Shown: one piece after another, positions 1-51,502 of the stretch
How positions within the stretch are numbered: the stretch's first letter is position 1
How the letters are laid out: each line of letters begins with the position of its first letter
DNA from: Escherichia coli
Lineage (GTDB): Bacteria > Pseudomonadota > Gammaproteobacteria > Enterobacterales > Enterobacteriaceae
NCBI RefSeq assembly: GCF_048403405.1
Contig: NZ_CP183133.1
Reading direction: 5' to 3' (one strand)
DNA length: 51,502 nt
Program-made: the position numbers and the translations under genes
The notes under the pieces: generated by a model
The model's database searches: none
The model's input: the letters and a program-made list of their open reading frames with translations, nothing else
Told to the model about the DNA's origin: nothing

Positions 1-812
1 GTTCATGAGTAATCCCGGTGAGATAGCGGCTTTTGGCCTGATTAGCATCGTCGGCATCTTCCTTTGCCTGCTGCAATTGCCGGTCCGTCGCTTCATGGGC
101 AATAATTTCTTTCATCAGACGGTCGCTTTGCAGGCGCAATTCCTCTTGCGCAATCTGGCGACTTTTATTTGTCAGGACAAATAGCCAGGTGGTGACGCCG
201 GTTACGATAAGCAGGATAAAAAAAACTTTCCATAACGCCGCGGCGAGAAGGTCCTGCTCGCTGCCGAATTCATCGCGCATCTGAGCGAAAACCAGCATCA
301 AAAGCAGACCGATGACGGAACTGAATAACAGCAAAATGCTGATAAAACTCCACACTCTGGGATCAATTTTGCGTAATGATTTTTCTTTAATAAATATCCC
401 GATAAGCTTTGAAGCCTGTTCCGTATAGCGCGCATGAGGTTTGCAAGTATCGTTGCACTGGACATCGAGAGAACAACATAGTGAGCAAATACTGCCCTGA
501 TAAAAAGGACAATAGCTCATCTCTGGTTTTTCAAAATAATTACCGCAGACACAGCATTCCGTTGCCGTGACCTGCACCGGCGTCCGGGAAAAATAGTAAC
601 GTCCGCGAGTCAGCCAGGCGATGAAGGGGGCGGTGATAAACGTCAGACACAACGATAACATTGAGGCAAAAACCTGTAGAGGATGACCAAGCCATCCCAT
701 CCAGGCTGAGAGACCGCAGAGCATGGCGAGCGTCATCGAACCGATGCCGACAGGATTGATATCGTAGAGATAGGCCCGGCGAAACTCTATTTCCGCTGGT
801 CGTAATTTAAGC
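1..812 (-). pseudogene. Sensor histidine kinase, membrane-sensor portion; 5' end removed by IS26; continues in frame from 50160..51502 across the window junction
   Basis: Minus-strand frame is open from 811 to 1 with no stop; four predicted TM helices, a Cys-rich segment (CCVCGNYFEKPEMSYCPFYQGSICSLCCSLDVQCNDTCKP) and the start of an H-box (SRYLTGITHE) that completes as ITHELRTPLN when joined to the window end. Abuts the IS26 IR at 813. Confidence 0.6.
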
Positions 813-1632
813 GGCACTGTTGCAAAGTTAGCGATGAGGCAGCCTTTTGTCTTATTCAAAGGCCTTACATTTCAAAAACTCTGCTTACCAGGCGCATTTC
901 GCCCAGGGGATCACCATAATAAAATGCTGAGGCCTGGCCTTTGCGTAGTGCACGCATCACCTCAATACCTTTGATGGTGGCGTAAGCCGTCTTCATGGAT
1001 TTAAATCCCAGCGTGGCGCCGATTATCCGTTTCAGTTTGCCATGATCGCATTCAATCACGTTGTTCCGGTACTTAATCTGTCGGTGTTCAACGTCAGACG
1101 GGCACCGGCCTTCGCGTTTGAGCAGAGCAAGCGCGCGACCATAGGCGGGCGCTTTATCCGTGTTGATGAATCGCGGGATCTGCCACTTCTTCACGTTGTT
1201 GAGGATTTTACCCAGAAACCGGTATGCAGCTTTGCTGTTACGACGGGAGGAGAGATAAAAATCGACAGTGCGGCCCCGGCTGTCGACGGCCCGGTACAGA
1301 TACGCCCAGCGGCCATTGACCTTCACGTAGGTTTCATCCATGTGCCACGGGCAAAGATCGGAAGGGTTACGCCAGTACCAGCGCAGCCGTTTTTCCATTT
1401 CAGGCGCATAACGCTGAACCCAGCGGTAAATCGTGGAGTGATCGACATTCACTCCGCGTTCAGCCAGCATCTCCTGCAGCTCACGGTAACTGATGCCGTA
1501 TTTGCAGTACCAGCGTACGGCCCACAGAATGATGTCACGCTGAAAATGCCGGCCTTTGAATGGGTTCATGTGCAGCTCCATCAGCAAAAGGGGATGATAA
1601 GTTTATCACCACCGACTATTTGCAACAGTGCC
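813..1632 (-). mobile_element. IS26 (IS6 family), copy 1, 820 bp
   Basis: Terminal 14-bp IRs GGCACTGTTGCAAA at 813-826 and TTTGCAACAGTGCC at 1619-1632; encodes Tnp26. Flanking 8-mers differ (ATTTAAGC / ACGCACGT), so no direct target duplication. Confidence 0.95.
865..1569 (-). CDS. tnpA: IS26 transposase Tnp26 (234 aa)
   Basis: ORF-track protein MNPFKGRHFQRDIILWAVRWYCKYGISYRELQEMLAERG... matches IS26 transposase as I recall it; start taken at the MNPFKG methionine inside the 240-aa ORF. Confidence 0.9.
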   Translation of the reverse strand: MNPFKGRHFQRDIILWAVRWYCKYGISYRELQEMLAERGVNVDHSTIYRWVQRYAPEMEKRLRWYWRNPSDLCPWHMDETYVKVNGRWAYLYRAVDSRGRTVDFYLSSRRNSKAAYRFLGKILNNVKKWQIPRFINTDKAPAYGRALALLKREGRCPSDVEHRQIKYRNNVIECDHGKLKRIIGATLGFKSMKTAYATIKGIEVMRALRKGQASAFYYGDPLGEMRLVSRVFEM

Positions 1633-1950
1633 ACGCACGTCGTAGTCCGCATCACTAGCCCAGGCGACGCTTGAAAGAACAACGCCGGTGGTGCTTATCC
1701 CGGCCATGACAAGCGTGCTTACGCCGCGCGTCCGAAGGTCGGCGTCGAGCGCCGTGCCATAAAAGACGCTGGCTCGCGGACATGCATAGAAAAGGTCGCC
1801 CCGTTCGATCGCAAGCCCTTCGACGGGCAGACCGGTGCGAAATCGTCCGCTCGGGAGATACGGTGAGATTTGGCGATTCGTCGCCGGCGGCGCATGTTCA
1901 TACTCTTCGCCGAGCGAAAAGTTGGGGAACAGCACGGGCCGGCCGCGCAA
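1633..1950 (-). pseudogene. Isochorismatase-family hydrolase, internal fragment
   Basis: Translation ...GTALDADLRTRGVSTLVMAGISTTGVVLSSVAWASDADYDV resembles the isochorismatase/cysteine-hydrolase core; runs into IS26 on one side and the tnpA fragment on the other. Confidence 0.4.
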
Positions 1951-1959
1951 GGCGTGCTG

Positions 1960-3690
1960 GCAGCCGTGCAGACCCTGCGTGAGATGAACGCCGACAACCT
2001 GCGCAAGGTGCCGGCCGATGCACCCACGGCCTTCATCAAGCCGCGCTGGAAGCCGCTGGTGATCACCCCGGAAGGCCTCGACCGGAAATTCTACGAAATC
2101 TGCGCCCTGTCCGAGCTGAAGAACGCCCTGCGCTCGGGCGACATCTGGGTCAAGGGCTCGCGGCAGTTCCGCGACTTCGACGACTACCTGCTGCCGGCCG
2201 AGAAGTTCGCCGCACTCAAGCGCGAGCAGGCCCTGCCCCTGGCGATCAACCCGAACAGCGACCAGTACCTGGAAGAGCGTTTGCAGCTGCTGGACGAGCA
2301 GTTGGCCACCGTCACCCGCCTGGCCAAGGACAACGAGCTGCCCGATGCCATCCTCACCGAGTCAGGGCTGAAAATCACCCCGCTGGATGCGGCGGTGCCG
2401 GATCGGGCGCAGGCGCTGATCGACCAAACCAGCCAGTTACTGCCGCGCATCAAGATCACCGAACTGCTGATGGACGTGGACGACTGGACGGGCTTCAGCC
2501 GCCACTTCACCCACTTGAAGGACGGGGCCGAGGCCAAAGACAGGACGTTGCTGCTGTCCGCAATCCTCGGTGATGCGATCAACCTCGGGCTGACCAAGAT
2601 GGCCGAGTCGAGCCCCGGCCTGACCTACGCCAAGCTGTCCTGGCTGCAAGCCTGGCACATCCGCGACGAAACCTATTCGGCGGCCTTGGCCGAGCTGGTC
2701 AACCACCAGTATCGCCACGCCTTTGCCGCCCACTGGGGCGACGGCACGACCTCATCCTCCGATGGCCAGCGCTTCCGCGCGGGTGACCGGGGCGAGAGCA
2801 CCGGGCACGTCAACCCGAAGTACGGTAGCGAGCCGGGACGGCTGTTCTATACCCATATCTCCGACCAGTACGCGCCGTTCAGCACCCGCGTGGTGAATGT
2901 CGGCGTCCGCGATTCCACCTATGTGCTCGACGGCCTGCTGTACCACGAGTCCGACCTGCGGATCGAGGAGCACTACACCGACACGGCCGGCTTCACCGAT
3001 CACGTCTTTGCCCTGATGCACCTGCTAGGCTTCCGCTTCGCGCCGCGCATCCGCGACCTCGGCGAAACCAAGCTGTACGTGCCGCAGGGCGTGCAAGCCT
3101 ACCCGACGTTGCGCCCGCTGATCGGCGGCACCCTGAACATCAAGCACGTGCGTGCCCACTGGGACGACATCCTGCGCCTGGCCAGCTCGATCAAGCAGGG
3201 CACCGTCACCGCCTCGCTGATGCTGCGCAAGCTCGGCAGCTACCCGCGCCAGAACGGACTGGCCGTGGCCCTGCGCGAGCTGGGCCGGATCGAGCGCACG
3301 CTGTTCATCCTGGACTGGCTGCAAAGTGTTGAACTGCGCCGCCGCGTGCATGCCGGCCTGAACAAAGGTGAGGCGCGCAACTCGCTGGCCAGGGCGGTGT
3401 TCTTCAACCGCCTTGGGGAAATCAGGGATCGGAGCTTCGAGCAGCAGCGCTACCGGGCCAGCGGCCTCAACCTGGTGACGGCGGCTATCGTGCTGTGGAA
3501 CACGGTGTACCTGGAACGCGCCACCCAGGGGTTGGTCGAGGCCGGCAAGCCGGTGGACGGCGAGCTGCTGCAATTCCTGTCGCCGCTGGGCTGGGAGCAC
3601 ATCAACCTAACCGGCGATTACGTCTGGCGGCAGAGCCGCAGACTGGAAGACGGGAAGTTTCGGCCCTTACGGATGCCCGGAAAACCTTAG
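1960..3690 (+). pseudogene. tnpA: Tn3-family transposase TnpA, C-terminal ~575 aa (5'-truncated)
   Basis: 606-aa ORF translation (…[38 protein letters not shown]…[23 protein letters not shown]) is typical of the Tn3/Tn21-family TnpA C-terminus; stop at 3688-3690 lies inside the terminal IR. Confidence 0.85.
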
Positions 3691-3723
3691 CGTACGATTT
3701 TTTCCGAATTCTGCGGGCTCCCC
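3686..3723. repeat. 38-bp Tn3-family terminal inverted repeat (outer tip GGGG at 3720-3723)
   Basis: CTTAGCGTACGATTTTTTCCGAATTCTGCGGGCTCCCC; reverse complement GGGGAGCCCGCAGAATTCGGAAAAAATCGTACGCTAAG has the Tn3-family IR pattern (GGGG...ACGCTAAG) and overlaps the tnpA stop. Confidence 0.7.
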
Positions 3724-4626
3724 GTGCACGGCAAGTGAACTCCGGCCCCTGGTCAGTTCTTATCGTCGCCGGATAGCCTCGAAACAGTGCAATGCTGTCC
3801 AGAATACGCGAGACCTGAACGCCTGAAATCCCAAAGGCAACAGTGACCGTCAGGCATTCCTTTGTGAAATCATCGACGCAGGTAAGACACTTGATCCTGC
3901 GACCGGTGGAAAGTGCGTCCATGACGAAATCCATCGACCAGGTCAGATTGGGCGCCGCCGGACGGAGCAGCGGCAGACGTTCTGTTGCCAGCCCTTTACG
4001 ACGTCTTCTGCGTTTTACGCCCAGGCCACTGAGGTGATAAAGCCGGTACACGCGCTTATGATTAACATGAAGCCCTTCACGGCGCAGCAACTGCCAGATA
4101 CGACGGTAGCCAAAACGCCTGCGCTCCAGTGCCAGCTCAGTGATGCGCCCTGATAAATGCGCATCAGCAGCCGGACGGTGAGCCTCATAGCGGCAGGTCG
4201 ACAGGGATAAACCTGTAAGCCTGCAGGCACGACGTTGCGACAGACCCTTAGCCTCGCACATGACTTCCACGGCTTCCCGCTTCTGGTCTGTCGTCAGTAC
4301 TTTCGCCCAAGAGCCACCTGAAGCGCCTCTTTATCCAGCATGGCTTCGGCAAGCAGCTTCTTGAGTCTGGCGTTCTCTTCCTCAAGCGACTTCAGACGCT
4401 TAACTTCAGGCACCTCCATACCGCCATACTTCTTACGCCAGGTGTAAACGTGGCATCGGAAATGGCATGCTTGCGGCAGAGTTCACGGGCGGGTACCCCA
4501 GCTTCGGCTTCGCGGAGATATTGATGATCTGTTCGTCGGAAAAACGCTTCTTCATGGGGATGTCCTCATGTGGCTTATGAAGACATTACTAACATCGGGG
4601 TGTACTAATCAACGGGGAGCAGGTCA
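3724..4626 (-). mobile_element. IS3-family (IS407-group-like) element, left part: IRL, orfA with a 1-nt deletion, 5' portion of orfB; cut by the Tn3-family IR
   Basis: orfA-like translation MKKRFSDEQIINILREAEAG...(frameshift near TFYTWRKKY)...; orfB 5' part MEVMCEAKGLSQRRACRLTGL...TDQGPEFTC; terminal TGACCTGCTCCCC read on the minus strand at 4614-4626. Confidence 0.7.
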
Positions 4627-5055
4627 GGCTCTGTGAATAACTCAATGAGGCCTTCGCTTACAGCGGCCGCACGCGTCCGCGTCGCTCAGATAAAAGTAGC
4701 TCCCATCGCTTCGCGTCGGGCCCCAGCGGAAGAACTGCATTAGTTACAGCATTCAAAAGAAAATTCATCATAAAACCGGCGCCGGTTTGCCGGCCAGGAG
4801 CCCCTCCCCACCACTGAAAAGCGCCGCCGCCCCCGGCCGAAGGCCGGGAGTGATGTCGCTTTTAATGATGGGTGTTGTAACTACTCTTCGTCATCTCTGT
4901 GAGTAGTGTCGCGGTAAGTTCTGGGATACACGCTCGTAAGCGGCCCTAACGGCCCGCTAACGCGGAGATACGCCCCGACTGCGGCTGTCGCCTTGCCGGG
5001 ACCACTCCGACCGCGTACAGAGGCATCTGAGCCGTTTTTAGCGGGTATAGCTTTG

Positions 5056-5180
5056 CAGGGAAGGGGGTGGGTGAGGCAGAACCTGTCAAAACAGCAGCCG
5101 GCTGCGCCGGGCGACGGCGCCATTTACCCGCAGTACTCCATTCAACTTCAGCTGGCGCCTCCATGCCGCTGACGCGGCAT
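5056..5180 (+). other. Conserved structured element, copy A (hairpin ATGCCGC-TGA-GCGGCAT), 35 bp upstream of an MCGRF start codon
   Basis: Shares CAGG(G/A)AAGGGGG...GGCGCCATTT...CTGGCGCCTCCATGCCGC...GCGGCAT with 45065-45188 and, reverse-complemented, with 8433-8512. Confidence 0.35.
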
Positions 5181-5215
5181 TATCTATACTTTAAGTCTGG
5201 CCACTGGAGGTAACC

Positions 5216-5300
5216 ATGTGCGGACGTTTTTCTCAGTCTATGACGCGGGAAGAGTATCTTTCTCTCCTCGCCAATGAAGCCGATCGAAATATTGCCTACG
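5216..5300 (+). pseudogene. SRAP (YedK-like, SOS-response-associated peptidase) gene start, truncated by IS903
   Basis: ATG at 5216 gives MCGRFSQSMTREEYLSLLANEADRNIAY; the MCGRF N-terminus with catalytic Cys2 is characteristic of SRAP proteins; ends at the IS903 IR (5301). Confidence 0.5.
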
Positions 5301-6357
5301 GGCTTTGTTGAATAAATCAGATTTCGGGTAAGTCTCCCCCGTAGCGGGTTGTGTTTTCAGGCAATACGCACGCTTTCAGGCATACCTGCTTTCGTCATTT
5401 TGTTCAGCGCTCGTACCAGGGCCATAGCCTCCGCAACCTGACCATCGTAGTCACGCAGCGTCAGTGAACCCCCGAACAGCTGTTTTACCCGGTACATCGC
5501 CGTTTCCGCTATCGAGCGACGGTTGTAATCTGTTGTCCATTTCCACCGCGCATTACTCCCGGTCATTCGCTGATTCGCAACAGCACGGTTACGGTCTGCA
5601 TATTCACCGGGCCAGTAACCCGCGCCTTTTCGGGGTGGGATAAGCGCGCTGATTTTCTTACGCCGCAGTTCATCGTGACAGAGCCGGGTGTCGTAAGCGC
5701 CGTCTGCCGATGCTGCCCTGATTTTTCTGTGAGTCTGCCGGATAAGACCCGGGAAGGCTTCTGAGTCCGTCACATTGTTCAGCGACAGGTCTGCACAGAT
5801 GATTTCATGTGTGTTGCTGTCAACTGCCAGATGCAGCTTACGCCAGATACGGCGGCGTTCCTGACCATGCTTTTTGACTTTCCACTCGCCTTCACCGAAG
5901 ACCTTCAGCCCGGTGGAATCAATTACCAGGTGTGCGATTTCACCCCGGGTGGGCGTTTTGAAACTGATATTAACCGACTTTGCCCGCCTGCTGACACAGC
6001 TGTAATCCGGGCAGCGTAGCGGAACGTTCATCAGAGAAAAAATGGAATCAATAAAGCCCTGCGCAGCGCGCAGGGTCAGCCTGAATACGCGTTTAATGAC
6101 CAGCACAGTCGTGATGGCAAGGTCAGAATAGCGCTGAGGTCTGCCTCGTGAAGAAGGTGTTGCTGACTCATACCAGGCCTGAATAGCTTCATCATCCAGC
6201 CAGAAAGTTATGGAGCCACGGTTGATGAGGGCTTTATTGTAGGTGGGCCAGTTGGTTATTTTGAACTTTTGCTTTGCCACGGAACGGTCTGCGTTGTCGG
6301 GAAGATGCGTGATCTGATCCTTCAACTCAGCAAAAGTTCGATTTATTCAACAAAGCC
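5301..6357 (-). mobile_element. IS903 (IS5 family), copy 1, 1057 bp
   Basis: 18-bp terminal IRs GGCTTTGTTGAATAAATC at 5301-5318 and inverted at 6340-6357; flanking 9-mers differ. Confidence 0.9.
5357..6280 (-). CDS. tnpA: IS903 transposase (307 aa, GTG start inside the 322-aa ORF)
   Basis: ORF translation ...[43 protein letters not shown]... matches IS903 transposase as I recall it. Confidence 0.85.
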   Translation of the reverse strand: MAKQKFKITNWPTYNKALINRGSITFWLDDEAIQAWYESATPSSRGRPQRYSDLAITTVLVIKRVFRLTLRAAQGFIDSIFSLMNVPLRCPDYSCVSRRAKSVNISFKTPTRGEIAHLVIDSTGLKVFGEGEWKVKKHGQERRRIWRKLHLAVDSNTHEIICADLSLNNVTDSEAFPGLIRQTHRKIRAASADGAYDTRLCHDELRRKKISALIPPRKGAGYWPGEYADRNRAVANQRMTGSNARWKWTTDYNRRSIAETAMYRVKQLFGGSLTLRDYDGQVAEAMALVRALNKMTKAGMPESVRIA

Positions 6358-6660
6358 CATTCAGTCCTCAATTTGTGCATTTTTTAAACGAAAAAAGGGT
6401 GTCTAATACGGTGAAATCATAGTATTACCAAAGTAATAAATAAAAAGTTATTTAAATCAGTAATTTAGATTTGATTTGTAATACCTGGGTAATACCGCAG
6501 CATGGCTAAATTTTGTTTTTTTTCTTTTAAATCAGTGCGATAGCGTGATTTATCACGCTGCGTTAGGTGTATAGCAGGTTAAGGGATAAAAAATCATCTT
6601 TTTTTGGTAGGGCGATCTCCGTAGGTTAAGGGGCATTTGGCTAAAAAGCGTCCTATTCTT

Positions 6661-6847
6661 TGATGGTCATGCTTGCATGACCATCTGAGCAACCAAAAAC
6701 TACAGATAAACTACAGATAAACTACAAAAAACGTTTTGCCTTAGTGTTGTAAGACTACAAATAGACTACAATAAAACTACAAATAAACTACAAAAAACGT
6801 GACAGACTACAAATAGACTACAATAAAACTACAGATAAACTACAAAA
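6661..6847. repeat. Regulatory repeat region: perfect palindrome GATGGTCATGC/GCATGACCATC (6661-6684) plus about 11 direct 11-bp units ACTACA(A/G)ATA(A/G)A in three clusters (6697-6847)
   Basis: Seen directly; AT-rich, immediately upstream of the HTH gene at 6906. Confidence 0.7.
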
Positions 6848-6905
6848 CTCGATTGACCCCTTCTTACGAGTGTTGTAGAGTCATTTTCATACAACGGAGG
6901 GGGTT

Positions 6906-7292
6906 ATGAATAAACCAGCAGATCTGAAACCCCGCAACTTATCGGCTGCTGTCAGATTGCGCCTAAATGAAATCGAGAACTGGCTGGACAGAGGGCTAAC
7001 GCGGCATGAAATTGCTGAAATCCTCGACAGCGAATACAGCTTTTCGGTAACAGCCAAAGGGCTTGAGATGGCACTGTATAGAACGCGGCAAAACCGAAAA
7101 AATGTATTGCACAATACGCATGATAAGAGTAGCGCGAAGGGTGCAGCGGAAAGTGTATTGCACAATACACAACCGTCTGAGCCTGAAGTGCAGGAAAGTA
7201 AAAAAGCAGAGAGTCCCGGCATTATTGATAAAGAATTCTTCAAGAAAATCGGTGAGAATTTCGACCCTAAGAAGTTCAACAAAAAATTCTGA
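6906..7292 (+). CDS. Small putative HTH DNA-binding protein (128 aa), function unknown
   Basis: RBS GGAGGGGG before ATG 6906; segment LTRHEIAEIL is HTH-like; coding sequence contains two copies of the near-palindrome GTATTGCACAATAC (7094-7107, 7155-7168). Confidence 0.55.
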   Translation: MNKPADLKPRNLSAAVRLRLNEIENWLDRGLTRHEIAEILDSEYSFSVTAKGLEMALYRTRQNRKNVLHNTHDKSSAKGAAESVLHNTQPSEPEVQESKKAESPGIIDKEFFKKIGENFDPKKFNKKF

Positions 7293-7300
7293 GGTGATTT

Positions 7301-7376
7301 ATGAAAGTAGCGGTAATTAATTACAGTGGCAGTGTTCGTAAAACCTTAATTTCATCTTACCTGTTAGCCCCGCGCG
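7301..7376 (+). pseudogene. ORF start (MKVAVINYSGSVRKTLISSYLLAPR) truncated by IS903 copy 2
   Basis: ATG 9 bp after the stop of the HTH gene; reading frame runs into the IS903 IR at 7377. Confidence 0.3.
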
Positions 7377-8432
7377 GCTTTGTTGAATAAATCAGATTTC
7401 GGGTAAGTCTCCCCCGTAGCGGGTTGTGTTTTCAGGCAATACGCACGCTTTCAGGCATACCTGCTTTCGTCATTTTGTTCAGCGCTCGTACCAGGGCCAT
7501 AGCCTCTGCAACCTGACCATCGTAGTCACGCAGTGTCAGTGAACCTCCGAACAGCTGTTTTACCCGGTACATCGCCGTTTCCGCTATCGAGCGACGGTTG
7601 TAATCTGTTGTCCATTTCCACCGCGCATTACTCCCGGTCAGCCGCTGATTCGCAACAGCACGGTTACGGTCTGCATATTCACCGGGCCAGTAACCCGCGC
7701 CTTTTCGGGGTGGGATAAGCGCGCTGATTTTCTTACGCCGCAGTTCATCGTGACAGAGCCGGGTGTCGTAAGCGCCGTCTGCCGATGCTGCCCTGATTTT
7801 TCTGTGAGTCTGCCGGATAAGACCCGGGAAGGCTTCTGAGTCCGTCACATTGTTCAGCGACAGGTTTGCACAGATGATTTCATGTGTGTTGCTGTCAACT
7901 GCCAGATGCAACTTTCGCCATATACGACGGCGTTCCTGGCCATGCTTTTTGACTTTCCATTCGCCTTCACCAAAGACCTTCAGCCCGGTGGAATCAATCA
8001 CCAGATGCGCGATTTCACCCCGGGTGAACGTTTTGAAACTGACATTAACCGACTTTGCGCGCTTGCTGACACTGGTGTAATCCGGGCAGCGCAACGGAAC
8101 ATTCATCAGTGTAAAAATGGAATCAATAAAACCCTGTGCAGCCCGCAGGGTCAACCTGAACACGCGTTTAATGACCAGAACGGTGGTGATGGCGAGATCA
8201 GAATAGCGCTGAGGTCTTCCCCGTGATGAAGGCGTTGCCGACTCATACCAGGCCTGAATAGCTTCATCATCCAGCCAGAAAGTTATGGAGCCACGGTTGA
8301 TGAGGGCTTTATTGTAGGTGGGCCAGTTGGTTATTTTGAACTTTTGCTTTGCCACGGAACGGTCTGCGTTGTCGGGAAGATGCGTGATCTGATCCTTCAA
8401 CTCAGCAAAAGTTCGATTTATTCAACAAAGCC
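7377..8432 (-). mobile_element. IS903, copy 2
   Basis: IRs GGCTTTGTTGAATAAATC at 7377-7394 and inverted at 8415-8432; about 98% identical to copy 1 by eye; no 9-bp target duplication. Confidence 0.9.
7432..8355 (-). CDS. tnpA: IS903 transposase
   Basis: 322-aa ORF nearly identical to copy 1. Confidence 0.85.
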   Translation of the reverse strand: MAKQKFKITNWPTYNKALINRGSITFWLDDEAIQAWYESATPSSRGRPQRYSDLAITTVLVIKRVFRLTLRAAQGFIDSIFTLMNVPLRCPDYTSVSKRAKSVNVSFKTFTRGEIAHLVIDSTGLKVFGEGEWKVKKHGQERRRIWRKLHLAVDSNTHEIICANLSLNNVTDSEAFPGLIRQTHRKIRAASADGAYDTRLCHDELRRKKISALIPPRKGAGYWPGEYADRNRAVANQRLTGSNARWKWTTDYNRRSIAETAMYRVKQLFGGSLTLRDYDGQVAEAMALVRALNKMTKAGMPESVRIA

Positions 8433-8512
8433 GTCTGTGTTGTAAAATGGCGCCGAAAGCCCGGCGTAGCCGGTTGCCGGGCTATAAATTCTGCCACCCT
8501 ACCCCCTGCCCT
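8433..8512 (-). other. Conserved structured element, copy C (5' half only; cut by IS903 copy 2)
   Basis: Reverse complement CAGGGCAGGGGGTAGGGTGGCAGAATTTATAGCCCGGCAACCGGCTACGCCGGGCTTTCGGCGCCATTTTACAACACAGACGG aligns with the 5' half of copy B (45065-45140). Confidence 0.35.
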
Positions 8513-8920
8513 GATTAGCCTTAACTCGCGAACAGCAATGAAGAAGTCAAAGTAATCCCTTTTAACCCCGGTGAGCGGGCTTTACGGCGTTTACGACGTA
8601 AAGGGCGTGATTTCCGGGGCCTAAGCGGCGGCAGCTTGCTGCTGACGCTTAGGGGGATGTTCATCAACTATTTCAGCGACACCAGGGAACTTAACACGGT
8701 AGCTGCAAAGCCCTAATCCCGCTCACCGCCACGCAGCTGCCGTACGTCCCCCACGGGGGTGCGCAGTGCTGCGCGCGGGAACGGCGGCCCGTCTGCGGGA
8801 CGCGGCGCCGTACTGCGCGTTAGCGGCCGCACGCGGCCGGTTACGGGGGACACTCCGCCATACGACCAGCGACCCGCTGAGCTGCACAATCCACAGATAA
8901 CACAAGCTACATACATGTCG

Positions 8921-9716
8921 ATATGGGAATCGGCCCACCTTGCCGGGCGCCGGTGCCGTGTGGAAATCCGCCCACCTTGCCGCGCGCCGGTGCCGTGTGG
9001 GAATCCGCCCACCTTGCCGGGCGCCGGTGCTGTGTGGAAATCCGCCCACCTTGCCGCGCGCCGGTGCCGTGTGGGAATCCGCCCACCTTGCCGCGCGCCG
9101 GTGCCGTGTGGGAATCCGCCCACCTTGCCGGGCGCCGGTGCTGTGTGGAAATCCGCCCACCTTACCGGGCGCCGGTGCTGTGTGGAAATCCGCCCATCTT
9201 GCCGGGCGCCGGTGCCGTGTGGGAATCCGCCCACCTTGCCGGGCGCCGGTGCTGTGTGGAAATCCGCCCACCTTACCGGGCGCCGGTGCTGTGTGGAAAT
9301 CCGCCCATCTTGCCGGGCGCCGGTGCCGTGTGGGAATCCGCCCACCTTACCGGGCGCCGGTGCCGTGTGGGAATCCGCCCACCTTACCGGGCGCCGGTGC
9401 CGTGTGGGAATCCGCCCACCTTACCGGGCGCCGGTGCTGTGTGGAAATCCGCCCATCTTGCCGGGCGCCGGTGCCGTGTGGGAATCCGCCCACCTTGCCG
9501 GGCGCCGGTGCTGTGTGGAAATCCGCCCACCTTACCGGGCGCCGGTGCTGTGTGGAAATCCGCCCATCTTGCCGGGCGCCGGTGCCGTGTGGGAATCCGC
9601 CCACCTTACCGGGCGCCGGTGCCGTGTGGGAATCCGCCCACCTTACCGGGCGCCGGTGCCGTGTGGGAATCCGCCCACCTTACCGGGCGCCGGTGCTGTG
9701 TGGAAATCCGCCCATC
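8921..9716. repeat. Tandem array, about 21 copies of a 37-bp GC-rich unit (TGTGGGAATCCGCCCACCTTGCCGGGCGCCGGTGCCG); iteron-like, downstream of the truncated rep gene
   Basis: Motif CCCACCTT recurs at 8934, 8971, 9008, 9045 (period 37); units are contiguous with no spacers; variant positions alternate (G/C, C/T, G/A). Confidence 0.85.
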
Positions 9717-9765
9717 TTCATGACAAAAATTTGTCAAATGACAGGCTCATGTGTGCTGATTTATG

Positions 9766-10068
9766 TCAGACGGGATTTTGCTTATCAATTATTGAGAACA
9801 GAAATTTTCCTGAATCATCAATACTATACTTAGCAAGTAAAGGTGTTTTCTCATTTATCTGCTTGAGAGCAGGATCAAGGAAAGATCGTTTCAACTCTGC
9901 CAAGTTCTTCTGTTGGGATTCCGGCAAAAGGAAACGGTCATTTAACCAAGCATGAGTAGTAACCCATAAGCCTGAAGATTTGAATTGAGCAAGACTTTCA
10001 TAAAGGCGGATCGTCCGGGGATTTCGAAGACTGCCACAATCGCGGAGCGAGTAGGTGGTGAACTGGTT
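9766..10068 (-). pseudogene. Rep_3-family replication initiator, C-terminal fragment (5' end removed by IS1)
   Basis: Minus-strand translation ...LYESLAQFKSSGLWVTTHAWLNDRFLLPESQQKNLAELKRSFLDPALKQINEKTPLLAKYSIDDSGKFLFSIIDKQNPV* parallels the RepB C-terminus (RLYESLCQFRSTGVWITTHDWL...). Confidence 0.6.
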
Positions 10069-10083
10069 GGTAATGACTCCAAC

Positions 10084-10587
10084 TTACTGATAGTGTTTTA
10101 TGTTCAGATAATGCCCGATGACTTTGTCATGCAGCGCCACCGATTTTGAGAACGACAGTGACTTCCTGCCCAGCCTTGCCAGATGCTGCCTCAGATTCTG
10201 GTTATGCCGCTCAATTCGCTGCGTATATCGCTTGCTGATAACGTGCAGTTCTCCCTTCAGGCGGGATTCATAAAGCGGCCAGCCATCCGTCATCCATACC
10301 ACGACCTCAAAGGCCGACAGCAGGCCCGGAAGACGCTCCAGCGTGGCCAGAGTACGCTCACCAAAGACGCGTGCCACCACCGTCCTGCACATCCTGCCAT
10401 AGGCGTAAAATAACCAGCGCTGACGTGATTTAGCCCCGACGTAGCCCCACTGTTCGTCCATTTCCGCGCAGACAATGACGTCACTGCCCGGTTGTATGCG
10501 TGAGGTTACCGACTGCGGTCTGAGTTTTTTAAGTGACGTAAAATCGTGTTGAGGCCAACGCCCATAATGCGGGCGGTTGCCCGGCAT
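10084..10587 (-). CDS. insB: IS1 InsB
   Basis: ORF translation [64 protein letters not shown]... Confidence 0.9.
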
Positions 10588-10781
10588 CCAACGCCATTCA
10601 TGGCCATATCAATGATTTTCTGGTGCGTACCGGGCTGAGAGGCGGTGTAAGTGAACTGTAGCTGCCATGTTTTACGGCAGTGAGAGCAGAGATAGCGCTG
10701 ATGTCCGGCAGTACTTTTACCGTTACGCACCACGCCTTCAGTAGCTGAGCAGGAGGGACAACTGATGGAGATGGAAGCCAC
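10506..10781 (-). CDS. insA: IS1 InsA
   Basis: ORF translation [46 protein letters not shown]... Confidence 0.9.
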
Positions 10782-10864
10782 TGGAGCACCTCAAAGACAC
10801 CATCGTACACTAAATCAGTAAGTTGGCACCATTATCCGGCAGGCGATCTGGATTATCGTCACGC

Positions 10865-12785
10865 TGTTAAATATGTCGCGGTAGGGATACCCGTTACCGG
10901 ATACCCCCCGCACAGATCCCGGCGTGCGCGATTTACGCACCGGGCTCCTGCCTCGGGTGTCTGGCGGTGAACCGCTCCACAGGCCATGGATGAAGAACCC
11001 GAACCCTTGGTAGCCATGCGGCTGCCAGTTTGTTTGCTTTCGTCCAGGTCGTATCATCCTTCTGGCTCCTGCGCCTGAGCGCCCGGCGCCAGAGGTTTGT
11101 TACGTGTGTCCTGAACTTCTGCATGGTGGGGAAGTTGCCCGGTACCGAGTGATAGTTCAGGTATCCCTGAACCACTCTCCTGAGCCATTTTCCCTGTTCG
11201 GGGATTGAGTAATGCCAGCGCCTTCGCAGACCGTCTTTGATGGCTTTCAGAGTTGCCGTCATCCGATCCCGGCGGGTCTTTCGTATCAGCATGAACCTGC
11301 CGTTGCGATCTTTCCCGCTGATGTGCGTGAACCCGAGGAAGTTGAACGTTTCTGGTTTGCCTTTTCCCCTGATGGCACGGTTTTCGGCAGCGAAGCGGCC
11401 GAACTCCATCAGACGGGTTTTCTCCGGGTGAACCGTGAGTCCGAACTCCCTCAGTCTGCGCTGCATGGCTATACGGAAGCGCCGGGCATCGTATCGTTTG
11501 TCGAACCCGATGACGATGTCATCGGCGTATCTGACCATTACCACATTGCCTGTGGCATAGCGACGTCGCCACTGATGCGCCCACAGATCGAAGACGTAGT
11601 GGAGGTATATGTTTGCCAGCAGCGGTGAGATGACCGCACCCTGTGGGGTGCCTTCCTCCGTTGCTCGCCATTGACCCTCCTCCAACGTCCCGGCTGTGAG
11701 CCACTTACGTATGAGCCTGATTACGCTCCGGTCGCCGATCCGATGCTCTGTGAACCTGATCAGCCATTCGTGGCTCACCCTGTCGAAGAACTGACTGATG
11801 TCGGCATCCAGTACCCAGTTTACGTTAGTGCGTACCAGCCCTGTGGCCAGTGCGTCCAGTGCATCGTGCTGGCTTCGCCCGGGTCTGAACCCGTATGAGA
11901 ACCCCATAAAGTCGTTTTCATAGACTGCGTTCAGGATTTTCACCAGCGCATACTGGACGATCTTGTCCTCCAGCGAGGCGATGCCGAGCGGGCGTTGTTT
12001 TCCATCCGCTTTTGGGATGTAGTGACGCCTGCCGGGCTGCGCCCTGTAGCTGCCCTGATGTAGCCTCCGGTGCAGATCTGTTATGTTGTTCTTCATGTTT
12101 CCGGCGTAGTCCATCCACCTGATGCCATCCACTCCGGCGGCCGCTTTCCTGCTCAGGGAGAGGAATGCGGCTTCCAGTGCTTCGACTGTCAGCAGGTGGA
12201 ACAATGCTGTAAACCGTTCTTTCTTCCGCTGCTTCGCAGCTTCCCGCACGCGTGACAGCCTCTGTGACATGCTTTCCCGGCTCTGTGTCCGGCGCATGTG
12301 TGGCTGTTCCGCGTTCCCCTTGGCCCCGCTCCTTCGCTCCACTGACTCCGCTCCTTTCGGGTTGTTCGCCTGCTTCGCCGCTACTATGAGCGAGTCCGAC
12401 TTCTCCTCTCCGTACATCACCGGCTATGACTCCTCGTCTTCCCGGTGCGGGCCGTCTCCGACACTGGCAGATGGTCAGAGGGGAGATCTCCCGGTTCCCG
12501 CGTAGAGATCGTATTGACATGCCAGGGTCTCAGACCCCGCCGGGTCCATGTGGCACTCGCAGTATCGCACCCTATGATGTTGCCTTCCGTTAACAGTACA
12601 ACGTCGGCACCCGGTAATTTAATATACATTTCGTGGCTCAATGGCTGGCCTGTCAACACCCCTGTCAACGCTTCGCCCCATACCTCGCGGTATGCAACGC
12701 ATGACTCGGGGACCTTGTGGATTGCTGGTCCTTCAATGGTCGGGGACTTTCACCCCTTGATCTCTACCGGTCTCCCGGCGAACAC
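10865..12785 (-). mobile_element. Group II intron (approximate boundaries) carrying an RT/maturase ORF
   Basis: Domain-V-like hairpin GAGCCCGGTGCGTAAATCGCGCACGCCGGGATC (minus strand, plus coords 10915-10947) overlaps the RT stop; about 490 nt of structured sequence lies 5' of the RT start; exact 5'/3' ends not resolved by eye. Confidence 0.5.
10933..12297 (-). CDS. Group II intron reverse transcriptase/maturase
   Basis: ORF translation has RT motifs (…KADGKQRPLGIASLEDKIVQ…GTPQGAVISPLLANIYLH…VRYADDIVIGF…) and a maturase-like C-terminus; start placed at MRRTQSRE (the ORF track extends to 12420). Confidence 0.8.
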   Translation of the reverse strand: MRRTQSRESMSQRLSRVREAAKQRKKERFTALFHLLTVEALEAAFLSLSRKAAAGVDGIRWMDYAGNMKNNITDLHRRLHQGSYRAQPGRRHYIPKADGKQRPLGIASLEDKIVQYALVKILNAVYENDFMGFSYGFRPGRSQHDALDALATGLVRTNVNWVLDADISQFFDRVSHEWLIRFTEHRIGDRSVIRLIRKWLTAGTLEEGQWRATEEGTPQGAVISPLLANIYLHYVFDLWAHQWRRRYATGNVVMVRYADDIVIGFDKRYDARRFRIAMQRRLREFGLTVHPEKTRLMEFGRFAAENRAIRGKGKPETFNFLGFTHISGKDRNGRFMLIRKTRRDRMTATLKAIKDGLRRRWHYSIPEQGKWLRRVVQGYLNYHSVPGNFPTMQKFRTHVTNLWRRALRRRSQKDDTTWTKANKLAAAWLPRVRVLHPWPVERFTARHPRQEPGA

Positions 12786-12800
12786 TGTATGTATAACCAG
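12785..12800 (+). promoter_or_regulatory. LexA-box-like operator (CTGTATGTATAACCAG) upstream of umuD
   Basis: Matches the CTGT-N8-ACAG SOS-box pattern with one half-site mismatch; 26 bp upstream of the umuD ATG. Confidence 0.5.
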
Positions 12801-12825
12801 TAAAATTAGAGTGTCAGGAGGAAAG

Positions 12826-13257
12826 ATGAAACTACAACTTTTCAGCACCGGGAAAGAACTCCCGCCACAGGCCCATCCATTGTTTGCCGATCTGGCCAGC
12901 TGCGGTTTTCCCAGCCCTGCTGCTGACTATGTCGAGTCCGATCTGGATCTCCATGATTACTGCATACGGCATCCGAGCGCGACGTACTACCTGCGTGCCA
13001 GCGGAGACAGCATGGCCGACGGCAGTCTGTACAATGGCGATCTGCTGGTTGTGGACAGTGCTGAAAAGCCGCGGCACGGCGATATCGTTGTCGCCAGCAT
13101 GCAGGGGGAGTTTACGGTGAAACGGCTTCTGCTGACGCCGCGACTGACGCTGCAGCCCATGAATGCCTCCTGGTCGCCGATTTATCCTGATCCCGACGAG
13201 CTGGATATCTTTGGCGTCGTCACGCATATCATCCACCGCCCGAGGGAGATGTACTGA
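12826..13257 (+). CDS. umuD: UmuD (translesion polymerase V accessory subunit)
   Basis: RBS AGGAGG before ATG 12826; translation [37 protein letters not shown]...[20 protein letters not shown]... resembles UmuD. Confidence 0.9.
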
Positions 13258-14528
13258 TGTTTGCCCTGGCCGATGTGAACAGCTTCTATGCCAGCTGTGA
13301 ACGTGTTTTCCGCCCGGATTTGAAAGGAAAGCCGATAGTCGTCCTGAGCAACAACGACGGGAATGTAATCGCTCGCAGTGCCGAGGCGAAGCCCTGGATC
13401 AAAATGGGAACTCCGTGGTTTCAGATAAAAAACGAAAGATACCCGGAAAAAATATATGCGTTTTCAAGTAATTATGAACTTTACGCCTCGATATCGGCGC
13501 GCGTGATGAACTGCCTGGAGGAACTGGCCCCCAGGGTGGAACAGTATTCAATTGATGAGATGTTCCTCGACCTGACCGGCGTGGAGCACTGTATGGGGCT
13601 TGAGGACTTCGCCCGGCAGCTGCGTCAGCAGGTGTATGACTGTACCCGCCTGACCATTGGCGTGGGCGCCGGACCAACGAAAACCCTCGCAAAATCAGCC
13701 CAGTGGGCCTCAAAAGAGTGGAAACAGTTTCATGGCGTACTCGCTCTGACCAGGGGAAATCCGCAAAGGACGCGGAAACTGCTTTCACTGCAGCCGGTTG
13801 AAGAAATCTGGGGGGTGGGTAACCGTATTGCACGCAAGCTAAATGTGCTGGGCATAAAAACCGCGCTCGATCTGGCTCTGACGAACCCGGCCTTCATCCG
13901 CAAAAATTTTTCTGTCGTCCTTGAGCGAACGGTACGGGAACTGAACGGGGAAAGCTGCCTTTCGCTTGAGGAAGCCCCTCCGACGAAACAGCAAATTGTC
14001 TGCAGCCGCAGTTTTGGCGTGAAGATCACGGAGTACGAGTCACTCCGTCAGGCTATCTGTCAGCACGCAGAGCGGGCCTCTGAAAAACTGCGTAAAGAGC
14101 ACCAGTATTGCCGGCATATTTCCGTTTTCATCAAAACGTCTCCGTTCGCCATTAAAGAGCCTTACTACGGCAACGTGGCTACGGAAAAACTTCTTACACC
14201 CACTCAGGACACCAGGGACATCATTGCAGCCGCTACAACGGCTCTGGAGCGTATCTGGAGGGATGGGCACCGGTATGCCAAAGCCGGAGTTATGCTGAAT
14301 GACTTCACCGGCTCCGGAGTTTCGCAGCTGCAACTGTTCGACGAACGCCCGCCACGCCCTCACAGTGCTGAGCTGATGAGGGTTCTGGACGGGATCAACA
14401 ACTCAGGGCTGGGTAAAGTATGGTTTGCGGGGCGGGGTATGGCCCCGGAATGGCAGATGAAACGGGAGATGCTTTCTCCTGCTTATACGACACGATGGTC
14501 AGATATTCCTGCAGCGAAACTGGCGTGA
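13257..14528 (+). CDS. umuC: UmuC (error-prone DNA polymerase V catalytic subunit)
   Basis: 423-aa [44 protein letters not shown]... (Y-family polymerase); ATGA overlap with the umuD stop. Confidence 0.9.
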
Positions 14529-14532
14529 AACT

Positions 14533-14609
14533 ATGGCGATTTCACCGTGAAATTCTCAACCTAAACTGCCTAATTACAATAAGTTAGATGTGAAATCGCC
14601 ATGGCGAAA
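14533..14609. other. P1-type parS-like centromere
   Basis: Heptamer boxes ATTTCAC/GTGAAAT and hexamer boxes TCGCCA/TGGCGA between the umuC stop and the parB stop (…GGCGATTTCACCGTGAAATT…GTGAAATCGCCATGGCGAAAT…). Confidence 0.55.
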
Positions 14610-15587
14610 TTATTGACTCAAATTTCTGTCAAGGACTTCGTTGATAGCCTTGTCCAGTTCATCCTGAATCACTTTTGACATACGGCTAAACTCATAAGTC
14701 AGCGTGCGCCCTTTCACACGCTTACGCGCGAACTTGTCCTTTTCTTCAAAAGACCAGAGTGGGGAAACCACTGACTTTTCCTTGGGAGATGGATCTATCA
14801 ATGCCTGAGATGCCTGAGAAATCAGCTTCAGAATACTGGCTTTCTGTTCGTCTTCTGGTCGCTCGCCATCACTCAAAATTGCATCGAGCTGAGCTGATAC
14901 AGACTGAATGAGTTCTTCAGGCGTTAATCCCTTTTCACCGAGTTTTTCATTAACTTCTAAAAGAAGTTTATAATCACTAAACGATAGCTCCGACTGAACC
15001 GGGAACAGAGAAATTAAGTCTTGCGGTACGGCCGCCGCCTGCAGCGCCCTGGTAACTTTAGCCTGAGATAATCCCTCCAGTTCAGCAATTTCCTTTTGAT
15101 TAAATCCGGACTCTTTAAGAGCGATCAATCTCAGACCAATCTCCCGAAGATTATGTTCTTTAGCTGTCTGGATATCTTTAGCCAGTTGGCGAGCTTCATC
15201 AGCTGATAAATGTTCTTCGGTAACCATTACATCAAGGCCTGTACGGACAAAAATTGCTGAGGCTCGCCGTCTTGAACCATCCAGTATCTCAATCCTTTCA
15301 CTTTGCTTAATACCAATACAGGGAAAGAACTGCTGAAACTTAATCGTCTGGATAATGGATTTCAGAGACTCCCTGGTCAGTGCAAGTTGATCTCTTCCAT
15401 TGTTTTCCTGGTTTACGAAGGTCTTACTTTCAACTTCAGATGCAGGCACCCGAACAAACCTGAACGTTACCTTCCTGCCGGTTTTTAAGGTAAATACCTG
15501 ACTTCTACCGGTGTCAGCCATTTCGAGCATTGACGCCTGAGTATTTAACTGTCTGCCGATGGTTTTTCTTTTCTCATTCGACATCAC
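14610..15587 (-). CDS. parB: ParB (P1 ParB-like centromere-binding protein)
   Basis: 325-aa ORF strongly resembles P1 ParB as I recall it (…IEILDGSRRRASAI…KEGLSQAKVTRALQAA…FARKRVKGR…). Confidence 0.9.
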   Translation of the reverse strand: MMSNEKRKTIGRQLNTQASMLEMADTGRSQVFTLKTGRKVTFRFVRVPASEVESKTFVNQENNGRDQLALTRESLKSIIQTIKFQQFFPCIGIKQSERIEILDGSRRRASAIFVRTGLDVMVTEEHLSADEARQLAKDIQTAKEHNLREIGLRLIALKESGFNQKEIAELEGLSQAKVTRALQAAAVPQDLISLFPVQSELSFSDYKLLLEVNEKLGEKGLTPEELIQSVSAQLDAILSDGERPEDEQKASILKLISQASQALIDPSPKEKSVVSPLWSFEEKDKFARKRVKGRTLTYEFSRMSKVIQDELDKAINEVLDRNLSQ

Positions 15588-16789
15588 ATACCTCCGTTAG
15601 TACGAATGAACTCGATGCGATCAAAGACTGCCTTCGCAAAGTCTTCCGCTGCTGATTTTGCGCTTTTTAGTGCCTCTGTACTTCCATCATAGGTTGCTGG
15701 ATTTGCTGAAATAACTGTGTCAAAAGTCTCCCCACAACGTTCGAAACCATCCAGTCTTGGCAGAACCATGTCTAGCATATCGGCACCGAAAACCTCTTTG
15801 GCCTGACTATGGCAAATTTTGTGATCAGACTTGTTCAGGATCTTGGACATGAAGCCGACATTACCGATGAGATTGCAGGTGTGCCCATCCATTTCGATGG
15901 AATCTATGAGGGCAGGGAGGCTGGCCACAAACTTCAGGGAAGAATGAAAATCAACCGTCGCCGGTGGAAGAGGGGTCAACATCAGGTCTGCCGCCCCAAT
16001 GCAGTTTTTCAGGAACGCATCAAGGTGAGGACCACTATCAAGGAAAATAAAGTCGTAGTCATGCTGGAGCTTGTCGATAATGTTCTCTTTAAGCACCGCA
16101 TGAATATTTTTCCCTGGCAGATGTTCTTCACACAATCCCTTCCAGCCTTCAGCAAGGAATGCATCGTCAATGGAAGCGGGGATTACATCAACACCAGGGA
16201 TAATAGACGGTACTATAAAATCGGAAAGTAATTCTTCACGAGACACGTTCTGGAGCATGGCCTGAGCAGCCGTATTTTCAACCAAGCCCACTGAATTCTC
16301 ATGGCTCAGGAACATTGTCAGAGATGCCTGCGGATCGAAATCGATGGCCAGAATACGCAGGTCTTCGAACAGAAGCTGAGGATGAGCTCGAAAAGCATGT
16401 GATAATGAAGCGGTAGAAACTGTCTTGGAACCACCACCTTTAAGATTACATACAAAAATCGTAAAGGCTTTATCGAAGCGATCCCTGTACTTCGGTACTT
16501 TACGATGGTTATACAGATCGATGACATTCTGAATCGTCATCGCGTATTTCATCGTATTACCAGAAGGTTTCTTTTTAAAAATGTAGCCACCGGCTTCCAT
16601 TTCGGACACAGCATACTCAACACTGCCTTTACTGAGCTTAGGCAGCTTATACAGAGCGGCTTTGCTGTATTCCTGATAGAACTCGGTAAGCTTCAATTCC
16701 TCTTTTTGCTGTCGGATACTTTCGCTCAAAGATGTCAGAAGCTTACCTGCACGTGTAGCGACTTTCCGTAACTGCTCAATATTGTCCAT
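15584..16789 (-). CDS. parA: ParA (type Ia partition ATPase with N-terminal HTH extension)
   Basis: 401-aa ORF with deviant Walker A NLKGGGSKT; 4-bp overlap with parB. Confidence 0.9.
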   Translation of the reverse strand: MDNIEQLRKVATRAGKLLTSLSESIRQQKEELKLTEFYQEYSKAALYKLPKLSKGSVEYAVSEMEAGGYIFKKKPSGNTMKYAMTIQNVIDLYNHRKVPKYRDRFDKAFTIFVCNLKGGGSKTVSTASLSHAFRAHPQLLFEDLRILAIDFDPQASLTMFLSHENSVGLVENTAAQAMLQNVSREELLSDFIVPSIIPGVDVIPASIDDAFLAEGWKGLCEEHLPGKNIHAVLKENIIDKLQHDYDFIFLDSGPHLDAFLKNCIGAADLMLTPLPPATVDFHSSLKFVASLPALIDSIEMDGHTCNLIGNVGFMSKILNKSDHKICHSQAKEVFGADMLDMVLPRLDGFERCGETFDTVISANPATYDGSTEALKSAKSAAEDFAKAVFDRIEFIRTNGGM

Positions 16790-17182
16790 TTATCACCTCA
16801 TGACGTTTTTTGTCATTTTGAACAAAAAGTGTCATGTTGCAAGAAAAAAATCATATTGTTTTGATTTCGCTCTCAACAGAAGGGGGATGAAGCTCGACGG
16901 GCGTGCTACTAAATCACACTGCAGCAACACGCAGACGCACTTTTGACCATCAACAGCAACTCATACAAAAGGGCTTTGAGAAAGGTATTCAACTTGCAAG
17001 ACAGGAGAGTCATTCAGAAGGATTCTGATTTTAGTTACGACCAGTGCAATGCTGAGCCTTATGTATCAGCGCTCGCCGCAGCCATGTAACCGAGCGTAGC
17101 GAGCGAACTGGCGAGGAAGCGAAGAGGAACCGTTCCGGCAGATAGCTCTTACGCTCAGCACAAGAAGAGTTTTCCATCCTCT

Positions 17183-17590
17183 GTGGGAAACAGGTCAACT
17201 TTAATGGACGCTCCGGACTATGGGAAACAGGTCAACTTCGCGGACGGCCCGGACTATGGGAAACAGGTCAACTTCACGGGCGGCCGGGAGTGTGGGGAAC
17301 AGGTCAACTTCGCGGACGGCCCGGATTATGGGAAACAGGTCAACTTCGCGGGCGGCCGGGACTGTGGGAAACAGGTCAACTTTGCAGACGGCCCGGACTG
17401 TGGGAAACAGGTCAACTTCGCGGGCGGCCGGGAGTGTGGGGAACAGGTCAACTTCGCGGACGGCCCGGACTAAGGGAAACAGGTCAGCTTCTCGGACGGC
17501 CCGGACTATGGGAAACAGGTCAACTTCTCGGACGGTCGGGAGTGTGGGAAACAGGTCAAGTTAGGCAAGCACTATGGGAAACACAGCAAG
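17183..17590. repeat. Iteron array downstream of repB: about 11 units of about 36 bp with core TGTGGGAAACAGGTCAACTT
   Basis: Core GGGAAACAGGTCAAC recurs at 17185, 17222, 17258, … (period 36-37). Confidence 0.8.
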
Positions 17591-17649
17591 TTCAGTATCC
17601 CCCCATATGTCAGCAACAAACTAAGGGGGGAGGAAATAAAAATTACAGA

Positions 17650-18372
17650 CTATTGTTTTTTATCAAGAAAATTAAACAGCAAGCGACCATCTTCTTCAGT
17701 GGTATATGTTACCTTTAATGGCGTCTTCTCATTAATTTTCTTCAGAGCAGGTTCCAGGAAGGTACGCTTCATTTCAGCAATATTGTTTTTCTGCGAGGCA
17801 GGGAGCATAAACCTTTCACATAACCAGTCATGTGTGGTGATCCAGACACCAGTGCTCCGGAACTGACACAGGCTTTCATAAAGCCGGATGACACGAACAC
17901 TATTAAGCTGGCCACAGTCATAGAGAGAATAGGTAGTGAACTGGGAGGTTAAGCCGACCAGGAATGGCATGACCTTGTAGTTAAATTCAATCTGCCAGGA
18001 ACCCCGGCCTCGCTTCATTCCTGCTTCAGCCAGCCACGGACGTTTAACTTCTTCAAACTCACCTTCTTTTGGATAAAAGGTAACCGTTGATTCGCCCAGA
18101 GCATTTACCCCAGCCTTCACATCACGACTGGCGACAGACGTAGCGACATTGAAGTATTTGACGTAATCGGAAACGCTGATTTTGAAGAGCGGCAATACGT
18201 CAGAGTCATCTTCCTGGCTGTCATTAAAATAGGCCTGCATGAGGCATAACCACAGCACACGTTTTGCCTGAAGAGGCAGGTAATATGCAGCTTCGGTCAA
18301 TTCGTTAGATTGCTTTATACTGGCGCGTTTTTTAAACGTTTTAGTAGCTGGCAAGAGTGCTTGAGTATCCAT
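17650..18372 (-). CDS. repB: Replication initiator RepB (Rep_3 / RepE-like)
   Basis: Translation from MDTQALLPATKTFKKRASIKQSNELTEAAYYLPLQAKRVLWLCL…RLYESLCQFRS… parallels F RepE; start set at the inner ATG (18372) because the upstream in-frame ATG (18516) lies inside operator repeats. Confidence 0.8.
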   Translation of the reverse strand: MDTQALLPATKTFKKRASIKQSNELTEAAYYLPLQAKRVLWLCLMQAYFNDSQEDDSDVLPLFKISVSDYVKYFNVATSVASRDVKAGVNALGESTVTFYPKEGEFEEVKRPWLAEAGMKRGRGSWQIEFNYKVMPFLVGLTSQFTTYSLYDCGQLNSVRVIRLYESLCQFRSTGVWITTHDWLCERFMLPASQKNNIAEMKRTFLEPALKKINEKTPLKVTYTTEEDGRLLFNFLDKKQ

Positions 18373-18720
18373 TTCAATGCCTATGGGTAAATTTTTACCC
18401 ACCCATAATGACAGTGAAAACAGAAATTGCAAGCTATCGCGATACTTATCCACCGGAAAAATCTGCACTTTATCCACAAGTGGATAATTGAGAACTGAAC
18501 TTGACCTCTTTCCCATAGCTTGTTGATGCGTATCCCATAGCTTGTTGACACAAAACCCACTGATACGTGATTAATTTCCCATATTATGTTTACCAGTTGC
18601 CCATACAGGCCCCCTCTCAGGCCGCACTGTACGCGGCTTTCAGGCTCCCTAAAAGATGTAAAATAAAGAAAAAGAATAAAAAAGTACTTTATAAAAATAT
18701 GCCCGTGGATAAGTGGATAA
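18373..18720. promoter_or_regulatory. repB operator / putative oriV
   Basis: Inverted DnaA boxes TTATCCACAAGTGGATAA (18470-18487); two 16-bp direct repeats TCCCATAGCTTGTTGA (18501-18540); AT-rich tract 18640-18700; tandem DnaA boxes GTGGATAAGTGGATAA (18705-18720). Confidence 0.55.
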
Positions 18721-27910: not shown

Positions 27911-28867
27911 TTATCGCATTCTCACAAGCAGCCAGACAAACCACGGTGCGCCGATAATGGCGGTCAGCACGCCTGCCGGAAGCTCCAGCGGCGGATGAAT
28001 GATTCGTGCCAGCAGATCGGCAATGACCAGCAACAACGCGCCCGTCAGGGCCGAAACGGGCATCAGCCAGCGGTGACGCCCGCCGGCGATCCTGCGCACC
28101 ATGTGCGGCACGACGAGACCAATAAAACTTATCGGGCCACAGACGGCCACGCCGGTTGCTGTCATCGCGACAGCCAGCATCAGCCCCTGGAACCGGGTGC
28201 GCTGAACCGACACGCCGAGCGTGGCTGCTCGTGCATCGCCCAGCGCCAGCAGGTCGAGATCGCGACAAAAGCGCAGGCTCAGCGGCAAAAACAGAATGAG
28301 CAACGGCACGGCAATCTTCACAAAGTGCCAGTCGCGCCCCCATAAGCTACCCGTCAGCCACAGCAGGGCACTGTTTACATCCTGCGGGTGCAGGAGCATC
28401 AGGTAATCCGTCAGGCTCGCCCAGCAGGCGGAAAGCGCCACGCCGGTGAGCGCCAGCTTCATCGGCTGGTGGGTCTTTGCCAGCATCTTCAGCAAGATCA
28501 ACCCCGCCATACCGCCCGCAAAGGCCAGCAGCGGCAGCACCATCACGGATAGTGATGGCATAAGAAGCAGTGCTCCCACAGAGGCAAGGCTGGCGGCATG
28601 GTTAATGCCGAGAATATCCGGTGATGCTAGCGGGTTACGCACAATCCCCTGTACCAGCACGCCCGCCACGGCGAGGGCTGCACCGACAAACAGTGCCAGC
28701 AGCAAGCGCGGCAGTCGGTACTCCATCAATACATAATAATGCTCGCGTCCGTCCTGCCAGTCGGTCAGCAGCGCGCGCCACGGCACGGGGATCACCCCCA
28801 TATGGAGTGATAACAGCGCACAGCCTGCCAGGGCAAGGGTGATGAAAATGACCAGCGCAATTTTCAT
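27911..28867 (-). CDS. fecD: Ferric citrate ABC transporter permease FecD
   Basis: Start at MKIALVIFITLALAG, overlapping the fecC stop (ATGA); the 524-aa track ORF is an upstream extension. Confidence 0.85.
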   Translation of the reverse strand: MKIALVIFITLALAGCALLSLHMGVIPVPWRALLTDWQDGREHYYVLMEYRLPRLLLALFVGAALAVAGVLVQGIVRNPLASPDILGINHAASLASVGALLLMPSLSVMVLPLLAFAGGMAGLILLKMLAKTHQPMKLALTGVALSACWASLTDYLMLLHPQDVNSALLWLTGSLWGRDWHFVKIAVPLLILFLPLSLRFCRDLDLLALGDARAATLGVSVQRTRFQGLMLAVAMTATGVAVCGPISFIGLVVPHMVRRIAGGRHRWLMPVSALTGALLLVIADLLARIIHPPLELPAGVLTAIIGAPWFVWLLVRMR

Positions 28868-29862
28868 CCTCGCCTCCTCACCAGCCAGACAAAGCAAGGA
28901 CTGCCAATCAGCGCCAGCACTGCGCCTGCGGGCAGATCGCCGGGGAAGGCCAGCGCGCGTGCGAGTACATCTGCCATCAGCATCAGCGTGGCCCCCAGCA
29001 GCATGCTCACCGGCAGTACGTTGCGCTGATCGAAGCCTGCCCAGAAGCGCGCCAGATGTGGCACCAGCAGGCTGATAAACGCCACCGGACCTGCCACACT
29101 GACGCACGCGCCAACCAGAAGCAGCACTAACATATTGATGATCAAACGTAGTCTCGGCAGGTTCACTCCCAGCGTATGGGCGGTACTGTCGCTGACGTTG
29201 AGCAGGTTCAGTTGATTCGCCAGCAGCAACACGACAGGGACTGCAGTGACCACCACCGGCAAGAGCTGCCAGACATCCTGCCAGTGGGCGTGGGACACTC
29301 CGCCTGCCAGCCAGTAAAAGATGCCGTAAGCATGATCTTCGGCCAGCAGCAGGGTGATGCGGGTCAGGGCCATACAAAAGGCCGACAGCGCGATACCCGC
29401 GAGGATCAGTTTGTTTCTGTCCTGGGTATGACGAAACCCGCCTCCTGCGGTCATGACCAGCAGCCAGCTCACGCCGCCCCCGCATGCCGCGATGAACGAC
29501 AGGGAATAGCCTGCAACCGGCGTCGGACTCAGCGCGCTGGTAAGCGCCATAGCCAGCGCCGCGCCGCTGTTAATGCCGAGCAGTGAAGGAGAGGCCATTG
29601 GGTTGTGGGTCAGGGTTTGCAGCAGCGTGCCCGCGAGCGCCAGGCTTGCGCCGATCAGAACGGCGACCAAGCTTCGCGGCAAACGAAGGTTTTGCACCAG
29701 CGCTTCTGGTAGCGTTGGCGTGTGTCCAGGCAGCAGGGCGCGGATTGCGTCTGCTCCGGAAACAGGAATGGCCGAGTAGCAAAACAGACTCAGCCAGAAA
29801 ATAATAATAAGTACTGCAACGGGAAGCCCCCACAGCAGCACCGGGTGTTTTAGCGCGGTCAT
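28864..29862 (-). CDS. fecC: Ferric citrate ABC transporter permease FecC
   Basis: 332-aa FecCD-family permease. Confidence 0.85.
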   Translation of the reverse strand: MTALKHPVLLWGLPVAVLIIIFWLSLFCYSAIPVSGADAIRALLPGHTPTLPEALVQNLRLPRSLVAVLIGASLALAGTLLQTLTHNPMASPSLLGINSGAALAMALTSALSPTPVAGYSLSFIAACGGGVSWLLVMTAGGGFRHTQDRNKLILAGIALSAFCMALTRITLLLAEDHAYGIFYWLAGGVSHAHWQDVWQLLPVVVTAVPVVLLLANQLNLLNVSDSTAHTLGVNLPRLRLIINMLVLLLVGACVSVAGPVAFISLLVPHLARFWAGFDQRNVLPVSMLLGATLMLMADVLARALAFPGDLPAGAVLALIGSPCFVWLVRRRG

Positions 29863-30767
29863 TTCACATCGGTAAGCGGCTGATGGTGGAAGATTTTTAC
29901 CGTGTCAGCGGCAATACGCTCTGCGGCAAAAATACCGCGCATCCGCGCCCAGGCGTTACTGTCGACTGAAGCAACCTGCTGCTTCTGCGCGGCGGTTAAT
30001 ATCTGCCAGAGCGGATCTTGTTGCCAGCGTTTAACAATGCTCTCTTCGCGATAGTGGGCAACCAGCAGCCAGGCAGGATTGACCGCCAGCAGTTGCTCCA
30101 GGCCGATGGACGGCATGGACGCGCCCGCCATCGCAGCGGGAACATTCAGCCCCAGAGAAGCCAGCACGCTGCCGGTCCAGGTCTCCTGGGTATGCAGGTT
30201 GAATAGCTGTTCGCGTGATGTGCCAAAGGCCACGCGTGTCCCTGTGGGAAGCTGGCTGGCCCACTGCGCCATCTTCTCTTTATGTTGTTCCAGACGCGCC
30301 TGCATCTCTCGTTTTTTACCTACCACTTCGCCGATGATAGCCGCTGAGTGCAAATTTTCAGCGTAGGTTTCGTTGCGGGACTTAAGCAGCAGTACCGGCG
30401 CGATTTGCTGCAAGGCGGTGTAAATCCCCGCATGGCGACTGCTGTCGGCAATGATCAGGTCTGGTTTCAGGGCAGCAATGGCTTCCAGGCTCGGCTGCGC
30501 GCGCGTTCCGACGGACTGCCACGGTTTCAGGTGCGCACGCACTTCGGGCATGATGCGTTTTGCATCGTTATCGTCGGCAATACCGATCGGGCTGACGTCC
30601 ACGGCGGCCAGCGCATCGGCGAACGAGAGTTCCAGCACCACAATCCGTTGTGGCGTTTTATCGAGTGTAAACGTGCCGTGTTCGTCCTGAACCGTGGCGG
30701 CAAAGGCGTGGCCGATCACCAGCAGCAGGCCTGCAAAAATAAAACGGATAAATGCCAACATAGTCAC
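29859..30767 (-). CDS. fecB: Periplasmic ferric citrate-binding protein FecB
   Basis: 302 aa with signal peptide; siderophore-type periplasmic binding fold. Confidence 0.85.
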   Translation of the reverse strand: MTMLAFIRFIFAGLLLVIGHAFAATVQDEHGTFTLDKTPQRIVVLELSFADALAAVDVSPIGIADDNDAKRIMPEVRAHLKPWQSVGTRAQPSLEAIAALKPDLIIADSSRHAGIYTALQQIAPVLLLKSRNETYAENLHSAAIIGEVVGKKREMQARLEQHKEKMAQWASQLPTGTRVAFGTSREQLFNLHTQETWTGSVLASLGLNVPAAMAGASMPSIGLEQLLAVNPAWLLVAHYREESIVKRWQQDPLWQILTAAQKQQVASVDSNAWARMRGIFAAERIAADTVKIFHHQPLTDVK

Positions 30768-30805
30768 ATTCCAGCTAAAAGCCCGGCAAGCCGGGCGTTA
30801 ACACA

Positions 30806-34166
<3,361 letters not shown>

Positions 34167-34170
<4 letters not shown>

Positions 34171-34688
34171 AACCCATGCTCCAGACGAAACAGCAGGCAG
34201 TGCTCGACGGCTTTCGCCACGTATTTTTTCACGGAGCTGACGGAAACACCGAGTTTGTGCGCAATCTCGCTGTATGTCAGGCCATCCAGTTGCGAAAGCA
34301 GAAACGCTTCACGTGTTTTTCCGTTTAGCCCGTCCAGCATGCTGTCGACGAGTTGTAGGGTCTCGAGCTGGCTTTCGCGTTCCTCAGGTGAAGGCGCTCC
34401 CCCCTCCGGCATAAGCGCCAGCATCTCCAGATACGCTTTTTCCAGCGCGTTTCGGCGAAACAGGTCCACCATCACGCGTTTGGCGATAGTGCACAGGAAA
34501 GAGCGAGGATCGCGGATCGTCGAGAGCGTTTCGCTGCTCATTACCCGCAAAAAAGTGTCCTGGGCAATGTCATCTGCATCAAAGGCAGACTGGAGTTTGC
34601 GCGTCAGCCAACTTTTCAACCAGCCGTGATGGGTGCCATAAAGCGACTCGAACGTTAAGGAAGCTGTGGTAGTGGCACGGTCAGACAT
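34167..34688 (-). CDS. fecI: ECF sigma factor FecI
   Basis: 173 aa, [28 protein letters not shown]…. Confidence 0.9.
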
Positions 34689-34731
34689 GCGGAGTGCATC
34701 AAAAGTTAATTATCACGTAGCCATATTAATA

Positions 34732-34750
34732 TGAGAATGGTTATCATTAC
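34732..34750 (-). promoter_or_regulatory. Fur-box-like site upstream of fecI
   Basis: TGAGAATGGTTATCATTAC resembles the GATAATGATAATCATTATC consensus. Confidence 0.45.
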
Positions 34751-34890
34751 AATTGGAAATAAAATTGTTTCCAATAAACATTTTTAACATGTTGTTTTTC
34801 TAAGTGTTATAAGGTAGGTATAAAATGGGATGGATCCTCTGCTTCTGGCATCTGTCGGTCAGAATGACATCATGATGTGGTCTGCTATTA

Positions 34891-34930
34891 TTGACATCCT
34901 CCCCGCCCTTTAGGGCGGGGAGGATGTCAA
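34891..34930. repeat. Perfect 18-bp-arm palindrome TTGACATCCTCCCCGCCC-TTTA-GGGCGGGGAGGATGTCAA
   Basis: Seen directly; intergenic upstream of the fecI promoter. Confidence 0.8.
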
Positions 34931-35139
34931 CTATGAGTGTTGCCTGAAATGTCGCCAGCCCCCGGTACAGCAGAAGTATCTCGGGCTTTCTGCGTTTGCT
35001 CCTGGTGGGTATGGCCCCCGCAAGCGGGGGTTATTGCTAACTGTCGTTTCAACAAAAAGTAACTTTTTTCACTTTGCCCCTCAGTACAAATTAGGGGCTT
35101 GCCGCGGATGTACCATGCCTGAATATCTTCGAGTGATGA

Positions 35140-35167
35140 TTTGGTGCGGCTTTGTTGAATAAATCAG
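35140..35167. mobile_element. IS903 terminal remnant (about 28 bp of the IR end)
   Basis: GGCTTTGTTGAATAAATCAGATTTCGGG matches the IS903 end, then diverges. Confidence 0.6.
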
Positions 35168-35640
35168 ATTTCGGGTTCCACCTGACTGACCTGCTGCCAG
35201 AGCGGGGCGTGATGCTCCGGCCCGGTCTGCCAGCCGGATGCAGCCGAACAGAGACGGTGCGATGCCATCTGCTGCTCATTACTGTAGATCCGCAGTTCAT
35301 CATCCAGCGAAATCCGTATTGATACCGGCTGGCCACACAGGCTTTCCGGCACGCTGTAACGGTTTCCGCCAACCTCGATATAGCCATCCCAGGAGACATG
35401 ACGGATATCGAAGTAGCTGGTATCGAAGTCCGTATCCGGCAACGGCTGCAGATGCTCCTGTTCCTGCGTGAAGCGCTGTTCCGGTGTCTGCCTGAACTGG
35501 CGAAGTTCCCGCCTGTCGGCAACGTCAGCCATCCACTGCTCCAGTAGCTGATTAACCTGGGCGAAGCTGTCGAACCGGCGGTACCGGACGAAGAAGTTCT
35601 CCTTGAGGTATTTCACCATCCGCTCCACCTTACCTTTGGT
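35164..35640 (-). pseudogene. DDE transposase C-terminal fragment (IS21 IstA-like)
   Basis: Frame begins …RARTKGKVERMVKYLKENFF… and contains …GNRYSVPESLCGQPVSI…; no intact start. Confidence 0.45.
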
Positions 35641-35649
35641 TCTGGCCCT

Positions 35650-35910
35650 TTATGCTGACTCATTATTTCTGGCCATAAAGGTTCTGGCAGTGCCATCTTT
35701 CGGGTCAACAAAGGTAATATCTTCAGGAGCACGACGAGGGCTGGCCAATGACAGAAATATTACGGGTTCTTCAAGAAGGGTTGGTAATGCATGGACAACA
35801 TTACGCTCGAAAAAAAGCACGTGGCCGGGGGCAAATTCGGCTTCGTCACGAGGATCTTCCATCCAGAGCGTCCCCATGAATCCCTGAATAACCTGACGCC
35901 GGAGGATCAC
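35650..35910 (-). pseudogene. Possible cupin-like protein fragment
   Basis: ORF …EDPRDEAEFAPGHVLFFERNVVHALP…; weak assignment. Confidence 0.2.
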
Positions 35911-36181
35911 CTGCTGATGGCTGAAAAACCGGAACTCTCAAAAAGTGCGTGGAACTAAAACAGGTGTGCATTACTCCACCTCATGTTGAAGAGACCAGAC
36001 TGCATCAGAAAATTGCACCATAACTGAGCAAGCCGCATCCCATTGGTGCAAAAGTGTCTCCAAAAATAAATAATCCATTGATTTAACTGTGCTTTAAAAA
36101 TGGCATGAATTTTTCATGTCGGGTATATGCAAGCAGGGGCAACCCTTAAGCCTTGAATCCATTAAATATCGACAGGTAATG

Positions 36182-36223
36182 AAGCCTGATTGTCCTAATA
36201 AGGACAATCAGGCTTTTTTATTA
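36182..36223 (+). terminator. Intrinsic terminator hairpin in the leader of the amiC-like operon (candidate ANTAR-controlled terminator)
   Basis: AAGCCTGATTGTCC-TAATAA-GGACAATCAGGCTT followed by TTTTTATT; 20 bp upstream of the amiC-like start. Confidence 0.55.
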
Positions 36224-36242
36224 ATGCAGAGAGCAAACATAC

Positions 36243-37370
36243 GTGCAAACTATTGATATTGGAATTTTGCTTTCCACAGAAGGTACCTACAGCCACCTGG
36301 CGAACAGCACACTGCTTGGTGCGCGCCATGCCTTAGAGGAAATCAATGCCGATCCTGCTTATCCTTTTCAGCTGCGGGCCCGACATATCAACCCTGCGGG
36401 TGAACTCGCAGCCTACAGTGAAGCGGTGAGCACCTTTATCGCTCACGGCATCCGCCATATCTTCGGAACCATTACCTCTGCCAGTCGGAAGGAGATTATC
36501 CCGGACCTGGAGCAGCATAACCTGCTGCTGTGGTATGGCTGTCCTTACGAGGGGTTCGAGAGCTGCGAGCAGGTCGTATATCTGGGCGGTTGTCCGAACC
36601 AGACTCTGCTGCCACTCCTGCGGCTGGCGCTGGATATGTTCGGAAATCGCTCCTGGCTGATCGGCTCTAACTACGTCTGGGGCTGGGAAAGCAATCGTAT
36701 CGCCCGTGAGGTAGTGGAAGGTTCCGGCGGTACGGTGGTGGGCGAAAAATATCTGCACCTGAGAAACAGCAACGTGACCGAGTTGATTGAGGCGATTCTC
36801 AGCACAGAGGTAGATTTTGTACTCAATAACCTGGTAGGCGAAACCTCTTATGCGTTTCTGCGCGCACTGGACGAGGCCTGTCTTCGCGATCGGCGGACGT
36901 TAGCGGTGCTCAGCTGTAATTTTACCGAAGCCGAAGTCGCCGAAGTCGCGCCACTAAGGGCGGTACGTTTGCTTTCCTGCGGACCGTTTTTTGAGAGCGT
37001 CGATCTCGATTTTTGCGCGCGGCAGCACCTGCAACATGGCGCACAGCGCATCTCCCACTACTATATCGGCGGCTGGCGGGCAGTAAGGTTGTTTGCCAAT
37101 AGCCTGCGCGAGGCCGGAAACAGCGAGCCGGGTGCGGTGCTGGCGGCACTGCATCGTCAGCACGACGTTGATTCTCCGGGCGCTCGCTCAGTAATGGCTC
37201 GAAACAACCACGCCTGTTTGCCCTGCTACATCGCTGAGTTGCAACAAACTTGCTTTCAGATACTGCATCGCGAACCGCTGCCGGTTATGCCCGATCCCTA
37301 TCTCTCCGCGACCGAGCTACGTGAAAGCCGAACGGTTGCAGCCAGACCTGCTCTGAGGATTGTTAAATGA
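36243..37370 (+). CDS. AmiC-like periplasmic-binding-fold ligand sensor (negative regulator partner of the ANTAR protein)
   Basis: GTG start; translation …LLWYGCPYEGFESCEQVVYLGGCPNQTLLPL…IGSNYVWGWESNRIAR… parallels P. aeruginosa AmiC as I recall it. Confidence 0.7.
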   Translation: MQTIDIGILLSTEGTYSHLANSTLLGARHALEEINADPAYPFQLRARHINPAGELAAYSEAVSTFIAHGIRHIFGTITSASRKEIIPDLEQHNLLLWYGCPYEGFESCEQVVYLGGCPNQTLLPLLRLALDMFGNRSWLIGSNYVWGWESNRIAREVVEGSGGTVVGEKYLHLRNSNVTELIEAILSTEVDFVLNNLVGETSYAFLRALDEACLRDRRTLAVLSCNFTEAEVAEVAPLRAVRLLSCGPFFESVDLDFCARQHLQHGAQRISHYYIGGWRAVRLFANSLREAGNSEPGAVLAALHRQHDVDSPGARSVMARNNHACLPCYIAELQQTCFQILHREPLPVMPDPYLSATELRESRTVAARPALRIVK

Positions 37371-37960
37371 AAACGCTGCTGTCCCCGGATTTAGATGCTC
37401 AGCCGCTCCTGCTGGTAGACTGTGAAGCAAGGAGTCGCGAAGCGCTGGAAAAAAACCTGACGCGGATGGGTATCCGCTGGCATCACCTGACCGGAGATGA
37501 GGCTTTACCTCCTCTCACCCCCTGTGCAGTACTGGTGGAACTGGAGGCATTCGCCAGCCCGCTAACCCTGAGCCAGATCAATCTGGCCGGAATACCGGTG
37601 ATCGCGCTGACCTCACATGAGGGACTTTACCAGGTACAGCGCGCGCTGGAGTTAGGGGCAACAGCGCTCCTTACCAAGCCTATTACACAGCGAGCCATCT
37701 ATACCACCCTGATGATGGCAGTGGGGCTGCGTCAGCAGTTGCATGACATTCAACAGCAACAGATGCTACTGCGCCAGCGTCTGGCAGCAATGCCGCAGAT
37801 TACCCAAGCTCTGGCGGCCCAGATGCAAGCGGAAAGTATTGATGAACAACAGGCATGGGTTCGCCTGCGCTCGGAATCAATGTGTACGAACCAGTCGGTG
37901 GCACAGGTGGCGCAGAAGTGGCTGCTACGAATGTCGTCCGGCAAGCGGGGAGCACAATGA
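37367..37960 (+). CDS. AmiR-like ANTAR-domain transcription antiterminator
   Basis: N-terminal pseudo-receiver; C-terminal ANTAR-like segment …ITQALAAQMQAESIDEQQAWVRLRSESMCTNQSVAQVAQKWL…; stop overlaps the next start (ATGA). Confidence 0.65.
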   Translation: MKTLLSPDLDAQPLLLVDCEARSREALEKNLTRMGIRWHHLTGDEALPPLTPCAVLVELEAFASPLTLSQINLAGIPVIALTSHEGLYQVQRALELGATALLTKPITQRAIYTTLMMAVGLRQQLHDIQQQQMLLRQRLAAMPQITQALAAQMQAESIDEQQAWVRLRSESMCTNQSVAQVAQKWLLRMSSGKRGAQ

Positions 37961-38805
37961 ATAGAGTCGGATATTTTCTGCGCCGGCCAGCCCTGCTGCT
38001 CTCGCTGCTGTTTATTCTCCTGGTGGTGATGAGCGCGCTGTTTGCCCCCTGGCTCACCCCCTTCGATCCCGATGAACAGTTTGTCGAGGGACTGAGCCTG
38101 GAAGGCGCACCGCTTTCTCCCAACAGCACTTACTGGCTGGGAACCGATCTGCTGGGACGCGATCTCTTCTCGCGTTTAATTTACGGAGCTCGTACTTCGT
38201 TACTCATCGGTGTTGTCGCCAACGGCACTGCAGTACTGATCGGCGTCCTGGTAGGGCTTAGCGCAGGTTATCTGCAGGGGCGTATCGGAGGGCTGCTGAT
38301 GCGCTTTACCGATCTGATGATGGCGTTTCCCGCACTGCTGCTGGCGATTGCCCTGGCGGCGATTTTCCAGCCAAGTGTCTGGATCGTGTCCCTGGTGATC
38401 GCCATGGTGAACTGGGTGCAGATCGCCAGGGTTATCTACGCCGAAACTAGCGCGCTTAGCGCCCGCGACTTTATCGCCGTGGAACGCACCCTGGGGGCCG
38501 GAACGTTGCGTATTCTCGGCGTGCATTTAATTCCACATCTGGCGCCAACGGTGCTGGTCTGGGCCACACTAGGCATCTCCACCACAGTCCTGCTGGAAGC
38601 TACTCTATCGTTCCTCGGGGTGGGGGTACAGCCGCCAACGCCGAGTTGGGGCAACATCATCTTTGAAAGCCAGAGCTATTTTACTTCGGCTCCCTGGCTG
38701 GTGTTCTTTCCCGGCGCGGCGATTGTGCTGCTGTCGCTCTCTTTCAATATCGCTGGTGACGCCCTGCGCGACGCCCTCGATCCCGGCTTAAAAGGACGAA
38801 ACTAA
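37957..38805 (+). CDS. ABC transporter permease (DppC/OppC-like)
   Basis: Start at MNRVGYFLRR; multiple TM segments; the track ORF from 37855 is an upstream extension. Confidence 0.8.
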   Translation: MNRVGYFLRRPALLLSLLFILLVVMSALFAPWLTPFDPDEQFVEGLSLEGAPLSPNSTYWLGTDLLGRDLFSRLIYGARTSLLIGVVANGTAVLIGVLVGLSAGYLQGRIGGLLMRFTDLMMAFPALLLAIALAAIFQPSVWIVSLVIAMVNWVQIARVIYAETSALSARDFIAVERTLGAGTLRILGVHLIPHLAPTVLVWATLGISTTVLLEATLSFLGVGVQPPTPSWGNIIFESQSYFTSAPWLVFFPGAAIVLLSLSFNIAGDALRDALDPGLKGRN

Positions 38806-39725
38806 TGCTATTTCTGGGAAAACGTCTGTTGCATGCCGGGCTGATCCTGCTTGGCGTTACGTTGATCTGCTATTTGCTGCTGTTTATGTTGCCCGCCGAT
38901 CCAGCGCGCCAAATCGCCGGGCGCAGTGCCACGCCGGAAGTAGTCGAAAACATCCGCCATCAGTTGGGGTTGGATCTTCCGTTTTATCAGCAATATTGGC
39001 GTTATCTGCAGGGGCTGCTGCACGGCGATCTGGGACGCTCGTTTATTCAGCGCAGCGAAGTGAGTGAACTGGTTTCCGCCCGTATCGGGCCGTCACTGCA
39101 GCTGATGGCGGCGGGTATTCTCTGCGAGTTGGTACTGGGGATCGCACTCGGCACCCTGGCGGCGTTAAAACGCGGCGGGCTGGCGGACCGGCTTCTGATG
39201 GCGCTCTCCTTTATCGGTGTTTCGGCGCCGCAGTTCATCGCCGCGATGCTTTTTCTCTATCTTTTCGCCGTGGTACTCAACTGGTTCCCGATGGGAGGCT
39301 ATGGCGGCTTCAGCCATCTGGCGCTACCGGCGCTAACCCTCGGCCTGCTCGGCAGCGGCTGGTATTCACGCATGTTGCGCTCGTCGATGATTGAGGTGCT
39401 GCATCAGGATTTTATCCGTACCGCGCGGGCCAAAGGGCTGGGCCGAACCCGCGTACTGCTGCGTCACGTGCTGCCGAATGCCGTGCTGCCGCTAATTCCG
39501 ATGATAGGCATTGATATCGGCATTTTTATGGGCGGACTGGTGGTAGTCGAATCGGTCTTTGGCTGGCCGGGTATCGGTCAGCTGGCCTGGCAGGCGATTC
39601 AACAGGTGGATATCCCGGTGATTGTCGGGGTAACCACCGTGTCAGCGGTTGCCATTGTTGGCGGCAACCTTATTGCGGATCTGGTGCTGCCGTGGGTCGA
39701 TCCGCGCATTGATGTCAAAAAGTAG
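38805..39725 (+). CDS. ABC transporter permease (DppB/OppB-like)
   Basis: 306 aa, multi-pass membrane permease. Confidence 0.85.
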   Translation: MLFLGKRLLHAGLILLGVTLICYLLLFMLPADPARQIAGRSATPEVVENIRHQLGLDLPFYQQYWRYLQGLLHGDLGRSFIQRSEVSELVSARIGPSLQLMAAGILCELVLGIALGTLAALKRGGLADRLLMALSFIGVSAPQFIAAMLFLYLFAVVLNWFPMGGYGGFSHLALPALTLGLLGSGWYSRMLRSSMIEVLHQDFIRTARAKGLGRTRVLLRHVLPNAVLPLIPMIGIDIGIFMGGLVVVESVFGWPGIGQLAWQAIQQVDIPVIVGVTTVSAVAIVGGNLIADLVLPWVDPRIDVKK

Positions 39726-39734
39726 CAGGGGAAG

Positions 39735-41342
39735 ATGATGAAAAATGCGTTATTGACAATGGCGGTGGCCGCGGCCTGTTTCTCTTATGGCGCGCAGGCT
39801 GACGAGAAGACCGGCGGCGATATCGTGGTGACCTACCAGAACGACGTGGCGACCCTCGATCCGGCCATTGGCTATGACTGGCAAAACTGGTCGATGATCA
39901 AAAGCCTGTTCGACGGCCTGATGGACTATCGTCCCGGCACCACCGAGTTGGTGAACGACCTGGCGGAGAGCTACGCCATTTCCGAGGACGGCAAGGTCTA
40001 CACCTTTGTGCTACGCAAAGGGGTGAAATTCCACAACGGCCGCGAGGTCACGGCGGCGGACGTGAAATATTCTCTGGAACGCACAGTCAACCCGAAAACC
40101 CAAAGTCCGGGCGCCGGGTTCTTCAGTCCCATCGCGGGCTATGACGAGGAGGCTAGCGGTAAAAGCACGACCCTGAGCGGTATCGAGGTCGTCGACGATC
40201 ATACGGTAAAAATCACTCTGAAAGAGCCCAACGCCACCTTCCTGCATGTGCTGGCGCTGAACTTTGCCTCGGTGGTTCCCCGTGAGGAGGTGGAGAAATG
40301 GGGTGCCGACTTCGGCAAGCATCCGGTCGGCAGCGGCGCGTTTGAGCTCCAGGAGTGGAAGCTGGGCCAGGAGCTGATCTTCCGCAAAAACCCGAACTAC
40401 TTTAAAGCCGGCGTGCCGCGGCTGGATCACATAAAGTTCGAAATGGGACAGGATCCCTCGGTCGCTCTGCTGCGGCTGGAAAAAGGCGAAGTGGATATTG
40501 CCGGCGACGGCGTACCGCCCGCACAGTTTCTGTCGTTTAAAAACAACCCGGCCTATAAGGGCCTGATGGTCACCGGCGACCAGTTGCAGACCGGCTACGT
40601 GACGATGAAAACCACGCTGCCGCCTTTCGATAATCTCAAAGTCCGCCAGGCGGTGAACATGGCGGTCAACAAAGATCGCATCGTGCGCATCATTAATGGA
40701 CGCGCGGCGCCGGCCAACCAGCCACTGCCACCCGCCATGCCCGGTTATGACAAGGCATATCAGGGTTTCAGCTACGACCCGGCAAAAGCGAAGCAACTGC
40801 TCAGCGAAGCGGGTTTCCCCAACGGTTTTGCTACCGAACTGTACGTGATGAATACCGATCCGCAGCCGCGTATCGCTCAGTCTATCCAGCAGGATCTGGC
40901 CAAAGTGGGCATCCACGCCAGCATCAAATCCCTGGCGCAGGCGAATGTGATTGCGGCGGGCGGCTCCGCCAGCCAAGCGCCGATGGTCTGGTCCGGCGGC
41001 ATGGCGTGGATCGCCGATTTCCCGGATCCCTCCAACTTCTATGGCCCGATCCTCGGCTGCGCCGGGGCGGTAGAGGGCGGCTGGAACTGGGCGCGCTACT
41101 GCAACAAAGCGCTGGACGCGCAGGCGGCCGCGGCGGACAGCATGGTGAAACCCGACCAGCAGGACGCGCGCATTGAAGCCTGGCGCAAAATCTTCATCAC
41201 TGCAATGGATGACGCGCCCTGGGTGCCGGTATTCAACGAGAAGCGCTACACCGTACATTCCGCACGCATGGGGGGCGAGGACGCGCTGTATGTCGATCCA
41301 GTGCATGTACCAGTCAACTACGACTATATCGGACTGAAATAA
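39735..41342 (+). CDS. ABC transporter substrate-binding protein (family 5, DppA/OppA-like)
   Basis: 535 aa with signal peptide MMKNALLTMAVAAACFSYGAQA. Confidence 0.85.
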   Translation: MMKNALLTMAVAAACFSYGAQADEKTGGDIVVTYQNDVATLDPAIGYDWQNWSMIKSLFDGLMDYRPGTTELVNDLAESYAISEDGKVYTFVLRKGVKFHNGREVTAADVKYSLERTVNPKTQSPGAGFFSPIAGYDEEASGKSTTLSGIEVVDDHTVKITLKEPNATFLHVLALNFASVVPREEVEKWGADFGKHPVGSGAFELQEWKLGQELIFRKNPNYFKAGVPRLDHIKFEMGQDPSVALLRLEKGEVDIAGDGVPPAQFLSFKNNPAYKGLMVTGDQLQTGYVTMKTTLPPFDNLKVRQAVNMAVNKDRIVRIINGRAAPANQPLPPAMPGYDKAYQGFSYDPAKAKQLLSEAGFPNGFATELYVMNTDPQPRIAQSIQQDLAKVGIHASIKSLAQANVIAAGGSASQAPMVWSGGMAWIADFPDPSNFYGPILGCAGAVEGGWNWARYCNKALDAQAAAADSMVKPDQQDARIEAWRKIFITAMDDAPWVPVFNEKRYTVHSARMGGEDALYVDPVHVPVNYDYIGLK

Positions 41343-41386
41343 TTTGATGGCGCCGGGACGGCGCCGCTGCTTAAAGGAGAGTCAGG

Positions 41387-51502: not shown

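Follow-up and report, generated by a model that had tools for sequence, protein, structure and literature searches.

What is the short structured element that occurs three times in a 51,502-nt stretch of an Escherichia coli plasmid (contig NZ_CP183133.1; the whole stretch is referred to here as the window), and does it act on the genes that follow it? A reading made from the sequence alone, hereafter the sequence-only reading, had described a family of conserved elements of ~125 bp, two of them placed immediately upstream of gene starts, and had offered a single-strand promoter, a single-strand-initiation (ssi) site, a leader RNA or a small mobile repeat as possible identities.

A covariance model built from 33 diverse homologues, run with filters off over both strands of the whole window, finds exactly the three copies that had been proposed, on the proposed strands and each below E 0.05 (Table 1), and no fourth copy at E<0.05 in the whole window. 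The next-best matches, at E about 0.08–0.09, are the palindromic terminal hairpin read on the opposite strand. Because the model, which derives from a MAFFT alignment, mis-pairs A-type copies, the stems were extracted by anchors in a script. Pairwise identity is 78% between copies A and B, 78% between A and C, and 84% between B and C; at these levels the copies are old relatives that have diverged from one another, and no recent duplicates.

Table 1. Copies of the element, their parts, and neighboring relic features in the window. H1–H3 are the three hairpins described in the text; stems are given as left arm / right arm.
Feature	Position	Strand	Evidence or remark
Copy A, complete	5046-5184	+ match; proposed active (template) strand -	covariance model, 101.8 bits, E 7e-28
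Copy A, CAG	5056-5058	+ (5'-CTG-3' on -)	proposed primase start triplet; primer AGGGAAGGGGG... rightwards from 5057
Copy A, H3	CCGGC 5098-5102 / GCCGG 5106-5110		ssDNA fold and compensatory haplotypes
Copy A, H2 basal stem	GGCGCC 5116-5121 / GGCGCC 5154-5159		ssDNA fold and compensatory haplotypes
Copy A, H1	ATGCCGC 5163-5169 / GCGGCAT 5174-5180		ssDNA fold and compensatory haplotypes
Copy B, complete	45055-45191	+ match; proposed active strand -	covariance model, 73.5 bits, E 9e-20
Copy B, CAG	45065-45067
Copy B, H3	CCGGC 45105-45109 / GTCGG 45113-45117		one G:T on + (A.C on -)
Copy B, H2 basal stem	GGCGCC 45124-45129 / 45162-45167
Copy B, H1	45171-45177 / 45181-45187
Copy C, cut by IS903	8433-8523 (model match 8416-8523)	- match; proposed active strand +	covariance model, 34.4 bits, E 1.4e-8
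Copy C, CAG	8513-8511	-
Relic of IncFII(K)-type basic replicon tail, post-oriR segment	4698-5300	+	carries copy A and the first 28 SRAP codons
Ter-like sequence AATGATGGGTGTTGTAACTAC	4864-4884	+	between the lost oriR and copy A; read by eye

Followed 5' to 3' along the proposed active strand, the element consists of three hairpins (H1, H2, and H3) and then an unpaired, pyrimidine-rich tail of ~40 nt that ends in CC(C/T)TG. H1 is ATGCCGC, a loop of 3–4 nt, and GCGGCAT, in agreement with the conserved terminal hairpin reported earlier for copies A (5163-5180) and B (45171-45187). H2 has a basal stem of 5–6 bp around 43–45 nt, within which the inner stem is variable, and H3 is a 5-bp stem with a loop of 3–4 nt. 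Copy C ends at 8433, and the inverted repeat of IS903 (GGCTTTGTTGAATAAATC) starts at 8432, which bears out the proposal that this copy was truncated by IS903. It is preserved from the CAG through the primer-template tract and H3 to the 5' arm of H2; IS903 removed the other (3') arm of H2 and the whole of H1. Copy C is probably inactive after the loss of two hairpins; copies A and B are structurally intact.

Homologues were collected by a DNA-pattern scan of viral and metagenome contigs, supplemented by an HMM search, for a total of 126 full-length copies, of which 94 are unique and 59 remain after removal at ≥96% identity. The pattern scans are biased to copies with an intact H1, so the conservation of H1 is partly built in. 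A search of genome contigs by RepA alignment gave three loci only. The IMG/VR ‘viral’ contigs with the element encode a cytochrome bd oxidase, a RelE toxin, and an autotransporter, and nothing phage-like.

Folding and alignment, the checks that the sequence-only reading had suggested, show three hairpins that are conserved by compensatory changes. All three were recovered in single-strand DNA folds of copies A and B and of the homologue in plasmid R100, with single-copy fold energies weakly better than those of shuffled sequences (z −0.2 to −2.4). Among 95 unique copies, the basal stem of H2 occurs as GGCGG/CCGCC (58 copies), GGCCA/TGGCC (25), GGCGCC/GGCGCC (7), and GGCGAC/GTCGCC (1), and H3 occurs as CCGGC/GCCGG, CCCGC/GCGGG, or GCGGC/GCCGC. 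Two distant copies carry a matched deletion in H1, with ATGCGC/GCGCAT instead of ATGCCGC/GCGGCAT. Counted on a tool alignment that contains subfamily misalignment, 85.6% of cells are paired, compared with 80.0 ± 0.8% after shuffling (0/500 shuffles) and 28–49% with slid partners, and the covariation score is 0.159, compared with 0.086 after shuffling (0/500). Two H2 pairs change from GC to CG and from GC to AU, in seven to eight sequences each. RNAalifold applied to the MAFFT alignment finds H1 only, since indels between subfamilies misalign H2 and H3.

The CAG, which is CTG on the active strand, is invariant in 61/61 sequences of an alignment whose members are all <96% identical; the pattern used for collection excluded the CAG and lay 110 nt away from it. 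The triplet falls outside all predicted stems; on the active strand it lies 3' of the hairpins, in a tract that is left unpaired.

Further copies on other plasmids, for which a search had been suggested, are abundant: copy A matches at least 5000 plasmid records and is 100% identical to stretches in many plasmids, and many of its matches lie at ~1500–2000 in records linearised at repA. At the matches in the plasmid records that we inspected there is either no annotation or a spurious hypothetical protein. The position of the element is locked to one of two contexts, either ~0.72 kb 3' of an IncFII-family repA and thereby some 400 bp beyond oriR (origin type) or in an F-like leading region beside oriT (leading-region type). 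Among the 75 origin-type homologues with ≥1.5 kb of sequence on the upstream side, a same-strand IncFII-family repA ends 590–860 nt upstream in 57 (median ~718). The genes 3' of origin-type copies vary (SRAP, DUF2913, CPBP protease, and TnsE-like); the constant neighbor is repA on the upstream side, which assigns the element to the replicon. The leading-region copies, 38/38, lie between a DUF932 gene, upstream and on the same strand, and a convergent SLT/orf169 gene, adjoining traM and oriT.

Plasmid R100 holds one copy of each kind, a post-oriR copy and a leading-region copy, in the same orientation relative to the tra genes. At the former locus, repA ends at 45370 and is followed by a DnaA box (TTATCCACA) at 45546, a Ter-like GTTGTAAC at 45917, and the element at 46086-46223, with its CAG at 46096 (in NC_002134, the element is at 90385-90522 and the CAG at 90395-90397). 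The CAG is ~550 nt past the DnaA box and ~370–400 nt past the AT-rich end of oriR.

The leading-region copy of F connects the family to experiment. The sequences of F ssiD (D90178) and ssiE (D90180), which go back to Nomura et al., 1991, are given in Supplementary file 4 of a recent survey (Samuel et al., 2024; PMC11541004). We mapped D90180 to positions 13562-13373 of the F locus (L001) with 99% identity, and this is the leading-region copy of the family in F; ssiD maps to Frpo1 and Frpo2 of F. An HMM made from origin-type copies only finds the ssiE locus within 66 kb of F at E 1.6e-7 over model positions 3–136, and an HMM from a four-sequence seed that includes copies A and B of the window finds it at E 1.1e-4, together with its R100 counterpart. 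Judged by sequence, the family includes an experimentally cloned ssi, and among the identities offered earlier it is the single-strand-initiation site that is upheld.

Both the ssiD and the ssiE deposits correspond to the minus strand of the F record. In F transfer the leading region enters first, with its 5' end at nic. Taken together, the strand of the deposited ssiE and this geometry imply that the cloned active strand is the transferred strand, that is, the complement of the orientation in which the element was first described in the window.

The evolutionary record of the hairpins holds one feature that fits less easily. Imperfect stem pairs are G:T on the plus strand in five to seven haplotypes, including H3 of copy B and H3 of F ssiE, vs one A:C haplotype. 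If selection acted on the minus strand, the opposite bias would be expected; the counts are small, and the difference is not significant. F ssiE has such a G:T pair in H3 and was nonetheless active when first assayed, so that H3 is possibly dispensable, or the bias possibly a product of mutation. The bias could also mean that the fold is used by the other strand as well, or by an RNA.

With the homology to ssiE, two fixed contexts, conserved hairpins, and an invariant CTG, we consider it probable that the element is a primase-dependent ssi signal of the plasmid ‘G-site’ (phage-G4-type) class, to which the R1/R100 post-oriR site and F ssiE would also belong. In R1, leading-strand synthesis reportedly begins ~400 bp past oriR, at a ‘G site’ that needs primase only. 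The G sites of R100, F, and R6K are said to have conserved blocks in common, and to be like phage G sites near the start only. Both ssiE and the R100 site have reportedly been classed as G4-type; position and sequence features suggest that the R100 element would be the G site and that ssiE would be of G4 type. Primers made by E. coli primase begin with pppAG, synthesis starting at the T of 5'-CTG-3'. A phiX174-type (PriA/n') primosome site seems disfavored, in that an invariant CTG and a layout of several hairpins would rather suggest the primase-only class.

The way in which such a signal would work can be outlined from these features. The duplex would be opened, in vegetative replication by DnaB loaded at oriR; for leading-region copies, the equivalent of opening would be the entry of the transferred strand into the recipient. 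The active strand, complementary to the one first described, would then fold into H1, H2, and H3, with the hairpins presumably staying free of SSB, and these would present the unpaired tract on their 3' side to DnaG primase. Primase would start at the T of the invariant 5'-CTG-3' and make a pppAG... primer, which Pol III would extend, in origin-type copies in the direction away from oriR. That DnaG is needed, that synthesis starts at this very nucleotide, and that SSB is excluded or plays another role are predictions of this scheme. The orientation fits, as the strand with the CTG templates synthesis away from oriR in the origin type and is the transferred strand in the leading-region type.

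Other explanations have to be weighed against a primase site. The sequence-only reading had pointed to TTGAC(T/A)/TATACT-like hexamers, and leading-region genes are known to use single-strand promoters. A promoter of the Frpo type would be one in which the folded transferred strand makes −35 and −10 boxes double-stranded and RNA polymerase transcribes the SRAP or DUF2913 gene early after transfer. In a sigma-70 scan, no pair of hexamers resembling a promoter lies within the element or spans it: there is no site in 4900-5320, the sole site in 44950-45400 (45256-45284) is outside copy B, and the TATACT hexamer lies, in copy A, in the non-conserved spacer beyond the conserved element and is absent from copy B. 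The element, of ~135 nt with three short hairpins, does not resemble a hairpin of ~330 nt that could rebuild the boxes; neither ssiD (D90178) nor ColIb Frpo1 has a match in the window (blastn, word size 7, E≤0.01), and on reading, F Frpo1 and Frpo2 look unrelated to it. Copy A does end 36 nt 5' of the SRAP start (35 bp in the sequence-only reading), and ssiE has been placed among ‘known Frpo/ssi sequences’ (PMC11541004), but in 38/38 leading-region copies the gene that follows has the opposite orientation, and the window has no transfer region near its copies. We regard a promoter of this type as highly unlikely. That the plus strand acts as a structured RNA in the sense of repA, be it a leader, a stabiliser, or a 3' element that works on its neighbors, is hardly more credible, even though the hairpins are conserved, the imperfect pairs are biased to G:T on the plus strand, and repA and the leading-region genes are read in the sense of that strand. 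Rfam 15 gives no match at the gathering threshold at the three sites and none at E≤1 around copies A or B, no promoter was found nearby, and the lack of a T run after H1 means that H1 is no intrinsic terminator. The genes downstream are unrelated between plasmids and it is the upstream repA that stays constant, which tells against the proposed leader, and the most conserved part of the element, the CAG and its flank, is unpaired and would be left unexplained by an RNA hairpin.

The fixed distance from repA and oriR, and the adjacent Ter-like sequence, would also suit a duplex site in the flank of the IncFII origin that binds a host factor or another replication-control protein, perhaps in connection with termination, its hairpins being incidental palindromes. 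The compensatory changes keep pairing and not sequence, and the element is found also beside oriT, far from any origin, where it is an active ssi when single-stranded; we find such a duplex site quite improbable. To a small mobile repeat, or the end of an IS or transposon, we give almost no credence. Three copies in one window, two of them abutting IS elements, might suggest one, but the ends of IS903 and of the IS3-family element interrupt the repeat or its flank and are not part of it, no terminal inverted repeats common to the edges of copies A and B were found to bound it, and the copies are 78–84% identical with flanks homologous to replicon tails, in a context that is fixed relative to repA or oriT.

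If the element is an ssi signal that belongs to a replicon, how did it come to lie where it does in the window? As a plasmid segment the window is mosaic and of Klebsiella type, with an IncR backbone (repB, parAB, umuDC, resD, and vapBC) broken up by IS elements and a group II intron in one part and IncFIB(K)-type cargo (fec operon and ABC transporters) in the other. It has no replication gene adjoining copy A, B, or C, and no transfer region near any of them. The segment around copy A (4698-5300) is 88% identical to positions 1195-1825 of Klebsiella pneumoniae pHK31_2, a record that starts at repA, and the post-oriR regions of R100 and of a Shigella IncFII replicon are 77% identical to it (for R100, over window 4799-5180). 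The replicon homology ends at 4697/4698, beside an IS3-family element, and the oriR and repA that would lie upstream are absent; an IS1222-type frameshift element is found at 4210-4327. The right border of the relic is an IS903, whose inverted repeat is at 5301. This second IS903 interrupts the SRAP gene (ATG at 5217) at 5300/5301, so that the gene that copy A precedes is itself cut. Between the lost oriR and copy A, the Ter-like sequence is found at the equivalent place in R100 and in the Shigella plasmid as well; its GTTGTAAC core and the G at its position 6 presumably agree with the Ter (Tus-binding) consensus.

The other copies have comparable origins. The flank of copy C (8513-8725) matches plasmids at record positions ~1620–1900, which is the segment downstream of repA, and homologues of copy B in other plasmids are located 650–850 nt 3' of a RepA-family gene and 5' of a DUF2913 gene. 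Copy A keeps the post-ori flank at 4698-5045; copies B and C keep short homologous flanks only. The window copies are of the origin type, that is, post-IncFII-oriR, and not of the leading-region type, and the tails of at least two different IncFII-family replicons, one of A type and one of B/C type, are represented among the three. We read all three as orphaned relics, their repA and oriR lost in rearrangements mediated by IS elements (IS3-family and IS903). The nearness of a copy to a downstream gene start is incidental; for copy B, the 119-aa open reading frame that was said to follow immediately has its GTG 128 nt away.

Copies A and B, with their predicted fold intact, could fire whenever the active strand is single-stranded, and the relevance of this to the present plasmid is putative. 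A stronger version, in which they are autonomous, RNA-polymerase-independent entry points for primase that have been selectively retained, and that would speed the conversion of single strands to duplex after mobilisation or help vegetative restart, strikes us as unlikely. To be set beside that version is the observation that the host plasmid is a mosaic of IncR and IncFIB(K) types without F-type leading-region ssi elements.

The element class is known already, having been cloned and dissected in 1989–1994, and with window copies that are orphaned relics the value of the locus as a discovery is small. Its interest lies elsewhere. An element that is present in at least 5000 sequenced plasmids, and that has no Rfam family and no annotation in the records inspected, will be rediscovered repeatedly by first-pass readers. 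It marks the tail of IncFII-family replicons, and orphan copies are fossils from which the assembly of mosaic resistance plasmids can be reconstructed. Recent large surveys group ssiE with the Frpo single-strand promoters (PMC11541004). By our comparison ssiE looks to be of a different kind, with neither sequence nor architecture in common with Frpo, and counts of ‘Frpo-like promoters’ may include primase sites. Complementary-strand synthesis in recipients was not blocked by rifampicin in a 2026 preprint, and this resistance leaves room for start sites of the primase type that are independent of RNA polymerase.

Comparison with known systems places the element among these sites by degrees. Like the Frpo/ssiD sites of F and the Frpo/ssi sites of ColIb-P9, the family would act as folded single-stranded DNA that can prime the complementary strand, and it shares with them a leading-region location; unlike them, it has no hairpins of ~330 nt that rebuild −35 and −10 boxes for RNA polymerase upstream of same-strand genes. 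Phage G4 oric has the same arrangement of three hairpins followed by an unpaired 5'-CTG-3' start on the active strand, and its start site, CCCTACTGCAAAGC (3998 is annotated as the origin), resembles CCCTGCAAAGC of copy A, but the CTG is 3 nt from hairpin I in G4 and ~40 nt from H3 in the element. A direct homology to G4 oric was considered and rejected, as the sequences as a whole are not significantly similar and short matches apart from the start-site motif are at chance level.

The G site of R1 and R100 is nearer. The R100 homologue of the element lies at the reported distance past oriR (~400 bp), and its CTG strand is oriented as the template for synthesis away from oriR; the window copies differ in that they are without repA and oriR and so cannot serve such a replicon. 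F ssiE, for its part, differs from the window copies in location, as it is in the leading region beside oriT, between the DUF932 gene and orf169, and they are of the origin type. Its tract between CTG and H3 is unalignable with theirs, and its stems are GGCCA/TGGCC in H2 and CCCGC/GCGGG in H3. It also has much in common with them: the homology extends over the whole element, the same three hairpins are kept by compensatory substitutions, the ATGCCGC/GCGGCAT of H1 is identical, and the invariant CTG is present on the deposited strand.

R100 carries two copies of the probable single-strand initiation element, one in its leading region and one by its origin, and both lie in identical orientation relative to the tra genes. 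From this shared orientation it follows that the CTG strand of each, the strand proposed to be active, is the transferred strand, so the origin copy, too, could serve to start the complementary strand once the DNA is in a recipient.

In the window, origin-type copy A lies in an IncFII(K) replicon tail truncated at about 4697 by the end of an IS3-family element, itself marked by the RF00383 frameshift element. A Ter-like (Tus-binding) sequence beside copy A occurs in the same place in R100 (L010, about 45907-45927) and in a Shigella IncFII plasmid (L005, about 1398-1418). By what we take to be the polarity of Ter, the site in the window would block a fork coming from the oriR side, at the close of one complete replication round and immediately ahead of the proposed priming site.

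The imperfect pairs of hairpins H3 and H2 have a strand bias. Across the family they are mostly G:T on the strand opposite the deposited active strand of ssiE, the leading-region member of the family on F (5-7 haplotypes with G:T vs 1 haplotype with A:C). Possible causes are a mutational bias, an H3 that can be dispensed with, or a role for the other strand or for an RNA.

The origin-type HMM gives an extra weak match (E 0.005, model positions 54-136) at 1939-2022 of the F plasmid locus L001, about 53938-54021 of F, deeper within the leading region and upstream of the gene for a DNA methylase. This match could be either a degenerate third relative or a product of chance. Two IMG/VR contigs classed as viral, L017 and L022, hold copies whose neighbors are genes for cytochrome bd oxidase, a RelE/StbE toxin and an AIDA-type autotransporter, and no phage-like genes were seen flanking the family copies in either contig. 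Both were probably filed as viral in error and are relics from a plasmid or a chromosome.

Elsewhere in the window, a group II intron is inserted in the IncR backbone upstream of umuDC, and thousands of plasmid records also contain the 37-bp unit of the tandem array near copy C, each at many sites.

Features of the window and of the F (L001) and R100 (L010) loci
Feature	Sequence	Position	Strand	Details
IS1222-type ribosomal frameshift element	window	4210-4327	-	RF00383, 131.6 bits
Ter-like (Tus-binding) sequence	window	4864-4884		AATGATGGGTGTTGTAACTAC; between lost oriR position and copy A
Tandem array	window	8924-9718		37-bp unit TGGGAATCCGCCCACCTTGCCGGGCGCCGGTGCCGTG, 21.5 copies, 93% matches; adjoins copy C flank
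ltrA-type reverse transcriptase/maturase ORF of group II intron	window	10933-12420	-	
Group II intron	window	12525-12750	-	Rfam RF02005, 186.6 bits
Copy B site for imperfect-pair count (H3)	window	45105-45117		
F ssiE	L001	13373-13562		F plasmid 65372-65561
R100 leading-region copy	L010	5505-5642		
R100 origin copy	L010	46086-46223		

A large survey of leading regions used F ssiE as one of five ‘known Frpo/ssi’ queries (Supplementary file 4, PMC11541004), and an earlier preprint gave the Frpo label to both ssiD and ssiE. We found no common sequence or architecture between ssiE and Frpo, the single-strand promoter class. Priming sites of the primase type may therefore be among the ‘Frpo-homologous promoters’ in BLAST-based tallies.

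Follow-up and report, generated by a model that had tools for sequence, protein, structure and literature searches.

In the stb locus of the IncW plasmid R388, the stbA promoter region carries two sets of five 9-bp direct repeats (stbDRs) that stand 2 bp apart, which results in an 11-bp period (PMC3098194; bioRxiv 10.1101/2022.04.29.490116). R388 StbA has a PadR-related HTH of three helices, and its C-terminal half is poorly structured (bioRxiv 10.1101/2022.04.29.490116); the protein binds the stbDRs and represses its own promoter, PstbA, approximately 50-fold (PMC3098194; bioRxiv 10.1101/2022.04.29.490116; PMC3937220). The repeat region, stbS, is required for plasmid stability but dispensable for conjugation, while deletion of stbB abolishes conjugation and leaves stability unchanged, and segregation needs no plasmid NTPase (PMC3098194; bioRxiv 10.1101/2022.04.29.490116). 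In R388, StbA blocks transfer when StbB is missing. Quebre et al. have likened R388 StbA to TubR-tubC (type III partition) and to AspA of pNOB8, in which an HTH centromere-binding protein coats sets of direct repeats; the motor proteins differ. The IncN reference plasmid R46 has mobF, the T4CP gene and traK on one strand, followed by oriT, and stbA, stbB and stbC on the other strand. Note that the StbA of R1/NR1 is the actin-like ParM, which is unrelated to IncN/IncW StbA; hence the NCBIfam label StbA_2 for the IncN/IncW family.

Here we analysed a 51,502-nucleotide stretch of Escherichia coli DNA (contig NZ_CP183133.1; hereafter the window, with positions counted from its first letter). Most widely, the window is an IncR plasmid backbone (repB, parAB, umuDC, resolvase, vapBC). 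Positions 6358-7375 (1018 bp) hold an IncN-type oriT, a stbS-like repeat array, stbA and the 5' part of stbB. In all likelihood, this segment is the oriT-proximal end of an IncN (MOBF, R46/pKM101-like) plasmid that was joined to an IncR plasmid and later trimmed by IS903, and that carries an oriT nic region, an inverted repeat, an 11-repeat ACTACA centromere/operator array and an intact, probably autoregulated stbA. The features of the locus are as follows:

5301-6357, minus strand: IS903B copy 1, 1057 bp, with 18-bp terminal inverted repeats and a 322-aa transposase ORF (5357-6325)
6358-6661, plus strand: IncN-type oriT core; columns ~170-300 of the alignment are invariant relative to R46 and another IncN plasmid
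6662-6685, no strand assigned: perfect inverted repeat GATGGTCATGC-TT-GCATGACCATC (arms 6662-6672 and 6675-6685; 11-nt arms, 100% complementary, 2 nt between them)
6699-6849, plus strand: stbS-like array of eleven 11-bp direct repeats with core ACTACA (from core positions and Tandem Repeats Finder)
6853-6881, plus strand: sigma-70-like stbA promoter TTGACC-17-TAGAGT (hexamer match), starting 4 bp past the last repeat
6906-7292, plus strand: stbA, 128 aa (ORF; NF041290 match)
7103-7118, no strand assigned: palindrome copy 1, TGTATTG-CA-CAATAC(G), i.e. TGTATTGCACAATACG, encoding VLHNT, one mismatch
7154-7169, no strand assigned: palindrome copy 2, TGTATTGCACAATACA, encoding VLHNT, exact match
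7301-7375, plus strand: 5' end of stbB (ParA-like ATPase), first 25 codons (alignment to R46 stbB)
7376-8432, minus strand: IS903 copy 2, 1057 bp, with 18-bp terminal inverted repeats, 95.9% identical to copy 1
8703-10071, minus strand: second IncN relic, 37-bp iterons and the 3' end of repA, beyond IS903 copy 2

An earlier sequence-only reading had described a partition/stability or relaxosome-accessory module left as a remnant between two IS903 copies. Our analysis supports that description and puts names to its parts: the DNA-binding protein is StbA, the truncated gene is stbB, the repeats are the counterpart of stbDR/stbS, and an IncN oriT adjoins them. Three points refine it, namely that the protein is an HTH and not an RHH ParR, that the segment also holds a complete oriT nic region, as judged from the alignments below, and that the motif of the intragenic palindromes is also found intergenically in IncN plasmids.

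The segment has sharp borders, with an IS903B copy at each. On the left it begins exactly at the traK start codon (CAT at 6358-6360, the reverse complement of ATG), which the right end of IS903B copy 1 abuts, and on the right it ends after stbB codon 25; in identical plasmid contexts copy 1 is labelled an IS5-like IS903B family transposase. Both flanking copies, which the sequence-only reading had named, share the 18-bp terminal inverted repeat GGCTTTGTTGAATAAATC. Comparing the flanks TTGCCTACG / CATTCAGTC and GCCCCGCGC / GTCTGTGTT in all combinations, we found neither copy, nor the two as a unit, to be flanked by 9-bp target duplications. An IS903 composite transposon is thus rejected, and since target duplications are absent and the IS copies are only 95.9% identical, the structure is better explained by insertions followed by deletions or inversions. 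Relative to R46, the second IncN relic at 8703-10071 is inverted; its iteron array comprises 21.5 copies of the 37-bp unit (8924-9718).

The order mobF-T4CP-traK, oriT, stbA-stbB-stbC, with the two operons diverging from oriT, is complete in the intact loci R46, L006, L008, L009, L014 and L015. In the window the remaining neighbours of stbA are oriT and 25 stbB codons; traK, stbC and the rest of the plasmid are missing, as is any relaxase operon. We aligned the segment with R46, with the intact IncN plasmid pRHBSTW-00140_3 (NZ_CP058130), which carries the same stbA type, and with a second relic. The nic region of oriT is invariant, and the stbA 3' half and the start of stbB are conserved. R46/pKM101 resembles the window in gene order, oriT nic region, inner inverted repeat and VLHNT palindromes; the stbA 3' half is 89% identical to that of R46 in DNA and the stbB 5' end is near-identical. 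In contrast, the repeats and the stbA 5' half are a different allele: across them the DNA of R46 and the window cannot be aligned, the repeat core is TACATCA in R46 and ACTACA here, the N-terminal HTH differs, and overall StbA protein identity is 56%. The counts differ as well, with 13 repeats and three intra-stbA palindromes in R46 versus 11 and two in the window. pRHBSTW-00140_3 is closer, being 91.9% identical over the 1018 bp and sharing the ACTACA repeats, the 128-aa StbA and the two palindromes, but it has 12 repeats (in sets of 3, 5 and 4), an R46-like left part of oriT and an intact stbB with GGT (Gly) in the Walker A motif, as well as traK, stbC and further palindrome sites.

The 128-aa product of ORF 6906-7292, described earlier as an HTH protein in need of a profile search, matches the NCBIfam equivalog model NF041290 (StbA_2) over its full length with 204.1 bits (cutoff 100), which places it in the StbA family; all StbA homologues carry the precomputed Pfam assignment PF28167 (StbA-like). 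A local Pfam-A scan of the protein gave nothing significant, the only match being a weak one to Clr5 (E 0.045). A single-sequence phmmer search of the PDB returned just a spurious match to bS20, and a profile of homologues was needed to reach 7PC1: built from ten IncN-type StbA proteins, it found 7pc1_A, the R388 StbA DNA-binding domain, with an E value of 1.2e-3 over profile positions 6-63. In BLASTP, the window StbA and R388 StbA are 30% identical over 57 residues (E 7e-5). In the AlphaFold2 model, residues 12-28, 33-43 and 50-72 form helices (pLDDT above 90), residues from approximately 75 to 105 are disordered, and a short conserved C-terminal tail follows. By BLASTP, profile match and model, the N-terminus is therefore a three-helix HTH homologous to residues 1-75 of R388 StbA, followed by a poorly structured C-terminal half. 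The HTH N-terminus and disordered C-terminal half are common to both proteins, as are at least two sets of 11-bp-spaced direct repeats that lie between oriT and stbA and reach the stbA promoter, and a deviant Walker A motif in the stbB of R388 and IncN-type plasmids. The sequences themselves are distant, with approximately 30% identity confined to the HTH and a different repeat in R388 (ATGATGCAA, or TTGCATCAT on the other strand); R388 StbA goes unrecognised by NF041290 and is annotated as hypothetical in record NC_028464.

This fold bears on the question of whether the locus is a classical ParR/ParM (type II) or ParG/ParB-ParA (type I) cassette, i.e. a parC-like centromere with an RHH adaptor and a downstream motor that is needed for segregation. 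Repeats followed by a small DNA-binding protein and then by a Walker-type ATPase gene do resemble a par operon, and Guynet et al. themselves note the ParB-like/ParA-like analogy. However, the modelled protein is an all-helical three-helix HTH and not an RHH, no ParR, ParG or ParB family was matched in the Pfam and NCBIfam scans of the 128-aa protein, and the R388 ATPase is dispensable for stability; a par cassette is accordingly very improbable. Of the families offered in the sequence-only reading, the HTH/StbA option has stood and the ParR/RHH option has fallen.

The array upstream of stbA comprises eleven ACTACA cores, starting at 6699, 6710, 6721, 6754, 6765, 6776, 6787, 6806, 6817, 6828 and 6839 (spacings 11, 11, 33, 11, 11, 11, 19, 11, 11 and 11). 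These form three clusters, 6699-6731 (3 copies), 6754-6797 (4) and 6806-6849 (4), of which the first two are in helical phase (33 bp apart) and the third is offset by 8 bp. Tandem Repeats Finder independently found the 11-bp period, and the array holds all but four of the 15 plus-strand ACTACA hexamers in the 51.5-kb window. Allowing one mismatch, ACTACARATAR has eight matches in the window, all of them in the array, versus 1.23 expected, and none of 100 shuffles reached eight. The earlier count of about 11 repeats is thus right, while the longer consensus given with it is exact in six copies and carries one mismatch in two; the remaining three share the core only. A GGAGG ribosome-binding site precedes the stbA ATG at 6906, an inverted CTACA core (TGTAG) overlaps the -10 hexamer of the stbA promoter, and the same promoter hexamers are present in the diverged locus L008.

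Arrays were counted in eight loci, and in R388 (NC_028464) by a simple pattern:

Window: 11 repeats, core ACTACA
Relic L005: 11 repeats, core ACTACA
pRHBSTW-00140_3: 12 repeats, core ACTAC
L008: 9 repeats, core ACTAC
R46: 13 repeats, core of the TACATCA type
L009: 9 repeats, core of the TACATCA type
L014: 10 repeats, core of the TACATCA type
L015: 9 repeats, core of the AGACA type
R388: 9 repeats by simple pattern, core ATGATGCA

Every homologous locus has 9-13 direct repeats upstream of stbA with an 11-bp period, always in sets; an absence of repeats from such loci, which would have spoken against a maintenance module, was seen in none of those examined. Loci that differ in the sequence of the StbA HTH differ in the repeat core as well, and the nic region is constant across the aligned IncN-type loci. 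L008 keeps ACTAC in its repeats but lets the five intervening bases vary freely, which points to a putative StbA recognition core of approximately 5-6 bp. The array is the counterpart of R388 stbS/stbDR, and the joint variation of core and HTH suggests that this StbA allele would bind it.

By analogy with R388, StbA monomers would use their N-terminal HTH to bind successive repeats on one face of the helix. As the array reaches up to the -35 hexamer, bound StbA would repress the stb promoter, again as in R388, and the same StbA-array complex would also serve in partition, holding plasmid copies in position on the nucleoid. For the allele and plasmid at hand, DNA binding, repression and any stabilising or mobilising activity are expectations carried over from R388. 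Phased direct repeats in an AT-rich region may also suggest replication iterons, with the small protein as part of a replicon. Against this, StbA lacks similarity to Rep proteins in the Pfam and NCBIfam scans, the IncN replicon has its own 37-bp iterons at 8924-9718 beside the repA remnant, and this plasmid has IncR repB, further downstream, as its replicon, which leaves the iteron explanation with a negligible probability.

The oriT core on the other side of the array carries the hairpin AGCGTGA-TTTA-TCACGCT at 6542-6559. We predict the nic site between T6570 and A6571 (GGTGT/ATAGC) by alignment to the R388 nic site, which we take to lie at GTCT/ATAGCC. Positions 6530-6655 are invariant or nearly so relative to R46 and two other IncN-type loci, as befits a MOBF nic region. 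The oriT is therefore apparently complete, and an IncN helper plasmid could use it in trans.

Given this setting, the repeats and the inverted repeat might primarily be relaxosome/oriT architecture for transfer accessory proteins, with StbA mainly a conjugation regulator and the relic a mobilisation site rather than a stability element. The repeats do lie approximately 130-280 bp from the predicted nic site, inside the traK-stbA intergenic region; R388 StbA controls conjugation; and in PLSDB/MOB-suite several relic-bearing IncR plasmids are typed as "mobilizable", with no relaxase listed for them. The R46 oriT was reportedly defined at first (Coupland and colleagues, 1987) so as to include 13 such 11-bp repeats, the same number that we count in R46. 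Nevertheless, R388 stbS is required for stability and not for conjugation, and the repeat core co-varies with the StbA HTH while the nic region stays constant; we consider a primarily relaxosomal role to be improbable. Under the preferred reading, in which the array serves StbA-dependent stability and autoregulation, the relic would keep a minimal unit for both functions, since R388 stability needs no stbB. Mobilisation, on the other hand, may depend on StbB supplied by a helper because R388 StbA without StbB blocks transfer, and by the same analogy the oriT in the relic may be poorly usable.

Between the oriT core and the array lies the 11-bp-arm perfect palindrome that was noticed in the sequence-only reading and that we find at 6662-6685 with fully complementary arms. 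All eight IncN-type loci that we compared share the inner 14 bp, TCATGCTTGCATGA, without a change. Outside this core, the arms vary yet stay complementary (GATGG/CCATC, GGTAT/ATACC and CCTT/AAGG), and the arm variant tracks the StbA/repeat type. In a six-sequence alignment 97% of cells are paired and 4 of the 11 pairs are changed on both sides; the covariation score was reached by none of 500 shuffles, and controls slid along the alignment collapse. The indicated compensatory change of the arms, with three independent arm variants, is supportive rather than strong. R388 has an analogous inverted repeat with 10-bp arms in the same place, directly before its array. The element could serve as a protein-binding site with dyad symmetry, or it could form a hairpin in the transferred strand.

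The two near-palindromes that had been noticed inside the HTH gene are copies, one with a single mismatch and one exact, of the 16-bp palindrome TGTATTG-CA-CAATACA, which, read as xxT GTA TTG CAC AAT ACA, encodes VLHNT. The mismatch in copy 1 is an ACG codon where L005, L006 and L008 have ACA. Counting both strands, the window has four palindrome matches versus 0.25 expected, and R46 has nine versus 0.29. Within stbA the palindromes fall in the disordered linker predicted by the AlphaFold2 model, and their number varies with the protein: one in 111-aa proteins, two in the window, three in R46 and in 143-145-aa proteins, and four in a 150-aa protein. The motif also occurs outside stbA. In R46, an exact copy at 30004-30019 separates a promoter-like TATAAA from the ribosome-binding site of a SprT-like gene, and a one-mismatch copy lies directly past the stop codon of the gene following stbC, the last of the stb operon; both intergenic copies are exact in pRHBSTW-00140_3, and the one past the gene following stbC is exact in L009. 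Nowhere in R388 did we find the 16-bp palindrome, and a search of R388 for repeated palindromes was likewise without result.

Several observations set the DNA sequence of the motif apart from the peptide. L008 stbA has synonymous differences from the window in 26 of 101 conserved codons, yet all four palindromes are exact 16-mers, and the codon before each of them always ends in T despite encoding H, G, S or N. The same T-ending codon precedes the palindromes of L014, where the residues are S, P and D. L015, a distant MOBF plasmid (IncU/rep_cluster_1760), carries the variant TGGATTG-CA-CAATCCA three times in the stbA linker, one of them exact on both arms, encoding G/R-L-H/Q-N-P (GLHNP), and twice more in front of the SprT-like gene. 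As coding and intergenic sites in L015 share the variant, they have changed together, and the peptide followed the DNA; this points to selection on the palindrome as DNA rather than as peptide. Such comparative evidence argues that the site works at the level of DNA, the simplest case being an operator bound by a dimeric regulator. That the intra-stbA palindromes are operators for a sequence-specific plasmid regulator, placed in the linker codons with VLHNT as a by-product, is a tentative proposal to which we give somewhat less than even chances. Were it correct, the regulator, once bound, could block the way within stbA and thereby set the StbA:StbB ratio, and hence the balance of stability and transfer, and the palindromes in the IncR relic would be orphan sites.

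As to what might bind the 16-bp palindrome, ArdK, a repressor of the TrfB family that is reported to bind CUP elements (PMC6289460), is a candidate only, and one because all five CUP elements of R46 carry the half-site TGTATTG, beside the -35 hexamer. The region of the ArdK recognition helix is similar in R46 and L014, which have the palindrome in common, and different in L015 and R388, a comparison that does not discriminate because the pattern follows overall relatedness; CUP-like TGGATTG sites were not seen in L015. StbC was rejected as a binder, having a hydrophobic, transmembrane-like C-terminal helix and no match to a DNA-binding family, and searches with orf114 and the SprT-like protein yielded no family information. 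LexA and CRP were set aside by eye, as the half-site spacing does not fit (TGTAT-N6-ATACA and CTGT-N10-ACAG). A literature search for the palindrome sequence returned one unrelated paper; older IncN papers lay outside that search, and a prior description is possible.

The gene downstream of stbA, earlier described as an ORF cut by IS903 after 25 codons, starts at 7301 and meets the IS903 end at 7376. Its intact homologue is stbB: the full-length R46 neighbours match the NCBIfam StbB and StbC models, StbB through NF041292. The window thus lacks an intact StbB (an NF041292 match of approximately 238 aa with a deviant Walker A motif), and what is left carries a further lesion, GSVRKT in place of the GSVGKT of intact homologues (CGT for GGT, turning the P-loop Gly into Arg). 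stbB is dead in the window. Relic L005, whose ends are an IS26 inside traK and an IS1 at stbB codon 63, has the same Gly to Arg substitution; since this differently trimmed relic shares it, either the P-loop change predates the IS903 cut or both relics come from one damaged ancestor.

The arrangement is widespread. In PLSDB the 1018-bp inter-IS segment matches 1876 plasmids, 532 of them at 99% identity or more; the hosts of the latter are mostly Klebsiella, Escherichia and Enterobacter, and the gene is labelled there as stbA, "plasmid stabilization protein StbA". IS903B-stbA-IS903B followed by IS1 has been reported on IncR plasmids (PMC11792461), and the same IS903B-stbA-IS903B arrangement is annotated in many plasmid records. 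The 532 near-identical copies represent the spread of one arrangement and do not imply independent retention. Some copies elsewhere have a frameshifted stbA (P0066, P0099), and the relic may be inert. The module as such is already known and widely disseminated; only the intragenic palindromes and their joint change with the intergenic copies might surprise a plasmid specialist.

Annotators can expect to meet this relic repeatedly, and can recognise it, on IncR and other resistance plasmids of Klebsiella, E. coli and Enterobacter. Judged by R388, it would keep everything needed for StbA-dependent stability, which could matter in practice. A co-resident IncN plasmid could use the oriT of the relic, and incoming IncN plasmids could meet interference from the relic and the 37-bp IncN iterons beside it. 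Finally, if the palindromes are operators, they would be a clear example of how regulatory sites in DNA can constrain the sequence of a disordered linker in a protein.

The stb relic lies in an IncR plasmid, as its surroundings show: besides umuDC and parAB, they include the IncR repB and a reverse transcriptase of a group II intron. The host plasmid thus has its own ParAB partition system in addition to the StbA relic. Features in and around the relic are as follows, in window coordinates:

5216-5300, short ORF starting MCGRFSQSMTREEY, of which IS903 copy 1 leaves about 28 codons
7319-7321, stbB codon 7 (Walker A glycine position), CGT
8703-10071, second IncN relic, adjoining IS903 copy 2 and inverted relative to R46
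10933-12420, group II intron reverse transcriptase
12445-14528, umuDC
14610-16789, parAB
17650-18516, IncR repB
47281-48336, third IS903-like copy, in the opposite orientation, 89% identical to copy 1

The start of the truncated ORF may resemble those of SOS-response-associated peptidase (SRAP/YedK-like) genes. In the second IncN relic the 37-bp IncN iteron is tandemly repeated 21.5 times (8924-9718), accompanied by the 3' end of repA; long overlapping ORFs in this stretch (e.g. 8759-9955) are repeat artefacts.

Codon 7 of the stbB stump encodes Arg, giving GSVRKT, while every intact stbB that we examined has GGT at this Walker A glycine codon. The identical CGT change is found at 4962-4964 of L005, a relic that was trimmed independently by IS26 and IS1.

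When the inverted repeat near oriT (window 6662-6685) was compared with its equivalents in R46 (L004), the homologous loci L008, L009 and L014 and the distant MOBF plasmid L015, the outer arms showed compensatory changes, and the arm variant followed the StbA/repeat specificity type. For two of these three types the right arm is similar to the direct-repeat core, so the inverted repeat may be a site for StbA itself.

The palindromes within stbA are copies of one 16-bp motif, which recurs at coding and intergenic sites:

window 7103-7118 and 7154-7169, palindromes in stbA
R46, 20688-20799, 22547-22562 and 30004-30019, motif sites
L014, 12201-12318, 13941 and 19972, motif sites
L015, 18445-18556 and 19936-19979, motif variant sites

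The leading region of R46 also holds a separate exact palindrome, CGTGACAGTCACG, at three positions (22177, 22279 and 27311), lying upstream of and within the gene after stbC and immediately upstream of ardR; it is absent from the 51,502-nt window.

StbA proteins are 111, 128, 139-145 or 150 aa long (window 7103-7169; alignment A2, with P0087, P0015, P0001 and P0088), because the number of VLHNT/palindrome units, which sit in a predicted disordered linker, ranges from 1 to 4. Further copies of the 16-bp motif are located upstream of a SprT-like gene and downstream of the stb operon in IncN plasmids. In L015 the variant TGGATTGCACAATCCA is present at coding and intergenic sites alike, and the peptide encoded in stbA is altered along with it, which points to a constraint at the DNA level.

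Follow-up and report, generated by a model that had tools for sequence, protein, structure and literature searches.

The window analyzed here is a 51,502-nucleotide stretch of Escherichia coli DNA (contig NZ_CP183133.1 of assembly GCF_048403405.1). Between positions 7376 and 10837 it contains a tandem repeat array and the 3' end of a replication initiator gene, bounded by two insertion sequences. The features of this region are as follows.

7376 to 8432, minus strand: IS903B, which bounds "region N" on the left in its published form (IS5-family transposase match and 18-bp terminal repeats)
8433 to 8723, no strand assigned: unrelated fragment of ~290 bp of an IncFII(K)-type Klebsiella plasmid (95% identity to pBK32179)
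8703 to 8920, minus strand: sequence that in IncN1 plasmids lies beyond Iterons I, on the side away from repA (match to pZH063_2)
8921 to 9718, minus strand: IncN1 "Iterons I" array, 21 full 37-bp units and one partial unit
9719 to 9765, minus strand: spacer of 47 bp that separates the array from the repA stop codon (part of a 372-bp, 99% match to IncN-typed records L003, L004, and L005)
9766 to 10068, minus strand: IncN1 repA remnant, codons 138 to 239 and the stop codon (tblastn, Pfam, and NCBIfam)
10069 to 10837, minus strand: IS1X3, which truncates repA (IS1 transposase match, public annotation, and end sequences)

The 37-bp repeat array

The initial annotation had described some 21 tandem copies of a G+C-rich 37-bp unit at this locus, and this description was correct. 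Tandem Repeats Finder reported the array as one call at 8924 to 9718 (21.5 copies, 93% matches, 0% indels, score 1331), and its G+C content is 71%, compared to 54% across the whole window. Read in register from position 8921, the array consists of 21 full units, followed by an incomplete one of 21 bp, which ends at 9718. Each unit contains a 20-bp core, TGTGG(G/A)AATCCGCCCA(C/T)CTT, and a 17-bp G+C-rich spacer, and the consensus of the array is TGGGAATCCGCCCACCTTGCCGGGCGCCGGTGCCGTG.

Sequence typing of the units gave the order A B C B D C E F C E F G G H F C E F G G H F' in the window and A B C B D C E F C E F G G H F' in the IncR record L001, which carries a widespread IncR allele of 14.5 copies. 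The 21.5-copy allele of the window therefore differs from the common allele of 14.5 copies by a single exact duplication of seven units (259 bp), and the array matches itself exactly over 310 bp at an offset of 259. The copy numbers met for the 37-bp array were 6.7, 14.5, 21.5, 39.5, and 47.5.

The additional 259-bp block could be the product of either a recent unequal crossover or an assembly artefact. It seems rather unlikely that the copy number of 21.5 (as opposed to the array itself) arose by misassembly of this ~800-bp repeat. Over the query used, each of the best 30 PLSDB records is 259 bp shorter than the window, consistent with an allele of 14.5 copies, as confirmed by unit typing in L001 alone out of these 30; the extra block is an exact duplicate, as a misresolved repeat would look; and L004, a noisy record, has 47.5 copies with indels. 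However, unequal crossing-over likewise yields exact block duplications, published arrays span 5 to 31 copies, and the array of the window contains neither indels nor degenerate units. Far less probable still, to the point of being negligible, is that the array encodes a repetitive protein. Several long ORFs of up to 398 amino acids run across the G+C-rich array on both strands (window positions 8713 to 9955), and at least one public record (CP043753.1) has a hypothetical protein annotated within it. Open frames on both strands are nevertheless expected at 71% G+C, most records annotate nothing there, and the same array is noncoding 3' of repA in IncN plasmids. The period of 37 is also not divisible by 3, and we therefore rejected these ORFs (e.g., 8759 to 9955, 398 amino acids) as spurious.

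The truncated repA gene and the boundaries of the fragment

By tblastn, the gene remnant corresponds to residues 138 to 239 of the 239-amino-acid IncN RepA, with 99% identity over 103 positions. It encodes the end of the Rep3_N (WH1) domain and the Rep3_C (WH2) domain (Pfam) and matches positions 144 to 229 of the 251-position RepE profile (NCBIfam). The first 137 codons, including nearly all of WH1, are missing. We found neither a usable start codon nor a promoter for the remnant, and on its strand the ORF list holds no ORF of at least 60 amino acids there. A word-based protein search with the 101-amino-acid remnant returned fragments only, and the intact IncN repA was reached via the partial protein P0027.

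The array had been placed 3' of an IS1-truncated Rep_3-family gene at 9766 to 10068; such a gene does lie there, 47 bp from the array and cut at 10069. This gene had further been called a paralogue of the repB gene of the window. The truncation is real, but the remnant is not a local paralogue: its identity to repA of IncN plasmids is 99%, whereas that to RepB is only 57%, indicating that the 9766 to 10068 sequence is an imported piece of an IncN1 repA. The only Rep_3 matches in the window are RepB and this remnant.

The remnant stops at the inverted repeat of IS1X3, which starts at 10069. The element is not flanked by a 9-bp target duplication (gaactggtt on the left, window positions 10060 to 10078, versus ggcaggcga on the right, 10828 to 10846), indicating that the repA/IS1X3 junction was formed by an IS1-mediated deletion or by rearrangement or recombination rather than by simple insertion. 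The insB frame of the element and the repA remnant share a reading frame, in which the TAA stop codon of insB alone separates them, and one database protein (P0004) from a variant carries the annotation of an InsB-RepA fusion.

On the other side of the array, window positions 8703 to 8930 are 91.7% identical to positions 2190 to 2429 of the conjugative IncN plasmid pZH063_2, which directly follow its array; the IncN-derived piece thus covers window positions 8703 to 10068. The IncFII(K)-type fragment is wedged between this piece and IS903B, and in pBK32179 its counterpart lies past the 3' end of the IncFII repA gene. Approximately 20 bp (8703 to 8723) match both the IncFII(K) and the IncN sources and may mark a recombination point.

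Relationship to the IncN1 replicon

The array was compared with those of IncN-typed PLSDB records, used in place of R46 (AY046276). The repA tail, the spacer, and the first unit of the window form the 372-bp match (99% identity) to L003, L004 (p30COLEC-2), and L005 (pZH063_2). In IncN records, an intact repA gene of 239 codons is followed by the same 47-bp spacer and then by the same array: in p30COLEC-2, repA occupies positions 1 to 720 and an array of 47.5 copies starts at 768, and in pZH063_2 the array has 39.5 copies. L003 carries 6.7 copies behind a repA gene cut by IS26. In these records the array lies behind repA, and the consensus of the window array is identical to the consensus of L003 and L005 as a rotated reverse complement. 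The L004 consensus differs from it at one position, the polymorphic GGG/GGA of the core, which also varies in intact IncN arrays. The window array thus agrees with IncN1 Iterons I in its 37-bp period, its unit sequence, and its position directly 3' of IncN repA. None of the unit types of the window equals the unit that predominates in pZH063_2, and of these types C alone was met again in the IncN arrays used for comparison. Together with the 91.7% identity of the far flank, this suggests that the donor belonged to a different IncN1 lineage or that the relic has drifted.

The origin of pZH063_2, read across the joined end and start of the circular record, comprises a DnaA-like box, ~100 bp of A+T-rich sequence, and five 20-bp cores at the canonical 22-bp spacing, all upstream of repA. 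These origin iterons are in the orientation opposite to that of the downstream 37-bp array. The direct repeats of the array are in constant phase, and their core differs from the five origin repeats of the intact IncN1 replicon by 1 to 4 mismatches, so that array and origin have a core in common, as iterons should. Nothing comparable to this origin accompanies the IncN piece of the window. The IncN-type core was not found elsewhere in the window, no DnaA box was found at 8430 to 10070, and the piece contains neither an A+T-rich stretch nor 22-bp iterons. It therefore has neither the intact repA gene nor the upstream origin of a functional IncN1 replicon, and the description of the array as orphaned from its initiator held in full. 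We also considered the fragment as a dormant origin that might be activated by RepA in trans, which is unlikely given that it is devoid of the DnaA box, the A+T-rich stretch, and the 22-bp iterons.

On these grounds, window positions 8703 to 10068 are very probably a dead fragment of an IncN1 replicon, joined to an IncR backbone via IS1X3 and IS903B and corresponding to the published region N.

The IncR backbone and its probable replication origin

The sequence at ~10.9 to 21 kb is a standard IncR backbone with a near-perfect match in IncR-typed plasmids. It comprises a group II intron, umuDC, parAB, 36-bp iterons, repB, and a tyrosine recombinase gene. The features referred to below are as follows.

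10933 to 12420, minus strand: group II intron reverse transcriptase/maturase (retA/ltrA of IncR descriptions)
12525 to 12750, minus strand: group-II-D1D4-6 intron RNA (Rfam)
17181 to 17595, minus strand: IncR iteron array, 11 cores of TRTGGGAAACAGGTCAACTT at a 36-bp spacing and one degenerate core nearer repB
17650 to 18372, minus strand: repB, the intact IncR initiator gene (annotated as 17650 to 18516 in public records)
18446 to 18725, minus strand: probable IncR origin, with DnaA boxes, an A+T-rich stretch, and iteron-like repeats

Tandem Repeats Finder reported the IncR array at 17184 to 17559 with a period of 36 and 10.4 copies; the first spacing is 37 bp and the others are 36 bp. The intact repB gene had been placed at 17650 to 18372 with the 36-bp array 3' of it, and both the arrangement and the start codon find support here. 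The start given in public annotation, 18516, lies within the fifth origin repeat, which makes the ATG at 18372 the more plausible start. From there, RepB has 240 amino acids, compared to 239 in RepA. The probable origin begins with DnaA boxes and an A+T-rich stretch at ~18640 to 18725, followed by five iteron-like repeats in 22-bp phase (18626 to 18496), paired DnaA boxes at 18446 to 18487 (the pair at 18470 to 18487 is palindromic), and then repB. As judged from the sequences, the binding element in both families would thus be an ordinary iteron of ~20 bp, and the 36- and 37-bp arrays would represent a second, downstream block of such elements with G+C-rich padding.

Other parts of the window were also inspected. 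Two 19-bp TGTCATGTTGCAACAAAAAG-like repeats at 16811 to 16848, just upstream of parA (15584 to 16789, minus strand), may be the par operator or centromere. Most of the searched stretch at 22 to 46 kb matches cargo of large Klebsiella plasmids, e.g., fec and ABC transporter genes. Between the IS903B copies at 5301 to 6357 and 7376 to 8432, the segment at 6697 to 7375 contains a complete stbA gene (6906 to 7292; NCBIfam StbA_2, 123 of 123 profile positions). Ahead of this gene lie two clusters of AAACTACAGAT-like 11-bp direct repeats (6697 to 6726 and 6754 to 6846), and behind it lies the start of stbB, which is cut by IS903B. The region matches stbA-stbB of ~50-kb plasmids with 85 to 91% identity, and stbA with its putative binding repeats resembles a second orphan module acting in cis. 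An IS1222-type ribosomal frameshift element (4210 to 4327, minus strand; Rfam) next to a truncated Tn3-family transposase gene (1870 to 3690) represents ordinary IS3-family content.

Homology between the two arrays

The 20-bp cores of the two arrays had been aligned with agreement at about 15 of 20 positions, and this count proved exact; the common positions include the TGTGGGAA half and the CTT end. At the remaining five positions (9, 11, 13, 14, and 17), each array is nearly uniform and the two arrays differ from one another, and we infer from this pattern that they determine initiator specificity. An alignment of the units of both arrays had been proposed as a check. When it was performed with the consensus units, they aligned, and only 9 of 2,000 shuffles gave a better alignment. 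The gene tail, the spacer, and the array are colinear between the two loci (60% identity over 788 bp, E = 4e-44), and IncN RepA and IncR RepB are 57% identical. The 37-bp units are not members of the IncR array, from which they are set apart by the five fixed core differences and by the period; they are homologous to it all the same. The IncR origin repeats differ from the IncR array core by 2 to 10 mismatches and from the IncN-type core by 8 to 11 mismatches.

Distribution and previous descriptions

The block is already known from IncR plasmids. According to PMC9412624, a region N consisting of IS903B, IS1X3, an IncN repA remnant, and 37-bp iterons lies upstream of retA; IS903B of this region is described there, the region in pST1023 has 24.3 iteron copies, and a highly similar region N occurs in 74 IncR sequences. 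The same arrangement is found in PMC11047700. The IncN Iterons I arrays have been described with 5 to 31 copies (PMC6288184, PMC9769515, and PMC6052338) and the 36-bp iterons of IncR plasmids with 10.5 to 22.5 copies (PMC7707992), or from 10.4 copies upward when PMC9412624 is included. The view in the initial annotation that a 36- to 37-bp period and this copy number are unusual for iterons is thus contradicted by the literature, in which both are a hallmark of the IncN and IncR families. Both the block and the repeat periods have been published, and the array is not a new kind of iteron.

The junction-specific flank was present at a coverage of at least 80% in 760 PLSDB records, and it was found in 196 of 5,426 complete E. 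coli genomes. IS26-truncated ΔrepA-Iterons I pieces with 5 to 31 repeats have been published for IncHI2 and F33 plasmids. NZ_CP138404.1, examined as a possible carrier of both an IncR and an intact IncN replicon, turned out to be an IncX1 plasmid with an IS26-truncated repA and represents another independent capture. The wide distribution and the repeated independent captures could mean that the block is selected rather than neutral.

Discussion

The fragment comprises the 3' third of repA together with the whole downstream Iterons I array of putative RepA-binding cores. In an intact IncN1 replicon, the features for initiation lie upstream of repA and the 37-bp array downstream of it in inverted orientation. 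There, the array probably serves as a copy-number and incompatibility locus that acts through binding of the initiator and pairing with the origin iterons. This role, that of a dispensable control locus, is assigned from secondary citations and the analogy with P1 incA. PMC9412624 cites Papp & Iyer (1995) for the binding of RepA to the 37-bp IncN iterons, and secondary sources ascribe to the IncN iteron regions a part in the control of replication and copy number, with reference to Krishnan & Iyer (1990) and Papp & Iyer (1995). The fragment in the window presumably cannot initiate replication because most of repA, its start codon and promoter, the origin iterons, the A+T-rich stretch, and the DnaA box are missing. 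Lacking an origin, a promoter, and WH1, it would give no replication, and the resident plasmid would replicate from repB with its own origin and iterons. The sole activity left to the array would be the binding, in trans, of an initiator supplied from elsewhere. The cognate ligand is likely to be IncN RepA. An IncN1 plasmid entering the cell would meet 21 to 22 additional RepA sites, which could depress its copy number or make it unstable, and the array may thus exert trans-incompatibility toward IncN1 plasmids. On the resident plasmid, the block is probably a neutral passenger, the copy number of which drifts by unequal recombination.

Two other roles can be envisaged for the array, one directed at the resident replicon and the other at incoming plasmids. 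In addition to the 36-bp array, it could act on the IncR replicon as a sink for RepB or as a pairing partner, thereby lowering the copy number or causing IncR incompatibility. The 15 of 20 core positions common to both arrays and the 57% identity of the initiators would allow this, and RepB, if it binds the IncR origin repeats at all, must tolerate much variation, since these repeats are 2 to 10 mismatches off their own core. However, the five core positions that are fixed in each array behave as specificity determinants would, 8 to 11 mismatches separate the IncR origin repeats from the IncN-type core, IncR and IncN are typed as separate groups, and plasmids with both IncR and a full IncN1 replicon exist (PMC6353027). 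The block is, moreover, counted as accessory in descriptions of the IncR backbone. We therefore consider an action of the array on the IncR replicon very unlikely. Titration of RepB, which had been put forward initially, is possible but disfavored by the five fixed family-specific positions, and weak cross-binding of RepB that fine-tunes the IncR copy number is a weaker alternative. The other role would be a selected one, in which orphan IncN arrays are retained since they soak up IncN RepA and, by incompatibility in trans, keep IncN plasmids out. The very wide spread of the same junction is consistent with selection, as is the fact that IncR, IncHI2, IncF, and IncX1 plasmids have independently acquired repA-iteron fragments behind IS1 and IS26, and cloned iteron arrays such as P1 incA, F incB/incC, and those of R6K exert incompatibility. 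Hitchhiking on successful IncR backbones and IS-mediated resolution of cointegrates would nevertheless explain the spread equally well, and the wide range of copy numbers gives no sign of an optimum; that selection maintains the arrays is thus improbable. We favor the neutral passenger, a remnant of IncN1 replication control that may still bind IncN RepA when this is present.

As a published remnant carried by ~1% of sequenced enterobacterial plasmids, the block matters little for discovery. It does matter for annotation: it can lead to false calls of an "IncN" replicon, it invites spurious annotations as "hypothetical protein" and as "replication initiation protein", and its repeat number is an unstable marker beyond the resolution of short reads. 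There has been little experimental work on IncR replication, and the P1-like layout common to IncR and IncN1 may help its dissection. If the orphan array does exclude IncN plasmids, it would offer a simple, testable case of plasmid-plasmid interference.

A known counterpart of such an arrangement is incA of P1, where the order is origin iterons, repA, and incA. It contains nine RepA iterons downstream of repA, is dispensable for initiation, sets the copy number, and causes incompatibility when cloned. The IncN1 array resembles incA in being a block of initiator-binding repeats that follows the rep gene and stands apart from the origin iterons. The two differ in that the initiator families are unrelated in sequence and the P1 repeats are 19 bp long and irregularly spaced; the role of incA was tested experimentally in P1, whereas that of the IncN array is assigned by analogy. 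The IncR iterons (pK245 and pHN84KPC) belong to a homologous layout of five 22-bp origin iterons, rep, and an inverted downstream array. Their period is 36 instead of 37, their spacer is unrelated to the IncN-type spacer except for its G+C richness, and their initiator is encoded in cis, unlike that of the IncN-type array of the window.

The pieces ΔrepA-Iterons I-gshB and ΔrepA-Iterons I-CUP6-resP of IncHI2, F33:A-:B-, and IncX1 plasmids likewise combine a truncated IncN repA with 37-bp repeats as a passenger. In those, IS26 cuts near the 5' end of repA and ~215 of the 239 codons are kept, whereas in the window IS1X3 removes 137 codons. Compared to an intact IncN1 replicon, the window has a truncated initiator gene and is devoid of the upstream origin. 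The closest relatives are Iterons I of the IncN1 plasmids pCU1, R46, and pKM101 and region N of the IncR plasmid pST1023, with which the window has in common the 37-bp consensus, the 47-bp spacer, and the 3' end of repA (99%). The neighboring IS1X3 and IS903B of the published region N are likewise present, and the window has 21.5 copies, compared to 24.3 for pST1023 and 14.5 for the allele of L001.

Follow-up and report, generated by a model that had tools for sequence, protein, structure and literature searches.

A mobile group II intron at the edge of a plasmid umuDC SOS box is complementary to the box sequence

The close apposition of a group II intron and an SOS-box-like sequence upstream of umuD raises the question of whether the intron landed there by chance, whether it alters SOS control of the mutagenic polymerase, or whether the box is itself part of the intron target. 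The locus lies in a 51,502-nt stretch of Escherichia coli DNA (contig NZ_CP183133.1, assembly GCF_048403405.1), referred to here in its entirety as the window. A sequence-only reading had placed the likely 5' boundary of the intron, on the minus strand, at or next to the box, and had proposed the last two possibilities as alternatives. To address them, we determined the ends of the intron, identified the element, and compared the sites occupied by other copies.

The presence of a complete group II intron was confirmed. Rfam RF02005 (group-II-D1D4-6) matched over its full model length at 186.6 bits (E 9e-55), against a gathering score of 49. The intron-encoded ORF gave a Pfam RVT_1 match (E 2e-46) and contained an intact YADD motif, although the maturase domain itself was not detected by Pfam. 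No endonuclease domain was detected: Pfam found RVT_1 only, and the approximately 130 aa that follow the RT domain contain no HNH-like motif. The last 81 nt of the intron folded (z -3.75) into a 33-nt domain V hairpin with a 2-nt bulge and a domain VI with a bulged A 7 nt from the 3' end. The Rfam D5-D6 model (RF00029) gave no hit at E<=0.01.

To fix the ends of the intron, the junction was compared with plasmid sequences by megablast. Three kinds of match were returned: intron plus 10-29 nt of 5' exon without this umuD, umuD from window base 12784 onward without the intron, and full matches. The intron-free plasmids pBSI138_P3 and pGR-1780 read ...GCTGTTAAATAT/ACTGTATGCATAACCAGTA...ATG (slash, insertion point), while the window reads ...TTAAATAT[GTCGCGG...GGCGAAC]ACTGTATGTATAACCAG, and the joined exons are thus ...TTAAATAT/ACTGTATGCATAACCAG.... 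The insertion point is 1 nt outside the CTGT core of the box, between positions 1 and 2 of the 20-nt LexA consensus as read from umuD and between positions 19 and 20 in the orientation of the intron. The sequence-only reading was therefore right to within a base at the 5' end and 10 nt at the 3' end (10875, not 10865). The non-coding 5' part is 363 nt rather than about 490, and 25 bp rather than 26 separate the box from the umuD start codon. That reading had also named homologues with the same upstream sequence and no intron as something that would refute it. Such homologues exist, in 944 plasmid records, but they represent the empty homing site and confirm the reading. A pattern search of the window for CTGT-N8-ACAG with one mismatch allowed found only this AT-rich match to the box. 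The total number of matches was at chance level and no second convincing box was seen. The box is credited because of its position and its conservation in homologues; it departs from the palindrome at one half-site (CCAG in place of ACAG), and LexA binding to it has not been shown.

Coordinates of features at the intron-umuDC junction (window positions; strand in the second column)
Position	Strand	Feature	Basis
10875..12783	-	Complete group II intron Kl.pn.I5 (= Se.ma.I1), 1909 nt; last 5'-exon base 12784, first 3'-exon base 10874	Comparison with empty sites; Rfam match
12779..12783	-	5' splice-site pentamer GUUCG, where GUGCG is canonical (G3U change at 12781)	Every other copy examined has GUGCG
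12622..12629	-	EBS2, AUGUAUAU (intron nt 155-162), internal loop of domain I	Pairs with exon positions -12..-6 here (7 bp); covariation
12593..12597	-	EBS1, ACUGU (intron nt 187-191), hairpin loop of domain I	Pairs with exon positions -5..-1 (ACAGU); same loop complementary to the 5' exon in at least 8 other lineages with different exons
12525..12750	-	Domain I-IV core	Rfam RF02005
10933..12420	-	Intron-encoded reverse transcriptase/maturase, 495 aa	ORF; Pfam RVT_1
10915..10947	-	Domain V hairpin	Fold of the 3' end of the intron
10878..10911	-	Domain VI, bulged branch-point A at 10882	Fold of the 3' end of the intron
12784..12802		LexA operator (SOS box) of plasmid umuDC, 19 of 20 consensus positions; core CTGTATGTATAACCAG at 12785-12800; on the minus strand also IBS1 (12784-12788) plus IBS2 (12789-12795)	Full box TACTGTATGCATAACCAGTA present in the empty sites
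10839..10874	-	Remnant of the native 3' exon (ATATTTAACAGCGTGACGATAATCCAGATCGCCTGCC...)	Matches the DNA adjoining the box in the empty sites
10071..10838	-	IS1-family element (ends approximate to 1-2 nt)	InsA and InsB ORFs; annotated as IS1X3 in an identical plasmid; end sequences
12826..13257	+	umuD	NCBIfam NF007621, 144 bits; annotation in the identical plasmid
13257..14528	+	umuC (Y-family polymerase)	ORF; annotation in the identical plasmid

The element is Kl.pn.I5, also called Se.ma.I1 (PMC6764390), whose reference copy is on Klebsiella pneumoniae plasmid pK245 (PMC3522654). The pK245 copy lies at the same umuD junction, in the same ltrA-umuD-umuC-parB-parA arrangement, and 1904 of 1909 nt are identical. 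The five differences are at nt 3, 330, 999, 1059 and 1100, two of which change the RT (R232S and S246L). The window copy keeps the native 3' exon for about 37 nt before it is cut by the IS1-family element, whereas pK245 has a recombinant 3' flank. The element and this locus are therefore already known.

To assess whether the position at the box is particular to this plasmid, we examined other copies of the intron. On other plasmids it was found beside a different umuD (IncHI2), a third umuD (IncFIB(K)), and a box between hha and a recombinase-like gene, in each case directly after ...ACAGT. A genome scan with the RT and a metagenome scan with the first 19 intron bases gave 71 copies of this lineage with 57 distinct flanks, of which 54 had a full 30 nt. 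Many contigs end inside the intron, and some flanks are orthologues of one another. The consensus of the 54 flanks at -19..+2 is TACTGTATATATATACAGT/AT, which through position +1 is the E. coli LexA consensus, with information content peaking on CTG and on ATA-ACAGT. Of these flanks, 46 of 54 read CTG-N10-CAGT/ and 35 read CTGT-N8-ACAGT/. More distant relatives found by the same scans have unrelated 5' exons. Co-conversion of exon sequence as the source of the shared box was rejected, as spacers differ between sites and the empty sites already hold the box.

We next asked how the box is read. The hairpin loop at intron nt 186-192 (UACUGUU) and the EBS2 internal loop are complementary to ACAGU (-5..-1) and AUAUA(C/U)AU (-13..-6), a string that corresponds to positions 7-19 of the LexA consensus TACTGTATATATATACAGTA. 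In the window 12 of 13 positions pair on the minus strand, namely the 12 bases next to the junction (12784-12795). Across 57 distinct sites, 55 form at least 11 of 13 pairs, as compared with only 0.06% of random 13-mers from the same loci. The alternative, plus-strand target in the window has a mismatch inside IBS1 (CCAGT), which accounts for the antisense orientation.

The loop assignments are supported by covariation in an alignment of 37 lineages (numbered here with the prefix L). In L062 and L109 the loop UAGCGU faces the exon ACGCTA/, in L129 UCAGAA faces TTCTGA/, in L100 CGACAA faces TTGTCG/, in L120 GACUAG faces CTGGTC/, and in L082 CCUAA faces TTAGG/. The EBS2 of L073, AUGGAUA, faces TATCCAT. 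In L127, EBS1 (UACUGU) and EBS2 (UGUUUAU) face ATAAACA-A-ACAGTA/. L127 is only 69% identical in its RT and lies at the LexA box of an imuA gene (NF033429), one base further along.

Neighbouring ORFs were identified with NCBIfam and from record annotation. The intron was antisense to the neighbouring gene at six plasmid umuD types and a HumD-like gene, and boxes occupy the same relative place before six plasmid umuD alleles other than that of the window. It was in the sense orientation, between box and start codon, at chromosomal umuD (L052, L056 and L124), sbmC (L011), dinI (L059), a glycine-rich colicin-like ORF (L007), and prophage operons in two phage records examined. In the E. coli chromosome the arrangement is hlyE-[intron]-umuDC, with the joined exons TACTGTATATAAAAACAGT/ATAACTTCAGGCAGATTATTATG. 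NCBIfam gave no family for the colicin-like ORF, a 378-aa recombinase-like ORF (L005), a 79-aa prophage ORF (L157), or the neighbours of L058 and L073. Near-identical copies at unrelated sites differ by only 4-6 nt, showing recent movement. In addition, a published outbreak study lists two new Kl.pn.I5 insertions without comment on their location: one is 24 nt upstream of sbmC and the other is beside a chromosomal umuD (PMC8269217, Table S2).

Taken together, these results support, with high confidence, the second alternative of the sequence-only reading, that the box is part of the intron target, and extend it: the homing site of Kl.pn.I5 is the SOS box itself. A whole operator is nevertheless not required, as 8 of 54 flanks lack the distal CTG half-site (for example L065, L122, L136, L087 and L011), and the intron may simply read 12-13 bases that happen to be the box consensus. 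By analogy with other endonuclease-less introns such as RmInt1, we infer that the intron RNP reverse-splices into the strand that carries this 13-mer and is then copied by its own reverse transcriptase, probably primed at a replication fork. Because the box is a palindrome, either strand can be used. In this plasmid the umuD-distal half-site is a perfect ACAGT and the proximal one is CCAG; the intron therefore entered the minus strand, on the upstream side of the operator.

The window copy is probably a poorly splicing passenger. It is antisense to umuDC, with which we infer it is not co-transcribed, and no promoter-like site was found upstream of it in a simple scan. Its GUUCG junction occurs in 151 plasmid records, as compared with 1285 for the GUGCG junction at the same umuD site. 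Positions 3-4 of group II introns make the epsilon-epsilon' contact, so reduced splicing is likely. This copy now most likely rides passively with the IncR/IncFII(K) backbone. In contrast, sense copies would be transcribed only when LexA is cleaved and must splice for the gene to be expressed, although this coupling to the SOS response is an inference.

Other explanations appear less likely. A single chance landing next to a plasmid umuD, followed by spread with the backbone, might be suggested by the clonal and very common window junction (1285 + 151 plasmid records), the antisense orientation and the absence of an obvious promoter. However, 54 distinct flanks, several unrelated genes and both orientations share the same position in a box, the empty sites already contain the box, and two intron sub-lineages differing by about 8% (L063 and L077 versus the window) both occupy this same umuD box, which points to independent homing events. 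We regard this explanation as contradicted. Targeting by the intron-encoded protein, or through LexA bound to the operator, is also doubtful. The distal half-site at -17..-14 lies beyond the EBS2 pairing, is not explained by RNA pairing, and is conserved in 44-51 of 54 sites, and in Ll.LtrB the protein reads the distal 5' exon. On the other hand, EBS1 and EBS2 co-vary with the exon in related lineages, sites without the distal half-site are used, and real boxes are expected to be the main genomic source of the proximal 13-mer, which alone would make the distal half look conserved.

The other alternative of the sequence-only reading, that the insertion may alter SOS control, remains open. A stronger form of it, that the insertion matters mainly because it changes LexA control or umuDC promoter strength and is frequent through selection for that effect, is possible but seems unlikely. 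About 60% of plasmids with this umuDC type carry the intron (1436 occupied against 944 empty), and all DNA upstream of position 2 of the box, including any -35 element, is moved 1.9 kb away, with position 1 changing from T to C. If TAAAAT (12802-12807) is the -10 hexamer, the 17-bp-spaced -35 hexamer falls on CGAACA at 12779-12784, which was read directly from the sequence as intron sequence. However, promoter and terminator scans found no site that passed in either the occupied or the empty allele, and the 16-bp operator core and everything downstream of it are unchanged. The high frequency is equally explained by clonal spread of IncR/IncFII(K) backbones, and the same intron is found at many other genes in the opposite orientation, so the umuDC effect cannot be what defines it.

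A broader reading, offered only tentatively, is that a clade of group II introns (Kl.pn.I5 sub-lineages A and B, the L073 type and the imuA-associated L127 type) has specialised on the LexA operator as its homing site. Sense copies would make intron expression and mobility SOS-inducible and would make production of error-prone polymerases (umuDC, imuA-imuB-dnaE2) depend on splicing, whereas antisense copies would strip the operator of its upstream promoter context. The intron would then be both a stress-triggered mobile element and a modifier of SOS mutagenesis on multidrug-resistance plasmids.

SOS boxes are short, conserved across Gammaproteobacteria, and occur in tens of copies per genome and on plasmids, phages and islands. 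Such a target would explain how one intron came to be in more than 4000 sequenced plasmids and in 214 of 5426 complete E. coli genomes. The rule also makes future insertion sites predictable, identifies natural alleles in which pol V genes are separated from their promoter by a 1.9-kb ribozyme, and points to the intron copies as recombination bridges between resistance plasmids. For annotation, an 'ltrA' gene next to umuD should be read as an occupied SOS box and not as a functional partner of umuDC.

The target rule, unlike the element, appears to be new. Leclercq and Cordaux (PMC3522654) inferred a -25..+10 homing consensus from three copies and reported no free homing sites; their text does not contain the words LexA, SOS or umu. 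No paper linking group II intron targeting to LexA sites was found in full-text searches, which did not cover most subscription journals, so prior description cannot be excluded. Group II introns are known to specialise on insertion sequences, terminators and attC sites, and a repressor operator would be a new kind of target. The nearest analogues are class C introns, which target transcription terminators, and IIC-attC introns, which target integron attC sites. These are likewise specialised on a short, widespread, non-coding motif found on many replicons and mobile elements, but they recognise a DNA hairpin plus a 3-4 nt IBS1 and lack EBS2. Here the motif is read by about 13 contiguous EBS2+EBS1 base pairs and is also a repressor operator, so the insertion falls inside promoter regions. 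RmInt1 of Sinorhizobium meliloti similarly has an RT with no En domain and a target defined by EBS1/EBS2 pairing, with reverse splicing into single-stranded DNA at replication forks as the expected route, but it homes to an insertion sequence (ISRm2011-2). Finally, integron integrases, ISCR transposases and SOS-controlled prophages have their mobility functions placed under a LexA box, and sense-oriented Kl.pn.I5 copies would be in the same position, although SOS control of the intron is inference only. Those elements carry their own LexA box, whereas this intron borrows the host's box by inserting next to it.

Intron copies with hybrid flanks were also found. Plasmid pK245 (L160) joins the window-type umuD 5' flank to the 3' flank of the IncFIB(K) site, and two further records, L104 and L128, showed other combinations. 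This pattern looks like homologous recombination between intron copies that joins different plasmid backbones. Within the window, four substitutions were private to this sub-lineage, and the GUUCG junction was present in 151 plasmid records. The IS1-family element near the intron's 3' end is annotated as IS1X3 in the identical plasmid, and it removes the rest of the intergenic region that adjoins parM in the empty-site plasmids. Two other features were observed in the window: a tandem array that is open in several reading frames, and a ribosomal frameshift element that marks an IS3-family element.

Positions of additional features in the window
Position	Strand	Feature	Detail
4210-4327	-	IS1222-type ribosomal frameshift element	RF00383, 131.6 bits
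8924-9718		Tandem array of a 37-bp unit	21.5 copies at 93% identity
10071-10838		IS1-family element	inserted about 37 nt from the intron's 3' end
12781		G3U substitution	5' splice site
12454		Substitution at nt 330	
11725, 11684		Two RT changes	R232S, S246L

Published outbreak data list two de novo Kl.pn.I5 insertions that arose during a K. pneumoniae outbreak (PMC8269217 Table S2). One is 24 nt before sbmC and the other is next to a chromosomal umuD; the authors do not remark that both are SOS genes. On IncHI-type plasmids (L005, L078, L084, L112 and L114), the intron lies after the box TACTGGTTATAAAAACAGT, 27 nt upstream of a 378-aa recombinase-like ORF and divergent from hha, and that gene may be LexA-regulated. 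Sense-oriented copies were also seen in temperate phages (L164 and L165, phage records ON470622 and MK448228). These copies lie after TTGA(T/A)-N-TACTGTATATAAAAACAGT, upstream of a small conserved ORF, which in one phage is followed by a UmuD-like gene. Contigs in an Arthrobacter mobilis assembly (L007) and a Myxococcus assembly (L039) carried the enterobacterial intron at 99-100% identity, in L007 next to a colicin-like gene; these contigs are probably contaminating enterobacterial DNA.

Related introns and other box arrangements were observed as well. In two metagenome contigs, L127 and L042, a separate intron lineage (RT 69% identical) sits at the LexA box of an imuA gene in an imuA-imuB-dnaE2 mutagenesis cassette. 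It is inserted one base further, after the full 20-mer, with matching changes in EBS1 and EBS2. In L150, from a related lineage, an intron 5' end (GTGCG...) directly follows another intron's 3' end (...CTACCGCGAT), a twintron-like or tandem arrangement. The copy in L058, on a contig that ends before the downstream gene, follows two overlapping boxes (CTGTATATAAAAACAGTACTGTAAATTTATACAGT), the arrangement typical of colicin promoters.

Follow-up and report, generated by a model that had tools for sequence, protein, structure and literature searches.

In the window (the whole 51,502-nt stretch of Escherichia coli DNA that was analysed), two convergent genes, umuC and parB, are separated by a very short gap. 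Does this gap hold the centromere of a plasmid partition system, how far does such a site extend, and which ParB proteins would be expected to read it? A preliminary description, made from the letters of the sequence, had placed a P1-type parS at 14533..14609. The analysis reported here makes it highly probable that 14525..14607, on the minus strand, is parS, a full-length representative of the P1par family that serves an IncR-type plasmid as the cis-acting centromere of its type Ia parABS system.

Carbapenemase and ESBL genes are found on IncR and related backbones in Klebsiella, Enterobacter, Salmonella and E. coli, and the stable inheritance of these backbones would depend on parS. A search of the literature for a parS position on IncR plasmids turned up none, just generic statements that ParB binds parS, and parS is unannotated in the tables of the matching records, as given in the PLSDB feature table, which is incomplete. 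Exact coordinates and a map of the boxes open the way to correct annotation of parS and to targeted curing or incompatibility tools; views on how such centromeres work are left unchanged by the site described here.

The plasmid backbone and its partition proteins

Sequence matches identify the DNA around the gap as an IncR-type Klebsiella plasmid backbone. The 4.6 kb at 12400..17000 is 100% identical to many plasmids of Klebsiella, Enterobacter and E. coli, with matches in at least 5000 plasmid records, and an annotated example among them is typed as an IncR replicon carrier. The gene order in that example is ltrA (of a group II intron), umuD, umuC, convergent ParB and ParA, and a Rep3-type replication initiator. 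The corresponding features in the window are as follows.

12826..13257, plus strand: umuD
13257..14528, plus strand: umuC, a Y-family polymerase gene and the convergent neighbour of parB, with a natural C-terminus and its end within box A4
14610..15584, minus strand: parB, encoding the centromere-binding protein of 324 aa
15584..16789, minus strand: parA, encoding a type Ia Walker ATPase of 401 aa with an N-terminal HTH
16790..16870, minus strand: putative par promoter/operator, assigned from its position, which is homologous to that of P1 parOP
17650..18516, minus strand: repB, Rep3-type

The parA and parB genes overlap at their stop and start codons, and both are intact and full length. The gap between the stop codons of parB and umuC, previously given as 80 bp, measures 81 bp (14529..14609). 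The putative operator region contains short repeats, and its alignment with P1 and with a pSLT-like sequence gives a patchy, partial likeness to P1 parOP (TGCAaCAT ... TTCAAAA).

Several other elements are found in the same backbone. Between parA and repB, at 17181..17260, repeats in direct orientation, about 21 and 19 nt long, recur with a periodicity of 36-37 bp (CTGTGGGAAACAGGTCAACTT, GGACGCTCCGGACTATGGG); they are probably iterons of the IncR origin. A group II intron, made up of an open reading frame for the ltrA reverse transcriptase/maturase (10933..12420) and an Rfam match to group-II D1-D4 (12525..12750, 186.6 bits), occupies 10933..12750 on the minus strand, directly upstream of the umuD promoter region. 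Further away, at 4210..4327 on the minus strand, an Rfam hit (131.6 bits) to the ribosomal frameshifting element of IS1222 points to an insertion sequence of the IS3 family.

Both partition proteins are P1-like, as had been supposed. ParA shares 69% identity with P1 ParA over 398 aa with no gaps, and its Pfam domains (HTH_54 and AAA_31) give the type Ia pattern. ParB is 54% identical to P1 ParB over its full length and matches PF08775 with 170 bits; its residues 137-322 match the solved structure of P1 ParB(142-333) (PDB 1ZX4/2NTZ, E=1.8e-62). The stretch that forms the HTH recognition element, GLSQAKVTRALQAA, is identical to that of P1, and Asp283 aligns with the discriminator residue of P1, Asp288. 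In P1, the A boxes are read by the HTH domain of ParB and the B boxes by the C-terminal dimer domain, through its beta1-beta2 and beta2-beta3 loops, while the centre of parS is bent by IHF, which strongly promotes ParB binding (PMC2910045, PMC5016525, PMC10999674).

Anatomy of the site

The P1 reference (NC_005856) has each ParB and IHF site of parS annotated, and the window aligns to it without a gap over 14607..14525, with every box in register. This supports the P1-type identity originally proposed and defines a complete unit of 83 bp, B1-5-A1-36-A2-1-A3/B2-2-A4, in which all spacings (5, 36, 1, overlap and 2) are those of P1. An alignment of the A-box and B-box layout with P7 parS is likewise free of gaps and has identical spacings. 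The proposal was to fall if alignment with known parS sites failed to show such a layout, and it stands up to that check. Reading along the parB strand from the stop codon, the sequence is TAA-tt-TCGCCA-tggcg-ATTTCAC-(36 nt)-ATTTCAC-g-GTGAAATCGCCA-ta-GTTTCAC. Its parts are listed below in that order.

14525..14607, minus strand: complete parS, 83 bp
14602..14607, minus strand: box B1, TCGCCA, identical to P1 B1, 2 nt past the parB stop codon, with no variation in the IncR/pSLT clade
14596..14601, plus strand: extra inverted B-like box, TCGCCA on the plus strand and TGGCGA on the parB strand
14590..14596, minus strand: box A1, ATTTCAC, as in P1
14554..14589, minus strand: AT-rich centre of 36 nt, the same length as in P1
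14574..14586, minus strand: IHF-like core TAACTTATTGTAA (reverse complement TTACAATAAGTTA), at the offset of the annotated P1 IHF site
14547..14553, minus strand: box A2, ATTTCAC (ATTTCAA in P1 and the pSLT-like sequence)
14539..14545, minus strand: box A3, GTGAAAT, an inverted heptamer, as in P1
14534..14539, minus strand: box B2, TCGCCA, identical to P1 B2 and overlapping A3
14525..14531, minus strand: box A4, GTTTCAC, a 6/7 match to ATTTCAC (the same in P7; ATTTCAC in P1)

The heptamers and hexamers that had been noticed in both orientations downstream of parB are where they were said to be: ATTTCAC matches at 14539..14545 (plus), 14547..14553 (minus) and 14590..14596 (minus), and TCGCCA or TGGCGA at 14534..14539, 14596..14601 and 14602..14607. 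The limits first given for the site were less exact. They enclose the boxes from B1 to B2 and miss A4, and their last two positions (14608..14609), which separate the parB stop codon from B1, are a 2-nt spacer outside every box. The umuC stop codon, TGA (14526..14528), sits inside box A4, so that the centromere overlaps the end of the gene; the contact with umuC that had been described as abutment is real, and closer than was thought.

Variants of A4 within the IncR/pSLT clade are GTTTCAC, GTTTTAC and ATTTCAA, and the stop codon is kept in all of them. Being imperfect and constrained by the stop codon, A4 may contribute little, and in P1 the boxes A2, A3 and B2 alone suffice for ParB binding (PMC10999674).

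The left arm contains a feature of its own. The extra inverted B-like box fills the 5-nt spacer between B1 and A1 and overlaps the first base of A1; because the spacer and that base together read TGGCGA, TCGCCATGGCGA is palindromic, and the left-arm TGGCGATTTCAC that results exactly mirrors GTGAAATCGCCA (A3-B2) in the right arm. This box may provide the left arm with a second A-B unit. On the sequence evidence, the site is a canonical P1par-family centromere on an IncR backbone, with the extra inverted B-like box as a minor architectural variation.

The same symmetry could be given a different meaning. A 13-nt perfect inverted repeat spans the site (ATGGCGATTTCAC/GTGAAATCGCCAT, 14533..14545 / 14590..14602), there is also a 7-nt palindrome (ATTTCACgGTGAAAT), and the 81-bp gap has no other terminator; the repeats might therefore serve chiefly to end the umuC and parB transcripts, as an RNA hairpin or bidirectional terminator, with the likeness to parS being secondary. 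A scan of 14529..14609, however, revealed no stem of terminator type with a T-run behind it, and the repeats coincide exactly with A and B boxes in the P1 register. Furthermore, the 36-nt centre varies across the family in sequence and not in length, which fits a protein-bent loop better than an RNA stem. A principal role in termination is thus highly improbable.

The IHF-like core agrees with seven of the nine specified positions of WATCAANNNNTTR, the same score as that of the proven site in P1, and is a candidate for IHF binding.

Comparison with characterized partition systems

P1 parS (incB), of type Ia, is the founder of the P1par family, and its order of parA, parB and parS is that of the window. 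The placement of parS directly downstream of parB had been recognized at the outset, and the distance from the parB stop codon to the site is 2 nt in the window and 4 nt in P1. The two sites have B1, B2 (TCGCCA), A1 (ATTTCAC), A3 (GTGAAAT), all spacings, the offset of the IHF-like core and the equivalent of Asp288 in common. They differ in A2 (ATTTCAC in the window, ATTTCAA in P1) and A4 (GTTTCAC and ATTTCAC, respectively), and the window, unlike P1, has the inverted B-like box TGGCGA and arms that form a perfect inverted repeat of 13 nt. Their surroundings are also distinct: the right flank is convergent umuC in the window but the promoter region of phage gene 23 in P1, and the replicon is IncR (Rep3-type RepB) as opposed to IncY.

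A closer likeness is found in the virulence plasmid pSLT, for which the 93,960-bp IncFIB/IncFII S. Typhimurium plasmid pSTY2-1898 (described as ‘pSLT-like’) stands in here for the reference sequence. Its ParB is 90% identical to that of the window, and the DNA from umuC (samB) through parS to parB is 87% identical. Both plasmids have an 81-bp gap and the core GGCGA of the inverted B-like box, and they agree in B1, A1, A3 and B2. Ten of the 83 positions of parS differ, eight of them in spacers or in A4; A2 and A4 are both ATTTCAA in pSTY2-1898, and its replicon is IncFIB/IncFII whereas that of the window is IncR. Judged from these identities, the par system of pSLT is the window's nearest relative among systems with experimental data. 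The pSLT parVP locus was defined genetically by Cerin & Hackett in 1993, as cited in passages of PMC4697819 and PMC7746676, and disruption of pSLT parA leads to mislocalization of the plasmid (PMC7746676).

The sites of P7 and of Y. pestis pMT1 have the 83-bp architecture of the window and its 36-nt spacing between A1 and A2, and A4 of P7 is also GTTTCAC. Their box B is different, TTCCCA in P7 and TCACCA in pMT1, as is the residue at position 288 of P1 (Arg in P7 and Asn in pMT1), and their ParB proteins are only about 43% identical to that of the window. In P7 and pMT1-type loci, a GC-rich hairpin with a T-run (for example GGATGCCGAAGAGCATCCTTTTTT) lies between the parB stop codon and parS (loci L012 1373..1412, L014 1373..1411 and L003 1543..1587 of the sample described below). 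In the IncR/pSLT, Phytobacter and P1 loci, by contrast, B1 follows the parB stop codon after 2-4 nt and there is no hairpin/T-run structure in that place.

Conservation across the P1par family

DNA downstream of parB was sampled at 19 loci. The sample comprised P1, P7 and Cronobacter phage JK004, four further plasmids of the IncR/pSLT clade (87-99% DNA identity), Y. pestis pMT1, and plasmids from Citrobacter, Klebsiella, Pantoea, Phytobacter, Cronobacter and Shigella. A rigid frame of 83 bp (6+5+7+36+7+1+7/6+2+7), anchored only on A3-B2 and with gaps disallowed, recovers B1, A1, A2, A3 and B2 in 12 diverse members of the family (plasmids and phages, among them P1, P7 and pMT1), and the distance between A1 and A2 is 36 nt in every one of the 12. 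Two loci depart from it. In Pantoea vagans pPant3, the 200 bp downstream of parB contain no recognizable A3-B2 anchor, and in pSF5, which is pWR100-like, the left arm is off the rigid frame, a misfit consistent with the atypical site of pWR100.

Boxes and spacers have changed at very different rates. In the IncR/pSLT clade (87-100% DNA identity), one of 32 core-box positions varies compared with 10 of 31 spacer positions (Fisher p=0.003), and among the nine Asp-type members the counts are 5/32 and 30/31 (p=1e-11), although the sequences are phylogenetically related, which makes these p-values optimistic. The contrast is unmistakable and is the pattern that purifying selection on the parS boxes would leave. 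The predicted site for IHF is retained as well: the best match to the IHF consensus has the same offset (21) as the P1 IHF site in eight of nine Asp-type loci, with 7-8 of the nine specified positions, and the TAA...TG columns of the core are conserved across the family. The pSLT-like, Phytobacter and Cronobacter plasmids retain the inverted-B motif, [T/C]GG[C/T]GA, while their other spacer positions have diverged; in the family alignment, P1, P. soli, P7 and pMT1 lack it.

These patterns bear on the question of whether the site is still in use. A decayed, non-functional remnant of parS could be carried along with the backbone, and the degenerate A4, overlapping a coding stop codon, might be taken as a sign of it, as might the statement in one review of IncR plasmids that par modules are missing from most of them (PMC12310702). 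That review contradicts itself on the point (sections 6 and 8), since it also describes parAB as commonly carried, and the sequence data obtained here support the second statement. Decay is hardly credible for a locus that is present in at least 5000 plasmid records, whose parA and parB are intact and full length and whose core boxes are kept within the IncR/pSLT clade while the spacers change; in addition, the related system of pSLT mislocalizes its plasmid once parA is disrupted (PMC7746676).

If the site is a functional centromere, as the conservation of its boxes argues, then homology with P1 suggests how it would work. Host IHF would bind the AT-rich centre and fold the DNA into a U-turn. 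Dimers of ParB could then contact both arms, with the HTH domains on the A boxes (A1 in the left arm; A2, A3 and A4 in the right) and the dimer domain at the C-terminus on the hexamer B boxes (B1 and B2). ParB bound to the arms would nucleate a larger ParB assembly, which in turn would stimulate nucleoid-bound ParA-ATP, so that the plasmid copies move apart before division.

Specificity of recognition

The aspartate of P1 ParB that reads box B2 is said to be Asp288, following work by Dabrazhynetskaya et al. in 2009. As summarized in PMC10999674, box B, and B2 above all, fixes the ‘species’ specificity and partition incompatibility of P1 and related sites, with an Asp in P1 ParB reading the second base of B2; the statements made here on residue 288 and box B draw on that summary together with our own table of covariation. 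Across 18 loci, the ParB residue in the column of P1 residue 288 covaries perfectly with box B2, and B1 shifts with B2, giving the following combinations.

Asp with TCGCC(A/T): P1, this window, the pSLT-like plasmid, the Phytobacter plasmid, the Cronobacter plasmid, P. soli and Shigella pSF5
Asn with TCACCA: pMT1 and two enterobacterial plasmids
Arg or Lys with TTCCC(A/T): P7, the IncFIB/IncFII Klebsiella plasmid (pKPC-2) and Pantoea sp. Nvir
His with TCCCCA: JK004

The window has Asp283 and TCGCCA in both B boxes, which is the combination of P1, and the motif K-D-[KR]-F-A-R-K-R-V-K-G-R around the equivalent of Asp288 is conserved. With both boxes and the residue in agreement, membership of the P1 ‘species’ is predicted, and we consider it probable that the parS described here is recognized by P1 ParB and is incompatible with P1par. 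There is some experimental evidence from the nearest relative that points in the same direction. In Salmonella LT2 without a P1 parS, P1 GFP-ParB (expressed from pALA2705) forms foci that are lost when pSLT is cured, an observation shown in a single supplementary figure, with binding that its authors termed ‘aspecific’ (PMC4697819, S1 Fig).

The one rival to be taken seriously is a functional P1par-family centromere with a ‘species’ of its own: IncR ParB would recognize it, P1 ParB would bind it weakly or not at all, and it would not be incompatible with P1. At 54% identity to P1 ParB, the protein of the window could contain determinants besides residue 288 that shift specificity, and the extra inverted B-like box in the left arm is missing in P1. 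Reportedly, pMT1, P7 and P1 are each unique in specificity despite being highly similar (Youngren et al. in 2000), which would favour a private specificity. On the other hand, pWR100, with a box B like that of P1, is said by Sergueev et al. in 2005 to have P1 specificity. In the present data, both B boxes are those of P1, the Asp288 equivalent is conserved with its surrounding motif, residue and box covary without exception over the 18 loci, and the foci of P1 GFP-ParB in Salmonella need pSLT (PMC4697819). A private specificity is therefore rather unlikely, and P1 specificity remains the preferred reading.

If P1 specificity is correct, it would have practical consequences. Clinical IncR, pSLT-like and related plasmids, in their thousands, would show partition incompatibility with P1-like phage-plasmids, and they would light up with P1 ParB reporters. 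Labelling with P1 ParB-GFP and parS would probably be subject to cross-reaction in hosts that carry plasmids of the IncR or pSLT type.

The junction between parS and umuC

The convergent neighbour raises questions of its own. It was considered that umuC might be truncated, or might end in codons derived from the par flank, and this was rejected: homologues on other plasmids stop at the same alignment position, which indicates that the C-terminus is natural. Two weak promoter-like matches occur in parS, not above what is expected from shuffled sequence (4 found, 4.3 expected). A LexA-box-like sequence, TACTGTATGTATAACCAGTA, lies at 12783..12802, about 24 nt upstream of the start of umuD, so umuDC is probably SOS-regulated and transcribed towards parS, and SOS-induced transcription would run into the centromere.

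This arrangement is found elsewhere in the family. A convergent gene for a Y-family polymerase (umuC) follows parS in other par loci (L013 1372..1518, L014 1372..1508 and L019 1369..1590). In the pMT1-type (Asn/TCACCA) loci of Citrobacter pCf76 and Klebsiella CRKP_8, the 83-bp unit is separated from the umuC stop codon by 13-16 bp; in Y. pestis Angola pMT (L012, downstream of 1372), parS is followed by unannotated DNA that resembles the 3' end of umuC; and in the Phytobacter plasmid, umuC comes after parS at a greater distance. The 3' ends of umuC are about 80% identical in DNA, while the ParB proteins are only about 42% identical, which suggests that par cassettes have been exchanged beside a conserved umuDC module.

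The tight junction thus recurs in two specificity clades, as an overlap of A4 with the stop codon in the window and as a spacing of 13-16 bp in pMT1-type loci. That the abutment of umuDC on the centromere, with no terminator between them, has a function beyond simple synteny is a long shot, and any role of SOS transcription into the centromere is speculation. For example, the complex of ParB and IHF, with ParB spreading from it, might hold back read-through and expression of the mutagenic polymerase, in the manner of a roadblock or silencer. In the other direction, convergent transcription induced by the SOS response might upset the partition complex for a time and in this way link plasmid segregation to DNA damage.

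Beyond box A4, a further likeness to P7 was observed. The window (14516..14531, GTTTCACGCCAGTTTC) and P7 (L003 1663..1680, GTTTCACGCCTGTTTT) have GTTTCACGCCnGTTT in common; these bases are the last codons of umuC in the window, and the pSLT-like sequence fits less well. The likeness could be a coincidence or the remnant of a common right flank of par.

Stray matches in the window

The boxes of parS stand out against the rest of the window. The 29-nt right half, ATTTCAMNGTGAAATCGCCANNRTTTCAM, occurs once even when up to three mismatches are allowed and in none of 100 shuffled sequences, and the left half, TCGCCA-N5-ATTTCAC, has one exact occurrence. Chance is ruled out as the origin of the boxes by the shuffles and by the register that they keep in family members.

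One part of the site recurs. A third exact copy of the 12-mer GTGAAATCGCCA is present at 33702..33713 on the minus strand, inside fecR. A second centromere in this position was rejected: no further boxes stand in the parS register, and the same 12-mer is found in the chromosomal fecR of E. coli. The copy is most likely due to chance, and it could be a weak stray site for ParB.
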